Of a stretch of DNA of 64,000 bases, positions 1 to 64,000 are shown one piece after another. The position numbers and the translations under genes are program-made. A model generated the notes under the pieces. The model ran no database searches and was not told where the DNA came from. It saw only the letters and a list, made by a program, of their open reading frames with translations. The stretch's first letter is position 1; the number at the start of each line of letters is the position of its first letter. The stretch covers positions 896,001-960,000 of the forward strand of contig CAVQEQ010000001.1 in assembly GCA_963711565.1 (NCBI GenBank). The letters are read 5' to 3'. The stretch is from an uncultured delta proteobacterium (GTDB lineage Bacteria; Desulfobacterota; Binatia; Binatales; Binataceae).

Positions 1-391
1 GATCCTTGTAGATTCTGCGCGCGAGACGGCTCTGCTCCTCGGGTGAGTCGGACGCTTTACCCAGGCGCGACGCATTCGGAATGGTGCGGAATCGGGCGAG
101 TCCGATCGCACTGGCAGCGGCAACGAGCGAGATCCATCCGATCCACCAGTGATACGCGCCGAACACAATCTCAATCACAATGATCAGCAAGGTCAGGAGC
201 ATCACAACTGCGATCAGCCGATTCATCGGCCATGCTTCCCGCGTCACGCGCCGGTAGTAGCCTGAGATCGACGCGAGCGCAGCCGCGGGAACCTGGTCAC
301 CGTCATGCCCCCGCACCTGAACGTCGAACATCAAATCGAACCAGAGTACGCAGATCAGGAATGCGGCCCCGGCCGCGGCGAATGTATGCAT
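1..391 (-). CDS. Hypothetical membrane protein, partial (runs off the window start)
   Basis: Manual translation from ATG at 391: MHTFAAAGAAFLICVLWFDLMFDVQVRG...PMNRLIAVVMLLTLLIIVIEIVFG..., open to position 1, with hydrophobic segments; directly downstream of the Rrf2 gene. Confidence 0.7.
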   Translation of the reverse strand, partial: MHTFAAAGAAFLICVLWFDLMFDVQVRGHDGDQVPAAALASISGYYRRVTREAWPMNRLIAVVMLLTLLIIVIEIVFGAYHWWIGWISLVAAASAIGLARFRTIPNASRLGKASDSPEEQSRLARRIYKD

Positions 392-406
392 GGCGAAGAA
401 TCTTTC

Positions 407-841
407 CTAGATGCTGTAGTTGATTGCGTGCTTGCGCTTTTCGGCGAGCGTCTGAAGCGTCACTCCGCGCAGGATGCCGTTGACACTATCGCGCACCTCG
501 CGCCACACCTCGCGCATCGCACACGGCTGCTCGCGCGGGCAGGTCGATGAGCTTTCCTCGAGGCATTCGACGGGCGTGTAGTCGCCCTCGATTATCTCGA
601 CAACGTCCGCCATCGTGATCCTCGCCGGCGGCCGCGCCAGCATGTAGCCGCCGCTCGGTCCCTTCTGGCTGGCGACTAGGCCCCCGCGCTTGAGCTCGAT
701 AAGGAGCCGGCGCAGGTAGTTCTCCGGGATGTCCTGGGTCGCCGCTATTTCCTCGACTCGGACAGGCAAAGTGGTAGGATAACGCTCCGCCAACAGCAGA
801 AGCGCCTTCAAGGAGTAATCAACGCCGACGCCGAACTTCAT
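407..841 (-). CDS. Rrf2-family transcriptional regulator (IscR/CymR-like, 3 Cys Fe-S ligands)
   Basis: wHTH with YLRRLL...GLVASQKGPSGGYMLARP...ITMADVVEIIEG and C-x7-C-x5-C; divergent from sulfate assimilation genes. Confidence 0.92.
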   Translation of the reverse strand: MKFGVGVDYSLKALLLLAERYPTTLPVRVEEIAATQDIPENYLRRLLIELKRGGLVASQKGPSGGYMLARPPARITMADVVEIIEGDYTPVECLEESSSTCPREQPCAMREVWREVRDSVNGILRGVTLQTLAEKRKHAINYSI

Positions 842-906
842 GATTTTTTACTGAACTTCCGGCACAAATCTAGCACAATACCGCAATAACTGGAATACGC
901 GACCGG

Positions 907-952
907 CTTAGTCATCTACTTAATTGACTAAGTAACTCATCTAAGTTACCTT
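907..952 (+). promoter_or_regulatory. Sigma70-like promoter of the sir-cysH operon overlapped by a candidate Rrf2 operator
   Basis: TTGACT(924-929)-N17-TACCTT(947-952); perfect inverted repeat CTTAGTCA(907-914)-N10-TGACTAAG(925-932). Confidence 0.6.
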
Positions 953-976
953 TTAGATTCGCAGGAGATTCGATTC

Positions 977-2596
977 GTGCCGAAGAGGGAACCGCAATCG
1001 TGGGAAATGGTGCTGAAGCGCAATTCGGTCGAGCGCCTTAAGCACGACCTGTTTCCCACCGAGCTGACCGGTCAATGGAACCGGCTGGTGGAGACCTCGT
1101 ACGAAAAACTCCCCGAGGAAGACATCGTGCGGCTCCAGTGGTTCGGCATGTACCACGACAAGCCGAAGATCGGCACGTTCATGATGCGGGTCAAAATTCC
1201 CAGCGGCATCCTGAGTGCCGAGGGGCTCCGCGCAATCGGTGAAATCTCCGAGACCTACGGCCGCGACCAGGGCGAGTTGACGACGCGCCAGAATATCCAG
1301 CTGCATTACATCACGCTCGACAAGTTTCCCGAGATTCTCGACAAGCTGAAGGGCTGTGGGCTGACGACGATGGGCGGATGCGGCAACGTCGTGCGCAACA
1401 TCACGGGATGCCCGGTCGCCGGCGTCGATCCCGACGAAGTTTTCGACGTGACGCCGCTGATTGCCGAGACTGCGGGATTCTTCTACGGCAATCGCGAGTA
1501 CTCCGACCTGCCGCGCAAGCACAAGATCTCGATCGCCGCATGCAATCATCAGTGCAACGCGCCCGAAATCAACTGCGTCTCGCTGATCGCGATGCTGAAA
1601 GAGGGACGCGAGGGCTTTGCGGTGCGCGTCGGCGGCGGCCAGTCCTCGACGCCGCGCCTGTCGCGACACCTCGGCGTGTTCATCGCGCGCGATCAGGCGA
1701 TGCCGGTGATGCGCGCCATCATCGACGTGTGGCAGGGCACCACCGAGTACCGGATGTCGCGCGTCAAGGCGCGGCTCAAGTTCATGATCGACGACTACGG
1801 CCCCGAGGAATTTCGCAAGCTGGTCGAAGCCAAGCTCGGTTTCGCGCTCGATAATCTCGCCGAGATGCCGCTCCCCGAGACCGAGAGCGATCACATGGGC
1901 ATCCACGGGCAGAAGCAGCCGGGGCTCAACTACGTCGGCTTCCCGGTTTACCTCGGCTTGATGAGCGGGCGGCAGATGCGCGAGATTGCGGCGCTGACGG
2001 CGTCGTTCGGCGGTGATATCCGCCTCACGCGCCGCCAGAATTTCATCATCACCGGTATTCCTACTGCGCAGCTCGACGATGTGATCGCGCAGGTCGGCGC
2101 GATCGGTTTTCCGCTCGAAGCGAACGGGCTTTACGCGTCGTCGATCGGATGCATCGGCGATCCGCATTGCAACTACGCTGTCACTCCCACCAAGACCAAG
2201 CTCGCGACGATCATCGAGCGGCTGGTGAACGAGTTCGGCGATCAGGTCGGCGGCCTCAAGCTGAATCTCGACGGATGCCCGCACGCATGCGCGCAGCATT
2301 GGACCGGCGACATCGGGCTGCAGGGCACGACCAGCCGCGGGCAGGCGGGCGAGCCGATCGAGTCGTTCGACATCATCCTGCGCGGCGGTCTGGGCAAGGA
2401 CGCGGCGATAGGCAAGCCGATAGTTCGCCGAGTCCCGTCGCCGCTGGTTGAGGATTACGTGTCGCGGCTGTTCGGGACTTACCTCGAACGGCGCGACGCC
2501 AACGAAACGTTCTCCCACTTTTGCGTGCGCACGTCCGACGCCGAACTGATTTCGGTCGCAAGTGGAAACGCAAGCGGCGCCGACGCCGCCGCATGA
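977..2596 (+). CDS. Nitrite/sulfite reductase (siroheme, ferredoxin-dependent Sir type)
   Basis: TTRQNIQLH, LPRKHKI, CIGDPHC and GCPHACAQHWTGDIG motifs; adjacent to cysH; GGAGA RBS before GTG. Confidence 0.92.
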   Translation: MPKREPQSWEMVLKRNSVERLKHDLFPTELTGQWNRLVETSYEKLPEEDIVRLQWFGMYHDKPKIGTFMMRVKIPSGILSAEGLRAIGEISETYGRDQGELTTRQNIQLHYITLDKFPEILDKLKGCGLTTMGGCGNVVRNITGCPVAGVDPDEVFDVTPLIAETAGFFYGNREYSDLPRKHKISIAACNHQCNAPEINCVSLIAMLKEGREGFAVRVGGGQSSTPRLSRHLGVFIARDQAMPVMRAIIDVWQGTTEYRMSRVKARLKFMIDDYGPEEFRKLVEAKLGFALDNLAEMPLPETESDHMGIHGQKQPGLNYVGFPVYLGLMSGRQMREIAALTASFGGDIRLTRRQNFIITGIPTAQLDDVIAQVGAIGFPLEANGLYASSIGCIGDPHCNYAVTPTKTKLATIIERLVNEFGDQVGGLKLNLDGCPHACAQHWTGDIGLQGTTSRGQAGEPIESFDIILRGGLGKDAAIGKPIVRRVPSPLVEDYVSRLFGTYLERRDANETFSHFCVRTSDAELISVASGNASGADAAA

Positions 2597-2614
2597 ACCG
2601 GGTATAGCGCCCTG

Positions 2615-2772
2615 GCAGAGTGTTGAAGAACTCGATGCAACTCTTCGATTTGATTTCAAGCGCTTCAACACGCTGCGTAGAAGCTGTCTTCTTACCTACA
2701 ACATCTCCCCCCTTGGGGGAGACAAGAGAGAGGGAGCAGGCGTTGAAAATTAATTTTTCAACAGCCTGCTAA
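2615..2772. repeat. Cluster of MITE/REP-like inverted repeats
   Basis: GCAGAGTGTTGAAG(2615-2628)/CTTCAACACGCTGC(2663-2676); hairpin TCTCCCCCCTTGGGGGAGA(2704-2722); AGCAGGCGTTGAAAAT/TTTTTCAACAGCCTGCT(2735-2770). Confidence 0.65.
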
Positions 2773-2782
2773 GGATTTCGTC

Positions 2783-3619
2783 ATGGCGGCAGGAACCCAA
2801 TTCAACGAAGAAGTCGAAGCGCCCGAACTGAGTCTTATCATGGACGAACTCGAGGCGGGTGAAGCCGCCGTCGAGCTCGACGACAAGGAACCGCAGGAAG
2901 TCCTGGCATGGGCTATCGAAAGGTTCGGCAAGGAATTGGCGATTTGCTGCAGCTTCCAGGCTGATGGCTGTGCTCTTATCGACATGGCGCACAAGATCGA
3001 TCCTCGCATCCGTGTGTTCACGATCGACACGGGCCGGATGCCGCAGGAGACCTATGACGTAATCGATAAGTATCGCACGCGCTACGGCATCAACGTCGAA
3101 GTGTTCATGCCCGACACCGCGGTCCTACAGCAGATGGTGACCAAGCACGGCAACAATCTGTTCTACAACAACGTCAACTTGCGGCTGCTATGCTGCCAGG
3201 TGCGCAAGGTGCTGCCGCTGCGCCGAGCGTTGATGAACTACAGCGCATGGGTGACGGGACTTCGTCGCGATCAGTGGGCGACGCGCTCGAATATCCGCAA
3301 AATCGAAATCGATCACGACCACGGCGGTATCGTGAAGCTGGCTCCTTTAGCCGACTGGCAGGATGAAGAAGTCTGGAACTACATCCGCGCCAACAACGTC
3401 CCTTACAACGCGCTCTACGACAAGGGCTACAAGTCGATAGGATGCGCCCCATGCACGCGCGCCGTAGCCGAGGGCCAGGACGCTCGCGCGGGCCGATGGT
3501 GGTGGGAAACGGGCGCGCCCAAGGAATGCGGGATGCATTGCGCGATCGAAACCGGTGGCTTCGAGCACGAGCTGGCATCACTCCTAGGCCAGAACGAAGG
3601 CAGCCGTCCTAAGTCTTAG
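2783..3619 (+). CDS. cysH: APS/PAPS reductase
   Basis: IDTG, CCQVRKV, WVTGLRRDQ, GYKSIGCAPCT, RAGRW and KECGMH motifs (Fe-S-type APS reductase). Confidence 0.95.
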   Translation: MAAGTQFNEEVEAPELSLIMDELEAGEAAVELDDKEPQEVLAWAIERFGKELAICCSFQADGCALIDMAHKIDPRIRVFTIDTGRMPQETYDVIDKYRTRYGINVEVFMPDTAVLQQMVTKHGNNLFYNNVNLRLLCCQVRKVLPLRRALMNYSAWVTGLRRDQWATRSNIRKIEIDHDHGGIVKLAPLADWQDEEVWNYIRANNVPYNALYDKGYKSIGCAPCTRAVAEGQDARAGRWWWETGAPKECGMHCAIETGGFEHELASLLGQNEGSRPKS

Positions 3620-3628
3620 GGATAGACG

Positions 3629-4123
3629 ATGGCGAGCGACGACCAGCCCGGCGCGGGCGAATCGATAACGCTCGACACTCTCCAGCGCAACGTCCTAGTC
3701 CCCCAAATCCAGGCGTTCCTCGACGCGACGAATGATCCTCAAGCCCGCGAGACTTATCTAAGTCTCAAGTCCGCGGTCGAGTCACTCGAAATACCATCAG
3801 TCTTACAACTAAGACTAGGCGCGATCGTAGAAGTAGCACTAACCAGCGGCCGAGTAAGACGCCTATTCGGCCCCGCCGCAGAGCTATCGCTAAACGCCCT
3901 CTTCCTAAAAACCCCGCGCGGCCGCGAAGTAGCTCAATCACTGGCCGAATTGAACAAAGCCCTGGCAACCCTCAAAGGCCAAACAGTCGAGCAGATAACA
4001 TCGTCGCAAAGAAGCCCCGGGGCCTACTCCCTTACCCTCAAAACCAATAACTGCCAAATCGTAATCCGCTTCGAACAAGCCGGGGTCAGAGTAGAAAGCC
4101 TGGAAGTAGATCTAGATAGGTAG
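3629..4123 (+). CDS. Hypothetical protein, likely co-transcribed with cysH
   Basis: 164-aa ORF starting 9 nt after the cysH stop; strongly aberrant A-ending codon use. Confidence 0.75.
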   Translation: MASDDQPGAGESITLDTLQRNVLVPQIQAFLDATNDPQARETYLSLKSAVESLEIPSVLQLRLGAIVEVALTSGRVRRLFGPAAELSLNALFLKTPRGREVAQSLAELNKALATLKGQTVEQITSSQRSPGAYSLTLKTNNCQIVIRFEQAGVRVESLEVDLDR

Positions 4124-4160
4124 CGCGGGGTTGCGGGCGCCGGACCGCTAGAGCGTCCGT

Positions 4161-4249
4161 CGAGATTCTTCGCTACAGCAGCTTTCGCTCAGAATGACAC
4201 AAGAGAGTCCAACGCCTTTCCGTCATCCTGAGCTATGCGAAGGATCTCG
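4161..4249. repeat. Inverted pair of GTCATCCTGAGC...GCGAAGGATCTC-type REP elements
   Basis: Reverse complement of 4161-4198 (GTCATTCTGAGC...GCGAAGAATCTCG) matches 4222-4249 (GTCATCCTGAGCTATGCGAAGGATCTCG). Confidence 0.75.
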
Positions 4250-4278
4250 CGCGAAGCGCGTCCTATCGACAACGCTCG

Positions 4279-4590
4279 CTACAGTTCTAGTCGCTCGGGC
4301 GGAACGCCCTCAGCTTTCGCCTTTTTGGACCGCTTTAGTTGAACCAATAACAGGTAGAGTACTACGGGCGCTCCGCAATAGAAGGAGATATCGACCATCC
4401 AGTCGTTATAAAAGTACGATTCCGTAGCAGTTAGATATACTAAACTTCCCTGAATTCGGACCGGATAAATTGCGCCCAGAGCACGGTCTGGTGTCCTCGG
4501 CGCTGTCGCTGGGAAGTACAACCCTAAGCACGCTTGACTTACCGCCACGATAACAGAGATGGAAAGCAGAAGTCGCCTAAGGATCTGCAT
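4279..4590 (-). CDS. Small low-GC membrane protein (orphan)
   Basis: MQILRRLLLSISVIVAVSQACLGLYF...; two hydrophobic segments; AT-richer than the flanks. Confidence 0.55.
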   Translation of the reverse strand: MQILRRLLLSISVIVAVSQACLGLYFPATAPRTPDRALGAIYPVRIQGSLVYLTATESYFYNDWMVDISFYCGAPVVLYLLLVQLKRSKKAKAEGVPPERLEL

Positions 4591-4644
4591 GGCGGTAAGT
4601 CTGTCGGGCGAACTACCGGTCTCTATTTTCATCCAAGGCTCTCC

Positions 4645-5943
4645 CTACGGCTCCAACCGCTCCATCATCCGCGGGAACGGCACCGTCTCCCTGATGTGAT
4701 GTATCCCGCAGAGCCAGCCGGTCATGCGCTCGATGCCCATGCCGAAGCCGGCGTGCGGGACTGAGCCGTAGCGGCGCAGATCGAGGTACCATTCGAAGGG
4801 AGCGAGCGGCAACCTGTGCGACGTAATCTTGGTGCGCAGGGTTTCGTAGTCGTCCTCGCGCTGTCCGCCGCCGATTATTTCGCCGTGACCTTCGGGCGCG
4901 AGCATATCGACGCATAGCGCAACGTCGGGACGCGCGGGGTCCTGCTTCATGTAGAACGCCTTGCACGCTGTCGGGTAGCGATGCACCATCACGGGCCGAT
5001 CGAATTCCTCCGACAGCGCGGTTTCCTCGTCGCCGCCGAAGTCGTCGCCCCAGTTGACGGCGACGCCTTTCTTTTTCAGCCGTTCGATCGCTTCGTCATA
5101 GCTGATGCGTGGATATGGAAGCTGCGCCGCCGACTGTAGCTTGGTCGTATCGCGATCGAGGGCTTTCAGCTCGGCGCCGCGCCGTTCGAGCACGCGGCCT
5201 ACGATGTACGACACGAACTGCTCAGCCAGTTCCATATCGCCGGCTAGGTCGCAGTACGCGACCTCCGGCTCGACCATCCAGAATTCCGTCAGATGACGCC
5301 GCGTTTTGGATTTCTCCGCGCGAAATGTCGGGCCGAAGCAGTACACCTTGCCGAACGCGAGCGCGCCCGCCTCCGCGTAGAGCTGTCCGCTCTGCGTCAG
5401 GTACGCCTTGCGCTCGCCGAAGTAGTCGAGCTCGAACAGGTTGGTGGTGCCCTCGCACGAAGTCGGAGTCAGAATCGGCGCGTCGAACAGGACGAAGCCG
5501 CGCTCGTGGAAAAAATCGCGGCATGCCGAGGCCACCTCGCTGCGCACCCGCAGTATCGCGTGCTGGCGCGACGACCGAATCCACAGATGACGGTTGTCGA
5601 GCAGGAACGCGACGCCATGCTCCTTGTTTGTGATCGGATAATCGGTCGCCGGCGACACGATCTCGAGCGACTTCATCGTCAATTCGAATCCCCCCGGCGC
5701 GCGCTTGTCCTCGCGCACGATGCCGGTCACTTCGAGCGACGTTTCCTGGCCCATATGATCGGCCGCCGCGAAACGCTCCGCGCCGAGATCGGCGAGCGAC
5801 GCCACGCATTGGCATACACCGGTGCCGTCGCGCACCTGCAGGAAATGGATCTTGCCGCTCGACCGCTTGCCCGCGAGCCAGCCGTTGAGCGTGACCTCGT
5901 TTCCGACGTGATGCGACAGTTCTTCGATATAAACTCGCGCCAT
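4645..5943 (-). CDS. asnS: Asparagine--tRNA ligase
   Basis: OB-fold N-terminus; [53 protein letters not shown]. Confidence 0.96.
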
Positions 5944-6043
5944 GCGCCAATTTAAGCATATCTATGCGCAAGTACAGGAGCGCGGACGCGTCGCGCGCTT
6001 CGAGTTCATCAGCTAGGCTCGTCAGTGGGGAGGGGAAGGGCGG

Positions 6044-6646
6044 ATGAACGGGCTGAACGGGTTCGACTACGTTGCGATCGCGCTGTTCGCGGTCGGCGCA
6101 ATCTACGGACTACAAAGGGGCGCGCTCAGGATGGTGACGTCGGTGGTAGCGCTGGCGGCCGCCGTCTATTGCGCGTCGTTCTACTACAACAAGGCCGGGG
6201 CGCTCGCGGAGACGCAGCTCGGATCCTCGCACGCAGTGGGCGCAGTAATCGGCTTCGTCGCGGTCTTCGCTTTGATCTTCGCAGCCGTGGAAATTATCGG
6301 CTCGTCGGCGATTCGTCTCGCGCAGATCGTTCACCTGAGCCCGCTGGATCGATTGGCCGGCGCCATTCTCGGTGCGGGCATCGCAGCAGTCTTTGCGGGA
6401 TTGGCCGTGATGCTGATGGCGGCGGTGATGCCGCCTGACGCGGCTCTGCTGCACAACTCGCAACTGGTGCCGATGCTGCTGGCATACAACGAGATTCTGG
6501 TGGGATACATCCCGGGCGACGCGAAGCTCGCCTACGAGCACAATCGCGACGACCTGATGAAATACTGGGTGCAGAACGCGGTGAAGGTCGCGAACTCCGC
6601 GCCGGCACCGTCGCCTGCCGCCTCGCCTTCGCCTTCGACGAAGTGA
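6044..6646 (+). CDS. CvpA (colicin V production) family membrane protein
   Basis: N-terminal D..(A/I) GLQRG pattern, four TM segments, LDRLAGAILG motif. Confidence 0.85.
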   Translation: MNGLNGFDYVAIALFAVGAIYGLQRGALRMVTSVVALAAAVYCASFYYNKAGALAETQLGSSHAVGAVIGFVAVFALIFAAVEIIGSSAIRLAQIVHLSPLDRLAGAILGAGIAAVFAGLAVMLMAAVMPPDAALLHNSQLVPMLLAYNEILVGYIPGDAKLAYEHNRDDLMKYWVQNAVKVANSAPAPSPAASPSPSTK

Positions 6647-6655
6647 TCGGAAAAT

Positions 6656-6994
6656 CTAGAAGACGTTCAGCGTGCCCAAGTGCCGATGAGCGGCGAGGGC
6701 CTTGCCGGCACGTCTTTTCACGCGCTCATCCGGATCGCGCCGAAACTTCTCAAGGACGGCGAGGATGCGCGTCTCGTAGACCGAAGGGGAACCGTCGCAA
6801 AGCACGTGAACAAGCCATCGGCGCACGTGCGGATCGGGATCGTCGGCCATCTCGATGAATCGATCCCAAATCTGCGAATCGTGGACCTTAACCTCACACG
6901 GACACAGAGCCCGCACAGCTTCGAGCCGTGCTTTAGAATCGCCGTCTCTGCTCAGTTCGAGCAGGCGCGGAATCTCTGAGCCCGGAGTGCGCAT
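6656..6994 (-). CDS. HEAT-repeat protein
   Basis: Repeated DGDSKAR/DPDPHVR/DPDERVK units; LCPCEV. Confidence 0.7.
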   Translation of the reverse strand: MRTPGSEIPRLLELSRDGDSKARLEAVRALCPCEVKVHDSQIWDRFIEMADDPDPHVRRWLVHVLCDGSPSVYETRILAVLEKFRRDPDERVKRRAGKALAAHRHLGTLNVF

Positions 6995-7048
6995 CGCAAC
7001 CTTGAGATGAAAATGATCGCTGCGGAATTTTGCGTTCGCAGATCGCGC

Positions 7049-7381
7049 TTACGCGATTGCGCCGTCAACGGCCTGCACCAGCCGGGCCTTCGGCACCGCG
7101 CCGATGATCTGTTCCTTGACCTGCCCGCCCTTGATGATGAGCAGATTCGGGATGCCGCGGACGCCGTAACGTCCGGGAGTCTGCGGATTGTCGTCAACGT
7201 TGATCTTCGCAATCTTCAGGCGGCCGGAATACTCGCCCGCGAGATCGTCGAGGATCGGCGCGATCGCGCGGCATGGTCCGCACCACGGCGCCCAGAAATC
7301 GACCAGCACGGGAGTGTCGGACTTCAGAACTTCCTGGTCAAAGCTCGCGTCGGTAACGTGAACGATTTTGTCGCTGGACAT
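7049..7381 (-). CDS. trxA: Thioredoxin
   Basis: [17 protein letters not shown]. Confidence 0.96.
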
Positions 7382-7514
7382 CGGAACTTATTCTCCTGTG
7401 CTGTGGGTCGCAGCTTGAACATAAGTACGGCTGGGCACCCAGTCAAGGCGGCCGTTCGGGCGCGCGCGATTTGCACTTGATCCAGTTGCCGAATCCACTA
7501 CCCTTGGAGGCGCC

Positions 7515-7835
7515 ATGCCTGCACCAATGATGAATGACGTGTTGCCCGACCTGCTCGAGGAGATGGTTTATCTGCTCAAGCAGCAGGGCGCCGATCCGCT
7601 CGAATCCAAGCTGCGCGCGCTGAGAATCGAATCGGTTTGCGATTGTGGCGACGAGAATTGCGCGAGCTTCGCGACCGCTGCCGAGGTGAAGGTCGCCAAC
7701 TACGTCGAGCTGCAATCGATCGAGGGCCAGGTCATTATCGACTTGAACGCCAACGACGACATCTGTTTCATCGAGGTGCTCGGCCGTCCCGACGTAAAAT
7801 ATCTGCTCGAGGAATTTTACGACGCGCAGAGCTGA
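7515..7835 (+). CDS. Hypothetical acidic Cys-motif protein
   Basis: CDCGDENCASF motif; GGAGG RBS upstream. Confidence 0.7.
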   Translation: MPAPMMNDVLPDLLEEMVYLLKQQGADPLESKLRALRIESVCDCGDENCASFATAAEVKVANYVELQSIEGQVIIDLNANDDICFIEVLGRPDVKYLLEEFYDAQS

Positions 7836-7853
7836 GCGGCGCGCCTCGCGACT

Positions 7854-8687
7854 CTAGCCCGCTGCACGCTTCTGCGGCGCGACGCTGAACCGCTCGACGA
7901 ACCCCGCGACCTCATCCACCACCCGCTCTTTCTCGCTGTCCACCGTGATCACGTGGTAGCTCTCCTCGAGCTCGACCGCGCGCTTCTCGGCGCTGCCCAG
8001 ATGCCTCATCACGTAGTCGAGATTTTTCCGCATCGGGCACGTGTGATCGCGCGGGGCATGCATCACCAGCGCGGGCTGTGTGATCCGCGACAGCATCGGC
8101 TTCACCATCGCGCTCAACTCGAACAGCTTCAACGGCGCCGACAACGGCATCAGATGACAAGTGGGATGCACCGACTTTGCCGCCGCGTCGTGGATGTCCG
8201 ATCCCCCGCGACTGTACAAGTAGATGCTGTCGACGAGTGAGCCGAGTAGTCCGCGCAAGCCTTTCAGCATGATGGTGGTTGAACGCGGCAGAAAAAATGC
8301 CGGAGAGAGCAGCGTCACTCCCGCGATCGCCTCGCCTTGATCCGCAGTGAGCCGCGCCGCCAACACCGCGCCCATCGACAGTCCGACTACCACGACCGGC
8401 TCGCCGTGTTGCCGCAGCTCCTCGAGTCCGTTGACGACGCTTTCATACCAATTGTCGTAACCTGCCTCGCCCAACTCCTCCGGCGTTCCGGCGTGACCCG
8501 CCAGTTTGACGCCGCGCACGCGCACGCCGCGGGCAGCCAGCCGCTCGCCAAGGTAGCGCATCTCGTAGGGAGTTCCCGTCAGACCGTGAACCAGCAGCGC
8601 GCTGACTCCGGCGCCGGGAAAGAAAAACTCGTTGGTATCGACGCCCGCTGACTGGCGCGATGGAGGTTCGTCGGAATCCGATTTCAT
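7854..8687 (-). CDS. Alpha/beta hydrolase (carboxylesterase, Est30-like)
   Basis: HGLTG, GLSMG nucleophile elbow, D and H triad residues (RDHT, SYHVI); start placed at ATG 8687. Confidence 0.88.
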   Translation of the reverse strand: MKSDSDEPPSRQSAGVDTNEFFFPGAGVSALLVHGLTGTPYEMRYLGERLAARGVRVRGVKLAGHAGTPEELGEAGYDNWYESVVNGLEELRQHGEPVVVVGLSMGAVLAARLTADQGEAIAGVTLLSPAFFLPRSTTIMLKGLRGLLGSLVDSIYLYSRGGSDIHDAAAKSVHPTCHLMPLSAPLKLFELSAMVKPMLSRITQPALVMHAPRDHTCPMRKNLDYVMRHLGSAEKRAVELEESYHVITVDSEKERVVDEVAGFVERFSVAPQKRAAG

Positions 8688-8710
8688 CGTTGGTATTGCC
8701 ACGCGCTCCT

Positions 8711-10624
8711 TTAGGTTGACGACCCGGCCGCAAGCTGATCGCTGTCGATATTTATCTTCGCCTGATCTTTCAGTGAATCGAGAAAGTGCGTCCACGCCTG
8801 CGCGCGGCGCTGCTCGATATATTCCTGCATGAACGCTTTCTGCGCGCTTTTCCATTCGTCGTCGGTCGGCTCGGCGCGCGAGGTAACTTCGAACAGGTAC
8901 GCGTTGCCGCCGTTCTCCATCACGTGATCGATGACTCCGGGAATCACCGGCACGTCCGCGGCCGCGTCGGTCACCTCGGGAAATTCGCCGATACCGGGGA
9001 CAGTGCGGTCGGCGCGCACGAACGGATCGACATTTTTAACTGCGAGATTGTTCGCCGCCGCCGCTTTGTCGAGGTCTGCGGGATTCTTGATCGTGGCGAG
9101 GATCTTCTGCGCCTGCGCGCTCGCATCCGCCTGCGCGGTCGTGCGGATTACCGCGTCGCGCACCTGCGCTTCGATTTCCTTCAGCGGCGGAATTCGCGAC
9201 GGCTGCCGCACCAGCAGCTTGATCACGTAAGGCGCGCCCTTCTCCGGCACCAGCGCAACCTGGCCCGCGTCGAGCTTGAACGCCGCCTCCATCAGTTGCT
9301 GGTCCTGCTCGAGTCCGCCGGCCGGCTCGCCCTGCGCAAACAAAGGCGTCTCGATAACGTCGATTCCGCGCTTCTTCGCAAGGTCCTCGAGCTTGTCGCC
9401 CGAGAGCGCCGCCTCGAGGTCCTCCTGCGCCGCCGATCGCCCGAGCTTCGCGCCGGCCTGCGTGCGCATTTCGTCGATTATCTTCGGCTTCGCCTCGGCG
9501 AGCGTGTCGATATGCGCCGGCGTCGAAGCCTCGAGCTTGACGACATGAAAGCCGAACTGCGTCTCGACCAGCGCGATCTGTCCCGGCTTCATCGCAAACA
9601 CCGCGTCCTCGAACGGCTTGACCATCTGCCCGCGGCCGAAGGAGCCGAGGTCGCCGCCCTGCAGCTTGTTCGACGTGTCATCGGAATACTTCGCCGCCAG
9701 CTTTACGAAATCGCCTCCCGCTTGCGCCTGCTTGAGCACGTTGAGCGCCTTGGTTTTCGCCGCGGCCTTCTCCTTGGCGGTCGCGCCCGCGGGCACCGCG
9801 ATCAGGATGTGCGCCGCGTGAACCTCGTCGGGATGCGTGAAGCGCTCCTTGGCGTTGTTCTTGTAGTAGGCCTCGACTTCCTTGTCGGGCGGCGTGTACT
9901 TGGCGGCCAGCACGAGCGGATCGTAATGGATGTAGGCCAGCTTGATCCGCGCGGGTTCGCGGAATTGCTCGGAGTTCTTTTTGTAGTAATCGGAAATCTG
10001 AGCTTCGCTCGGCGAAATCTTTCCGACGAAGTCGGTGGAGGCAAATTCGACGTAGCGCAGTCCGATCTTTTCGTTGGCAAGATTGTAGTCGTGACGCGCC
10101 TCGTCGTCGCTCACCTGCACGCCCGAGTCGATCATGTTGCGCAGAGTGTCCGCGATCATGCGGTCGCGTTCCTCGCCTTCATATTCAGCCGGCAGCAGAT
10201 TGTTGTCGCGCAGCACCTCCTGGTACGTATCGAAGTCGAACTGTCCGTCGCGCTGAAAAACCGGCTCCTTGGCGATTTTATCCTGCAGCGCTTCGTCGCT
10301 GATGCTGATGCCGAGATGGCGCGCCTCGTCGCCGATCAGTTGTTCCTCGATCAGCCGCTCGACTGCTTCCTGCCGAACATTGATGCTCTTGAGCACTTCC
10401 TGCGCGTTGGCGCCGTATACCTGCTGCAAGGTTGCGCGCAGTTGCGTCGCCTCGCGATCGACTTGATCGCCAAGTATCTGCTGGCCATTGACGGTCGCAA
10501 TCGGATGGACGGTGTTGAACAGTCCCCCGCCCCCGAAACCCCAAAAGGCCATGGTAAGAGCGAGGAAGGCGAACGTGGCCTGCACCTGCCACGAGTATTG
10601 ATAACGGCGAATTCCTTCTAACAT
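8711..10624 (-). CDS. PpiD/SurA-N family peptidyl-prolyl isomerase
   Basis: N-terminal TM anchor, SurA_N domain, rotamase motifs HAAHILI...GGDLGSFGRGQMVKPFEDAVF...ETQFGFHVVK. Confidence 0.9.
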   Translation of the reverse strand: MLEGIRRYQYSWQVQATFAFLALTMAFWGFGGGGLFNTVHPIATVNGQQILGDQVDREATQLRATLQQVYGANAQEVLKSINVRQEAVERLIEEQLIGDEARHLGISISDEALQDKIAKEPVFQRDGQFDFDTYQEVLRDNNLLPAEYEGEERDRMIADTLRNMIDSGVQVSDDEARHDYNLANEKIGLRYVEFASTDFVGKISPSEAQISDYYKKNSEQFREPARIKLAYIHYDPLVLAAKYTPPDKEVEAYYKNNAKERFTHPDEVHAAHILIAVPAGATAKEKAAAKTKALNVLKQAQAGGDFVKLAAKYSDDTSNKLQGGDLGSFGRGQMVKPFEDAVFAMKPGQIALVETQFGFHVVKLEASTPAHIDTLAEAKPKIIDEMRTQAGAKLGRSAAQEDLEAALSGDKLEDLAKKRGIDVIETPLFAQGEPAGGLEQDQQLMEAAFKLDAGQVALVPEKGAPYVIKLLVRQPSRIPPLKEIEAQVRDAVIRTTAQADASAQAQKILATIKNPADLDKAAAANNLAVKNVDPFVRADRTVPGIGEFPEVTDAAADVPVIPGVIDHVMENGGNAYLFEVTSRAEPTDDEWKSAQKAFMQEYIEQRRAQAWTHFLDSLKDQAKINIDSDQLAAGSST

Positions 10625-10810
10625 TGAAACGCAATCATACTTTACTGCCTTTTCGGTAAGCAATTGACCGTGGTTGCTTGCTTGCGCCGCCGGTCCTCTG
10701 TTAGCTTGTCCCGCAGCGGCAATCTGACGGACCCAAACGTCTCCGCCAACGAATTCTTCAACATTTGGGCCGCGTCTCGGGTGGTATTCGGGCTGGGGCT
10801 TGGTGCCTGA

Positions 10811-11875
<1,065 letters not shown>

Positions 11876-11883
11876 AGACGATT

Positions 11884-12034
11884 TGCCATCCAGACGAAGC
11901 GGGCAACGCGACTTTCTTGTGTCATCCTGACAAAGCGAGCAACGCGAGCGGCAGGACATGGCTTCTGGCTTCCGGACAGCGGCGCGCAAGCGCCGCCGGT
12001 TCCGGTCTCCCAATTCGCGCGTCGCGCGCGCTCC
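11884..12034 (+). repeat. Structured REP-like dispersed repeat (partial plus full copy)
   Basis: TGTCATCCTGACAAAGCGAGCAACGCGAGCGGCAGGA...CGGACAGC-hairpin-CGGTTCCGGT; homologous to 37808-37906. Confidence 0.8.
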
Positions 12035-12049
12035 ACTTGAGATGAACGG

Positions 12050-12898
12050 ATGAGAGGCACCTTTCTCTGGCGCAACCGCGTGCTGCTGACCGGCGGCGTG
12101 CTGCTGATTCTCTCGCTTCATCTGATCTCGACCGGCGTCCATCCCGGTGATCTCGCCGCGCGTCCGGAGTCCGCCTTCCTGGAAATCATCAGCCCCGTCG
12201 CCGCCGCCTTCACTCATCTGAGCGACGGCGCCTCGTCGATCGAGCGCGACTATCTCGACCTGGTCCACGTCCGCGATGAAAACGCGCAGTTGCGGATCGA
12301 ACTCGCGCGGGTCAAGAGCGATCAGGCGCGATTGGCCGAGCTCGAAGTCGAAAATCAGCACCTCGGCGAACTGCTCGAGCTCAGGGACGCGCTCGGCACC
12401 AACGCGGTCGCCGCCAACGTGATCGGCAGCGACGCCACCGGTCTTTCGCGCACTCTCGTTCTCAGTTCGGGCACCGACAACGGACTTCGCCCAGGGATGG
12501 CCGTGCTCGCCAACCAGGGCGTCGTCGGCAAGATCATCGCCGTCAGCCCCAACGCCTCGCGCGTGCTGCTGATCGACGATCACAACTCCGCGCTCGACGG
12601 TTTCGATCAGCGCACGCGTGCGCGTGGAATCGTAGCCGGGATGGTCGATGACGGATTGATCTTGAAGTACGCCGATCGCTCGCAGGACATCCGCGCCGGC
12701 GACACGATCGTGACCTCGGGCCTCGACGGCATTTTCCCGCGCGGCCTGCTGGTCGGCTCGATCCTGAGCGTGCACCGCGAAGGGCCGGGACTTTTTCTTG
12801 GCGTAAAGATCGCGCCCGCGGTCGATTTTCGCCAACTCGAGCAGGTGCTGATACTGACTCAGCCGCCGCCCCATCTCGAAGATTCGGACAAGGACTGA
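12050..12898 (+). CDS. mreC: Rod shape-determining protein MreC
   Basis: TM, coiled coil, GDTIVTSGLDGIFPRGL; position after mreB. Confidence 0.93.
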   Translation: MRGTFLWRNRVLLTGGVLLILSLHLISTGVHPGDLAARPESAFLEIISPVAAAFTHLSDGASSIERDYLDLVHVRDENAQLRIELARVKSDQARLAELEVENQHLGELLELRDALGTNAVAANVIGSDATGLSRTLVLSSGTDNGLRPGMAVLANQGVVGKIIAVSPNASRVLLIDDHNSALDGFDQRTRARGIVAGMVDDGLILKYADRSQDIRAGDTIVTSGLDGIFPRGLLVGSILSVHREGPGLFLGVKIAPAVDFRQLEQVLILTQPPPHLEDSDKD

Positions 12899-12903
12899 CG
12901 CGG

Positions 12904-13428
12904 TTGCGCCTCATCCTGCTGTTCGCGGTTTTCGTCGTGGTGGGATTGGCATTCGAGTCCGCGGGCGCGCGCATCGTTACCTTCCGCTCGCTGATTCCCA
13001 ACCTGATCATCATACTCGCCGTCGATCTCGGCCTGCGCCATCACGGCGTGATGCCCGCAATCCTGGCATTCGCGATGGGCTATGCGACCGACGCGCTCGC
13101 CGGTTCGCATCCGGGCCTCAACGCCTTCATGACGACGATGGTCTTCCTCGTGAGCTACGAGATTTCAACGCGCCTGATGGTGGCGAACGCATTCGTCGGC
13201 GCGACGGTGGTCTTCTTCGGCGTGATCGCGACGGCACTCGGCACCATCGCAATCGCCAACGGCTTCAACGCCCTCTCCGACACCGGTCCCCTGATGCCCG
13301 CCCTGACCCTTCAAGCCTTCATCACCGCCCTAATCGCCCCCTTCATCTTCTCGATGCTGGCCCTGAGCAAACGTCTGACAGGATTGCCTGACGGATCAGG
13401 CCGAGACGCCCGAGGACGCGACCGGTGA
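12904..13428 (+). CDS. mreD: Rod shape-determining protein MreD
   Basis: Hydrophobic, PNL motif, GYATDALAG; between mreC and mrdA. Confidence 0.85.
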   Translation: MRLILLFAVFVVVGLAFESAGARIVTFRSLIPNLIIILAVDLGLRHHGVMPAILAFAMGYATDALAGSHPGLNAFMTTMVFLVSYEISTRLMVANAFVGATVVFFGVIATALGTIAIANGFNALSDTGPLMPALTLQAFITALIAPFIFSMLALSKRLTGLPDGSGRDARGRDR

Positions 13429-13521
13429 TCGCGATGAACTTCGACTCACGGCAAGCATCGAGACAGGATTGCCTGCGAGCGAGGCGCGCGGATACATTGT
13501 AGAGTCAGTCGGGAACCATCA

Positions 13522-15405
13522 GTGGCGAAGTTCCACATCCCCAGAAGCAATAATCGGCCGGTGCCGCTGCTGGAACCGCGCATCGTGACGTTGACCGTCC
13601 TGATGTTCGCGATTCTCGGCGTCGTCTCCGTCCGCTTGTATTACCTGCAGGTGCTGCATCATAAGGAAAATGTCGAGCTGGCCGATCGCAACCGCATTCG
13701 CCTCCAGCGCGTGCCGGCCCCGCGCGGATTGGTCTTCGATCGCAATCACCGTCCGCTGGTCGATACGCGTCCCTCGTTCGACGCGCAAATCGTGCCCGAG
13801 GATTCCGACAATCTTTCGCTGACGATTGAACGGCTCGAGCGCTACACCGGCGCCGATCAGATTGCGGACAAAATCTCCGACGCCGATGAGGCCGGCCGTC
13901 CACCGTACGAACCAATCACCGTCGCCGAGCGTCTAGGATGGCGGCAGGTGGTCGCGCTCGAGACTCATCAGCTCGAGCTGCCCGGCGTCAGTCTGCAAAT
14001 CACCCCCGCGCGTCATTACCTGTACGGCCAGCTCGCCGCCCATCTGCTCGGCTACGTAGGCGAGGTGACGGTGGCCGATCTCAAGGCGCATGCGGACTAT
14101 CACATGGGCGACGAGATCGGAAAATTCGGCCTCGAGCGCGTGTGGGAAAGTTTCCTGCGCGGCGACGCCGGCGGACAGGAGATCGAAGTTGACGCCGTCG
14201 GGCGGCGCCTCCGTGTGCTCAAGGAAATCGCCGACACGCCCGGCGAAAGCCTCGTCATGACGATCGACCTGAATCTGCAGCAGGCGGCGGAGGACGCGAT
14301 GGCCGGGAAGAACGGCGCTTTCGTGGCGCTCGATCCGCGCAACGGCGACGTGCTCGCGATGGTTTCGCATCCGGCTTTCGACCCCGACATCTTCGGCGGC
14401 GGCGTGAAGGCGTCGGCATGGAAAGAACTGACCACCGACCCGAACCATCCACTTGAAAATCGCGTCATCCAGGGAATTTATCCGCCCGGCTCGACTTTCA
14501 AAATCGTCGATTCGATCGCCGGACTGCAGGAAGGCACGCTGAAGCCTGAAACCGAATACACCTGCCCCGGCGGCCTGTGGTTCGGCGGGCGCGAGTATCA
14601 CTGCTGGCGCAAGCAGGGTCATGGCACTATCGATCTGCACGAAGCGATCGTGCGCTCGTGCGACGTGTATTTTTACAACGTCGGCGAAAAACTCGGCGTC
14701 GATCGGATCGCGAAATGGTCCAATCAGCTGGGACTCGGCCTCAAGACCGGCATCGATCTCGATCACGAGAATCCCGGCACCATCCCGTCGTCGGCATGGA
14801 AGCAGAAGCGTTACCACGAGCGATGGTATCCCGCGGAGACGCTCTCGGTCGCCATCGGCCAGGGTTACGTCGCAACCACGCCGCTCCAGATGGCGCAGGT
14901 CGCCGCCGAGGTAGCGAACGGCGGCATCCGCTACAAGCCGCAATTCGTCAAATACGTCGAAGGACTCGACGGCAATATCGCCAAGACGTATCCGCCGGTG
15001 ATCGAGAACCGGATCGCGATCGATCCCGACGCGCTCGAAGACGTCAAGGACGCGATGGCTGACGTCGTCAACGGCGCCGGCGGCACCGCGCACAAGGCCC
15101 ATCTCGACAACGTCATCGTATGCGGCAAGACCGGCACGGCGCAGGTCGTCGGCGACAAGGGTGGTGGAGGCGGGGACGACGAGGAGGAAAAGAATACGCC
15201 CGAGAACCTCAAGGACCATGCGTGGTTCATCGCGTTCGCGCCCAAGGATCATCCGACTATCGCCGCCGCCTGCATCATCGAGCACGGCGGTCATGGCGGC
15301 AGCGCGTCGGCGCCCGTGATTCACAACGTCTTCCAGCGTTACTTCCAGCTCAATCCGCCGCCGCCGCAACCCGCAATCGCGCGCGTGCTCGACAGCTCGC
15401 CATGA
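13522..15405 (+). CDS. mrdA: Penicillin-binding protein 2
   Basis: PGSTFK (SxxK), SCD, KTGT motifs; mre operon. Confidence 0.95.
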   Translation: MAKFHIPRSNNRPVPLLEPRIVTLTVLMFAILGVVSVRLYYLQVLHHKENVELADRNRIRLQRVPAPRGLVFDRNHRPLVDTRPSFDAQIVPEDSDNLSLTIERLERYTGADQIADKISDADEAGRPPYEPITVAERLGWRQVVALETHQLELPGVSLQITPARHYLYGQLAAHLLGYVGEVTVADLKAHADYHMGDEIGKFGLERVWESFLRGDAGGQEIEVDAVGRRLRVLKEIADTPGESLVMTIDLNLQQAAEDAMAGKNGAFVALDPRNGDVLAMVSHPAFDPDIFGGGVKASAWKELTTDPNHPLENRVIQGIYPPGSTFKIVDSIAGLQEGTLKPETEYTCPGGLWFGGREYHCWRKQGHGTIDLHEAIVRSCDVYFYNVGEKLGVDRIAKWSNQLGLGLKTGIDLDHENPGTIPSSAWKQKRYHERWYPAETLSVAIGQGYVATTPLQMAQVAAEVANGGIRYKPQFVKYVEGLDGNIAKTYPPVIENRIAIDPDALEDVKDAMADVVNGAGGTAHKAHLDNVIVCGKTGTAQVVGDKGGGGGDDEEEKNTPENLKDHAWFIAFAPKDHPTIAAACIIEHGGHGGSASAPVIHNVFQRYFQLNPPPPQPAIARVLDSSP

Positions 15406-15421
15406 CAGGAGTGCGGCCCTG

Positions 15422-16525
15422 ATGGCGGCCGGCGATCGCAGGTACATACTTCATTTCGACTGGACCTTGTTCATCCTGGTCCTCGCGCTGGCGGGAATCG
15501 GGCTGATCAGCGTCATCAGCGCGTCGTACGGCGGCCATAAGATCATCGACCCGCTGGTGATTCATCAGTTCATTTGGATCGCAGTCGGAACCGCCGCGTT
15601 GCTCGTCGCCGTGCTCGTTGACTATCGCGCGCTGCAGTCCTACGCCTACCCGTTTTACGTGCTCGTGATCGGACTGCTGATTGCCGTGATGGTTGCAGGT
15701 CATGCCACCGGCGGCTCGCGTCGATGGATCAACCTCGGCGTTTTTCATCTCGAGCCTTCCGAGCTCGCGAAGCTCGCCGTCGTGCTCGTGATGGTGCGTT
15801 ATCTGCGCGAGGAGCCGCCGAAAGGTGGATGGGGCCTGCGCCATCTGATCATTCCGTTCATCCTGCTTGGCATCCCCGCCGCGCTCGTGCTCAAACAGCC
15901 GGACCTCGGCACAGGACTGGTCCTCGTGCTGATCACGATTACGCTGGTGTTCGTCGCAGGTCTGAACTGGCGCACGATGCTGGTGCTCGCGATGGCCGGG
16001 ATGCTCGCGGCTCCCCTGAGTTGGCATTATCTCAAACCGTATCAGCGCCAGCGCCTGGTCAGCTTCATCAATCCGCAGGCCGACCCGCTCGGCTCCGGCT
16101 ATCACATCATCCAGTCTGAAATCGCAATCGGCGCCGGCGGCCCGACGGGCAAGGGATTTCTGAACGGCACGCAGGCGCGGCTGAATTTTCTGCCCGAGCA
16201 GAGCACCGATTTTATCTTCGCGGTCTTCGCTGAGGAGTTCGGCCTGGCAGGGGCGCTGCTCTTGCTGGGATTGTATGCGAGCGTGATTGCGCGCGGCGCA
16301 TATATTGCGCGCCACGCGCGCGACCGCTTCGGCGCGTTGCTTGCGATCGGACTGACGGCGATCGTCTTCTGGCAGGTCGCGGTCAACATCGGAATGGCGA
16401 CCGGGATGCTGCCGGTGGTGGGAATCACGCTGCCGCTGGTAAGTTACGGCGGCTCGTCGCTGATCGCGATGATGGCGGCGATGGGCATTCTGATCAGCAT
16501 CAACACCCGCCGCTACCTGTTCTGA
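15422..16525 (+). CDS. rodA: SEDS peptidoglycan polymerase RodA
   Basis: RRWI, EPSELAK, QPDLGT, TDFIFA, LPLVSYGGSS. Confidence 0.95.
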   Translation: MAAGDRRYILHFDWTLFILVLALAGIGLISVISASYGGHKIIDPLVIHQFIWIAVGTAALLVAVLVDYRALQSYAYPFYVLVIGLLIAVMVAGHATGGSRRWINLGVFHLEPSELAKLAVVLVMVRYLREEPPKGGWGLRHLIIPFILLGIPAALVLKQPDLGTGLVLVLITITLVFVAGLNWRTMLVLAMAGMLAAPLSWHYLKPYQRQRLVSFINPQADPLGSGYHIIQSEIAIGAGGPTGKGFLNGTQARLNFLPEQSTDFIFAVFAEEFGLAGALLLLGLYASVIARGAYIARHARDRFGALLAIGLTAIVFWQVAVNIGMATGMLPVVGITLPLVSYGGSSLIAMMAAMGILISINTRRYLF

Positions 16526-16547
16526 TTTTCTCGACGAGGTAACGCAG

Positions 16548-16796
16548 ATGGCGCGCAAGAAAAAGTTCACCGATCCTATAGACATCGAAATCGTCGAGGT
16601 CCATGCCCGGTTCGTCGAGGTGATGGAAAACGTCAGGCTCGAAACGATCAGCCCCGAGATGAAGCTGGGCTATTTGACGATCATGAAAACGCTGACGGAA
16701 AAGCTCGCGATGCCGAGCAAGCCGCTGCACGAAATCATGGGCGAGATCATGGCCAACGCCGGCCCGATGATCTTCCAGGCGATGCAGAAGCGCTAG
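16548..16796 (+). CDS. Small hypothetical protein
   Basis: GAGG RBS, native codon usage, 82 aa. Confidence 0.7.
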   Translation: MARKKKFTDPIDIEIVEVHARFVEVMENVRLETISPEMKLGYLTIMKTLTEKLAMPSKPLHEIMGEIMANAGPMIFQAMQKR

Positions 16797-16834
16797 CGAA
16801 AAAGAGGCGGCTCTGAATGAACCACCTTTTTCGT
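16794..16834 (+). terminator. Degenerate intrinsic terminator; left copy of a direct repeat with 23132-23172
   Basis: AAAAAGAGGCGGCTCTGAATGAACCACCTTTTT. Confidence 0.6.
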
Positions 16835-16917
16835 GCCCAATGCCTCACCCCCGATACCAGCTCGAACCGTGGATTTGCAAACACATGGTGTCAGTGCAAA
16901 CTTGATTCAGGATTCAA

Positions 16918-18036
16918 ATGAAAGTCCCAGATCAGGGTACAATGGCCTTCGCTTCGAACGACGGACGTGCCGGTAGAATTATCTCGACTTCGTATCGTCA
17001 CGCGTTCACCGAGTACATTCGCGAGAACGCGCTCTCACCCCTCCTTTTCCACGGTGGTGCTCTCGCGGTTCTCAGGGAGCTTCCGGATCGCTCTGTGGAT
17101 TGCAGCATGACCTCCCCGCCCTATTGGGGCAAACGCGAATACGAGAATGGCGGTATTGGATTAGAGGGCGACTACCGCCACTTCGTTAAAAGCCTCGCTG
17201 CAATCTTCTTCGAATTGAAACGTGTGCTCAAAGATGAAGGCTCGTTCTGGCTGAATATAGGAGACACCTACGAGAACAAGGGACTTGTCGGTGTGCCCTG
17301 GCGCGTAGCCTTCGAGCTTACCGACCATCAAGGGTGGACACTCCGGAACAGCGTTGTCTGGAACAAAGTCAAAAGTGGAATGGATAACACCAAGGATCGA
17401 TTGGGCAATGTCCACGAGCTTATTTTTCACTTCGTCAAACAGACAAAAGGTTATTACTACGACGCGGACGCCATACGCTCGAAGCCGCGTGAAGCGAGAG
17501 TTGTCAATGGCTCGGTGATTTCTGCGACTGGCGTTTCAGGCGTCCGCTATAAGCGCCAGATCGAGTTGTCCACGGACCTCACTGCAAAACAGAAAACGGA
17601 CGCCTTCAGAGAACTTGACCGCACACTTGCAGATGTTGGTTCGGGCAGGATTTCGGATTTCAGAATGATCATTCGCGCCCAACAACGAGCTACGCATTCA
17701 GACAGTGAGAAAGTTTCCGGTCGCGCGAGGGAACTTCGTGACAAAGGGTTCTATTTTCTCCGCTACCATCCGGGCGGCAGCAAGCCCGCCGATGTGTGGG
17801 ACATCATCCCGGAGGACACGCAAAAAAGAGAAGCTCACTTCGCTCCGTATCCTGTCAACCTCTGTCGAATCCCGATCCTTGCCACGTGCCCAAAAGGAGG
17901 GCTCATCCTCGATCCGTTCTGCGGAATCGGAACGACGTTGCTAGCCGCGCGCAACCTTGGCCGTAAATCCGTCGGAATCGACATTTCGAGTCAGTATCTC
18001 GAACTGGCCAAGGAAAGGTGTGCCGGGCTTCTATGA
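16918..18036 (+). CDS. Site-specific DNA methyltransferase, N4/N6 beta class (likely m4C)
   Basis: Motif IV TSPPYW precedes motif I LDPFCGIGTT; HFAPYP; lower GC. Confidence 0.92.
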   Translation: MKVPDQGTMAFASNDGRAGRIISTSYRHAFTEYIRENALSPLLFHGGALAVLRELPDRSVDCSMTSPPYWGKREYENGGIGLEGDYRHFVKSLAAIFFELKRVLKDEGSFWLNIGDTYENKGLVGVPWRVAFELTDHQGWTLRNSVVWNKVKSGMDNTKDRLGNVHELIFHFVKQTKGYYYDADAIRSKPREARVVNGSVISATGVSGVRYKRQIELSTDLTAKQKTDAFRELDRTLADVGSGRISDFRMIIRAQQRATHSDSEKVSGRARELRDKGFYFLRYHPGGSKPADVWDIIPEDTQKREAHFAPYPVNLCRIPILATCPKGGLILDPFCGIGTTLLAARNLGRKSVGIDISSQYLELAKERCAGLL

Positions 18037-18884
18037 GCAGAGTCGTTGAGTTGTTTGGGCACTCTTCGAGTAAGTCGCGTCAGAATTGGAAGACGATCAT
18101 CGGACAGCAGCAATGCCCTTTCCTTGGTAAGCGCTGTTACAAAGTCCGAAAGAGCGACTCGGGCACTTCCATCGGTTCGTGTACTGTTCTATATGGACGC
18201 CCGCCCGGTGCCATCATCATTTGCCCGACACGTCTAACCGAACGCCGGCAGATTTTCATAGACTGTCTCCACTTGCTCACGACCCATGAACCAGGCAACG
18301 AGCTGCACATTGTCTCCGAAGTTTCTGTCCCCGGCGGCAACGTCAACTATTTTCTCGTGTCCGCAAGGGAACGGCGCGTTAGGGATTTCGTCGGCATCGA
18401 GCTTCAGACTCTCGATACTACGGGCACGATCTGGCCGGAGCGACAACGGCTCTTAAAGGAACTAGGGGTTAGACGAGGCGACAAAGCCGAAAAATTGGAT
18501 AAAACCTACGGCATGAACTGGAAGATGACGGCGAAAACCACTCTTGTCCAGATGCACCACAAAATTCGGACCTTCGAACACGTGAACAAAAAACTGGTCC
18601 TCGTGACGCAAGATAAATTGCTGGAATACATGACGAAGGAGTTTAACTTCGGTCACTTGACCAATCCTCCCGCCGTTGGTGACTCCATGCACTTCCACGC
18701 CTACAGGATGGCCAAATTGACAGACCGGTCCTATAGGCTCACGCTCCAGTCGCGTCTAAGTACCGACGCTGCTGGAATCTCAAAGTGTCTTGGACTACAA
18801 GCCGAGGCGCGCATCGAACTCGAAGAAATCATCGAGGCTCTTCAAGCCAAGATTTCCGCGGCTACATTGTTTACCCCGATGTGA
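18033..18884 (+). CDS. NotI-family restriction endonuclease (possibly inactive)
   Basis: Fe-binding CPF..C.K...GSC...CP.R and IELQTLDTTG motifs; ATGA overlap with the MTase stop. Confidence 0.82.
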   Translation: MSRVVELFGHSSSKSRQNWKTIIGQQQCPFLGKRCYKVRKSDSGTSIGSCTVLYGRPPGAIIICPTRLTERRQIFIDCLHLLTTHEPGNELHIVSEVSVPGGNVNYFLVSARERRVRDFVGIELQTLDTTGTIWPERQRLLKELGVRRGDKAEKLDKTYGMNWKMTAKTTLVQMHHKIRTFEHVNKKLVLVTQDKLLEYMTKEFNFGHLTNPPAVGDSMHFHAYRMAKLTDRSYRLTLQSRLSTDAAGISKCLGLQAEARIELEEIIEALQAKISAATLFTPM

Positions 18885-18901
18885 TTGACCGAGGCTCCTG
18901 A

Positions 18902-20725
18902 ATGCCGCGAAGTACTCGCGCCAAAGCGCGTTCACGAGGCGGATCGATCCAGGAAAAACCGCGGCCATCTTCGGATCGCGCCTCATCAGAACCAGCTCGG
19001 CTCAGTGGTAATACGGCCGAAGCGTCTTTCATTCGCTTGAAAATAATCGACGCGGCGCTGATCGCACTCTTGCTCGGTTTCGCGATGCTTATGATCGTGA
19101 ACACCGGATTTGCCAACGGGCAGGAGTTGTGGCCGATGCCCGACGCGGTTGAATACGCGGCGACCGCGGTAAACCTGGATCGCGGGCTCGGCCCGGTGCT
19201 CCATTTCGGCGGGAATACTTATCCGAGCCGCTACACGATCGGTTATCCACTCATCCTCGCGGCGGCGTATCCAATTCTGGGCCGCAAGCCCGAGCGGCTA
19301 TGCCTCGTTACAGCGCTGACGGCATTGATTGCGATCGCCGGCCTATATCTGCTGACGCTGTGGGTGCTCGACCGGCCAAGCGCGATTGTGGCCGGGCTGC
19401 TCCTCGCTACATCGCCGCATTTTCTCGGGCTTTCCACTTGCGTGCTGAGTGACGTTCCTTCGCTTGCCGTCGTAATTCTCGCGGTGCTGACGTTTTTGTA
19501 TGCCGAAGAAAAACGAAGCCTGGCCGCGTCCGCGCTCTGCGGGATTCTGGTCGGCCTGGCCGTCACGATCCGCGTGACCAACGGCGCCATTTTGATCGGA
19601 ATGATCGCGGCGGCTTTGCTGGTCCAACCGCGCAGAGCGCAATTCGTGCGAGTGACAGCGTTCGCGATCGGATTCATCGTATTTCCAGGATTGCAGACTT
19701 GGCTGAATCTGCATTTCCTCGGTTCGCCGCTCTCGAACGGTTACGCCTTCTGGCTGCCGCAGTACTACAGCTCGGTTTTTCAGCCCTTCAAGCTGAGCTA
19801 CCTCGTTATGCCTCCCGATCCGTCGTCGCGGCACGGAAATTCTGTGACCTATGCGATTGCGATGCTTGGTCTCGGCGGCGTCCTCGGCCAGCTTACTGTA
19901 GGTACCGAGCTTCGAACGCTAATTCGCGCGCGCTACGCTTTGTACCCGTTTCCAGTGGTGATTTTTGCCGGACTGGGAGTGTTTTTCGCGCTGCACCGCA
20001 AGCGCAGCGCGCGCATGATGCGTGCGGTGTATTTGGGCCTGGGCTTTCTCGCCTCGCTGTTGCTCATTTACCTTCTTTATTTCTGTGTCGATCCTCGCTT
20101 CATGCTGCCGGCGTTGTTTATCGTTTTCTCCGCGGCGGGTTACGGGCTGATCAGCGCGAATCGAAGGCTCGAGCGTGGATGGGTGGGATTTGCGGTGATT
20201 GCGCTGGACGTGGTTCTCGCCGGCGCGGTCGTAGTGCAGACGGTCTCGCGACTTGCGACACCGTTGCCGCAGAATTCGAAGCTGGTCGCCAACGTCCTCG
20301 CGATCCGGCCGCGGCTCGCGAACGCGGTGGTGGTCACCGATATTTCTCTGCAATGGATCGAGCTTTACGCAGGCGGCGAACAAACCGAGTTTGTCGGGCT
20401 CAACAATCTATATACCGCGCAAGTGCCCGACCAGATTGTAACCGAGTACCATCTGTACTTGCTCGACGCCAAAAAATCCGCAGGATGGTCCGGGCCGATA
20501 CCGCCGGTGCTTTTCCCCGGTGGCGAACTCGATTCAGCCGAAGCGCACAAACTCGCGGACGAGGATAGGCATGGACGGCCGGTGTACGCGCTGATATCGA
20601 AGCCGCTGACCCGCGAATGGCAGAGCGTGCTTCAGCAGGAGGCCGCCGAAATCGATCGCTACTTCACCGACGAAACCGTCACGGACTATCCCGAAGTGGG
20701 GCTGTACCGTCTGACGCCTCGCTAG
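18902..20725 (+). CDS. GT39/ArnT-PMT-like polytopic glycosyltransferase
   Basis: PDAVEY acidic loop, GYPL, LSD.P, ~12 TM segments, RFMLP. Confidence 0.72.
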   Translation: MPRSTRAKARSRGGSIQEKPRPSSDRASSEPARLSGNTAEASFIRLKIIDAALIALLLGFAMLMIVNTGFANGQELWPMPDAVEYAATAVNLDRGLGPVLHFGGNTYPSRYTIGYPLILAAAYPILGRKPERLCLVTALTALIAIAGLYLLTLWVLDRPSAIVAGLLLATSPHFLGLSTCVLSDVPSLAVVILAVLTFLYAEEKRSLAASALCGILVGLAVTIRVTNGAILIGMIAAALLVQPRRAQFVRVTAFAIGFIVFPGLQTWLNLHFLGSPLSNGYAFWLPQYYSSVFQPFKLSYLVMPPDPSSRHGNSVTYAIAMLGLGGVLGQLTVGTELRTLIRARYALYPFPVVIFAGLGVFFALHRKRSARMMRAVYLGLGFLASLLLIYLLYFCVDPRFMLPALFIVFSAAGYGLISANRRLERGWVGFAVIALDVVLAGAVVVQTVSRLATPLPQNSKLVANVLAIRPRLANAVVVTDISLQWIELYAGGEQTEFVGLNNLYTAQVPDQIVTEYHLYLLDAKKSAGWSGPIPPVLFPGGELDSAEAHKLADEDRHGRPVYALISKPLTREWQSVLQQEAAEIDRYFTDETVTDYPEVGLYRLTPR

Positions 20726-20726
20726 C

Positions 20727-21758
20727 CTATATAGGTACACCCGCGCGGGCGAGCGCGGCGGCGAGGCGTGCGACTTCATCGGCTTTGTCCCGGTCGCTGC
20801 GAATCTGCTCGTAACGGCTCCAGACTCGCATCTCTTCGTACGGATTGGTCGGGCCACCGCGATCGAGGATGTCATTCACCATCCGTTCGAAGTACGCGCC
20901 CCAATCCGGCTGGCTGCCATCCGAGTCGCGAAAGCCGTACTCGCGCGCGAGCGTCCAACTTGAAAACACCTTGCCCGTCTTGCTTGCGACGTTCGGGTCC
21001 GTCGCCAGCGCGACGACGGCGCGCCCCACATACGCGGGAGTTTCAGACTCGGCAAAATCGGGATTCTTTGAGATCGCATCGCGCCAGTTTGCTTCGGTCA
21101 CACCAAACCCATCGAGCATCGCTTCCGAGCGGAGAAACCCTGGCGTCAGCGCCAGGGCAACGACCTTGTGTCTCCGCAGCTCGGCGGCCATCGCGTACGC
21201 GAGCCGAATCGCAGAGATCTTCGCGAGGTCGTAAAACAGATTGCCGCGATAATCGAGATGCATCCCGTCCGTGATTTCGACAATCAGCCCCGACTTCTGC
21301 CTCACCATCAGCGGCGCACCGAAGCGGGCAGTCAGAATATGCGTCTGCACCGCCAACTCCTGCATCCTGAGGCCCTTGGCGGGATCGAGTTTCCAAAACG
21401 GCTTGCCCCATTCGCTCAGCTCATCGCCGCCCCAAATGTCGTTGACCAAAATGTCGAGCCGCTGGAAATCGCGCTCGACCCGCTCGAATAGTGCGCGAAC
21501 TTCATCCGCGATTGTGTGATCGACGCGGATTGCGACGCCGACTCCGCCCGCCGCCGTGACCAGCTCTGCCGTCTCCTCGATCGTCTCAGGTCTGCCGACA
21601 GTCGCAGGATTGCCGCGAGCACTGCGTCCGGTGCAAATGACAGTAGCGCCCGCGGCGCCGAGCATCGTCGCGATGCCGCGCCCGGCTCCGCGCGTCGCGC
21701 CAGCCACGAGTGCGATTTTCCCGGCAAGCGGTTTCCTGGCGTCGGCAGTGTTCATCAC
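20727..21758 (-). CDS. SDR family oxidoreductase
   Basis: AGATRGAGRG, LDILVND, YDLAK. Confidence 0.9.
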   Translation of the reverse strand: MMNTADARKPLAGKIALVAGATRGAGRGIATMLGAAGATVICTGRSARGNPATVGRPETIEETAELVTAAGGVGVAIRVDHTIADEVRALFERVERDFQRLDILVNDIWGGDELSEWGKPFWKLDPAKGLRMQELAVQTHILTARFGAPLMVRQKSGLIVEITDGMHLDYRGNLFYDLAKISAIRLAYAMAAELRRHKVVALALTPGFLRSEAMLDGFGVTEANWRDAISKNPDFAESETPAYVGRAVVALATDPNVASKTGKVFSSWTLAREYGFRDSDGSQPDWGAYFERMVNDILDRGGPTNPYEEMRVWSRYEQIRSDRDKADEVARLAAALARAGVPI

Positions 21759-23095
21759 GCCTCGAAAGCGTAGGCCGCTTCCTCATGCTCGCTGAGATCC
21801 AGTCCGATCTGTTCCGACTCGTCCATCACGCGGAGACCGACCAACGCGTCGGTCACCTTCAATAGAATCGTGCTGCCGACGAACGAGAACGCGATGCTCG
21901 CGAGAACCGCCGTCGCCTGAATGAATAGCTGGCGCGGATTTCCGTAGAAAAGACCGTTGGCGCCGGCCGCGTTGACCAGCACGCTGGCAAACAGCCCGGT
22001 CGCAAGCGCACCCCAGATTCCGCCGACAGCATGCACACCGACCACGTCGAGCGCGTCGTCGTAGCCGAATCGCGACTTCATCCGCACCGCGCTGAAACAG
22101 AGCGCGCCTGCGACCCCGCCGATAACTATCGCCGCGCCGGGGCCGACGAACCCCGATGCGGGCGTTATCGCGACCAGTCCCGCGACCGCGCCGCTCGCCG
22201 CTCCCAGCACCGTGGGCTTGCCGCCGATCCACCATTCCGCCGCCACCCACGTCAGCGTCGCGGCCGAGGCGCCGAGATGAGTCGCGACAAACGCGGACAC
22301 TGCCAGACCGTCGGCGGCGAGCGAACTTCCCGCGTTGAACCCGAACCATCCAACCCACAGCAAGCCAGCGCCCGTGAGCGTCATCGTGAGATTATGCGGC
22401 GGCATCGGCTCATGCCGGTAGCCGCGGCGCGGACCGACCATCAGCGCGGCGGCAAGTGCGGCGACGCCCGACGAGATATGCACTACCGTGCCGCCGGCAA
22501 AGTCGAGCGCGCCCATCTCGTGGATCCAGCCGCCGACACCCCATACCCAGTGCGCCAGCGGATCGTAAATCAGCGTGACCCACATGATGCTGAAAACCAG
22601 GAAGCCTTTGAACGACATCCGCTCCGCAATCGCACCCGTGATGAGTGCGGGCGTGATCACGGCGAACATGCACTGGTAAATCATGTACGCCTGATGCGGC
22701 ACCGTCGCAGAATACGCGCCGTACGGCTGCGTCGCGCTGACGCCGCTGAGCCCCGCCCACGTGAGCGAACCGACGAACGCGCTGCCGGGCGAGAACGCGA
22801 GGCTGTAGCCGAACATCACCCATTGGATCGACACGATCGCGACCAGGATGAAGCTCTGCATCAGGGTCGAGAGCACGTTTTTGCGCCGCACCATCCCGCC
22901 GTAAAAAAGCGCGAGCCCTGGAATCGTCATCATCAGGACCAGCACCGACGAGAGCAGCAGCCACGCGGTGTCGGCGCCGTCGAATCTCGAAACGCCGGGA
23001 ATGGCGGCAGCGGCGGGCGTCGCGAACGCCAGGCAGATTGCGGCCATCAGAGCGATCCGAATGCGCGCGTGCGAGCGAGTTGATTTCACCACCAT
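21755..23095 (-). CDS. amt: Ammonium transporter (AmtB-like)
   Basis: PGLALFYGG, DFAGGTVVH, WFGFNAGS, DDALDVVGVH twin-His motifs. Confidence 0.95.
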   Translation of the reverse strand: MVVKSTRSHARIRIALMAAICLAFATPAAAAIPGVSRFDGADTAWLLLSSVLVLMMTIPGLALFYGGMVRRKNVLSTLMQSFILVAIVSIQWVMFGYSLAFSPGSAFVGSLTWAGLSGVSATQPYGAYSATVPHQAYMIYQCMFAVITPALITGAIAERMSFKGFLVFSIMWVTLIYDPLAHWVWGVGGWIHEMGALDFAGGTVVHISSGVAALAAALMVGPRRGYRHEPMPPHNLTMTLTGAGLLWVGWFGFNAGSSLAADGLAVSAFVATHLGASAATLTWVAAEWWIGGKPTVLGAASGAVAGLVAITPASGFVGPGAAIVIGGVAGALCFSAVRMKSRFGYDDALDVVGVHAVGGIWGALATGLFASVLVNAAGANGLFYGNPRQLFIQATAVLASIAFSFVGSTILLKVTDALVGLRVMDESEQIGLDLSEHEEAAYAFEA

Positions 23096-23131
23096 GTTCG
23101 AAGCCTCCAAGCATGCGAGAAATCCGCAACA

Positions 23132-23172
23132 TAGCAAAAAAGAGGCGGCTCAGATGAACCGCCTCTTTGCGT
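23132..23172. terminator. Intrinsic terminator hairpin; right copy of a direct repeat with 16794-16834
   Basis: AAAGAGGCGG-loop-CCGCCTCTTT with an A-run, downstream of the acyl-CoA dehydrogenase. Confidence 0.75.
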
Positions 23173-23191
23173 ACTTGCGATTGCGTCGGGC

Positions 23192-24379
23192 TCAGCCCTT
23201 CGGGAGTAGCAGGATGCGCTCGCCGATCATGTTCTTCTGCACCGGCGACGTACCGCCTGCGATCGTCATCGACTCTGAGGCGAGGATTCGGCGCATCCAG
23301 TCGCCGTCGGGGGCGAACGGCGTGTGTCGCTCGAGCAGCGCGTACTCGCCGAGCAGGCGCGTGATGAACTTGGTCATCCGCTGGCCGAGGTCGGTCGAGA
23401 GCAGTTTCGAGATCGACGCTTCGGGTCCGGGCTGCTGACCCTTGAGGCGTTTCGACAGGCTGCGCAGGCCGTTGTATTTCTTCGCGGTCGCTTCGATCGC
23501 GAACTGCGCGATTTGCTGGCGGATGTCGTTGTCCTCGATCGCGGGACGCCCGTTAAGCTGCACCGACTTGGCAATCTGGACGATTTGATGGAGCATCTGT
23601 TCCGTGCCGCCGAGCGTCTCGCCGATTCCGAACCGCTCGTGCATCAGCGTGGACACCAGCACCTGCCATCCCATGTTGATCGGGCCGAGCAGGTTTTCCT
23701 TGGGCACGCGCACGTCTTCGAAAAAGATTTCGTTGAACTCGCTGTCGCCGGTGATTTGCTTGAGCGGCCGCACGCTCACGCCGGGCGACTTCATATCGAC
23801 CAGCAACGCGCTCATCCCCTTGTGCTTGGGCACGTCGGGATCGGTGCGCACGAACAGCTGCACGAAGTCGGCGCGATGCGCGATCGTGGTCCAGACCTTC
23901 TGGCCGTTGACGACGAACTCGTCGCCCTTGAGCTCGGCCTTGCACTGGATCGACGCGAGATCCGAGCCCGCGCCCGGCTCCGACATCCCCTCGCACCAAA
24001 TTTCGTCGCCGGCAAGGATCGGATTCAGGTAGCGCTTTTTCTGCTCGTCGGTCCCCCACTGCATCAGCGCCGGGCCGGTCATGATGACGCCGAGCACGTT
24101 GCATCCCATCGGCAGGTTGAGGCGGCCGAGTTCCTGCTGAAAGATCACCTGCTCGATAAAGGTGGCGCCGCGCCCGCCGTATTCTTTCGGCCACGTCAGC
24201 CCGGCCCATCCGGCGTGGTAGAGCTTTTTGTGCCAAGCCTTGAGACGACCCCAGATTGCGTCGTCGCCGCCGGCCTCGGCGTCTTCGCTTCTGGCGAGAG
24301 ATTGCGGACGATTCTCTTCGAGCCACTTCCGCACGTCCATCCGATAGGCGTCTTGTTCAGCGCTCCAGGTAAAATCCAT
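23192..24379 (-). CDS. Acyl-CoA dehydrogenase (FadE-like)
   Basis: WCEGMSEPGAGSDLA, NGQKVWT, FNEIFFEDVRVP, IAGGT. Confidence 0.93.
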   Translation of the reverse strand: MDFTWSAEQDAYRMDVRKWLEENRPQSLARSEDAEAGGDDAIWGRLKAWHKKLYHAGWAGLTWPKEYGGRGATFIEQVIFQQELGRLNLPMGCNVLGVIMTGPALMQWGTDEQKKRYLNPILAGDEIWCEGMSEPGAGSDLASIQCKAELKGDEFVVNGQKVWTTIAHRADFVQLFVRTDPDVPKHKGMSALLVDMKSPGVSVRPLKQITGDSEFNEIFFEDVRVPKENLLGPINMGWQVLVSTLMHERFGIGETLGGTEQMLHQIVQIAKSVQLNGRPAIEDNDIRQQIAQFAIEATAKKYNGLRSLSKRLKGQQPGPEASISKLLSTDLGQRMTKFITRLLGEYALLERHTPFAPDGDWMRRILASESMTIAGGTSPVQKNMIGERILLLPKG

Positions 24380-24603
24380 TTTCTTAGAAGTTCTCCTGTT
24401 TCAGTGCTCGGAGCGATTTTGCCCTGCCACGTCAGGGCGGCCCGAGACTCTGGTATCTCTTGAGTACCGCCCATTCAGATCGCGGAGCAAGAGCCGCGTG
24501 GGGGCGAATCGGGAACGGACCATAGCGAAACGAGGAGGTTCCGGTCTTTCCGTTGGTTTAAGAGGATCGCGCCGCGCCGTCGGCGCCACCGAGATTTTGA
24601 CCC

Positions 24604-25503
24604 TCAAGGCAGCGGGACAAACGAGCACGGCTTAAGCGCCTTATGCGGCCCGTAACAGGCGCTGAAACCGTCCAATGTCGAGTCCAGATTCGATACGTTA
24701 GACGACTCGCCATGGGGATCGCGCATAACGATACTGTCGGCCAAGTTGAGTAGAGCGCTAACGCCGTTGGTCATCGACTGGTCGAAAGTCGTGGTGCCGA
24801 AGTCCGCGAGCGGCAGGATTCCATGCCGGCCGGTGGGAGCTTCTTCAATCCATTCCGCTGAAAGATTCGGGGACGCGTACTCGAAATCCTGGCTCCAATT
24901 CATGGCAGTCGTCTCATTCGTCATCGAAAGCGTCCAGCTCTGGCTGCCCGTGCAATCGCCATCACAGGTCAGTGATGCGGTGATCACGTCGCCGGGATTC
25001 ACCACCAGCGTCGTCGCGACCGACGGCTCCGGCAGCATCTCGTACCAGGCGAAATAATCTGTCTCCGTACGGCTCTCCGCCACTTGCGCAGTACCGAGCT
25101 GAATAAGAGTTTGATCGACGTCCTTGGCCTTGCATCTCATATTTTCGCAAAATCCGCCGATCCCGACCCAATTTGACGAAACCGCGGACTTCTTCTTGAA
25201 AACAACCGTAGGAACCACCCAGGTCGCCTGCGCAGAAACGTATCTTTCGCCTGTTATAAACTCGGGCAGGACGTAGCCAGACCAGTTGGTGCTGATGAAC
25301 TGAGCTTCCCCGGTCATCAGCGCGTTGCCATTCGCGTCGGGAATCACCTGGATGGGGGCGTGCTTCGCTGTGACGATTGACGCGCGACTGGGATCGAGTC
25401 GGAGTTGCGCTGCTTCTCCAGATAACGTTGCCGCGACAAGCGCGAGGGCGACGGCGCAGATCACGATCGGAAATGCGATTGACGATTTATTGGATGAATT
25501 CAC
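24604..25503 (-). CDS. Secreted G1-family glutamic peptidase
   Basis: Signal peptide; STNWSGY, WVGIGG, LIQLGT, AWYE, SAEWIEE motifs. Confidence 0.85.
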   Translation of the reverse strand: MNSSNKSSIAFPIVICAVALALVAATLSGEAAQLRLDPSRASIVTAKHAPIQVIPDANGNALMTGEAQFISTNWSGYVLPEFITGERYVSAQATWVVPTVVFKKKSAVSSNWVGIGGFCENMRCKAKDVDQTLIQLGTAQVAESRTETDYFAWYEMLPEPSVATTLVVNPGDVITASLTCDGDCTGSQSWTLSMTNETTAMNWSQDFEYASPNLSAEWIEEAPTGRHGILPLADFGTTTFDQSMTNGVSALLNLADSIVMRDPHGESSNVSNLDSTLDGFSACYGPHKALKPCSFVPLP

Positions 25504-25551
25504 GGACGATCACATGACCATCCCATCAACTCAAAGTCAACGTTCATTTGG

Positions 25552-26001
25552 TCAGTTGCCGCGTTCCGGCGGCGAGCCTTGCGGCTCGAACTGCACCTTC
25601 TGACCCGCGAAGATCGCTTCGAACGAAAGTTGGGTACTCGACGGACCGGCAGTCACGACGATCCCGTACGTGCCCGGATGCGGCAGCGACATGTTGATGT
25701 TGATTGCGACGGGGATTTTTATCGACGCCGTTTTGGGGACGTCCGGCGCGGGCTGCCCGGTTTCAACCTGCCCTTTCATTTCGGGGACTATCGGAACACC
25801 GCTCTCGTCGGCGATTGCGACGTTCAGCGCATACTTCATGCCGATTTCACTGGAAGCGAACCCGAGGCCAATCGCGATTGCAAATTGAACCGGCGCCGGG
25901 TAGCTGGCCGCTCGAAACAGATTCCATCCTCCCCCCAGCACAAAAACCTTGCCGCCAACCGCCTGGGCCGCATCGGCGAGCAAAGCATATTCGATCTTCA
26001 T
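25552..26001 (-). CDS. Hypothetical protein (DUF6941-like)
   Basis: LADAAQ..GGK..VLGGGW N-terminus, PGTY C-terminal strand. Confidence 0.65.
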   Translation of the reverse strand: MKIEYALLADAAQAVGGKVFVLGGGWNLFRAASYPAPVQFAIAIGLGFASSEIGMKYALNVAIADESGVPIVPEMKGQVETGQPAPDVPKTASIKIPVAININMSLPHPGTYGIVVTAGPSSTQLSFEAIFAGQKVQFEPQGSPPERGN

Positions 26002-26055
26002 TTTTCCAAACCTCCAACGCGCGCTCTTAATAGCAATACGCGGAAACAGCCGGTG

Positions 26056-27363
26056 TCAACTTGCGGCGCGCGGCAGCTCGGATTCGGCGGCGGCCTGTGC
26101 GTTAAGAATGCGCACGATATTCTGCGCCATGAAGCTGCCGAGGATCTTCTCGCGCGCGGTCGCGTCGAGCTTGCGCGCCTGACGGCTGACCTCGGCGCAT
26201 CGCTCGAGCATCGCAGCCTCGAGCGGCCGGAAATGCTTCCATGCGATCGGCGCCAGGCGCTCTGGCGCAACCGCGATCAGATCCTGGATCTTCCTGAAGC
26301 GCCACCATGGCGAGTCCGCGGACGGTTTTTCTCCACCGGCGGCGAGAATGGGTGGCAGCGTCCCGCCCACGAACAGCGGAAATGCGATCGACGTGCACGG
26401 CGCGGCGAACGACGCCCATAGCACCGGGATCGTGTCCGCATCGGGCGCCGGAATTTCGGCGACCATGCTCGCGGTCGTGCCCGAGACCGAGCCGTGCATG
26501 CATAGCGTCGGCGAGTCGTCGCGCGGCGTGCCGACGGCGGGCGGCATCTCGCCGCGCGCGCCGTGGTCGCGCAGTATCGCGAGCATCTCGCGGATAGTGC
26601 GGCGGCCGTTGCGCGAGACGAGTTCGCGGCTGCGCGCCAGGCGTCCGCGCGCAGTCAGCGGATCGCTTTTGTCCTTGCCGGGATTGCGGCTCGAATACGC
26701 GGCAGCGAAGTCGAACGACGATTCGCCTTCGCACCATCCGCGAGCGCGCGCATAGCTTTCAACGTCCGCCGAGCCGAGGCTGCCGGAATCGATCGTCAAT
26801 CGATTCGAAATGCACGCGCGCTCCTCGACGCGGCGCACAATCCATTGGCGGCCCGAGCTTTCCAGCACGTAAGCGTCAACGTGATCGGCGATGATGAAAC
26901 TGCCGCAGTAGCGGAAATCCACGTCGTATTGCGCGGAGCCGCCCTGCCCGTAGCGTTCGATCAACCCTCCGATAATTTCAGTCGCCTCGCGCGCAGTCTT
27001 CGAGCGCTCGAGGCCGAGCCGCACCAGATCCATCCCGAGCAGCCCTGTCAACGGCAGCGTCTCGCGCGTCAGCACCGCCTCGTTGCCAATCGCGACCCCG
27101 TACTCGTTGAGCCCCTGCTCGAAACCCCACAGCCAGAAAGGGCGCGAGCCGATCACGGCGGCAGTCTCGGCAACTTGTGGAATTTCGAGATACTGGCAGT
27201 GAACGGTCGCGCCGTCGCGATGAACACGATGCGGAGCCTGCGCCAGCGGCTGGCATTCGTAGGGCGACCGGTCGGAATTCTTGGCCAGGATCGTCGCGCC
27301 CGCGCGTGTATGCGGCGCGAGCACGACGATAGTATCGCAGGAAGGGAGCGGGAACGCGGCCAT
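26056..27363 (-). CDS. C69 family dipeptidase / secernin-like Ntn hydrolase
   Basis: SCDT N-terminal nucleophile, AKNSDR, GLNEYGVAIGNEA, GMDLVRLGLER. Confidence 0.88.
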   Translation of the reverse strand: MAAFPLPSCDTIVVLAPHTRAGATILAKNSDRSPYECQPLAQAPHRVHRDGATVHCQYLEIPQVAETAAVIGSRPFWLWGFEQGLNEYGVAIGNEAVLTRETLPLTGLLGMDLVRLGLERSKTAREATEIIGGLIERYGQGGSAQYDVDFRYCGSFIIADHVDAYVLESSGRQWIVRRVEERACISNRLTIDSGSLGSADVESYARARGWCEGESSFDFAAAYSSRNPGKDKSDPLTARGRLARSRELVSRNGRRTIREMLAILRDHGARGEMPPAVGTPRDDSPTLCMHGSVSGTTASMVAEIPAPDADTIPVLWASFAAPCTSIAFPLFVGGTLPPILAAGGEKPSADSPWWRFRKIQDLIAVAPERLAPIAWKHFRPLEAAMLERCAEVSRQARKLDATAREKILGSFMAQNIVRILNAQAAAESELPRAAS

Positions 27364-27379
27364 GAGGAATAAATTGTAT

Positions 27380-27568
27380 GTGAAACCCGCGATGGGTTTC
27401 ACGCTTCCTTCGGCAGGGCTGACCCCTGCACCCAGCGATAAGAGAAGATGCGGGACTTCGTCCCTGTTAGGAGGTTTTAAGGAGGAGGTTGTGCGGCGCC
27501 CGACTCTTACCTCGCCCGTTCTTTTTACGGGAGAGGCGGCCGGCCGCATCGCGGCCGGTAGGTGAGGG
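27380..27568. repeat. Cluster of REP-like hairpins
   Basis: GTGAAACCC/GGGTTTCAC; CGGCAGGGCTGACCCCTGCACCC (22/23 match to inverted 52544-52566); CCTCGCCCG...CGGGAGAGG...GGTGAGGG. Confidence 0.65.
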
Positions 27569-27655
27569 TTCTGCGGCTCAAGATGCATGTAAGGCTCATC
27601 GCCGCCCGCTCTTTGTGTGATCTGGTCTTTGAGCCATTCTCAGCGACGTAGAATC

Positions 27656-28384
27656 ATGAATCGTAAGAGCCAATTTTCATACGTCTGCAATGCTTGCGGG
27701 CTATGCTGCCATAACAAGGTCATCACGCTCTCACCTTACGATGTGTTGCGGCTCGCGCGGGCGGCGGGTATCACCACGCGCGAGGCGATCGATCGCCTCA
27801 CGATTCGGCGCGGGTCGATTCTCAAGTTCGCGGACAGCGGCGCGTGCGTGGCGCTCGAAGGCGCGCGCTGCGGGGTCCATCGCGGACGTCCTCTTGCGTG
27901 CCGGCTTTATCCGCTGGGAATCGAGCGCGCCAAGGACGCGGGTGACGAGAAATTTGTGGTGCTGGAGCCCGCCGCGGGTTCGCTCGGGATTTACGGCGTC
28001 GACGGCAACGTCAATGAGTTCGTCGAGGGGCAGGGCGGCGCGCCGTATCTCGAAGCGAATGTGCGATATGCGTCGTTGCTCGCTGTTTTCCGCGAGCGAA
28101 TCGCGGCGACCGTCGATTTCGATCGAGTCGAGCCACGTGAGTTCTGGCGGCGCGCAGTTCGCGAAGCCCTCGCCGAGTCTAACTACGACCCGAATTCGCT
28201 GATCGACGGGATGTTCGATGCGGATGGAATCGTCGGTATCGGTATCGACGATGCGGAAATGATCGCCACGCATATCGAGCAACTCAAGGAGATGCTCGCG
28301 CGCGAGTCGAACCCCGAGATCATCGCGGCGGCCGCGGTAATGCTCGCGGTAAGCATCGGGTTTTCGCCCGCTGAAGTTCAGTGA
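27656..28384 (+). CDS. YkgJ family cysteine-cluster protein
   Basis: CNACGLCC...C...CGVHRGRPLACRLYP. Confidence 0.85.
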   Translation: MNRKSQFSYVCNACGLCCHNKVITLSPYDVLRLARAAGITTREAIDRLTIRRGSILKFADSGACVALEGARCGVHRGRPLACRLYPLGIERAKDAGDEKFVVLEPAAGSLGIYGVDGNVNEFVEGQGGAPYLEANVRYASLLAVFRERIAATVDFDRVEPREFWRRAVREALAESNYDPNSLIDGMFDADGIVGIGIDDAEMIATHIEQLKEMLARESNPEIIAAAAVMLAVSIGFSPAEVQ

Positions 28385-28391
28385 GGTCGCG

Positions 28392-28985
28392 TCAGTTGGT
28401 TGCCGGGGCCGCTGGGCTGGCTGGGGCCGCAGGAGCAGCGTTGGCTACGCCCAGGTCGTTCAGGATTTCGATCGCGTGCGTCGATGGATCGACGCTCGGA
28501 TAGACCTTCAGCACCTTTCCATTCTCGTCGATTACATAAGTGATGCGGCGATCGAGGCCGAGGATTGGGATTCCGTTAGCCGCTCCATAAGCCGTTGCGA
28601 TCTTCTTGTCGGGATCGAGCAGGAGCGGGAACGGCAGGCTGTTTTTGCGGATGAAGTCCTTGTGCGCATCGGCCGAATCGACGCTGCATCCGAGCACGAC
28701 CAGGCCGGCGTTGGTGTAGCGCGAGTAGCCGTCGCGAAAGGCGCACGCCTCTTTGGTGCATCCCGAGGTTTCATCCTTGGGATAGAAATAGAGGATCACT
28801 TTTTTGCCGTGGAAGTCGGCGAGCGACACCGGAGCTTGAGTATCGCCGGTCACCATCTGGGTACTGAACGGGGGCGCGATATCTCCTGCCTTGACCAATT
28901 CGGCGCGCGCTATTCGCGGGCGCAGTGCGACTGTGGCGACGACTATTAGACCGACAGCGATTAGTCCGACTGTAATCATTTTCAT
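28392..28985 (-). CDS. Peroxiredoxin (Bcp/PrxQ type) with N-terminal signal/anchor
   Basis: YFYPKDETSGCTKEACAFRD. Confidence 0.9.
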   Translation of the reverse strand: MKMITVGLIAVGLIVVATVALRPRIARAELVKAGDIAPPFSTQMVTGDTQAPVSLADFHGKKVILYFYPKDETSGCTKEACAFRDGYSRYTNAGLVVLGCSVDSADAHKDFIRKNSLPFPLLLDPDKKIATAYGAANGIPILGLDRRITYVIDENGKVLKVYPSVDPSTHAIEILNDLGVANAAPAAPASPAAPATN

Positions 28986-29045
28986 ACGAGTCCTCCCGAT
29001 CTCGTGATTAACCGCGAGCCCTGCTGGAAAGTTCCCGGGACTCGA

Positions 29046-29972
29046 TCAGATGTAGTAGAGCCAGTCGCGGTAGCGCGGCTCGCGGCCGTGCAGCGCCGCC
29101 CGAAAGACTTGCAGCACCTTGGCCGTGATTGGGCCGGGCTTGCCGGGGCCTATTTTGCGATCGTCCAGCTCCACGACCGGAGTTACTTCGGCGGCGGTGC
29201 CGGTCATGAAAGCTTCGTCGGCGATGTAGAACGCGTCGCGCGCGAAATATTCCTCGCGGACCTCGACGGCGTTGTCGCGCAGGATCCTGATCACGGCATC
29301 GCGGGTGATTCCCGCCAGCACCGACGTGAGCGGCGGCGTGCGCACTACTCCGTCGCGAACTACGAACACGTTCTCGCCGCTGCCCTCGGCGACGAAGCCC
29401 TCGGTGTTGAGCAGGAGCGCTTCGTCGTAGCCGTTGCGGCGGGCTTCATAGCCGGCGAGTATCGAGTTGACGTAATGGCCAGTGGCTTTCGCCGCCGGCA
29501 TCATCGAGTTGTGATGGAATCTGACGAATGACGAGGTCTTGAGGCGCACGCCTTTTTCGACGCCGTCCTGCCCGAGATATGCGCCCCACGGCCATGCGGC
29601 GATCGAGACGCGAATTTTATTTCCGCGGGCGGATAGTCCCATCTCACCTTCGCCGAAGAACACCAGCGGCCGGATATAGCATTCGGCGAACTTGTTGATG
29701 CGCACAACGTCGGCGCATGCCTTGAGCAATTCCTCCTGGCTGTAGGGGACTTCCATCTCGACGATATGGCCGGAGTCGATGAGGCGGCGGATATGCTCGC
29801 GCGCGCGGAAGATTGCGGAGCGGCCGTCGTCGCTCTTGTAGCATCGCATTCCTTCGAAAACCCCGAGGCCGTAGTGCAGGCTGTGGGTCAGGACATGGAC
29901 GGTTGCCTCGTCAAAGGGAACCATCGTGCCATCCATCCAGATTCGATCCGAGCGAAGATTGTTCGCAGGCAT
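29046..29972 (-). CDS. ilvE: Branched-chain amino acid aminotransferase
   Basis: LHYGLGVFEG, AKATGHY, EGSGEN, LAGITR, GTAAEVTP. Confidence 0.94.
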   Translation of the reverse strand: MPANNLRSDRIWMDGTMVPFDEATVHVLTHSLHYGLGVFEGMRCYKSDDGRSAIFRAREHIRRLIDSGHIVEMEVPYSQEELLKACADVVRINKFAECYIRPLVFFGEGEMGLSARGNKIRVSIAAWPWGAYLGQDGVEKGVRLKTSSFVRFHHNSMMPAAKATGHYVNSILAGYEARRNGYDEALLLNTEGFVAEGSGENVFVVRDGVVRTPPLTSVLAGITRDAVIRILRDNAVEVREEYFARDAFYIADEAFMTGTAAEVTPVVELDDRKIGPGKPGPITAKVLQVFRAALHGREPRYRDWLYYI

Positions 29973-30025
29973 AATGGAGTCAAAAGTAGTCGAAGGTGAG
30001 TAGTTAGTCGATGGGGCCGCAAGAA

Positions 30026-30060
30026 CCTTAACCCCTAGCTCCTTCCCTCGACGGGAAGGG
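30026..30060. repeat. Degenerate REP-like hairpin / terminator downstream of pcnB
   Basis: CCTTAACCCC...CCTTCCC-TCGAC-GGGAAGGG. Confidence 0.45.
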
Positions 30061-30078
30061 AAAAAATCGCGCTCCTTG

Positions 30079-31448
30079 CTAGTCGCGGCGGGACGAGTCC
30101 GGCGATGGAGGGGGATCGCCGGGGCGATTCCCGTTTTCGGCGGACGGCGTGGCGGCTACCGCCGCGACTCCGTCGCGGGCGGGGCCGGCGTGGCGAGAAC
30201 GGCGGCGACGACGCCGGCGTCGCCGCCGCTGGTCGCCGCCCGGCGGCCGTGCGCCATCGCCGGTCGGCGATTGCGCATCGGGAGCAGAAGGACTTGCGCT
30301 GAACGCGTCAGGATCGGCGAGGAAGCGCAGCGTGCGCGCCGGATCGATCGAGTATGTCGGCGCCGTCATCTCGAAGAACATCCGCGCGTCGGGAAAGTAC
30401 GGCCGCCGCATCAGGCGCCGCGTGCGGCGCGTCGGCGACGCGAGATTCGCGAACGATTCCAGAATGAGCCGCATCTGCTCGGTGTCGCCGCGCGCGAAGC
30501 CGCGCGACCGCAGCGTGCCGAGAATATCGACGCGGCCGGCATCGCCGCGTTCGCGGCGGTGCTCGTCGCGATAGAGGTCCAGCATCAGCGTGGCCAGCAC
30601 GATCGAATGGTCGGGCGAAAGTCCGCTTCCTATGGCGCGTCCGAGTGCCGCCATGTTGCGGACGGCGGGTTGCTCGGCGAGCGTGACGCCGCGCGACTTC
30701 AGATGAGCGGCGAGAATCGGGATTACGTACTCGAGCAATCCCAGCTCTTCCATCAGCACCAGCGCGTGCGCGGCCTCGGGTTGGCCGAGTGTCTTGTAAG
30801 TTTCCTCGACCAGGCGCGGCACCGAGGCCTTGGCGAGGTCGCCACGATGGCGCTCGATTGCGGCGCGCGTGGCGGGCTCGATTTCGAAGCCGAGCTTGGC
30901 GGCGAAGCGCACCGCACGCATCATGCGCACGGGATCCTCGCGCATCCGCAATTCGGGATCGCCGATAGTGCGGATCAGGCGCGCCTCGAGGTCGTCAACT
31001 CCGCCGGGAAAATCGATCACATGAAAAGTCTGCGGGCTGTAGAACAGCGCGTTGACGGTGAAGTCGCGGCGAAAAGCGTCCTCCTCGGGCGTGCCGAAAG
31101 TATTGTCGAGACGAATCAGCGGATCGTCGGCGTCGGCGACGGCCTCTGCCAGTTTGCGAAAGGTGGCGACCTCGACATTCTGGCGGCCGAAGAAAACGTG
31201 AACCAGGCGAAAGCGCCTGCCTATCAGGCGCGAATTGCGGAACAAGTCGCGCACCTGTTGCGGATGAGCCGAAGTGGCGACGTCGAAATCCTTGGGCTTG
31301 CGCGAGAGCATCAGGTCGCGCACGCCGCCGCCGACCAGGTACGCGTCGTAGCCGGCTCCGCCAGCCGATAGAGCACCTTGAGGACGTTGGCGTCGATATC
31401 GCGGCGCGAGATGGGATGTTCGGCGCGCGCTAGTATACGGGGTTCCAA
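30079..31448 (-). CDS. pcnB: Poly(A) polymerase I, with a 1-bp frameshift near 31361
   Basis: TTG start MEPRILARAEHPISRRDIDANVLKVLYRL is in a different frame from GYDAYLVGGGVRD...KDFD...LIGRRFRLVHV...RRDFTVNAL; Arg-rich tail. Confidence 0.88.
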
Positions 31449-31592
31449 TTGCGTTAGCCCGATTCCGTTCCAACGCTAGCACGACTGCGCGCGGTCTTCA
31501 TCGTTCCCGCGGGCACCCTTGGCGGCGTCCTCCGCTTTGCCGATGTTGCGCGAATAGAGTTACGCTGGATGGATAATAGAGGAGACATCCAC

Positions 31593-32123
31593 ATGGACAA
31601 ATTTCTAACCGACGTAAAAACCCTTCGCGAGAACGCTCGCAAAAACACGGATAAGGGCGCGATCACCGACGGCTACAAAGCGCACGTCAAGCAGGTGCTC
31701 AAAGTGCTCAACAACGTGCTGGCGACCGAGCTGGTGTGCGTGCTGCGCTACAAACGGCATTTCTACATGGCGCAGGGAATCAGCTCGGATTCGGTCAAAG
31801 CGGAATTTCTGCAGCATGCGAACGAAGAGCAGCAGCATGCCGACTGGGTTGCGGAGCGAATCACACAGCTTGGCGGCGAGCCGGACTTCAGTCCCACCAC
31901 ACTGGCCGAGCGCTCGGCCTCGGAGTACGTCGAGGGCAAGACGCTGGTCGATATGATCAAGGAAGACCTGATCGCCGAGCGGATCGCCATCCAGACGTAT
32001 CAGGAAATCATTCGATGGCTGGGCGACGGCGATCCGACCACCAAGATCCTGATCGAGCAGATCAACAAGGTCGAAGAAGAGCACGCCAACGACATGTTGG
32101 ACCTCCTCACCAAGATGGGCTGA
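31593..32123 (+). CDS. Bacterioferritin/DPSL-like ferritin-fold protein
   Basis: ATELVC..RY, EEQQHAD..AERITQLGG, LIAERIAI, EEEHAND; GAGGAG RBS. Confidence 0.88.
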   Translation: MDKFLTDVKTLRENARKNTDKGAITDGYKAHVKQVLKVLNNVLATELVCVLRYKRHFYMAQGISSDSVKAEFLQHANEEQQHADWVAERITQLGGEPDFSPTTLAERSASEYVEGKTLVDMIKEDLIAERIAIQTYQEIIRWLGDGDPTTKILIEQINKVEEEHANDMLDLLTKMG

Positions 32124-32180
32124 CGACTCGCGCTTATGACGGTAACGCCGACTTGATCGCTTCCGCGCCCCCGATTTCCT

Positions 32181-33917
32181 TCAGCGGCCCGCGGGCTCGA
32201 GCGGCCAGGTAAAAGAATCCGGCAAGTTGCTTGCGTCGATGAAGCTGTCCGTCAGGATGCGATGCAGGCGCGCCCATTCTTTTCGGGCGTCCGGACTTGG
32301 CGTGCCGTGGGCGAGGTTGTCGAGCTGGAGCGGATCGCTCTTGATGTTGTACAGCTCGTATTCCGCCTTGCCGCCTTCCATTCCGAAGTAAATCGCGTAG
32401 GTCCAGTCGCCTTCGCGAATCGCGCGGATGTGACCGGCCGGCACGTCGGCCGGAAGAAAAAACAGATCGTCGAAAGAAAATATCGTGTGATCCTGCACGC
32501 TCGTCGATGGATCCTTCATCACAGGCACGATGCTCTTGCCCAGCGCGTAGGACTCCGCATTCGCAACGCCCGCGAGATCGAGAATCGTGGGCAGAAGATC
32601 CAGGTGATCGTAAAAAGCCTCGGTCGCGCGCGGCTCCGGAAAAAGTTTCGGGTTGTGGACGATCAGCGGGACATGGATCATTTCTTCGTACGCGGTGTAG
32701 GCCTTCTCCCGCATCCCGTGTGACAAGCCGCCCTCGCCGTGGTCGGCGAAGCGCAGGATGATCGTGTTGTCCATCAGCCCGGTTTCCTCGAGCGTGTCGA
32801 GCACAGTCATGATGTGCTTGTCGACGACCGTGTTGAGGTACGCGTAGAAATTCACGTACTCGTTGCGCGCTTGCGCGGTCTCGATCGGCGAGAACTTGTT
32901 GAAGGCGTAGCGCGCGGCCTTCTGCACGCTCGGTTTGGTCGAGAGATCGTCGGCGTAGTTGGGCGGCATCTCGATGCCGAGTTTAACGAAGGCGTCGCGC
33001 TTATAGCCGGCCATCTTCCAGAAATGCGGATAGACGTAAACGTCGTGCGGATTGACCAGCGAGACGAACAGGCAGAACGGTTTGCCCAGCTTGGGCGCGC
33101 GATTCTTGAGATAGTCGACGACGCCTTCGCCGAAGCCCGGCGTCTGGCCGCGGTCCTCCGCATTGCGGCCGTTGACGTAGCGCCCATCGTTATCGGGATC
33201 GGCGCCACCCAGCGTCGCGAGGCCGTTGAATTTGCCAAACTCGGTGGGCTGCCATTGCTCGATCGCGTTGCCGGCATCGGGCGGGTTCCATCCTGACCAG
33301 CCGTAGTTATCCTCCATCGCTTTGATATCGGCCTCCGTCCAATCCTCGCCGCCGTTCCCAATCGCAGCGTTGGACGCGTAGCTCAGGTGCCATTTGCCCT
33401 TCCAGACCACTTCGTAGCCGGCCTTTTCCTTCATCAGCGAGGCGATATTCGGTTGCCGATTCTTATGCACGAGGCCGGGCCACAGGAAAGTCCGCGTCAC
33501 GCGGTTAATCGGCGCGAAACGCCCGGTCATCATCAGCGCTCGCGACGGCGAACATTGCGTGACTGCGGTGTAGGCGCGGTTGAAATACAGGCCGTGGCGC
33601 TTGAGGCGCTGCAAGCCGGGCAGGTTCTTCTCAGCCCACCCGGAAGGCCAGTGCATATGGTGGCGCTCCTGATCGGTCATCAGCACGACGATGTTGGGTG
33701 TCCTCGGAACGTCAGCCGTTTCGCTGGTGGAGGCTCGCGCGGTGCTAACGCGAGGCATTGGCGAGAGCGCGGCCGCGATACTGGCTCCCGCGCCGAGCTG
33801 CAGCAAACGTCGCCGGCTGATCCGATTGGTCACTGCGGGATGCGGATTTGCATTCGAGGTTGTACCGCTCTTTTCGGATGCCGCGAGGTCTGAATTCTTG
33901 TCGTCGGATTTAGTCAA
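32181..33917 (-). CDS. Tat-exported sulfatase
   Basis: SRRRLLQ Tat motif, PNIVVLMTDQ, CSPSRA..TG (CxPxR), GKWH, ADHG. Confidence 0.9.
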   Translation of the reverse strand: MTKSDDKNSDLAASEKSGTTSNANPHPAVTNRISRRRLLQLGAGASIAAALSPMPRVSTARASTSETADVPRTPNIVVLMTDQERHHMHWPSGWAEKNLPGLQRLKRHGLYFNRAYTAVTQCSPSRALMMTGRFAPINRVTRTFLWPGLVHKNRQPNIASLMKEKAGYEVVWKGKWHLSYASNAAIGNGGEDWTEADIKAMEDNYGWSGWNPPDAGNAIEQWQPTEFGKFNGLATLGGADPDNDGRYVNGRNAEDRGQTPGFGEGVVDYLKNRAPKLGKPFCLFVSLVNPHDVYVYPHFWKMAGYKRDAFVKLGIEMPPNYADDLSTKPSVQKAARYAFNKFSPIETAQARNEYVNFYAYLNTVVDKHIMTVLDTLEETGLMDNTIILRFADHGEGGLSHGMREKAYTAYEEMIHVPLIVHNPKLFPEPRATEAFYDHLDLLPTILDLAGVANAESYALGKSIVPVMKDPSTSVQDHTIFSFDDLFFLPADVPAGHIRAIREGDWTYAIYFGMEGGKAEYELYNIKSDPLQLDNLAHGTPSPDARKEWARLHRILTDSFIDASNLPDSFTWPLEPAGR

Positions 33918-34020
33918 ACTGGTGTTCGGCTCGGTCAGTCACCACTACTCTTCGAGAGCGGCGCTGGTCAACGCGGCGTCCGACCATCGAGCTGACTTTA
34001 CACGAGTTTCCGCGCCTGAT

Positions 34021-34038
34021 AGCACCTAATTAGGTGCT
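34021..34038. promoter_or_regulatory. Perfect 18-bp palindrome, probable TA autoregulatory operator
   Basis: AGCACCTAATTAGGTGCT, 20 nt upstream of the antitoxin start. Confidence 0.7.
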
Positions 34039-34057
34039 CGACTAAAAGAGGTGCTTC

Positions 34058-34354
34058 GTGGCCAGGATCAACATCGCGAAAGACATTCAGTCGCTGACAA
34101 CCTTCAGGCGTAATTCGGGACAATTTCTCAAACAGATCAAAAAAACGAAGCGCCCCATAGTGTTGACCGTCAACGGCAGGGCCGAGGCGGTCGTGCAGGA
34201 CGCCAAAGCCTATCAGCGGCTGCTCGATATCGCCGCCCGGGCCGATGTCTACGAAGCACTACGACAGAGCGAGGATGACATCGCACACGGCCGGACGCGG
34301 CCCGCGCGCCAGGTATTCGACGAGTTGCGGCGCCGCTATGGCATACCGCGTTGA
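34058..34354 (+). CDS. Type II TA antitoxin, Phd/YefM family
   Basis: SLTTFRRN...RPIVLTVNGRAEAVV. Confidence 0.88.
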   Translation: MARINIAKDIQSLTTFRRNSGQFLKQIKKTKRPIVLTVNGRAEAVVQDAKAYQRLLDIAARADVYEALRQSEDDIAHGRTRPARQVFDELRRRYGIPR

Positions 34355-34658
34355 ACTGACACCTCGCACGAAGCGAGACCTGATCGACATCTACGAACGG
34401 ATCTCGGTTAACGATTCCGTGGCCGCCGCTCGCTGGTTCAATAGACTCGAGCGGGCGATCGACTCGCTCGAACAGTTTCCACACCGCTGCCCGGCAGCTC
34501 CCGAAGCCAAAATGACCAAAGTGGAGTTGCGCAATCAGCTCTACGGGTCCAGACGCGACGTGTACCGAGTAATTTACGATATCGACGAATCGCGTAAAAC
34601 TGTCCGTGTTCGGGCGATCAGGCACGGGGCTATGGATGGGTTCTCCGAAGAAGGCTGA
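34338..34658 (+). CDS. Type II TA toxin, RelE/ParE family
   Basis: MAYRVELT...DL..IY...SLEQFPHR...YRVIY...VRAIRHG; overlaps the antitoxin. Confidence 0.88.
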   Translation: MAYRVELTPRTKRDLIDIYERISVNDSVAAARWFNRLERAIDSLEQFPHRCPAAPEAKMTKVELRNQLYGSRRDVYRVIYDIDESRKTVRVRAIRHGAMDGFSEEG

Positions 34659-34662
34659 CTCG

Positions 34663-35183
34663 TCAGCGCGCGCGGTAGTAGAGCCAGGCGCGTTCGGAGA
34701 TCGCGGCGACATAGAACATCGCGATCAGCGGCGCGACAACGCGCACAATTGCGCCGGGAAGCGGCGGCGCGATCGCGAGCGTGATCACGAGCGCATAGTT
34801 GATGATTCCGCCCCAGTGCCCGAGCGGCTCTTTATCGGACCTGACCCGCGCGCTCCGATCACGATCGAATCGATCGCGTACTGGCTGAAGGAGAGCGCGA
34901 TCAGGATCGGAATATAGAAAGGTAGCGCGCCCGCGGCCGCCTCGCAGAATAGCGCCGCGAGTACGAACGTCACATCCGCGATGCCGTCGAGCCATCGCCC
35001 GCTGCCGCTCGCGACGCTGAGCCGCCGCGCGATTCGCCCGTCGATAAAATCGCTGCCGGCGGCGACAATCGCAACTATCGCGAATGCCAGCCGTCCCTCG
35101 TGCCCATGCGACGCCAACTCGATCCAGATTGCCGCGAGTGCGAATCTCAGCGCACTCAGGCCGTTGGGTATCTGCGCGAGCAT
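34663..35183 (-). CDS. CDP-alcohol phosphatidyltransferase, with a 1-bp frameshift near 34825
   Basis: PNGLSALR, SDFIDGRIARR...GRWLDGIAD; C-terminus (LGHWGGIINY...) lies in another frame. Confidence 0.82.
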
Positions 35184-35252
35184 CACTTTACTGCGGCGCG
35201 GCGGGGTTGGCGTTTCGCTCGCGCGAGCCGAATGCTCTACAATTGAACTCTT

Positions 35253-36230
35253 ATGCCCGGAAAAACTTCCCGCACGATCCAGGTCGTCAGCCACGGCCCG
35301 TCATGCCTCGACGGTGTGATGGCGGCGGCCGCAGTGGCGCGCTTTTACGATGGCCATAAAGTCTTAACCACGCTGGCCGGCAACAACGAGGCCGACAACG
35401 TAATCGGTAACCTGACCCTCAAATCCGACGACGCCAGCGATGAAATCTGGATCACCGACCTGTCCTGGAACTCACCGGCGACCGGCGTGCGCCTGGCGGA
35501 GTTGGCCGCGCGCGGTGCGCAGATTTACTGGATCGATCATCATCGCACCGCAGTTTCCCGCGCCGATGCCCCTGAGTTCAAGGTGCCGTTCGCCGGCAAG
35601 GTTCTCAGCGAACAATATTCGGCGGCGCGCCTGACCTTCAATTTTCTCAAACGCATGGGCCGCGACTTGCCCGAGCGCCAGCGCGCCGAGTTCGACGCCT
35701 TCCAGCCGTTCGTGATGATCGCCGACGATCACGACCGCTGGGTCCACAAGATTCCCGAGTCCGCCGACTGGGCGCTCGCCGTGCAAACGCTCGGCGGGAT
35801 TTCGTCGTTTCGCGAAATCATGAAACTGCGCGAGCCCCGCATGAGTCGCAAGCTGCGCTCCGCCTTCGAGTCGGGCCAGGATGCGATGCGCCGCAGCCTC
35901 GAACTCGCGCACGCGACGATGGTCGATCGCAAGCTCGACAACGGCATCACCGTGCGCACTGCCTGCTGCTTCGGCTACAGCAGCGAAGTCGCGGCGCAGC
36001 TCTACAAGGGGCAGACGCGGACGGTCGTCGCGCTGTTCGATTTGCGCAGCCAGGGCGTCAGCCTGCGCCGTAGCTCTGACAGCGAGGTCGATTTGTCTCT
36101 GCTCGCGCAGCGTTACGGCGGTGGCGGTCATGCCGCGGCGTCCGGCTTCGCAATTCCCGATCTGCGCCGCCTCCCGGCCGAGCGGCTGGCCGAAATTCTG
36201 GGCGATCAGCTCGAAAAGCCAGCACCCTGA
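35253..36230 (+). CDS. DHH/DHHA1 phosphoesterase
   Basis: H...DG, ITD, WIDHH, SLR, GGGGHAAASG. Confidence 0.85.
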   Translation: MPGKTSRTIQVVSHGPSCLDGVMAAAAVARFYDGHKVLTTLAGNNEADNVIGNLTLKSDDASDEIWITDLSWNSPATGVRLAELAARGAQIYWIDHHRTAVSRADAPEFKVPFAGKVLSEQYSAARLTFNFLKRMGRDLPERQRAEFDAFQPFVMIADDHDRWVHKIPESADWALAVQTLGGISSFREIMKLREPRMSRKLRSAFESGQDAMRRSLELAHATMVDRKLDNGITVRTACCFGYSSEVAAQLYKGQTRTVVALFDLRSQGVSLRRSSDSEVDLSLLAQRYGGGGHAAASGFAIPDLRRLPAERLAEILGDQLEKPAP

Positions 36231-36277
36231 TCGGCCGCGCGCCCTTCTGCATCAATGATTGCCTGGCCAGTTTCACC

Positions 36278-36889
36278 GTGAGCAAAGAAGAAGTAATCAA
36301 GGAGTACCGCGTCCGCGAGATCCTCGAAGCCGCACGGCGCGTGATGGCTCGATACGGTATGCAGGGCACCACCGTCAACCGCGTCGCCGAGGAAGCGAAG
36401 GTCGCCAAGGGCACCATCTATCTCTACTTCGACGGCAAGGACGCGCTCGTCCATGCCGCGGTCCTCGAGGGCCTGCGCGAGATGGTTGCCGAAACCGTCG
36501 CGTCGGACGACCCCTCGGTGCCGCCACTCGAGCGAATCCGCGAGCTCATCCTGGCGCAGTTCCGAATTCAGGCCTCGAACCAGGATTTTTTGAAGACGCT
36601 GATCATCGGCAACTCGCTCGACATCGAGCTCGAATCCGAGGCTAGCCGCGAATACATGCGCGTCTACGCCGGCCATCTCGACTTCATGGCGTCGGTGCTG
36701 CAGGACGCAATCGATCGCGGCGCGATTCGGCGCATCGATCCCCATTTCGCGGCGTTCATGCTGGGCGAAATGCTGACCGGGTCGCTGCGCCGCCGCCTGC
36801 TCAAGCTGGCGTCGAGCCCGCTCGAATCGGACGCCGAAGCGGTCGTCGAACTTTTTCTCAAAGGCATCGCGGCGCTCCCTGAAGCTTAG
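36278..36889 (+). CDS. TetR-family regulator
   Basis: ILEAA...VAEEAKVAKGTIYLYF HTH. Confidence 0.92.
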   Translation: MSKEEVIKEYRVREILEAARRVMARYGMQGTTVNRVAEEAKVAKGTIYLYFDGKDALVHAAVLEGLREMVAETVASDDPSVPPLERIRELILAQFRIQASNQDFLKTLIIGNSLDIELESEASREYMRVYAGHLDFMASVLQDAIDRGAIRRIDPHFAAFMLGEMLTGSLRRRLLKLASSPLESDAEAVVELFLKGIAALPEA

Positions 36890-36961
36890 GTGTCTCGGAG
36901 CTTCGCTGCGCGCGTCTCCATCTTCAATCCTGCTCCCGCGTTCTGATACGCTCGCGCAATT

Positions 36962-37345
36962 GTGAGCGCTGGAGACAAAACAACTATGGGCGAAATCGCG
37001 ATCGTTCTTGCACTCGGACTGGCAGCGGGCATCCTGGGCGGATTCGTCGGCGTCGGCGGCGGCGTGCTGATCGTTCCGGTGCTCGTGCTGATGCTCGGCT
37101 TCGATCAACATCTCGCGGTCGGCACTTCGCTTGGCGCCCTGTTGCCTCCCGTCGGTATTCTCGGCGCGTACGAGTACTATAAGCACGGCCATCTCAACGT
37201 CACATACGCGCTGCTGCTGGGCATCGGCTTGCTGATCGGCGCCTACATCGGTGCGGTGTACGCAGTTAAAATGCCCGCCGCGACCCTGCGCCGTATCTTC
37301 GGAGTGTTCCTGCTCCTGACCTCGATCCGCATGCTCTACAAATGA
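36962..37345 (+). CDS. TauE/SafE (TSUP) family half-size permease
   Basis: GFVGVGGGVLIVP, QHLAVGTSL. Confidence 0.82.
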   Translation: MSAGDKTTMGEIAIVLALGLAAGILGGFVGVGGGVLIVPVLVLMLGFDQHLAVGTSLGALLPPVGILGAYEYYKHGHLNVTYALLLGIGLLIGAYIGAVYAVKMPAATLRRIFGVFLLLTSIRMLYK

Positions 37346-37389
37346 ATCGTCGCCTTGCGCTCTAGAATGACGGTAACTAAGTTCGCGAT

Positions 37390-37818
37390 GTGGACGCGCG
37401 GCTCGAACAAGCAATCAACCTTCTGCTCGAATCCGAGCGCGCCGGCGTGCTCGCACTCGACAAACTCATCGCCAACGTCAAGCAAGCCGAGCTGAAACAG
37501 TTCCTGTCCGGCTCGCGCGCGATGGAACAGCGCAACGCCGAGGAACTCGAGGCCCTGATTCGCGACAATGGCGGCAAACCGTCCACTGGCGTCGGTCCCT
37601 TCGCCCGCAAAGTCGCCGCGCTCGAGTCGATTCGCGATCGCCTGAACCTGCTGTCGCGCGGCCAGGAATGGGCCGCGCGCAAAACCGAAGTAGCACTCGC
37701 ACTCGCCCCCGCTGACGGTCCCATCCACGACTATCTGACCGCGATGGCGAATCGGCATCGCGCCGAAGTGGAATGGGGCCGCGCCGAAGTAATCCGCCTC
37801 ACCTCTCTGTCATCCTGA
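37390..37818 (+). CDS. Ferritin-like hypothetical protein (DUF6306-like)
   Basis: LLESERAG, LLSRGQEW, H...E motif. Confidence 0.7.
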   Translation: MDARLEQAINLLLESERAGVLALDKLIANVKQAELKQFLSGSRAMEQRNAEELEALIRDNGGKPSTGVGPFARKVAALESIRDRLNLLSRGQEWAARKTEVALALAPADGPIHDYLTAMANRHRAEVEWGRAEVIRLTSLSS

Positions 37819-37906
37819 CGAAGCGAGCAACGCGAGCGGCAGGAAGGATCTCGGACAGCTTCGCGTGAGCGAAGCCGGTACCGGTTTTGAAATCGCGAAG
37901 CGCTCC
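37808..37906 (+). repeat. Structured REP-like dispersed repeat, overlapping the upstream stop codon
   Basis: TGTCATCCTGACGAAGCGAGCAACGCGAGCGGCAGGA...CGGACAGCTTCGC-GTGA-GCGAAGCCGGTACCGGT; homologous to 11920-12006. Confidence 0.8.
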
Positions 37907-38635
37907 TCAGCGTGAACGTTTCGCAACGAACACCTCGCGACCCCAGTCATCGATTAAACTGCGCGGTTCGAATCCGGTTTCACGTAACAGACGCATCCAC
38001 TCGGCGCGCGGAAAGATCCCCTCGACGTGCGAATCGTGCACGACATGCGTGTCGCCGCGACGGTCGCGCAGAATTATCGCGAAGTCGGTTCGATACGTCG
38101 TGTCGGCCGGATCGGGATCGACGACCCACATCAGATAGCGAAGGCTGCGGCTCTCATCGCCGTCGTGTCCGCCATGCCTGGTCTCCGCGACGAATGTTTC
38201 CCGCACGCAGTCCGGTACGAACAGCGCTACGCCACCTGCGCGACAATGCCGGTACGCGGTGCGGATCGCGGCGCGCAGATCGTCTGCGTTCGTCATGTAA
38301 GAAACCGCATCATGCACAAATACCGCATCGAACGTTCGTCCGAGGATCACCGAGCGCATATCGCCCTCGAAGTGCTCGCACTCCGGATTGAGCTTGCGGC
38401 TGACGGCAAGCATCTGCGGCGACAGATCGACCAGCGTCATTTCAAATCTCGATTTGAGATGCAGCGCGTTGTTGCCGCCGCCCGACCCGAGTTCGAGCAC
38501 AGTGCGCGGCGCGCGGCTGCACGCGTCGACAAGCACGCGCGCAAAGTACGCCGCCTCTTCCGCATAGTCGTCAGGCGCCGAGAACAGCGGCCACCATTCG
38601 GCGAGCTCGTCGTACAGCTTCATCGCGAGCCTCAC
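37907..38635 (-). CDS. Class I SAM-dependent methyltransferase
   Basis: VLELGSGGG, VDLS, GDMR, FDAV. Confidence 0.9.
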   Translation of the reverse strand: MRLAMKLYDELAEWWPLFSAPDDYAEEAAYFARVLVDACSRAPRTVLELGSGGGNNALHLKSRFEMTLVDLSPQMLAVSRKLNPECEHFEGDMRSVILGRTFDAVFVHDAVSYMTNADDLRAAIRTAYRHCRAGGVALFVPDCVRETFVAETRHGGHDGDESRSLRYLMWVVDPDPADTTYRTDFAIILRDRRGDTHVVHDSHVEGIFPRAEWMRLLRETGFEPRSLIDDWGREVFVAKRSR

Positions 38636-39234
38636 TTCACGGGCGGCGCCGGCACTTCCGCCATGCGCGCCGTAGTATCCGAGTCGTACTCGAGATGCAG
38701 CGCGCGCACGATCATGCCATGCATCCGCCAGAGCCCGATCACGTAAAACAACTCCATGATCTGCTCGTCGGCCAGATAACTCTTGAGCGCGGCGAAGGTC
38801 TCGTCTTCGACCAGGTTGCGCCCGATGATTTCATCCGTCGCCTGCATCACGGCGCGCTCAACGTCGCTGAACTTGTCGCTGACCGCCCAGCTCTTTATCG
38901 CCGCCAGCTTGTCCTCGGAAACGCCCACCATACGCGCGACCTTGAGATGCTGCGAGTACTCGAACCGCGAATCGCCGACGATTCCGGTGCGCAGAATCGC
39001 CAGCTCGCGCAGCTTCGGCGGCAGCTTCCGCCCCGGTTGCATCAACGCCATCAACGAATTGCGCGCGTTGAAGAGCAGGTCGGGCACCAGCGCAAACGTC
39101 GTCCAGTAATCGCCCGGCGTGCCGGTGGCAGTCCCCGGCTCGGCTACGGGATCGCGATCGCCAAAGAATTGCTGGTAAAGTTCGCGGATTTCCGGGGTAG
39201 CTTCGGCCTTACTGACCTGACGTAGTCGTCCCAT
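38632..39234 (-). CDS. Carboxymuconolactone decarboxylase / AhpD-like protein
   Basis: LRELAILR...FEYSQH motif. Confidence 0.82.
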   Translation of the reverse strand: MGRLRQVSKAEATPEIRELYQQFFGDRDPVAEPGTATGTPGDYWTTFALVPDLLFNARNSLMALMQPGRKLPPKLRELAILRTGIVGDSRFEYSQHLKVARMVGVSEDKLAAIKSWAVSDKFSDVERAVMQATDEIIGRNLVEDETFAALKSYLADEQIMELFYVIGLWRMHGMIVRALHLEYDSDTTARMAEVPAPPVK

Positions 39235-39297
39235 GATCGCTCCTTATGCAACCGATGCCCGTTTCGACGAAACCACTATCGCCGATGTTCCGCGCTC

Positions 39298-39326
39298 TTG
39301 CGAGGCTGCGCGCGCGGCGCGATAAT
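39298..39326 (+). promoter_or_regulatory. Sigma70-like tRNA promoter
   Basis: TTGCGA-N17-GATAAT, 13 nt upstream of the tRNA. Confidence 0.55.
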
Positions 39327-39339
39327 CCGATGCTCCGGT

Positions 39340-39417
39340 GGACGCATAGCTCAGCCCGGTTAGAGCGCTTGCCTCACATGCAAGAGGTCCCTGGTTCGAG
39401 TCCAGGTGCGTCCACCA
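39340..39417 (+). tRNA. tRNA-Val (anticodon CAC)
   Basis: Acceptor stem GGACGCA/TGCGTCC, anticodon arm CTTGC-CT-CAC-AT-GCAAG, GGTTCGAGTCC T-loop, encoded CCA. Confidence 0.96.
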
Positions 39418-39776
39418 TTTTTCTCTCAGTTATTCATGCTGTTCTCGCCCTCTCAGTTCAGAACGGTACGTTCTTCACGCTCCGACTGTGGGGGATAAAA
39501 GGGCGACCCCGAGAGAGGCAGACTCCCGTATCGAAACCGGAGGTCTTGAAGCTTGAGGGCAGTTGGAAAGACGCAATCAAGGATTGATTGACGAAGCGTT
39601 CTCCTGAGGGCTGGTCCGAATCCGACTAACGCCGTAATATTATCCACAGAGCGCAGGTGCCGCTGTATATAGATAGCTGACGCCTGATTTGATTTTATAT
39701 TACCAATTCCAATATTATCCGCCCAACTACAAACGGCAAAAACCTGCCGAACAAGGCTGCGGAGGCGGAGGGGTTA

Positions 39777-40424
39777 ATGGCTTTAGAACGTAGCAGGTTG
39801 CTGGAAATCCTTAAGCGAACGTCCTACTTGGAGAGCGATACTCCCGTTTACCGTCTAGCTTCGGGCATCGACAGCAAATACTACATCGACTGCAAGAAAG
39901 CGCTATCCGATCCAGAAGCGCGAGATTGTCTCGCGACACTGGTCCTCCAGCTGTTTGGCACCGCGCCGATCGAGGCCGTAGGCGGATTGGAGCTTGGGGC
40001 TTATCCGATCGCGACTTCAATTTCGGACAAGATTTATAGAGACATCCACAAGAATGTTCGAGTGTTCGTGGTTCGGAAGGATCGAAAAAAGCATGGCATC
40101 ACATCGCTGATCGCCGGAGATACGAGACCGGGTGATCGCGTGCTGATTGTCGATGATGTGATCACTTCGGGTAGCTCAGCAATTCAGGCGATAGACACGG
40201 TACGCGACGCGGGCCTGAAAGTGGACGACGTAGTCGCGATGGTGGATCGCGAAGAGTCAGACGGTCGCAAGAATATTGAAGCGAAGGGCGTGCGATTTCA
40301 CGCGATTTTCACTCTCAATGATCTCAAGAGCTTCGATGGACCCGGCGACAAAAACAAAGATCCAAAATCTGATCAACAGCGGACTCTACGAAGACAATCT
40401 TCGCGAGTTGCTGCAACTAGTTAA
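39777..40424 (+). CDS. Orotate phosphoribosyltransferase-like type I PRTase
   Basis: LASG..SKYYIDCK, GGLELGA, VRKDRKKHG, IVDDVITSGSS, VDRE. Confidence 0.88.
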   Translation: MALERSRLLEILKRTSYLESDTPVYRLASGIDSKYYIDCKKALSDPEARDCLATLVLQLFGTAPIEAVGGLELGAYPIATSISDKIYRDIHKNVRVFVVRKDRKKHGITSLIAGDTRPGDRVLIVDDVITSGSSAIQAIDTVRDAGLKVDDVVAMVDREESDGRKNIEAKGVRFHAIFTLNDLKSFDGPGDKNKDPKSDQQRTLRRQSSRVAATS

Positions 40425-40647
40425 ACAGAACTTCTTCGATAATCCCGCTCTATGCGGTTCGCTGATCTCGATATTGCTCTCCCTTATTGAGGAGTTCGGT
40501 CAGGGCCACGTTAGTACGGTCCTTCTGAATTACTTTCAGCAGAATTTGACCCAACCGATGCTGGATGCCCTCGCGGCAGAGTCGGGTCCGCCGCAGACAC
40601 TGCTCAACGCTCTCAACAACCTTCACTCCGCCTGGTACAAGCTCTGA
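40336..40647 (+). CDS. Hypothetical helical protein overlapping the PRTase
   Basis: MDPATKTKIQNLINSG...; 103 aa; 89-bp overlap with the PRTase tail. Confidence 0.6.
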   Translation: MDPATKTKIQNLINSGLYEDNLRELLQLVKQNFFDNPALCGSLISILLSLIEEFGQGHVSTVLLNYFQQNLTQPMLDALAAESGPPQTLLNALNNLHSAWYKL

Positions 40648-40901
40648 TTTGGCGAATGCTCCCGGATTTTTCGATTTTCCCGCAAAAATTTCTTGAGCGA
40701 GTTGATCGCGCCCGATCAGAGCCAATACCAACCTCCCCGTGGGGGCGGGTTCACTTTCGAGTCCAGGTGCGTCCACCAATTAATTCGATCAGTTGAGACG
40801 CTCGGTTTGGCGGCCGCCGCTGATTGAAGTACCTTGGAGTACGCGATCCTGTTAATTCGCAAGCGTCGAAGTAATTTGCATCACCGCCGCGAGGTCTGAA
40901 A

Positions 40902-41150
40902 ATGTTTGAAGACGAAACCATAGACATTGCGTGCCCGAAGTGTGGCTTCAAGAACTCGCTCCTGGTGCGGGAAATCGAACAGCACGCCGAAACTCATATC
41001 GTCTGCCAGGGCTGCAAGGTCGGCGTGAAAGTGGAGGCCTCGGAGTTTCAGCATCGACTCAATGAGATCAACGACGAGGTCGAAGCGATGCAGGTCGAAG
41101 CCCGGCACGGGAAGAGCCCCAAACCACGCAAAGGCGATTTTCAGATTTGA
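40902..41150 (+). CDS. Small Zn-ribbon protein
   Basis: CPKCG...CQGC; GAGG RBS. Confidence 0.7.
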   Translation: MFEDETIDIACPKCGFKNSLLVREIEQHAETHIVCQGCKVGVKVEASEFQHRLNEINDEVEAMQVEARHGKSPKPRKGDFQI

Positions 41151-41238
41151 GGTGCCCTGACCGTCTTCTCGCTCGAAAGCTAAGAATCGACGGCTGCGAT
41201 TCTCGCGCGATTTCAAAACTTGAAGGGAGATCTCTGCG

Positions 41239-41535
41239 ATGAAGAAGACCAGGGTAGCAGGAGCGATGCTCGCGACCGCGGTCGCATTGGCTTTCACCGC
41301 CGGCGTGGTACGTGCCGAAGACACGTCGAACGGGGCCACCCAGGCGGCGCAAATCAAGTGCCTCGGTGCGAACGCGTGCAAAGGGCAGAGCGCGTGCAAG
41401 ACCGCTACTTCCAGCAACGATTGCAGGGGCAAAAATTCGTGCAAGGGTAAAGGCTACATCATCACCGCCGACGCCAAATCGTGCGAAGGCAAGGGCGGTC
41501 ACATAGGCAAGAAAGCCCCGATGCCGGGGATGTAG
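41239..41535 (+). CDS. Secreted Cys-rich peptide, BufA2-like bufferin precursor
   Basis: Sec signal; CLGANACKGQSACK...NDCRGKNSCKGKG...CEGKGG. Confidence 0.78.
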   Translation: MKKTRVAGAMLATAVALAFTAGVVRAEDTSNGATQAAQIKCLGANACKGQSACKTATSSNDCRGKNSCKGKGYIITADAKSCEGKGGHIGKKAPMPGM

Positions 41536-41633
41536 CTGGTCACTGTTTATTCCTAATTTTCCGGGGTACCGGGGTTCGCCGTCATCATCCACGCGTTGCC
41601 TTCATAAGGTTCGCGCGATTGGAGGAATCGCTC

Positions 41634-41939
41634 ACGAAGTTTCTGCGCACAGGCATCTATCCAATCGCTGCGCTCCTTCTGCTCTTGTCGCTTGCCGCCC
41701 CCGCTGCTGCCGACATGGACGGTGTGATGATGCACGGCGGAAAAATGATGATGATGAAAGCGGGCCGGCCAGCGACTGCGATGGATCATGAAGTCACAAT
41801 GTCGGACGGCACCGTTGTCGAAGTCGATGGCACCGTCAAACGGAAAGACGGCAAGGAATTTCATCTGCAAAACGGTGAAATGATCATGATGGACGGGCAT
41901 CTAATGAAAGGCGGCAAAGCCACCCCGATGAGTCAGTAG
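41634..41939 (+). CDS. Secreted Met/His-rich protein (DUF6799-like); start uncertain (ACG 41634 or TTG 41619)
   Basis: Signal peptide ending APAAA; 14 Met and 4 His in the 75-aa mature part; repeated DG turns. Confidence 0.72.
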   Translation, partial: TKFLRTGIYPIAALLLLLSLAAPAAADMDGVMMHGGKMMMMKAGRPATAMDHEVTMSDGTVVEVDGTVKRKDGKEFHLQNGEMIMMDGHLMKGGKATPMSQ

Positions 41940-41975
41940 GAACTTTGTCGTTCGCCGAACGGTTGTAGATTCACG

Positions 41976-42728
41976 ATGGACGCGCGTCCGCCAAAAGATC
42001 GAAAATCCACGAGAGTCACCACGCCGCTTCGAGTCTCGCCGCCGTGGAGTGAGACTACCGACTCATCGCACGCGGAAAACCGCCGCAGGCAACGACGTGC
42101 CCAGCCGGCCGCGATTCGGCTGGCGCATTGGATCAACATTCCACTGCTCGTCATCATGGCAGGCAGCGGCCTGCAGATTCTCGCCGCGTATCCGGCGCTC
42201 GGTCCGCGCGGCGCGCAATATTGGTGGTATCCGTTTCAGAACGACGCGCCACCGTCATGGCTTCGCTTCGGCGGATGGCTCGCGGGCGCGCGTCACTGGC
42301 ATTTCGCGATCGCCTGGTTCCTCATCCTCAACGGCGTGATCTATCTCATCTATATGATCGCGAGCGGTGAATGGCGCCGCCGTGTTTTCATTCCGACGCG
42401 CGACACTTCGAACGCGGTCGCGATGTTCGCCTACTACTTGCGCGTCCGCAAAACTCCGCCGCCCGAGGACTTCTACAACGGCCTGCAACGGATGGCGTAC
42501 ACGTCCGCGATTATGTTCGCCGTCGTGGTGGTTATGTCGGGCCTCGCGATCTACAAACCGGTCCAGTTGTATTGGATCACCGCGGCATTCGGCGGATACG
42601 ACGTCGCGCGCGTGGTGCATCTGAGCTGCCTGGTTTTGCTCGCGATGTTTACGGCGATGCACCTGGTGCTCGTCGCGCTGCATCCGAGGACGATCGTCAC
42701 GATGGTGACCGGGGGGCAGCGTGGCTAG
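41976..42728 (+). CDS. Cytochrome b/b6-domain membrane subunit
   Basis: RLAHWIN, SGLQI, RHWHF, YNGLQR, RVVH...H heme ligands. Confidence 0.87.
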   Translation: MDARPPKDRKSTRVTTPLRVSPPWSETTDSSHAENRRRQRRAQPAAIRLAHWINIPLLVIMAGSGLQILAAYPALGPRGAQYWWYPFQNDAPPSWLRFGGWLAGARHWHFAIAWFLILNGVIYLIYMIASGEWRRRVFIPTRDTSNAVAMFAYYLRVRKTPPPEDFYNGLQRMAYTSAIMFAVVVVMSGLAIYKPVQLYWITAAFGGYDVARVVHLSCLVLLAMFTAMHLVLVALHPRTIVTMVTGGQRG

Positions 42729-43413
42729 GTTAATCACGCGGCGAAAACTGCTGCTCGGTCTCGCCGCGAGCACTGCGCTAGCTGGATGCGACAGCCGCGC
42801 CGCGTCGATGTTCCTGTCCGGGATGGGACGCTGGAACGAGCGCGTCGATCGGTTGTTGTTCTCGGAGAATCGGCTCGCGCCCGAACCGCCAGCGTCCGAG
42901 CTCACGCCCGAGGCTGCGTTCCCGAGCTACTTCATTTCCGACTCGATGCCGTTCGCGCCGGATAATTGGGCGCTCAAGGTTGGCGGCGTAGTCGCGCGGC
43001 CCGCGGTCTTCACGCTCGAGCAGCTCAAGCGGATGCCGCAAACGGGAATGCGCATTCGCCATCACTGCGTCGAGGGTTGGTCTGCGGTGGCCGAATGGAA
43101 TGGCGTGCAACTCCGCGAGATTGCGCGGATGGTCGGTGCGAGCCGCGACGCGCAGTACGTCGAGTTCAAATCATTCGACAACGGCTACTATTCGACGTGG
43201 GACATCGAGAGCTCGATGCATCCGCAGACGATTCTCGCCTACGGCATGAACGGCCGCCCGCTATATCCCGATCACGGCGCGCCGCTCCGCCTCTACTCGC
43301 CGGTGAAACTCGGCTACAAAATGGTAAAGTACCTGACCGAAGTGAATTTCCTCCCGACGCGCACCGGCGGCTACTGGGAAGATCAGGGCTACGACTGGTA
43401 CGGCGGCGTCTAG
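42721..43413 (+). CDS. Molybdopterin oxidoreductase (sulfite oxidase family, MsrP/YedY-like), Tat lipoprotein
   Basis: TRRKLL, LAGC lipobox, HCVEGW, HGAPLRL..P.KLGYKMVK, GYWEDQGY. Confidence 0.9.
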   Translation: MARLITRRKLLLGLAASTALAGCDSRAASMFLSGMGRWNERVDRLLFSENRLAPEPPASELTPEAAFPSYFISDSMPFAPDNWALKVGGVVARPAVFTLEQLKRMPQTGMRIRHHCVEGWSAVAEWNGVQLREIARMVGASRDAQYVEFKSFDNGYYSTWDIESSMHPQTILAYGMNGRPLYPDHGAPLRLYSPVKLGYKMVKYLTEVNFLPTRTGGYWEDQGYDWYGGV

Positions 43414-43463
43414 TCGAAAGCGATCGAGTTGTTCGTCGGGTTGAAACATCTGGAGAGAATGCG

Positions 43464-44231
43464 ATGCTCCGATACCGTAGCTTTGAAGAAATAGTCGATC
43501 ATCCGGGTTTGCGCATCGTGTTAGTCAAAGGCGTGCCCAGCCCCTGGGGCCAGGCCGCCAAGGCTATCTTTGAAATCAAGGGTCTCGATTACGTCGCCGC
43601 TCCATGGCTTGGGGGCGAACCCAACGAAAACATCGTGGCTTGGAGTGGTGCGACGAGCGCGCCCATCGTCGCTTGGGCCAAGGAGCGACCCGTCAATCGC
43701 TGGATCGACATCCTCTATCTGGCCGAACGACTCGCGCCCAAGCCTGCGCTGATTCCGACGGACGCTATGCAGCGAGCGCTGATGATCGGTCTGTCGCACG
43801 AAATTTGTGGCGAAATGGGTATCGGCTGGAACCGGCGTTTACAGCTCTTTGCGCCGGCTTTCGCGTCCGGCACTCCGTCAGCTGGAGTTAGCCGGATGGG
43901 CAGCAAATATGGATACAACGAAGTCGACCTCAAAGCTGCCGGAGAACGCACGGCCGCCTCGCTCAACGCGCTCGCAAACCAGCTCAAATCGCAGTACGCG
44001 CGGGGGGTGAAGTATTTTGTCGGAGACGCCTTGAGCGCGCTCGACGTTTACTGGACGGCCTTCGCCAATCTGCTCGACCCCTTGCCCCAGGAGCAGAACC
44101 CGATGTCTGAGGGCCTGCGGCGCGGCTTCACGGCGACTGACCCGGCCATCAAGGCGGTCCTGGACCCGCTGCTACTGGAACATCGCTCCCGTATCTTTCG
44201 CGAGCACTTCCGCGATCCGATGGAGCTGTAA
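43464..44231 (+). CDS. GST-fold-like hypothetical protein
   Basis: PSPW active-site-like motif, LAER..P..LIP, YFVGDALSALDVY. Confidence 0.72.
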   Translation: MLRYRSFEEIVDHPGLRIVLVKGVPSPWGQAAKAIFEIKGLDYVAAPWLGGEPNENIVAWSGATSAPIVAWAKERPVNRWIDILYLAERLAPKPALIPTDAMQRALMIGLSHEICGEMGIGWNRRLQLFAPAFASGTPSAGVSRMGSKYGYNEVDLKAAGERTAASLNALANQLKSQYARGVKYFVGDALSALDVYWTAFANLLDPLPQEQNPMSEGLRRGFTATDPAIKAVLDPLLLEHRSRIFREHFRDPMEL

Positions 44232-44244
44232 GCGCAGGCAGCGT

Positions 44245-45471
44245 TTAGTCGATCGCGAGGCTTGCGAACGACACCGCCGACTCGCTCTGCGGTTCCATCG
44301 CGATTCCATATTTGAGCAACCGCGCGCTGCGGCCACGGAGCAACTCGAGTTGCGTGTACATCGGCGACAGACCGCAAATTCGGCGCGCGTCGCGATCCTT
44401 AAGGATGTCGGCGAAGAAACCGTCCGGGTCGCCGCGCCTGATGCTTTCTATCAGGCGAAGATCCTCGCGCTGGACGCGCTCGGCCACGGCGCGATCGGCG
44501 GCGAACTCGTCGCCGAATTTCTTACCGACGTGCGCGAAATCCACGCCCGAAAGAATCAACACGCGACGATTCTCCGCGTCCAGCTCGGCTTTCAGCGCCG
44601 CGATGAACGATCCGACGCGCGAATCGCGCGCGGGCGTGACTCCGCTCGCCACCATTTCATGGAACGAACTGACGAGGATCGGCACGACCTGGTAGCCGCG
44701 CACTCCGAATGCGTACGCGAGGAACAGTGCCTGGAATTCGATCGAGTGCTCATTGCGATGCAGCATCTCGTCGGCGAACAGATCCCCTGCGTAACGCGCC
44801 GCGAGCCGATCGATAAACGCACCGTCGGTCTCGACCGCGCCGAACGGCGTCGCGTAGTTCTTGCGCGTCGCACTGAACAGCTCAGGCCCGGCGCCGTAGT
44901 GCGAGGTTCCCAGGATCACGACCAGCTCGGGCGGTTCGTGCGCCATCAGCTCGTGATACGCGTGCGCGTACGCGGAGGCGCCTCGTCGCGGATCTATATG
45001 AGGCGCGATCAAGCCTGCGAGCGACGCTGACTTCTTTTTCGAGACGGCGCGGCCAGGTCCTTCGGGCGGATCGAAGAACGCCGCAAGCTCGAGCCGCAAC
45101 TTCGCCGGATCCTTCTCATAGCAGAGTCCGGCCAGCGCCGCCGGACGATCAGGACTCGCGAGAAATTCTTCGCGCACGCGCCGCTCACGCTCATGAAATG
45201 CAGGCGAATCGAGAAAGTACGCGCGATCCAGCGCCGCGATCAGCTCGTCGAGCTTTTCGAGCGGAATCATCTCGCCGAAGCGCTTCGCAAACGCTGCCTG
45301 GATGTCCTTCAGCGCCATCAGGCCGTCGAACAACGTCACGATGAAGTACGCGCCCATCCCGAGCATGATCGGCTCGGGCGCAAGCCCGCTCGGATCGCGC
45401 AAACAGATCAGCGTCTGATCCTGCTGCTCGACGGGGAAAGCCTCGACGGCGCGAATCTTTGGATTTTCCAT
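44245..45471 (-). CDS. amrB: AmmeMemoRadiSam system protein B (MEMO1 family)
   Basis: APH, GTSH, EHSIEFQ, DFAHVG, ICG motifs. Confidence 0.88.
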   Translation of the reverse strand: MENPKIRAVEAFPVEQQDQTLICLRDPSGLAPEPIMLGMGAYFIVTLFDGLMALKDIQAAFAKRFGEMIPLEKLDELIAALDRAYFLDSPAFHERERRVREEFLASPDRPAALAGLCYEKDPAKLRLELAAFFDPPEGPGRAVSKKKSASLAGLIAPHIDPRRGASAYAHAYHELMAHEPPELVVILGTSHYGAGPELFSATRKNYATPFGAVETDGAFIDRLAARYAGDLFADEMLHRNEHSIEFQALFLAYAFGVRGYQVVPILVSSFHEMVASGVTPARDSRVGSFIAALKAELDAENRRVLILSGVDFAHVGKKFGDEFAADRAVAERVQREDLRLIESIRRGDPDGFFADILKDRDARRICGLSPMYTQLELLRGRSARLLKYGIAMEPQSESAVSFASLAID

Positions 45472-45590
45472 CGCGAATTATGAATCTTGGAGTTAGTTCG
45501 TGGGCCGCGTTTACAGATGCTACGAGCTTTGACAAACTGCGGCAAGCTGATAGAAATTCTCCGCGCAAAAATCCAAAATCGCCTCGAATC

Positions 45591-46025
45591 ATGTCCGACG
45601 ACCAACATCGACGCCGCGCCGCTCTGACTGGCTCTCATGCGCGACGCAAGCACGCGCGTGCGCGTGCCCGCTACAAAGTTGCGCGTACTGATTCGCTCGC
45701 GCCCGGTGAATCGCTGAAGTTCATGCTGCCGATTCGCGGCACCGACGAGGAATGTTTTCTGATCAATTTCGGCGGTGAGTTTCACGCCTACGTCAATCGA
45801 TGCCGCCATGTGCCGATGGCGATGGACTGGGTCGACAACCAGTTTTTCGCGGAGGACGGCCGCTACCTGATGTGCCAGACGCACAACGCCTACTACGAGC
45901 CGGCGAGCGGCGAATGTATCGCCGGGCCGCCGACCGCATGCGGCAAATATCTTTATCGAGTGATGACCGAAATTGACGAAGGAGTCATCTACGCGCGTCC
46001 GCCGCAGGAAGAATTCGAAGACTGA
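45591..46025 (+). CDS. Rieske [2Fe-2S] ferredoxin-like protein
   Basis: NRCRH...CQTH; GECIAGP. Confidence 0.87.
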   Translation: MSDDQHRRRAALTGSHARRKHARARARYKVARTDSLAPGESLKFMLPIRGTDEECFLINFGGEFHAYVNRCRHVPMAMDWVDNQFFAEDGRYLMCQTHNAYYEPASGECIAGPPTACGKYLYRVMTEIDEGVIYARPPQEEFED

Positions 46026-46044
46026 GAGAGAGGACGACTACGGC

Positions 46045-46296
46045 TTATTCGTACTCGTCGCCGAAGTGGGCGCGCACGATTCGCGCCTTCAGGTACTCGA
46101 GCGTGCCGAGATCCTCGACGATGTCGCCGCCGGTGTCGTAGAAGAACAGCTCGCCGTTCTTCGTGCGCCCGACCGCGATGATCCATTCAAGATCGTCCCG
46201 GTCCTCAAGCAAATAGTTGATTGTCTGCGCCACCCCGCGGCCCGGGATAATCGTAATCTTCGGCCTTGGGAGTTTTTCCTTTTCCTGCTTGGGCAT
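46045..46296 (-). CDS. Small hypothetical protein
   Basis: MPKQEKEKLPRPKITIIPGRG...; native codon usage. Confidence 0.62.
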   Translation of the reverse strand: MPKQEKEKLPRPKITIIPGRGVAQTINYLLEDRDDLEWIIAVGRTKNGELFFYDTGGDIVEDLGTLEYLKARIVRAHFGDEYE

Positions 46297-46370
46297 CTCT
46301 TTGATCAACCCTCTGACGGCGGGAGGATGCGCGAATCGACCACTCAATTACTCTAAGAATGCCCCGCGAT

Positions 46371-47621
46371 CTAAGTCAATAGCGCGTGCACCGCGATCTC
46401 AACATGATGCGTGTTGGGGAAGAAATCGAACCCGCGAACCCGATTGACTTTGTATCCAGCGCCTGAAAGCACCCGCATATCGCGCGCCAGCGTCGTCACG
46501 TCGCATGACACGTAGATGACGGCGGGTGCCCGCAACTTGACGATCGGCTCCATCAGATCGGGCGCGCCGGTGCGCGGCGGATCGAGAATGATGATCTCAG
46601 GACGATAGCGCGCGCGATGCAGAAAGTCCGCCGTCGCCGACGCTTTCATCGCGACGAATTGCGCATCGCGAAAGTTCAAGCGCGCCGCATTGTGCGATGC
46701 CGCCGCGATTGCGCCCGCGTCCGCATCGACGCCCGTCACTCGCGCACCTCGCCGTGACGCGGGGAGGCTGAAGTTTCCCGCGCCGCAGAACAAATCGAGC
46801 ACCGGCGACGACTCGTGAATCGCCGCCATCTCCATCACGCTCGCGACCAGCTTCCGGTTCTGCGCACGATTCACCTGGCTGAAAAGATCGGCGTCAACAT
46901 CGATCGAGAGTCCAGGTTCGAGCTCGATCGTGATCGACGGCTCGCCGACGGTCGCGCGATGCGTCCCCGATCGCAACACGATTCCCGCAATCTCGTTGTC
47001 CGACTCGAGCACATTGCGCGCGCCCCGGAGATCCTCATCTGTCGCCGGCTTCTTCAGATGCGCGACCTGCACTTCGCGAGCGCTGTCGCGCACCACCTCG
47101 ATCTCCTCGACGCGCTTGCCGAGCGATCGCGCCAGGTGTATCGGCATTCGGATACCCGCCTCGGCAACCATGCATGAATCGATCTCGACGATCGAGTTGC
47201 TGCCGGCCTCGTAAAATCCAAGCACGCCCTTGGCGCCGACCCTGAGCCGGATTCTCGACCGATAGCCGAACTCCTCAGGCGCCGGCTCGACCAATCCGAC
47301 TGGATCGATCTCGATTCCCAACGCGTGACCCAGCTCGCGCGCGACAACCTCGCCCTTGAACCGCACCTGCGCGCCGTAGTCGATATGCTGCCAGTCGCAT
47401 CCACCGCATCGCGGGAGGTATGGACACGGTGCTGCACGACGGTCGGTGCTCCGGCTGATGACATCGCGAATCTTCGCGACCGCGTAATCGCGCCGCTCCG
47501 AAACTATCTCGACGTCGAGCCTGTCGCCCGCCACCGCGCCTGCAACCATCACCGCCTTGCCGTCCTGACGGCCGACGCCGAACGGCCCGAACGTCATCGC
47601 GCTGATTTCAATCTCCGGCAT
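46371..47621 (-). CDS. 23S rRNA m5U methyltransferase, RlmD/TrmA family
   Basis: TRAM domain, C..CGGC, FSQVN, LDLFCGAG, LDPPRTG, YVSC, FFPNTHHVE. Confidence 0.92.
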   Translation of the reverse strand: MPEIEISAMTFGPFGVGRQDGKAVMVAGAVAGDRLDVEIVSERRDYAVAKIRDVISRSTDRRAAPCPYLPRCGGCDWQHIDYGAQVRFKGEVVARELGHALGIEIDPVGLVEPAPEEFGYRSRIRLRVGAKGVLGFYEAGSNSIVEIDSCMVAEAGIRMPIHLARSLGKRVEEIEVVRDSAREVQVAHLKKPATDEDLRGARNVLESDNEIAGIVLRSGTHRATVGEPSITIELEPGLSIDVDADLFSQVNRAQNRKLVASVMEMAAIHESSPVLDLFCGAGNFSLPASRRGARVTGVDADAGAIAAASHNAARLNFRDAQFVAMKASATADFLHRARYRPEIIILDPPRTGAPDLMEPIVKLRAPAVIYVSCDVTTLARDMRVLSGAGYKVNRVRGFDFFPNTHHVEIAVHALLT

Positions 47622-47720
47622 CGCGCCCAAACTTTATCCCCACTACGCAATTTGCGCGACGCGCCTTATAATGGTGCCCGCGCTCTCGCGCTTCTGCTTC
47701 TGCACTCACCGGGTGACGCC

Positions 47721-50700
47721 TTGGCAATCGAGACTGAACTTCGCGATCTAATCGACAGGAATCTCCCCGCTGACTCCGCGCCTCGCGTCGCCGCTTTCGC
47801 CGCGCGGCTGTTCGCGCACGAGTCCGCCGACAATCAGGATCGCGTCCCGGCCAAGCGCCGCCTTGCGCTCGTTCAGTCGGCGTTTGAATTCTTTTCGGTC
47901 CGCACCGAGCCCGTGATCGCGCGAGTCGAAGCGGTTCCGGGCGACGACACTCTCGCCGTCGTCGAGACCGTCACCACCGATTGCCCGTTTATCGTCAACA
48001 GCCTGCTCGAATATTTTCATCACCTCGGCGCGAACGTGCGTACGATTCTCCATCCGATCTTCAAAGTCACTCGCGACAAGGATGGGCGCATCGTATCGTT
48101 CGAGCAGTCCTCATCCGCCGAGCGCGGCGAATCGTTCGCCCACGCGGAACTCAAGCTCGCGCCGACGCCTGAGCAGGCGCGGCAAATCGAGCGCAACGTC
48201 ATCTCGATTTTAACCGAGGTCCATGAGGCGACCGATGATTTCGATGAAATGACCGGCCGCGCACTGCAGATCTGCGAGGAAACCGCTGCCATGCGCGAGC
48301 TGGTCGAAGTCCGCGACCTGATGCGCTGGCTGGTCAACGGCGGTTTCGTATTCCTCGGCTTTCGCCGCTATCTCGTGACCCGCGACGACGGCGCCGCCAA
48401 ATTCGTGCTCGATCCCGGAACGGAACTCGGCATCATGCGCGAGCATGACGAGTCACGATTTCGCACTTCGGTCCCGCTCGAAGAACTTTCACCCGCGCGC
48501 CGCAAGCTCTTCTTCGAAGGACCGCCGCTGGTCGTCGGCAAGTCGCGCGCCGAGTCGCACGTGCATCGGCGCCGCCCGATGGACAGCGTGTCGATTCGCC
48601 GCGCCGACGCATTCGGCCGCGTCGTTGCGTTCGACAATTTCGTCGGCCTGTTCACGTCCAAAGCTTACGCCGAGGAAGCGCAACACATTCCGGTCCTGCG
48701 CGCGAAGTTGCGCGAGGTGCTCGAGTCCGAAGGCGCCGTGCCGGGCTCGCACGACTACAAGGAAATCGTTTCCGCCTTCAACAGCTTCCCCAAGGACGAG
48801 CTTTTTCGCGCGCCCGTCGCCGAACTGCGCGCGCAGTTGCGCCTCATCCTCAACGTCAAGAGCGAGGCTGCGGTGCGGCTGTTCGTCGCGCCCGATCTGC
48901 GTCACGGTAACGTGATTGCGCTGGTCGTGATGCCGCGCGAGTCCGGTTCCGCCGATCTCAGCCGGCGCATCCAGGACACTCTCGCCGCCGCGCTCAACGG
49001 CACGCTCGTCTATTTCCATTTGGCGCTCGGCGAGGGATACACGGCGCGCCTCCATTTCTGCTTTTTGGCCGATCCGCCAAAGACCTCGGTCATCCGCGGC
49101 CTTGAAACCGCGATCGCCGACCTCGCCCGGCGATGGGACGATCGTTTGCAGGAGCGGTTGCTCGAAAAATTCGGGCCAAAGCGCGGACATGCGCTCGCGG
49201 AGCGATGGGCCGCTGCGTTCAGCGCCGACTACCAGGCTGCGATTGACGTGGCGCGCGCGCTCGGCGACATCGAAGACATCGAAGCACTGCTCGCCGGCGG
49301 CCGCGATTTCGTCGTCGAAACCGAACCTCATAAAAATGGCGACGATCGCAGCGACATCCGCATCATCGGATTCGGTGACGCGCCGATGCTCTCCGAGTTG
49401 ATGCCCACGTTGCAGAACTTCGCTATCGAGGTGCTCGCCGAGGACGTGCACGAGCTTCACCCTCGCGCTGACGGCAAAGTGACGCGCGCGTACCTGCAAG
49501 TTTTTTCCGTGCACGGACCGAACTCGCAGCCGTTCGCAAAATCTCCCGGCGCTCCGCTGATTGCCGACGCCATCGCCGCCGTGCGCAACGGTCTCGCCGC
49601 CGACGATGCGCTCAACGCGCTCACTCTCACCGCCGGCCTCGCCTGGCGCGAGGTCGCTCTGATGCGCGCATATCTCGTCGCCGCGTTTCAGATGCGCCTG
49701 GCGCCTGCGCGTCTCGGGTTGCAGCGCGTTCTGTTGCTGTATCCCGATATTACAAGGTCGCTGTTCGAATTGTTCACCGCGCGCCTCTCGTTCGACAGTC
49801 CTGCCACGCCGGAAAAAATCGCGGAGTTGCGCGAAGCGTACGTCGCTCGCCTCGGCTCGATCGACAATATTGTTGACGATCGAATTGCGCGCGCGTTGCT
49901 CTCGCTGGTCGAGGCGACTGTGCGGACTAATTTTTTCCGCGAGACGCCTTCACCCGACCCCTACATCGCGCTCAAGTTCGAAAGCGCTCGCATCACTAGC
50001 CTTCCCGACACCGCGCCGCTCTACGAAATTCACGTCAACAGTCCGCGCATGGAAGGATGCCATCTGCGCCACGGACGTCTCGCGCGCGGCGGCATCCGCT
50101 TCAGCGACCGAGTCGACGACTACCGCACCGAGATTCTCGACCTGATGAAGACGCAGACCGTGAAGAACGCGATCATCGTCCCGTTCGGCGCCAAGGGCGG
50201 CTTCATCGTCAAGCCGCGCCCGCGTCATCAGGCGGATCCTCGCGATGGTGTCGAAGCCTACCGGACGCTGATGAACGCGATGCTCGATCTCACCGACAAT
50301 CTGACCGACGACGGCCCCGTGCATCCCGCCCGCGTCCGCGTGCTCGACAACGACGGCCCATATCTCGTCGTCGCCGCCGATAAGGGCACCGCAACTTTCT
50401 CGGACATCGCCAACGGCATCGCAATCGAGCGCGGCTTCTGGCTCGGCGACGCGTTCGCATCTGGCGGCGAGCACGGCTACGACCACAAGCAGCTTGGGAT
50501 CACGGCGCGCGGCGCCTGGGAGTCCGCGCGCCGCCATCTGCGCGAGATGGGCCGCGACCCCGACCGCGGCGCGCCGATCACGATGCTTGGCATCGGCGAC
50601 ATGTCGGGCGACGTGTTCGGCAACGGCCTCCTGCGCTCGCGTAACGTGAAGCTCGTCGCCGCCTTCGACCATCGCCACATCTTCATCGATCCAGATCCCG

Positions 50701-52475
50701 ACCCCGCCGCGAGCTTCGACGAACGCAAGCGCCTGTTCGATCTGCCGCGCTCGAGTTGGGCCGACTACAATCCCGCTCTCATCAGCGCCGGCGGCGGCGT
50801 CTTCCGCCGCGGTCAGAAACGCATCGAGCTAAGCAATCAGGCGCGCGCCGCGCTCGGATGCGATGCCGACGCGCTCGACGGCGAGTCGTTGATTCAATGC
50901 ATTCTGCGCGCTCCGGTCGATCTATTTTACAACGGCGGCATCGGCACCTATGTTCGCGCGACGACCGAGACCGACGCCGCAGTCGCCGACCACGCCAACG
51001 ACTCATGCCGCATCACCGCGCCCGAACTTCGCGCGAAGATTGTCGTCGAAGGCGGCAACCTCGGCTTCACTCAGGCGGCGCGTATCGAGTACGCCCTCGC
51101 CGGCGGCCGCATCAACACCGACGCGATCGACAACTCGGCCGGCGTCGATATGTCGGATCACGAGGTCAATCTCAAGATTCTGCTCGAACCCGCGGTGGCA
51201 CGCGGCGAACTCGCCTTCGACGCCCGCAACCGCGCGCTCGCCGCATGCGCTGGCGAAGTTGCCGACCGCGTCATCGCCGACAATCGCGACCAGGTGCTGT
51301 CGCTCAGCCTCGAACAGCTGCGCAGTCGCACGCTCCTTAACGAGTTCCGCGACCATCTCCAGGCCATCGAGGATCGCGGCATCCTGCACGGGATGGAACC
51401 CGCAATGCCTCCGCGCGAGGCGATGCGCGACCGCCACGCGCGCTACCCCGGCCTCACTCGTCCTGAGCTCGCGCTGGCCACGGCCTATACCAAGATCGAT
51501 CTGATCGAGCGGCTCGAGACCACTGTGCTGGTTGACGATTCGTACCTCGTCGGACGATTCCTGCAACCATACTTCCCGCCCTCGCTCGCCGAGCACGCCG
51601 ATGTCGCGACTCATCGCCTCCGCCACGAACTGATCGCGACGCGCGCCGTCAATGAACTCGTCGATCTCGTCGGCTCGACTTTTGTCTTCAGCCACGTTCG
51701 CGATCGCGGCGTCGCGGCCGAGGACGTCGTCCGCGCGTGGGTGATCGCGACCGACGTGCTTTCGATTCACGAACGCGCCGCCGAACTCAAGCGCAACGCG
51801 GCGACGATCGCGGCGGCATCCGAACTGGGCGCATTTCTCGCGCTCGAACGAGCATGCCGCAGCGCCGCCGGATGGGCGCTCGGCGAACTCGAGCCCGCCA
51901 CTTCGATCGGCGCCGCGGTGACCCGCTTCAAGCCTGCCTTCGAGAAGCTATGCGCCGAATTCGAAACGATGCTCGCCAGCGGCGAGCGCGACCGCTTCGA
52001 GCGTCTCTATCGCGAGCTGCGGGTTGATGTGCTCGAGGGCGAATTGGCGCACGGGCTCGCGCGCCTGGCCTTCGCCGATCACATTCTGAGCGTGCTGAGT
52101 CTCAGTTTCGCCCGCGAAGTTGACCCGGTCAGAACGGCTCAGGCCTACTTTCAACTCAGCGCGCAACTCAACTTCGCAATTCTCGAGGAAGCGCTTCAAT
52201 CGATCGGCACTGATGACCGCTGGGAACGGCGCGCCGCCAACGAACTCGCCACCGAACTTCGCGCCGCTCGAATAGCTCTGTGCTGCGCGGTGCTCGACGC
52301 CATCGCCGACGATCCCGATCTGACTGTCGATGAATCGATCGAGCAGTTGAAGCGTGTCCGCGCGAACCGTTTCGCGCAACTAAAGCAACTCTTCGACGAA
52401 CTAAAGACCCTGGCATCGCCGACCCTACCCGCAATCCAAGTCACAATCCGCGCCCTGTCCCGATTGGCTGCATGA
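47721..52475 (+). CDS. Large NAD-specific glutamate dehydrogenase
   Basis: RGGIRFSDR, KNAIIVP.GAKGGF, YLVVAADKGTATFSD, GDAFASGG, GIGDMSGDVFGNG, EGGNLG, NTDAIDNSAGV; start estimated at TTG 47721. Confidence 0.95.
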   Translation: MAIETELRDLIDRNLPADSAPRVAAFAARLFAHESADNQDRVPAKRRLALVQSAFEFFSVRTEPVIARVEAVPGDDTLAVVETVTTDCPFIVNSLLEYFHHLGANVRTILHPIFKVTRDKDGRIVSFEQSSSAERGESFAHAELKLAPTPEQARQIERNVISILTEVHEATDDFDEMTGRALQICEETAAMRELVEVRDLMRWLVNGGFVFLGFRRYLVTRDDGAAKFVLDPGTELGIMREHDESRFRTSVPLEELSPARRKLFFEGPPLVVGKSRAESHVHRRRPMDSVSIRRADAFGRVVAFDNFVGLFTSKAYAEEAQHIPVLRAKLREVLESEGAVPGSHDYKEIVSAFNSFPKDELFRAPVAELRAQLRLILNVKSEAAVRLFVAPDLRHGNVIALVVMPRESGSADLSRRIQDTLAAALNGTLVYFHLALGEGYTARLHFCFLADPPKTSVIRGLETAIADLARRWDDRLQERLLEKFGPKRGHALAERWAAAFSADYQAAIDVARALGDIEDIEALLAGGRDFVVETEPHKNGDDRSDIRIIGFGDAPMLSELMPTLQNFAIEVLAEDVHELHPRADGKVTRAYLQVFSVHGPNSQPFAKSPGAPLIADAIAAVRNGLAADDALNALTLTAGLAWREVALMRAYLVAAFQMRLAPARLGLQRVLLLYPDITRSLFELFTARLSFDSPATPEKIAELREAYVARLGSIDNIVDDRIARALLSLVEATVRTNFFRETPSPDPYIALKFESARITSLPDTAPLYEIHVNSPRMEGCHLRHGRLARGGIRFSDRVDDYRTEILDLMKTQTVKNAIIVPFGAKGGFIVKPRPRHQADPRDGVEAYRTLMNAMLDLTDNLTDDGPVHPARVRVLDNDGPYLVVAADKGTATFSDIANGIAIERGFWLGDAFASGGEHGYDHKQLGITARGAWESARRHLREMGRDPDRGAPITMLGIGDMSGDVFGNGLLRSRNVKLVAAFDHRHIFIDPDPDPAASFDERKRLFDLPRSSWADYNPALISAGGGVFRRGQKRIELSNQARAALGCDADALDGESLIQCILRAPVDLFYNGGIGTYVRATTETDAAVADHANDSCRITAPELRAKIVVEGGNLGFTQAARIEYALAGGRINTDAIDNSAGVDMSDHEVNLKILLEPAVARGELAFDARNRALAACAGEVADRVIADNRDQVLSLSLEQLRSRTLLNEFRDHLQAIEDRGILHGMEPAMPPREAMRDRHARYPGLTRPELALATAYTKIDLIERLETTVLVDDSYLVGRFLQPYFPPSLAEHADVATHRLRHELIATRAVNELVDLVGSTFVFSHVRDRGVAAEDVVRAWVIATDVLSIHERAAELKRNAATIAAASELGAFLALERACRSAAGWALGELEPATSIGAAVTRFKPAFEKLCAEFETMLASGERDRFERLYRELRVDVLEGELAHGLARLAFADHILSVLSLSFAREVDPVRTAQAYFQLSAQLNFAILEEALQSIGTDDRWERRAANELATELRAARIALCCAVLDAIADDPDLTVDESIEQLKRVRANRFAQLKQLFDELKTLASPTLPAIQVTIRALSRLAA

Positions 52476-52543
52476 TGCACGCCATCGAGCCCCCGCCCCT
52501 GAGAGCAAAGTAGTGCGCCGCGCGCAACTTTGCGCTTCTCAGT

Positions 52544-52580
52544 GGGTGCAGGGGTCACCCCTGCCGCCCGCCGCGCAGGC
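52544..52580. repeat. REP-like hairpin between convergent genes
   Basis: GGGTGCAGGGGTCACCCCTGCCG; inverted copy at 27411-27433. Confidence 0.65.
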
Positions 52581-52620
52581 GATTATTCCAATTAAGTTGT
52601 CTGCCGCCCGCTGATTCTCG

Positions 52621-53604
52621 TCAGAGCGCGACCCTCGGCAATTGCGCCGTCGCCTGCATCGCGGATTGCGGCGCGGAATCGACGCGCTCTGCTTCCCGCG
52701 GCTCTCTCAAGTCCTGGTACAGCCGCAAGCCCGCCGCGACCAGGAAGGCGGTGGTCGCAAAGTTGACGCCGATCTCTGCCAGGCCGACCAGAAAGATCGA
52801 TGTGCCAAGAAACCCCGTCACCACTCCCACCGGCCCAAACAGCAGGCTCACCACCACGAACGCGCCCGCGGCCCACGTGTTGTATCCCGACCATACCGCG
52901 AGAAATACCACGATCCGCGTCGCCACTTTGAAGAACCGCTTGCGCATCAGGTCGCGGCTGAACAGCAGCGCATGCCAGCTATGCTTGCCGTCGAAGATCA
53001 GCGCGAACTGCGCGAAGTACAACCACGCGTAAATCAACGCGCCGAGCATGATCATCAGCACCAGCGCGATGTATGCCCACACGCCGACCGAACCCGGCAT
53101 GAAATTCAACGTCTCCTGGAACAGGAACAGCCCTGCCGCCGGCGCCAGCAGTTGCAGGATCGTCACCCAGATGAATCCCGGCGCCAGCGGAATCGATCGC
53201 CGGTAAACCTCGATCGCCTCGCCGACAATCGACGGCTCGCGGATTCCCGCCTGGATCCTCTTGAGCGAACACAACGTGATCAGCGTCACCAGCAGAGTGA
53301 CTAGCCCGAAGATCACATGCAGCGCCTTCGTGACCCACGGCGAGAACGGTTGCGGCTCCTGCAAGGGCGCGGTCTTGGCCGGCGCATCGACGCTTTCCAC
53401 TTGCGTGTAGCTGATATTTTGCGATCCCGGCTCGAACGTCGTGGCGAGGTGGTACTGCAGATTCAACGCGTCCGGCAGCAGGCACAACGCCGCCGCGAGC
53501 AGCAACGGCGCCAGCACCACTGCCAGCACCGACCAATTTCCGCGCAGATCGTTTACCGCGTTAGCGAGATATATGAAGCTGCTTTTGAGGCGAACAGGAT
53601 TCAC
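52621..53604 (-). CDS. Hypothetical polytopic membrane protein
   Basis: ~6 TM segments; ALLFSRDLM pattern typical of GPDPase-membrane-like proteins. Confidence 0.72.
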   Translation of the reverse strand: MNPVRLKSSFIYLANAVNDLRGNWSVLAVVLAPLLLAAALCLLPDALNLQYHLATTFEPGSQNISYTQVESVDAPAKTAPLQEPQPFSPWVTKALHVIFGLVTLLVTLITLCSLKRIQAGIREPSIVGEAIEVYRRSIPLAPGFIWVTILQLLAPAAGLFLFQETLNFMPGSVGVWAYIALVLMIMLGALIYAWLYFAQFALIFDGKHSWHALLFSRDLMRKRFFKVATRIVVFLAVWSGYNTWAAGAFVVVSLLFGPVGVVTGFLGTSIFLVGLAEIGVNFATTAFLVAAGLRLYQDLREPREAERVDSAPQSAMQATAQLPRVAL

Positions 53605-53725
53605 GGCGCGTTAGAGGTTGGCATCCTCACCCAATCGAGACAAGTCCGCTGCATTTCCCCATGATCGCTCCCCGCTTCGATGGTATATTGATGGCTCACG
53701 ACGATCCTACACGGAGTACCCACTC

Positions 53726-53974
53726 ATGGCCGACGACCGCGCATTGAAAATCGAGCATGAGAACAAAATGATTCGCCGCCTGCGCTTCCTGGTCGAGCTG
53801 ACCTTCGCCACCATCGCGCAGGACAACGACATGACCCTCGAGCAGGGATGGGAACACGTGCTCGCGCTCAAGGGCGCCGCGGTCACGATGTTTCCCGGCA
53901 AGGAAGAAACCTTCGACCTCGTCTATCTGCCGCGCTTCTCGCGTCTGCTCGCCGAGCGATTCGGCGCGAATTGA
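53726..53974 (+). CDS. Conserved small hypothetical protein
   Basis: IRRLRFLV...FPGKEETFDLVYLPRFSRLL; stop overlaps the nagA start (TTGA). Confidence 0.75.
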   Translation: MADDRALKIEHENKMIRRLRFLVELTFATIAQDNDMTLEQGWEHVLALKGAAVTMFPGKEETFDLVYLPRFSRLLAERFGAN

Positions 53975-55083
53975 AGCTCGCGGGCCTTATCGCAAAGCCC
54001 GACGGCTCGCTCGTCCGCGGGCATGTCAGGTTCGCCGATCGGATCACCGCGCTCGACTCCGTGTCCGATGCCGGCGACGACTACATCCTGCCCGGTTTCG
54101 TCGATCTCCAGGTCAACGGCTCGCACGGCATCAACGTCATGAACGCGTCTGCCGACGCGCTCGCAACTCTAAGCCGTCATCTCGCGCGCGAAGGCACGGT
54201 CGCTTGGATGCCGACCGCGGTCACCGCGCCGATTGAAAAGATCGCGCAGGTTCACGAGTCGATCGCGAGTGCGCTGGAAAATTCGCAGCGCGATGACTCC
54301 GCCGAGGCCGCCGCGATTCTCGGTATGCATCTCGAAGGCCCGTTCATTTCGCCGCACCGCCTCGGCGCGCATCCCACGCTCAACCTCGAGCCGCGCGGCG
54401 ACGCCTTCGATCGTGTGCTCGCGATGCGCGCGCTTCGACTGCTCACCCTCGCACCCGAGCTGCCCGGCGCGCTCGACGCGATTCGCCGCCTTGCTGCGCG
54501 CAACGTCGTCGTCTCGATCGGCCACACCAACGCGACCCTCGATGAGGCGAACGCCGGAATCGCCGCCGGCGCCCAGATGTTCACGCACTTGTTCAACGCG
54601 ATGCGTCCGTTGAATCATCGCGACCCCGGCGTCATCGCCGCCGCGCTCACGCCTTCGCCTGCCATCCCCGCAATCATCCCCGACAGCGTCCACGTGCATC
54701 CCGCGATGCTCCGTCTCGCTGTCACCGCGCGCGGGATAGACGGCATCATCATCGTCACCGATAAAGTAGCGCCGGCAAAAACCACTAACGCGGAAAAAAC
54801 CGTCGGCCGCGCGCGCGCGACGATTCGCGACGGCGCCGCACGCCTCGACGACGGCACGCTCGCCGGCAGCATCATCTCGATGCTCGCCGGCGTCCGCTTG
54901 ATGGTCGAAAAGGTGGGCGTCAGCATCGGCGACGCCGCCGTGATGGCCGCGACCAACCCGGCGAATCTCATCGGCGCCGGCGATCGCGGACGCATTCAGG
55001 CCGGCGCGCGCGCCGATTTAATCGTGCTCAATCAGGCGCTAGAGTTGAAGTCAGTATTCATCGGCGGTCGCGAGCTGAGCTAG
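53971..55083 (+). CDS. nagA: N-acetylglucosamine-6-phosphate deacetylase
   Basis: PGFVDLQVNG, HLEGPF, TLAPE, GHT, THLFNAM, VTD, LAGS. Confidence 0.92.
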   Translation: MKLAGLIAKPDGSLVRGHVRFADRITALDSVSDAGDDYILPGFVDLQVNGSHGINVMNASADALATLSRHLAREGTVAWMPTAVTAPIEKIAQVHESIASALENSQRDDSAEAAAILGMHLEGPFISPHRLGAHPTLNLEPRGDAFDRVLAMRALRLLTLAPELPGALDAIRRLAARNVVVSIGHTNATLDEANAGIAAGAQMFTHLFNAMRPLNHRDPGVIAAALTPSPAIPAIIPDSVHVHPAMLRLAVTARGIDGIIIVTDKVAPAKTTNAEKTVGRARATIRDGAARLDDGTLAGSIISMLAGVRLMVEKVGVSIGDAAVMAATNPANLIGAGDRGRIQAGARADLIVLNQALELKSVFIGGRELS

Positions 55084-55127
55084 TCGCCGGTCGCCATAAA
55101 ATCTCAACTACCAATCGGAGCCAATCG

Positions 55128-55982
55128 ATGCCGCTGAACATTGCCTGCGTAGGCCGCGAATACCCGCCCGTCACGATCAACGTCACCCTCGACGCGATGC
55201 AGAAGTACGCGCGCGCCTACAACGACGGCAACCCCGCGTTCTTCGACGCGAGCCGTCCCACCGACATCGTCGCGCCCCCCATGTTCGGCGTCACCGTCAC
55301 CTGGGACGCCCTGATGAAGGCCATGATGGATCCCGATCTCAAAGTGGACCTGTTGCGTCTTGTTCATGGCGAGCAGGACATGGAATTTCCAAATCCGATT
55401 CGCCCCGGCGACGTCATCACCGCGAACGCAAAGGTCCTTTCGATCGAGGCCAAGAGTACCGGCGAGACCATGACCGTCGAGCTGAACGCCGCCAATCAGA
55501 AGGGCCAGCCGGTTCAGAAAACTCTCTTCATTATTTTTATTCGAGGCGCGCGCAACCGCGACGCCGCGGCCACCGAACCGCGCCCCGCCGAGCCCGATCG
55601 CGGTGCGCCGCTCTTCACCGTCGCGCAAACCATCGACAAGGATCAGACCTTCCGCTACCGCGACGCTTCCGGCGATCCCAATCCGATCCACGTCGATGAG
55701 AACATCGCGAAGATGGCGGGCCTGCCCGGCATCATCGTGCATGGCCTCTGCACAATGGCGTTTACGTCGAAGGTCGTGATCGACAAACTCTGCGCCGGTG
55801 ATCCGAATCGCCTCAAGCGCCTGCGCGTCCGCTTCTCCCGTCCCGTGCTGCCCGGCCAGACCATCACCACCAAAATCTGGGCCGACGGCGAGCGCGACGG
55901 CCGCAAAATTTTCGCCTACGAGACTTTCAATCCCGACGGCCAGCCGGTCATCAAGGGCGGCGTCGCCGAAGTCGCAACCTGA
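55128..55982 (+). CDS. Double hotdog MaoC-type (R)-hydratase/dehydratase
   Basis: LVHGEQ and SGDPNPIH...IVHGLCT, RFSRPVLPG. Confidence 0.9.
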   Translation: MPLNIACVGREYPPVTINVTLDAMQKYARAYNDGNPAFFDASRPTDIVAPPMFGVTVTWDALMKAMMDPDLKVDLLRLVHGEQDMEFPNPIRPGDVITANAKVLSIEAKSTGETMTVELNAANQKGQPVQKTLFIIFIRGARNRDAAATEPRPAEPDRGAPLFTVAQTIDKDQTFRYRDASGDPNPIHVDENIAKMAGLPGIIVHGLCTMAFTSKVVIDKLCAGDPNRLKRLRVRFSRPVLPGQTITTKIWADGERDGRKIFAYETFNPDGQPVIKGGVAEVAT

Positions 55983-55997
55983 CGTTCTTTCTCCGCC

Positions 55998-57254
55998 GTG
56001 AAAATCACCATCGGCCTCTCGCTCTCTCTCACCGGCGAATACGCGCCGATGGGCCGGCAGGCCGAACTCGCGATTCGACTATTTATCGCCGACGCCAATG
56101 CCGGCAGCGCGCTGCGCGTCGGCGGCGATCGCTGTGAGTTCGCGCTCGAATCTCACGACGACGCGAGCGATCCCGTGCGATGCGCCGAAATTTATCGCTT
56201 GCTATGCGCGGATCGCCGCGCCGGCATTATCTTCGGCCCCTACTCCAGTCGCCTTGCGCGCGTCGCCGCCCCAATCGCCGAACAATCGGGCCGGGTCTTC
56301 GTCAATCACGGCGGCGCCGGCGACGAACTATACGAGCGCGGCTACAAGCTAATCGTAGGAATACTCAGTCCCGCAAGTGACTATTTGCGCGGCTTCGTCC
56401 GACTACTCACTCAACTCAAGCTGTGGCGCAAGCGCGTCGCGATCGTCGCGTCGAAATCTGTCTTCGCCCGAGCGGTCGCGTCAGGCTTCGAGCGCGCCGC
56501 CGACGAACGTGCGGCGCGCCGCCGCGGAGTCCGCGTCCGCGTCAAATGGAACGGCGCGTTCGATCCCGACTCGACGCCCGCGCGCCTTTTCCCCGCGCTC
56601 AAGCGCAACCGCGTCAACGCACTCGCCAGCGCCGGCAGCTACGATCACGACGTCGCCGTCATGCGCGCGGTCGCAGCCTCCGGCCTCATCATCCCGGTGC
56701 TCGGATGCGTCGCGGCCGGCGTGCGTCGCTTCGAGTCGGACCTGGGCGAGCTGGCGGACGGCATCGTCGGCCCGTCGCAATGGGAGGATTCCCTTGAGCT
56801 CGAACCCGCGCTCGGTCCGACGCCCGCCGAGTTCGCCCGCCGGATGCGCACTGCCGGCGCCGCCGACACTCCCGACTATCCCAGTGCGCAGATTTACGCC
56901 GCCGGCCTCATCACCGCCGCCGCGCTTGCGAGCGCCGGCCGTCTCGACGACGCGATGCTTCGTGCCGCATTTTCCGATCTGCAAACCACCACGATGTTCG
57001 GCGACTTCGCGATCGATCGCGTCACCGGCCGGCAGCTCGGTCATCAGATGTTGCTCGTGCAATGGCATCGCGGGCGCAAGGTGATCATCGTGCCCGAATC
57101 GCACGATGATTCAGGCTCGCTCGATTTTCCCGCCGGATGGCGTCTGCTGCTTGCGGGCGCCGAAGCGCTTCGCTTAAGTCGTCCTGACGATTTGCAGGAA
57201 TCGCTCGACGACGAAGATCCGGACCAGGATAAAGATGAGCGCAATCACGATTAG
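55998..57254 (+). CDS. LivJ/AmiC-fold ligand-binding protein without signal peptide
   Basis: IGLSLSLTG, DDASDP, FGPYSS type-I periplasmic-binding-protein motifs. Confidence 0.8.
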   Translation: MKITIGLSLSLTGEYAPMGRQAELAIRLFIADANAGSALRVGGDRCEFALESHDDASDPVRCAEIYRLLCADRRAGIIFGPYSSRLARVAAPIAEQSGRVFVNHGGAGDELYERGYKLIVGILSPASDYLRGFVRLLTQLKLWRKRVAIVASKSVFARAVASGFERAADERAARRRGVRVRVKWNGAFDPDSTPARLFPALKRNRVNALASAGSYDHDVAVMRAVAASGLIIPVLGCVAAGVRRFESDLGELADGIVGPSQWEDSLELEPALGPTPAEFARRMRTAGAADTPDYPSAQIYAAGLITAAALASAGRLDDAMLRAAFSDLQTTTMFGDFAIDRVTGRQLGHQMLLVQWHRGRKVIIVPESHDDSGSLDFPAGWRLLLAGAEALRLSRPDDLQESLDDEDPDQDKDERNHD

Positions 57255-58452
57255 ACTCGAACGCACCAAGGTCATCGCCATCGGCCTGATGTCCGGCACT
57301 TCGCACGACGGCGTCAGCGCGGCCGTGGTCGAGCTCGACGAGCGTTCCCGTCCGCCCGCGCACATGATTGCGTTTCACACTTTTCCGTACACCGCGCGCT
57401 TCCGCAAAGAATTGCTCGCCGCTTCTGCCGACGAGAAAATCGGCGCCGCCGCGATTTCGACGCTCAACTTCGCCCTCGGCCGCGAGTTCGCCCGCGCCGC
57501 CGTCGAGATCGCCAAACTCGCGCGCGTCGCACTGTCCCGCGTTGCCTTCATCGGCTCGCACGGCCATACATTTTTTCATCTGCCGCCGCGCCGCACGACG
57601 CGTGGACAGCTCGCCTCCACGATGCAACTCGGCGAGTCCGCCGTCATCGCCGCTGCCACCGGTGTTCCCGTCGTCGCCGACTTCCGCACGATGGATCTCG
57701 CGCTCGGCGGCGAGGGCGCGCCCCTCGCGCCGCTCGCTCATCTATGGCTGTTCGCCGACCCGAAGCTCGGCCGCGTCGTGCAGAATATCGGCGGCATCGG
57801 CAACGCGACTTACATTCCGCCGCGCGCAAGCCTCGGCGACCCCAACCTGATCGCATTCGATACCGGCCCCGGCAACGCGATGCTCGACGCGCTCGCCTCG
57901 CGAATCTCCGCCGGCCGCCTCCGGATGGATCGCGACGGACGCCTCGCCGCGCGCGGTCAGGTCAACGGACCGCTGCTCGCGAGGCTGATGCAGAATCCGT
58001 ACTTTCGCCGACGCCCGCCCAAGTCAACCGGCCGCGAGGAGTTCGGCCCACACTTGCTCGATCGCATCGTCGCCGACGCCCGCCGCATGAAAATCGTCAA
58101 CTACGATCTGGTTGCGACCGTCACGGCATTCACCGCGCGCTCGATCGCCGAAGCATGCCGCCGCTTCATCTTCCCGCGTGGTCCCGTCAATCAGTTGATC
58201 GTCACCGGTGGCGGCGCGCAAAATCCCACTCTTATGCGAATGATCGCGGCCGAGCTTCCCGACGTCGAAGTGATCACCGCTGCGGACGTCGGCATCGACG
58301 GCGACGCGCTCGAGGCCGTCGCCTTCGCCATCCTCGGCTACCAAATGCTGCGCGGCCGCCCTGGCAACATCCCGACGGTCACCGGCGCGCGCGCCCCCGC
58401 CATCCTCGGCAAACTCACACTACCGCCAACCCCGGATGAAAAACTGAAATGA
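57235..58452 (+). CDS. anmK: Anhydro-N-acetylmuramic acid kinase
   Basis: GLMSGTS.DG, GSHGHT, GGEGAPLAP, NIGGIGN, FDTGPGN, PPKSTGRE. Confidence 0.94.
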   Translation: MSAITIRLERTKVIAIGLMSGTSHDGVSAAVVELDERSRPPAHMIAFHTFPYTARFRKELLAASADEKIGAAAISTLNFALGREFARAAVEIAKLARVALSRVAFIGSHGHTFFHLPPRRTTRGQLASTMQLGESAVIAAATGVPVVADFRTMDLALGGEGAPLAPLAHLWLFADPKLGRVVQNIGGIGNATYIPPRASLGDPNLIAFDTGPGNAMLDALASRISAGRLRMDRDGRLAARGQVNGPLLARLMQNPYFRRRPPKSTGREEFGPHLLDRIVADARRMKIVNYDLVATVTAFTARSIAEACRRFIFPRGPVNQLIVTGGGAQNPTLMRMIAAELPDVEVITAADVGIDGDALEAVAFAILGYQMLRGRPGNIPTVTGARAPAILGKLTLPPTPDEKLK

Positions 58453-58931
58453 CGATCGCCTTCGAGCGCAACGGCATGCAGTTCGATTTCCGCGCCAGCG
58501 GGATCGCGATTCACCGCGGCCATGTCCTCCTGGTCCGCATCGAGCGGTACCCCTTCTGGTTTCTGCCCGGCGGTCATGTCGAAATCGGCGAACTCGCCGA
58601 CGCCGCGATGATACGAGAGATGCGCGAGGAGACCGGCCTGGACATAAAAATCGATCGCATCGTCTGGGTGGTCGAGAACTTCTTCACGCTCGACGGCAAA
58701 CGCCATCAAGAGCTCGGCTTCTACTATCTGGTCACGCCACCGTCTGGCGCGCCTCAGCTCGATCTCAGCAAGGAATTCTACGGCACAGAAGAAAACGGCA
58801 CGCCGCTGATCTTCCGATGGCATCGCCTCGACGCGCTCGCCGATCTCAATATATTCCCCTCGTTTCTGAGAGCAGGTCTAACCGCGCTGCCTGCTTCAAT
58901 CAGTCACCTCGTTCAAAACGATCTGCCCTGA
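58449..58931 (+). CDS. NUDIX hydrolase
   Basis: LPGGHVEIGE...REMREETG Nudix box. Confidence 0.9.
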   Translation: MTIAFERNGMQFDFRASGIAIHRGHVLLVRIERYPFWFLPGGHVEIGELADAAMIREMREETGLDIKIDRIVWVVENFFTLDGKRHQELGFYYLVTPPSGAPQLDLSKEFYGTEENGTPLIFRWHRLDALADLNIFPSFLRAGLTALPASISHLVQNDLP

Positions 58932-59065
58932 CTTTTCCGGTCAGGATTTACCCACTCCTACTAAAGAATGAGTGCAATAACTTGACGTAAGCGAGCCTCC
59001 GTGAGAGCCTGCCGCGCCTTGACACAGGCGCTGACTTCTTGGCCCTGATTGGTCATGGAGGATAG

Positions 59066-60346
59066 ATGACAAACCGGAACCTGAGCACCGTGGTCGCGAC
59101 TGCGACGCTGGCATTCACAATTTTCATCTCGTCGCCCGCGACGCGCGCCGACGACGATTCGGAAGTCGGATCGTCCCCCGACGCCGCGATCACACTGTCG
59201 AATTTTCAGGCGGCGGTGGTTATCGGGCAGCCCGATTTCTCCAGCAGCATGGTCAACCAGGGGATAGCGGAGGGCAGCGCTGCAGCTGATACCATCTGTA
59301 ATGGTTATGGGGCCGCTGCTGTTGGGCCGACGGGCGTGCTCTATCTTAGCGATGAGTGCAATCAGCGTGTGCTCGGTTTCACCGGAATTCCATCATCCAA
59401 TGACGCCGACGCGGATTTCGTGCTCGGCCAGCCGGATTTTACCACGACCGGCCAAGCCAACGGGGCTAACCAGTTCGGCGGACCTCAATCGCCAGTCATC
59501 TCCGGCAAGGAGCTCCTGGTCTCCGACTGGTACAACAGCCGTATCCTCATATGGAAGACCGCTCCGACGACGACTCAGGCTCCCGCGAACATCGTGGTCG
59601 GCCAGGCTAAATTTGGCACTCGGACGGACGCCTGCAGCGCTAAGGGCCTCGACGCTCCCGAAACTATTTCGGTCGGCGGCGGAAAACTGGTCGTGGCCGA
59701 TTCCGATAACGCTCGCGTGCTCATCTTCAAAAAGATTCCCAAAAAGAACGGCCAAAAAGCGGATATCGTCCTCGGCCAGAAAAATTTCAAGACCTGCGTC
59801 GAACTCAACAACGGCGAAGGAGCAACGGGTTCGCCGACCGCCGCTAACTTCAGTTATCCCGCGGGAATTTGGACCGACGGAAAAAGGATTGTCGTCACCG
59901 ACGAAGATGAAAATCGGGTTTTGATTTGGACCAAGTTCCCGAAAAAGAATTTTCAGCCGGCCGATATCGTCCTCGGACAACCAGACTTCACCTCTGACGT
60001 CGTAAACAACAACAGCTCGGGCGGTTCGGGACTGCCGAGCGCAAAGAACATGAACATGCCTTATGACGGCGTGTTCAGTAACGGCACCCAGCTCTTCGTT
60101 GACGATCAGGAAAACAACCGCATTCTGGTTTGGAACACCTTCCCGACCGCGAATTTCACGCCCGCCGATGTCGTGATTGGCCAGCCGAACTTCACCTGCG
60201 GTGTCGCAAACAACGATGGCTCAGGATGCACCTCGGGCACGGCATCCGCCAGCAATCTCAGCCAGCCGACCGGGGTCTTCCAAATCAACAACCAGCTCAT
60301 TGTAACCGACGGCAATAGCCGGTACCTGATTTACAACGGCATGTAG
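59066..60346 (+). CDS. Secreted NHL-repeat beta-propeller protein
   Basis: Signal peptide; six V(I/L/V)GQ..F repeats and N.R(V/I)L(I/V)W motifs. Confidence 0.8.
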   Translation: MTNRNLSTVVATATLAFTIFISSPATRADDDSEVGSSPDAAITLSNFQAAVVIGQPDFSSSMVNQGIAEGSAAADTICNGYGAAAVGPTGVLYLSDECNQRVLGFTGIPSSNDADADFVLGQPDFTTTGQANGANQFGGPQSPVISGKELLVSDWYNSRILIWKTAPTTTQAPANIVVGQAKFGTRTDACSAKGLDAPETISVGGGKLVVADSDNARVLIFKKIPKKNGQKADIVLGQKNFKTCVELNNGEGATGSPTAANFSYPAGIWTDGKRIVVTDEDENRVLIWTKFPKKNFQPADIVLGQPDFTSDVVNNNSSGGSGLPSAKNMNMPYDGVFSNGTQLFVDDQENNRILVWNTFPTANFTPADVVIGQPNFTCGVANNDGSGCTSGTASASNLSQPTGVFQINNQLIVTDGNSRYLIYNGM

Positions 60347-60443
60347 TCGAATTTCACGCGCCGATTCGTCTCCGGCGCCGCCGCCACCGCTCGATCCACC
60401 AGATGACACGCGAGCCGACGCTCTACGCCTCTTCGTCTGTCGT

Positions 60444-61049
60444 TCATTCGCCGAGCGGCTTCGCGACGCACAGTCCGTCCATAAGCAGTCGCCACACGTC
60501 GTTGTACGCGGCTTCGATCGCTGGGTCAGCCCACTCGGCAGCGTGTGCCGGGTGATGAAACCGGGACGTGGCGAAGAGCACCGCCCGGCCGGCGGCCACA
60601 GGGTCGACGGTGCGGAACGTACCTTCCTTGACACCGGACCGGATGACCATCGCGGCCAGCCCGATCAACTCTTCGACGTGAGCGGTGGCGACGGACTGCG
60701 CGTCGGCCGCCAGCGTACGATAGGCGGCGAACAGCTCCGGGTCTTGGGATGCCCGGCGGCGTTTGACGGCGATCAGCGCATCGAACAGCCGCCGTAACCG
60801 CTGCTGGGCCGGGCCCGGCTTGGCGGCGATGGCTCGCAGCGGGGGCATGGTCGCCTCTGCCCACCGGCCGACGACCAGATCGCGCAGCTCGGCCTTGGTC
60901 GCCACGTGCCGGTACACTGCTGCGTGGCTCACTCCCAGAGCCCGGGCCACGTCCACTACGTTCGCCTTGGCCGGGCCGAACCGGCGGATGACGTCCTCGG
61001 CCGCGGCAAGGATCCGATCGCGAGTGAGCGGGGTGTCAGCGGAAGACAT
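60444..61049 (-). CDS. TetR-family regulator
   Basis: ILAAAEDV...VARALGVSHAAVYRH. Confidence 0.9.
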   Translation of the reverse strand: MSSADTPLTRDRILAAAEDVIRRFGPAKANVVDVARALGVSHAAVYRHVATKAELRDLVVGRWAEATMPPLRAIAAKPGPAQQRLRRLFDALIAVKRRRASQDPELFAAYRTLAADAQSVATAHVEELIGLAAMVIRSGVKEGTFRTVDPVAAGRAVLFATSRFHHPAHAAEWADPAIEAAYNDVWRLLMDGLCVAKPLGE

Positions 61050-61074
61050 GTGGACCTCTCAAGAGCTGCCGTGA

Positions 61075-61957
61075 TCAATGCGTCGGCGCGGCGGCGATGC
61101 CGTCCAGCTCCGCCAGGGTTTCGGGCGACAGCGTCAATTGCCCCGCGGCTAGGTTCTCGCGGAGGTGCGCGACCGACGACGTGCCGGGGATCAACAGGAT
61201 GTTGGCCGACCGGTGCAACAGCCACGCCAACGCGACCTGCATCGGAGTGGCCCCGCCGGCCCGCGACGGACGACAGGATGGACGACTGCAGCGGCGCGAA
61301 CCCGCCGAGCGGGAAGAACGGCACGTACGCGATACCCTGCCGGGCCAGGTCGTCGATCATAGCGTCGTCTTGGCGGTAGATCAGGTTGTAAGCGTTCTGC
61401 ACGCACACGATGCTGGTTATCGCTTGTGCCTCGGCCACCTGGGTCGCAGTGACGTTGCTCAGGCCGATGTGTCGGATCAGCCCCTTGCGCTGGAGGCTGG
61501 CCAGCACCGTCACCTGCTCGGCGATGGACCCCTCCTCGGGGCCGTGGCCCGACCCCATCACGCGGTAGTTGACAATGTCGAGCGCGTCCACGCCCAGGTT
61601 GCGGAGGTTGTCGTGGACGCCTGCGGTCAGCTCCTCGGGCGAGATAGCTCGTTGCCACGACTTGTCGGGAGGGCGGCGGCCCCCGAGCTTGGTGACGATC
61701 ACCATCCCGGTTGGGTACGGATGCAGAGCCTGCCGGATGGTCTGGTTGGTAACGTGCGGGCCGTAGTAGTCGCTGGTGTCGATATGGTTCACGCCGGCCG
61801 CAACGGCCTCGCGAAGGACTGCGACGGCACCGTCCGGGTCCCTAGGCGGCCCCCACACGCCGGGACCGGCCAGCTGCATGGCACCGTAACCCATGCGGTT
61901 CACAGTCAGCGAAGTCTTTGCGAACGTGAATCTTCCGCCGGGGCTGGTCGGGCTCAT
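61075..61957 (-). CDS. Aldo/keto reductase, with a 1-bp frameshift near 61255
   Basis: GYGAMQL, IDTSDYYG, HIGLSN, VQN.YN; C-terminus ATPMQVALAWLL...LIPGTSSVAHLREN lies in another frame ending at TGA 61075. Confidence 0.85.
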
Positions 61958-61995
61958 CGTAAGTTCCTCCGAGTGTTACAAGTTTCGATTTTGAA

Positions 61996-62895
61996 TCAGA
62001 TTTCGAGATTGTGCGCCCGTTCGAGATCCGCGATTAGCCCAGGGCCAACCGGGCGCCATCCGAGCCGCTCGCGCGTCAGCGCGCTGGACGCCGCAAGATC
62101 GATCATGGCGAGGTGCGCCATCCAGCCGAAGTACTTCGGCGCCTCCTCCGCTGTGATCGACTCGACCGGCATCTTCAATCGCGCACCGATCACCTCGGCG
62201 ATGTCGCGCAGGGCGACGCCCTCCTCGGCAACCGCATGGTAGCGCGCGCCTGCCTGGCCCTTCTCGAGCGCCAGCCGGTAAAGCCGGACGGCGTCGGAGA
62301 GGTGCACGGCCGGCAAGCGGTTCTTGCCCTCGCCGACATACGCCACCCGGCCCTGTTGCCGCGCCGTCTGGATATGAAGTGTGATCCGTCCCTGCTTGCT
62401 CGTGTCGTGCACCTGCGGCAGTCGCATCACCATCACGCGTCCGCCGCCCTTGGCGATCAGGGCCTCGGCCGCCTCCTCGGAGGCTGCGCGGGGAAACTCC
62501 GCCGAGCTGACGTGGTCGTCGGTCTCCACTGCGGGCGCGCCAGTCTTTGACCGGACGAGGCCCGTGCCGGAGGTGATGATGAGCGGCCGGTCTGATCCGG
62601 CCGGCACCTCGCCGAGCGTCTCGATGACTTTGCGGTCGTCCTCGCTGTTCTGCTTTAAGTTGGAGAAGTCGTGGTTGAAGGCCAGGTGAATCACAGCATC
62701 CGACTTGGCCGCTCCGCCTTTCAGACTTTCCAGGTCTTCGAGGGAACCTCGATGTACCTCGGCGCCGGCCGCGGCAAGAGACTTTGCTCCCGCCTCGGAT
62801 CGGGTAAGACCCAGCACCTGATAGCCTGCGTTGATCAGCTCGGGGACGAGGGCGCAACCGATAAAACCTGTAGCACCGGTAACAAAGACACGCAC
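61996..62895 (-). CDS. Atypical SDR / NAD-dependent epimerase
   Basis: VFVTGATGFIG, VIHLAFNHDF. Confidence 0.9.
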   Translation of the reverse strand: MRVFVTGATGFIGCALVPELINAGYQVLGLTRSEAGAKSLAAAGAEVHRGSLEDLESLKGGAAKSDAVIHLAFNHDFSNLKQNSEDDRKVIETLGEVPAGSDRPLIITSGTGLVRSKTGAPAVETDDHVSSAEFPRAASEEAAEALIAKGGGRVMVMRLPQVHDTSKQGRITLHIQTARQQGRVAYVGEGKNRLPAVHLSDAVRLYRLALEKGQAGARYHAVAEEGVALRDIAEVIGARLKMPVESITAEEAPKYFGWMAHLAMIDLAASSALTRERLGWRPVGPGLIADLERAHNLEI

Positions 62896-62906
62896 GACTA
62901 CTCCTC

Positions 62907-63827
62907 CTATTGTGCGGGAACCGTCGCCAGCAAGGCGCGTGTCTCGGCGACGACGCGATCCTGGAACTTCGGATCGCGCACGAGCGGGGAACCGAGCATC
63001 GGGTGGCCGCCTTCGTCGTAGTAGATGCCGGTCTGACCGGATGCATCGATCAGGACTTTGGTGGCAACGCGCCCGGCCCGCTTAGGGGTGCTCCAATCCT
63101 TCATGAAGGGCGCGATCAACGGAAGGATGTATTTCAACAAGAAGCGCATGAGGACGTTGGACCCGCGTTCGAGGCCTGTGTTCGGTATAAAGCCCGGTTC
63201 GAGCGCGTTGAAGCGTAACCGTGGAGTCTCACGGGCGAACGCCATCGCCGCGGCAAGATTGGCCTGCTTCGACGTGGCGTAAGCGTCAAAGCCCGTTTGC
63301 GTGGCGCCGCCCGGTTTCCACTCGCCGCGCGCGCTCGCCTCCGCAGAGATATAGCGACCGCCGCGGAAGCCGACAGCCTTGGCGAGCTTGCGCTCGGGAT
63401 CTTCTACGGCGGAGGCGACGAAGACGACGTTCGCACCATCGGGGAGATGCGGCACGAGCGCTTCGGTCAATGCGAACGGTCCGAGGTGGTCGGTTGCGAA
63501 GGTCAGGTCCCAGCCGATCGCGTTCTTCGTGGGACGCATCTGCCCGCCGATGCCCGCGTTGTTGAGGAGGCCGGCGATCGCAAGATCAAGCGCGATAATT
63601 TCCGCAGCCGCGCGCGCCACGCTCGCCGGATCAGACAAGTCGCACACGACCGAAACCGCGTGCTGTCCTTTTTGCTCGATGGACCTCTGCACCTCGTCGA
63701 GCTTTCGGCGGTCTCCGCCGACCAGGACGACCGTGCCGTGCTTGGCCAATTCGAATGCAGTGTTGCGACCGATGCCGGAGGTCGGTCCGGTCATGATGTA
63801 CGCCTTTCGATCTGAAGGATTTTCCAA
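62907..63827 (-). CDS. SDR oxidoreductase
   Basis: TGPTSGIG, LNNAG, YATSK. Confidence 0.88.
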   Translation of the reverse strand: MENPSDRKAYIMTGPTSGIGRNTAFELAKHGTVVLVGGDRRKLDEVQRSIEQKGQHAVSVVCDLSDPASVARAAAEIIALDLAIAGLLNNAGIGGQMRPTKNAIGWDLTFATDHLGPFALTEALVPHLPDGANVVFVASAVEDPERKLAKAVGFRGGRYISAEASARGEWKPGGATQTGFDAYATSKQANLAAAMAFARETPRLRFNALEPGFIPNTGLERGSNVLMRFLLKYILPLIAPFMKDWSTPKRAGRVATKVLIDASGQTGIYYDEGGHPMLGSPLVRDPKFQDRVVAETRALLATVPAQ

Positions 63828-63907
63828 ACCGGTCCTCGGCGTATCTTCCTCTACTTAGTGCGTTGCTCGTTTCCGAATGCCGACGAGACTAAGTGTACAC
63901 GATTCAG

Positions 63908-63936
63908 TTACAGAAATCAAATATTGAAATCCGTAA
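63908..63936. promoter_or_regulatory. Imperfect palindrome, candidate TetR operator
   Basis: TTACAGAAATCAAATATTGAAATCCGTAA upstream of the SDR-SDR-AKR-TetR unit. Confidence 0.45.
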
Positions 63937-64000
63937 GTTGAACGAGCGCGGGCGCTTTGGCAAAACTGTGTCCCGCGAGGCGTAGGTGAGGGCGTCCGCT

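Follow-up and report, generated by a model that had tools for sequence, protein, structure and literature searches.

The last gene of the sir-cysH operon in this uncultured bacterium, a conserved 164-aa reading frame (3629..4123, plus strand), carries an excess of A-ending codons, here called a halo. Codon counts and ortholog matches support a halo that is local, strand-polar and synonymous, with purifying selection acting on the protein. Strand asymmetry itself is already known, as the accessible part of PMC10030826 documents; the halo is real and recurrent, and either mutation or selection may be its cause. Our best explanation, to which we assign a probability of about 0.4, is that the halo is the mutation footprint of repeated local single-strand exposure during the swapping of accessory DNA behind the stop codon.

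The halo and its genomic setting

In the window, by which we mean the whole 64,000-nt stretch analyzed (C1:896001-960000 of genome G000), the locus contains in order a Rrf2 regulator, a sulfite/nitrite reductase used as a control gene (NIR_SIR domain match; 977..2596, plus strand), cysH (PAPS reductase by domain match; 2783..3619, plus strand), the 164-aa ORF, a 521-nt junction and the convergent asnS (class II tRNA synthetase by domain match; 4645..5943, minus strand). The junction runs from the stop of the 164-aa ORF to that of asnS (4124..4644) and holds a REP pair and a 117-aa ORF (4279..4632, minus strand), an AT-richer accessory frame that we regard as cargo, which has no Pfam match and is missing from a near-identical strain. 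Genes were called with our own dicodon model (4558 calls), and gene sets are accordingly approximate. The product of the 164-aa gene has no Pfam or NCBIfam match. Its family is widespread (286 clusters at E<=0.001, with members of ∼150-165 aa), and in two relatives a C-terminal piece of PAPS reductase is fused ahead of the homologue. The protein model (pLDDT 95) is helical with four strands, and a fold search with it gave no clear match (best Z 5.6). The protein is likely a sulfate-assimilation accessory protein whose gene is translationally close to cysH. Elsewhere in the window, a ∼155-nt MITE-like repeat lies between sir and cysH (2617-2770; 8 elements in the genome, absent from some strains), and at 16918-18884 an N6/N4 DNA methylase with foreign codon usage stands beside a weak NotI-like endonuclease match, the two forming a probable restriction-modification pair.

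Among the 24 Leu codons of the 164-aa gene there are 10 CTA, 8 CTC, 3 CTG and one each of TTA, TTG and CTT, and Val is encoded by 7 GTA, 6 GTC and no GTG. These are exactly the hand counts that an earlier, sequence-only reading of this DNA had given, and the frame is intact, as it had stated. The 165 third positions comprise A55 C67 G31 T12. Against an amino-acid-matched genome null, third-position A is strongly raised (55 vs 19.4 expected, z +9.2) and G depleted (29 vs 64.0, z −6.3), with C (67 vs 60.9, z +1.1) and T (12 vs 18.7, z −1.7) near expectation. Codons 2-40 are normal (A z +0.6); the whole A excess (z +10) is carried by codons 41-164 (3749..4120, plus strand), through the synonymous codons CTA, GTA, ATA, AGA, CAA, AAA and GAA. 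The gene ranks third of 4343 by fourfold A minus T, and it contains the strongest A-only synonymous window both among 4291 genes and among 4183 genes. A plateau extends from codon ∼55 to 160, highest at ∼55-100 and sharply bounded at ∼44-55; the A share of Leu CTN and Val codons is 0.02-0.09 before codon 41 and 0.77-0.84 at codons 56-85. Regional fourfold G-C at the locus is ∼ +0.02, i.e. about zero skew.

Several other sources of such a signal were rejected. The earlier claim that this is not a foreign AT-rich gene is borne out, T3 not being raised and syntenic orthologs being found across the genus. An assembly artefact is rejected by the recovery of 43 A-rich copies from separate assemblies, and head-on replication or replication strand skew by the zero regional skew and by a tail gradient that occurs in both leading-like and lagging-like genes. 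Across the whole genome, silent-site GC skew is patchy, in blocks of 20-200 kb, and shows no two-replichore pattern, which suggests heavy rearrangement. The tRNAs Leu-TAG, Val-TAC and Arg-TCT are all present, so missing tRNAs do not explain the codon choice. Nor does the creation of TpA as such: the ORF shows no rise in T preceding A, and 5' TpA halos were looked for without success.

Other parts of the sequence-only description had to be redrawn. The tail of cysH, where the drift had been said to begin, shows no significant excess of A in this genome (A z +0.8 over the last 45 codons). The last 20 codons of asnS are indeed C-poor (z −2.4) and G-rich (z +4.4) on their own strand, but they are not part of the halo: this G-richness is old, because A-poor relatives are equally G-rich there (G 0.63, C 0.28). 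Far from being a further case of a G-poor plus strand, the asnS tail of A-rich relatives gains A on its own strand, as a mirror of the ORF. Of the proposed sites of recurrence, the mreD tail (13309..13428, plus strand; A z +3.7) and the tail of a DUF6306 gene before a REP (37681..37818, plus strand; A z +2.6, G z −3.5) do show the signature, but weakly and as sites chosen post hoc; no GDH gene, named as another such site, was identified among the proteins scanned.

Direction of change and distribution among relatives

The 164-aa ORF was matched in 19 of 24 same-genus genomes, mostly at 77-90% amino acid identity, and is syntenic wherever flanking sequence was examined; the relatives with this gene belong to Ca. 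Binatus or Binataceae. Genome and metagenome scans provided 100 loci, of which 84 were distinct and 83 had enough sites. Across these 83 loci fourfold A in codons 41-164 spans 0.03 to 0.49; in the tests on them the groups are defined by the A feature itself and kin are not independent. Comparison of A-rich with A-poor orthologs shows which codons moved: CTA rises from 0.09 to 0.46, GTA from 0.12 to 0.59, ATA from 0.14 to 0.40 and AGA from 0.04 to 0.25, GCG falls from 0.64 to 0.25 and ACG from 0.55 to 0.20, and GGC and ACC are kept or gained. The net change is thus a shift from G,T to A,C, strongest after T. The drift had been described as G->A only. Plus-strand G->A is strong, but CTC and GTC have also become CTA and GTA, and CGN has become AGA.

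For polarized changes, parsimony over 11 genomes gives rates per 100 of 7.1 for G>A (2.3 in neighbours), 3.7 for C>A (1.4) and 2.9 for C>T (2.6). The process is ongoing, because gains of A in the clade about equal losses (53 vs 51). Likelihood on the local tree (26 loci, intervals from 14 bootstrap replicates) gives G>A of 3.25 (2.7-4.1) vs 0.81 (0.58-1.08) in the control, confirming at ∼4x the polarized plus-strand excess that had been predicted. In the same analysis C>A (0.54 vs 0.22) and C>T (1.25 vs 0.75) have overlapping intervals, A loss is about unchanged (2.5 vs 3.1-3.4, with wide intervals) and G>T is 4x lower in the halo (0.19 vs 0.78). Damage alone does not predict the last result, which counts against the footprint reading.

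These figures bear on a reading in which selection on RNA, not mutation, maintains the halo: A sites would leave the sense RNA unstructured and make the antisense U-rich, as a Rho loading or decay zone at the operon end, or GC-favouring selection would be locally relaxed. The sense strand folds half as strongly (−17.3 vs −32.6 kcal/mol per 90 nt, against −27.1 vs −33.1 for the antisense; 10 vs 14 sequences), some sites are nearly fixed for A (GTA 38/40 at codon 69), and the reduction of G->T fits as well. On the flank tree (30 loci) a selection-type model with a free rate scale beat a gain-only model at Leu/Val sites (lnL −708.6 vs −720.9) and at NCN sites (−685.1 vs −696.3); these fits converged poorly, but the comparison weakens the footprint reading. 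Furthermore, rho is present in 17 of 19 genomes, and Rho-driven strand composition has been shown in B. subtilis (PMC13323073, accessible part). Against selection, the absolute loss of A is not clearly lower, non-silent G->A is modestly raised (36/153 changes vs 35/212 in the control), and depletion of A with gain of T at 5' heads beside variable junctions or REPs is not predicted. Coding-strand A+G is nearly constant (0.54 vs 0.52), so this is not the purine bias described in the accessible text of PMC13323073. UC dimers are lost on the sense strand. We consider selection on RNA an unlikely cause overall.

The halo depends on lineage. The 11 A-rich genomes form one clade (support 96) in an 11-gene tree. 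In a larger, midpoint-rooted tree the A-poor clade falls within A-rich lineages, so that either gain or loss of the halo is compatible with the trees. Loss in the A-poor clade is plausible in view of the counts of tail halos: 28 of 2725 gene ends (∼1%) in the present genome (G000), where gene interiors have 2 of 1807, 5 of 190 in the outgroup G006 and 0 of 460 in G014 (samples of 400 and 800 kb). There is no general clade-wide shift at gene ends among 332 G000-G014 orthologs. Loss of Rho or of ComEC as a clade switch was rejected, both being present in both groups. UDG-family matches number one each in the A-poor-clade genomes G002, G005, G008 and G014 (3.4-3.7 Mb) and two or three in the other 15, a single lineage event that may be relevant to the missing halos; the second UDG-like gene scores below the hypoxanthine-glycosylase cut-off.

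A similar tail signature is found at an ftsX-like gene, an hlyD-like gene and two genes that we take from their sequences to be pgi and leuS. Fourfold A in the tails of pgi, leuS, ftsX and hlyD is 0.24, 0.21, 0.22 and 0.15 in the A-rich clade vs 0.11, 0.07, 0.09 and 0.07 in others (18-19 relatives each), part of this contrast being ascertainment, as the four were chosen on G000 values. In 35 of 45 A-rich-clade copies of these genes the first 120 nt of post-stop DNA are common to no other genome. In the hlyD-like gene of G019 the last ∼30 bases recur past a repeat-bearing insert, as if the insert had replaced the 3' end.

Repeats and nuclease genes beside the halo

The REP pair beyond the 164-aa ORF consists of a TGTC-tagged, CGTC-type element (4160..4199, minus strand) and a CGTC-tagged element (4221..4249, plus strand), and the pair folds as one long hairpin (z −2.3). 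Such REPs are multi-copy and dimeric in this genome, with a terminal CGTC/TGTC tag, and 55 of 81 core matches are intergenic. The sequence-only reading had proposed the REP as the source of the mutations. In that model a REP-dedicated nuclease, for which small GIY-YIG proteins would be the candidates by sequence, nicks the hairpin, and strand displacement then mutates one strand.

Some observations agree with such a role. In the A-rich group, A is higher at the 23 loci with a repeat (0.382) than at the 19 without one (0.306; p 0.0006, with kin not independent). The expected genome-wide correlation with repeat proximity exists in this genome but is weak (halos at 11/439 ends beside a repeat vs 10/1185 without, OR 3.0, p 0.013), and REP-marked junctions show mirrored shifts of +0.023 at 3' ends and −0.021 at 5' ends (p∼0.005). 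Small stand-alone GIY-YIG genes occur at 27 loci in 14 of 19 genomes, behind different core genes (one locus is counted twice among the 27, in two pieces), and the same REP lies within 250-300 nt of them at 22 of the 27, on both sides at 15. Examples in this genome are C1:78228-78584 and C1:417530-417901; several of these genes have internal stops. In the A-rich clade the neighbours of these REP-GIY-YIG cassettes show a weak mirror (A 0.109 and T 0.036 in 3'-facing neighbours, A 0.050 and T 0.084 in 5'-facing ones). A repeat since lost could also leave an inherited halo behind.

The repeat is nevertheless neither necessary nor sufficient. With a narrow REP motif set, a REP was found within 300 nt at 22 of 63 loci, and A did not differ (0.269 vs 0.262, p 0.69). 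A repeat library was then built de novo from 2621 intergenic regions of the genome (618 elements) and applied to 66 orthologous loci. Of these, 23 of the 42 A-rich loci, 9 of the 17 in the A-poor clade and 1 of the 7 in the outgroup have a repeat. Dependence on the REP is contradicted by the remaining 19 of 42 A-rich loci, where orthologs without a repeat show the same codon pattern, and the A-poor clade has the repeat without any effect (A4 0.093 vs 0.089), so that a REP is not enough for a halo. The tails of pgi, leuS, ftsX and hlyD show no repeat effect (0.215 vs 0.202, p 0.71), at 18 of the 29 halo genes of the genome no detected repeat family has a member within 400 nt, and all 11 testable families give the same small shift, ∼0.02 genome-wide vs 0.23 at the 164-aa gene. 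The predicted decay of G->A with distance from the REP gives way to a plateau whose peak lies ∼220-330 nt inside the gene and whose edge is unmoved by gap length. Small GIY-YIG genes are also present in 3 of 4 A-poor-clade genomes. We therefore judge a REP-dedicated nuclease improbable as the cause; as an amplifier it is possible.

The proposed search for nucleases beside the same REP succeeded for GIY-YIG, a predicted nuclease, but not for RAYT, a gene of this type being found in only 4 of 19 genomes. In this genome the RAYT (NF047646) lies directly after rho (C1:341180-341790), flanked by a different repeat family (46 elements), in an apparent REPtron; rho itself has no halo. The junction's own REP is not the family that flanks this RAYT, and no REPtron was thus found for it. 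From their sequences and positions, the small GIY-YIG proteins are candidate mobilisers for the CGTC REPs.

The variable junction, candidate causes and known systems

The junction behind the 164-aa ORF is a hypervariable insertion hotspot. Its ancestral length is 11-23 nt; across the 83 loci it ranges from 11 to 3265 nt, with differing cargo. The asymmetry is mirrored about it, because the asnS tail of A-rich relatives gains A on its own strand (0.14-0.20 vs 0.07 over the last ∼60 codons and 0.20 vs 0.07 over the last 20); this is weak in the present genome. The strand with its 5' end at the junction is accordingly the one that gains T, and intergenic DNA shows no skew. Third-position divergence between close pairs is 0.11 far away and rises to 0.31 and 0.26 beside the junction, on both sides. 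One strain, in run X5, has 78 differences and 5 gaps over 1124 nt at 3056-4184 and lacks 4203-4644, and its flanks differ by 3/749, 7/352, 1/711 and 0/591, with 9/1053 further out. We infer from this one strain a recombination tract that ends at the junction (3056..4184). Four-gamete incompatibility is high everywhere, and at the locus it is suggestive at most.

From these features we derive the following mechanism. Accessory DNA would be repeatedly exchanged at a gene-end hotspot just past the stop codon. The strand exposed would be the one whose 5' end points at the junction, whether it invades or is displaced in a homology-anchored exchange or is opened by D-loop or nick extension. It would suffer C->T and some G->T, read on the coding strand as G->A and C->A, and selection on the protein would leave mainly the silent changes. 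In this view the cargo would include REPs and REP-GIY-YIG cassettes as one kind among others; they would mark such sites and may amplify them, without being required as a trigger. Homology-anchored exchange gives the right sign and would account for halos at tandem genes, for the mirrored shift at 5' ends and for the rise in divergence. By our reasoning resection of a double-strand break would leave the plus strand unpaired to the left of the junction and add T there, the wrong sign; it was rejected. A heteroduplex bias of NucS/EndoMS was also rejected (no NucS found in G000, which is 94.9% complete; MutS present), as was sense transcription-associated mutagenesis, since the coding strand gains A, not T.

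Genome-wide tests support this only in part. Against G007, flanks are unalignable at 108 of 397 3' ends and 37 of 418 5' ends; new DNA starts right past stop codons three times more often than ahead of starts. For tandem genes in this comparison, a variable 3' flank goes with A-T of +0.035 (p 0.005) and a variable 5' flank with −0.051 (p 0.001), again a mirror. The effect was not replicated against G014 or G006 (A-T p 0.18-0.98), the mirror at 5' ends falls short of significance on pooling, and no shift is seen at divergent 5' ends whose flanks vary (n=13). Full halos are found at 3 of 108 variable and 4 of 270 conserved junctions (p 0.41), and convergent genes with conserved junctions have the same mild A>T (+0.027). 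The lack of replication, the full-halo test and the conserved convergent ends all weaken the footprint reading. It is further weakened by the A-poor clade, which lacks halos at the ORF and leuS although the junctions vary there too, and by the position of the halo peak (codons 56-85) relative to the divergence peak (codons 101-164).

Convergent ends also bring in untranslated antisense transcription, by convergent read-through or from cargo promoters, which would expose the minus strand to C->T and G->T, possibly via R-loops. Genome-wide, A rises over the last ∼120 codons and most strongly at convergent ends (A-T +0.022 vs +0.006, p 5e-11), conserved junctions included; an ancestral junction of 11-23 nt is too short to hold a terminator, the bounded plateau is what a transcript ending at a fixed point would leave, and C->T on the single-stranded non-template strand is established (PMC10030826, accessible part). 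Yet tandem genes, hlyD among them, have halos too, 5 loci keep theirs where no asnS was seen downstream, crude proxies reveal no link to the codon-optimality of the partner or to predicted terminators, the plateau edge stays in place as the gap length changes, and the clade difference is left without a reason. On balance we regard antisense transcription as rather doubtful.

The footprint reading is favoured by the variable junctions, the mirrored signs, the divergence peak, the X5 tract, the G->A rate and the presence of a ComEC-type gene in 19 of 19 genomes. More broadly and more tentatively, bacteria that import DNA at gene-end hotspots may carry a polar mutator. With every exchange, some hundreds of bases in the adjoining core gene would be rewritten from a single strand that is damaged or displaced, and REP-flanked GIY-YIG nucleases may be what opens it; halos would then record the site, direction and frequency of DNA acquisition in a lineage. 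Should the footprint reading hold, codon composition by itself would reveal where the insertion hotspots of a single uncultured genome lie and what their polarity is, and would help to trace how accessory genes enter the chromosome; estimates of codon usage, dS and horizontal transfer would then be biased for core genes, pgi and leuS among them. If they are selected RNA features, silent sites over ∼120 codons would hold a terminator or decay signal. We found no description of sub-kilobase, mirror-polar, lineage-dependent halos at core-gene ends in the open-access literature searched.

Diversity-generating retroelements change A. The changes in the halo go to A and include C->A, which would set it apart from their action and probably from deaminase hypermutation with one fixed motif. 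Strand asymmetry from bacterial replication and transcription makes the leading or non-template strand G/T-rich (PMC10030826). The halo resembles it in that one strand loses G,T relative to A,C, as from single-strand C->T. It differs from what the accessible part of that source describes in being ∼0.4 kb long, at particular gene ends, mirror-polar and lineage-dependent, with regional skew of about zero and a sign opposite to that expected of the sense transcript. Rho-driven purine bias (PMC13323073) is likewise a synonymous composition that yields a U-rich antisense, and rho is present here, but in the available text that bias is genome-wide and involves A+G, whereas the change here is local and removes G without altering total purine. 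The Pol I footprint at the ColE1 origin (PMC3167613) offers a polar, roughly kilobase mutation gradient from a strand-displacement start. As far as the accessible text goes, that gradient belongs to an engineered error-prone polymerase on a plasmid, and no origin is shown at our locus.

CGTC REPs share with ours the CGTC/TGTC tag, the palindromic, intergenic and dimeric form and the lack of a flanked tyrosine transposase; the published families CGTC-1 to -4 have an 8-9 bp stem and a 4-5 nt loop, and no transposase has been reported for them (Di Nocera et al. 2013, PMC3733652). Ours differ in flanking small GIY-YIG genes, the accessible part of that paper containing neither the term GIY nor a mutation bias in flanking DNA, and no paper joining the two was found in the literature searched. 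The pairing thus provides a candidate mobiliser for a class of REP that was, in that text, reported without one. Homology-facilitated illegitimate recombination and small variable segments have been described (PMC2884548), and they resemble the present case in that variable DNA lies beside a homologous anchor in a core gene; here, too, there are a competence gene and, in one strain, a tract that ends at the junction. The difference is that the accessible text of that source describes no strand-polar base change in the anchor, and it is this link, from homology-facilitated illegitimate recombination to polar mutation, that we infer here.
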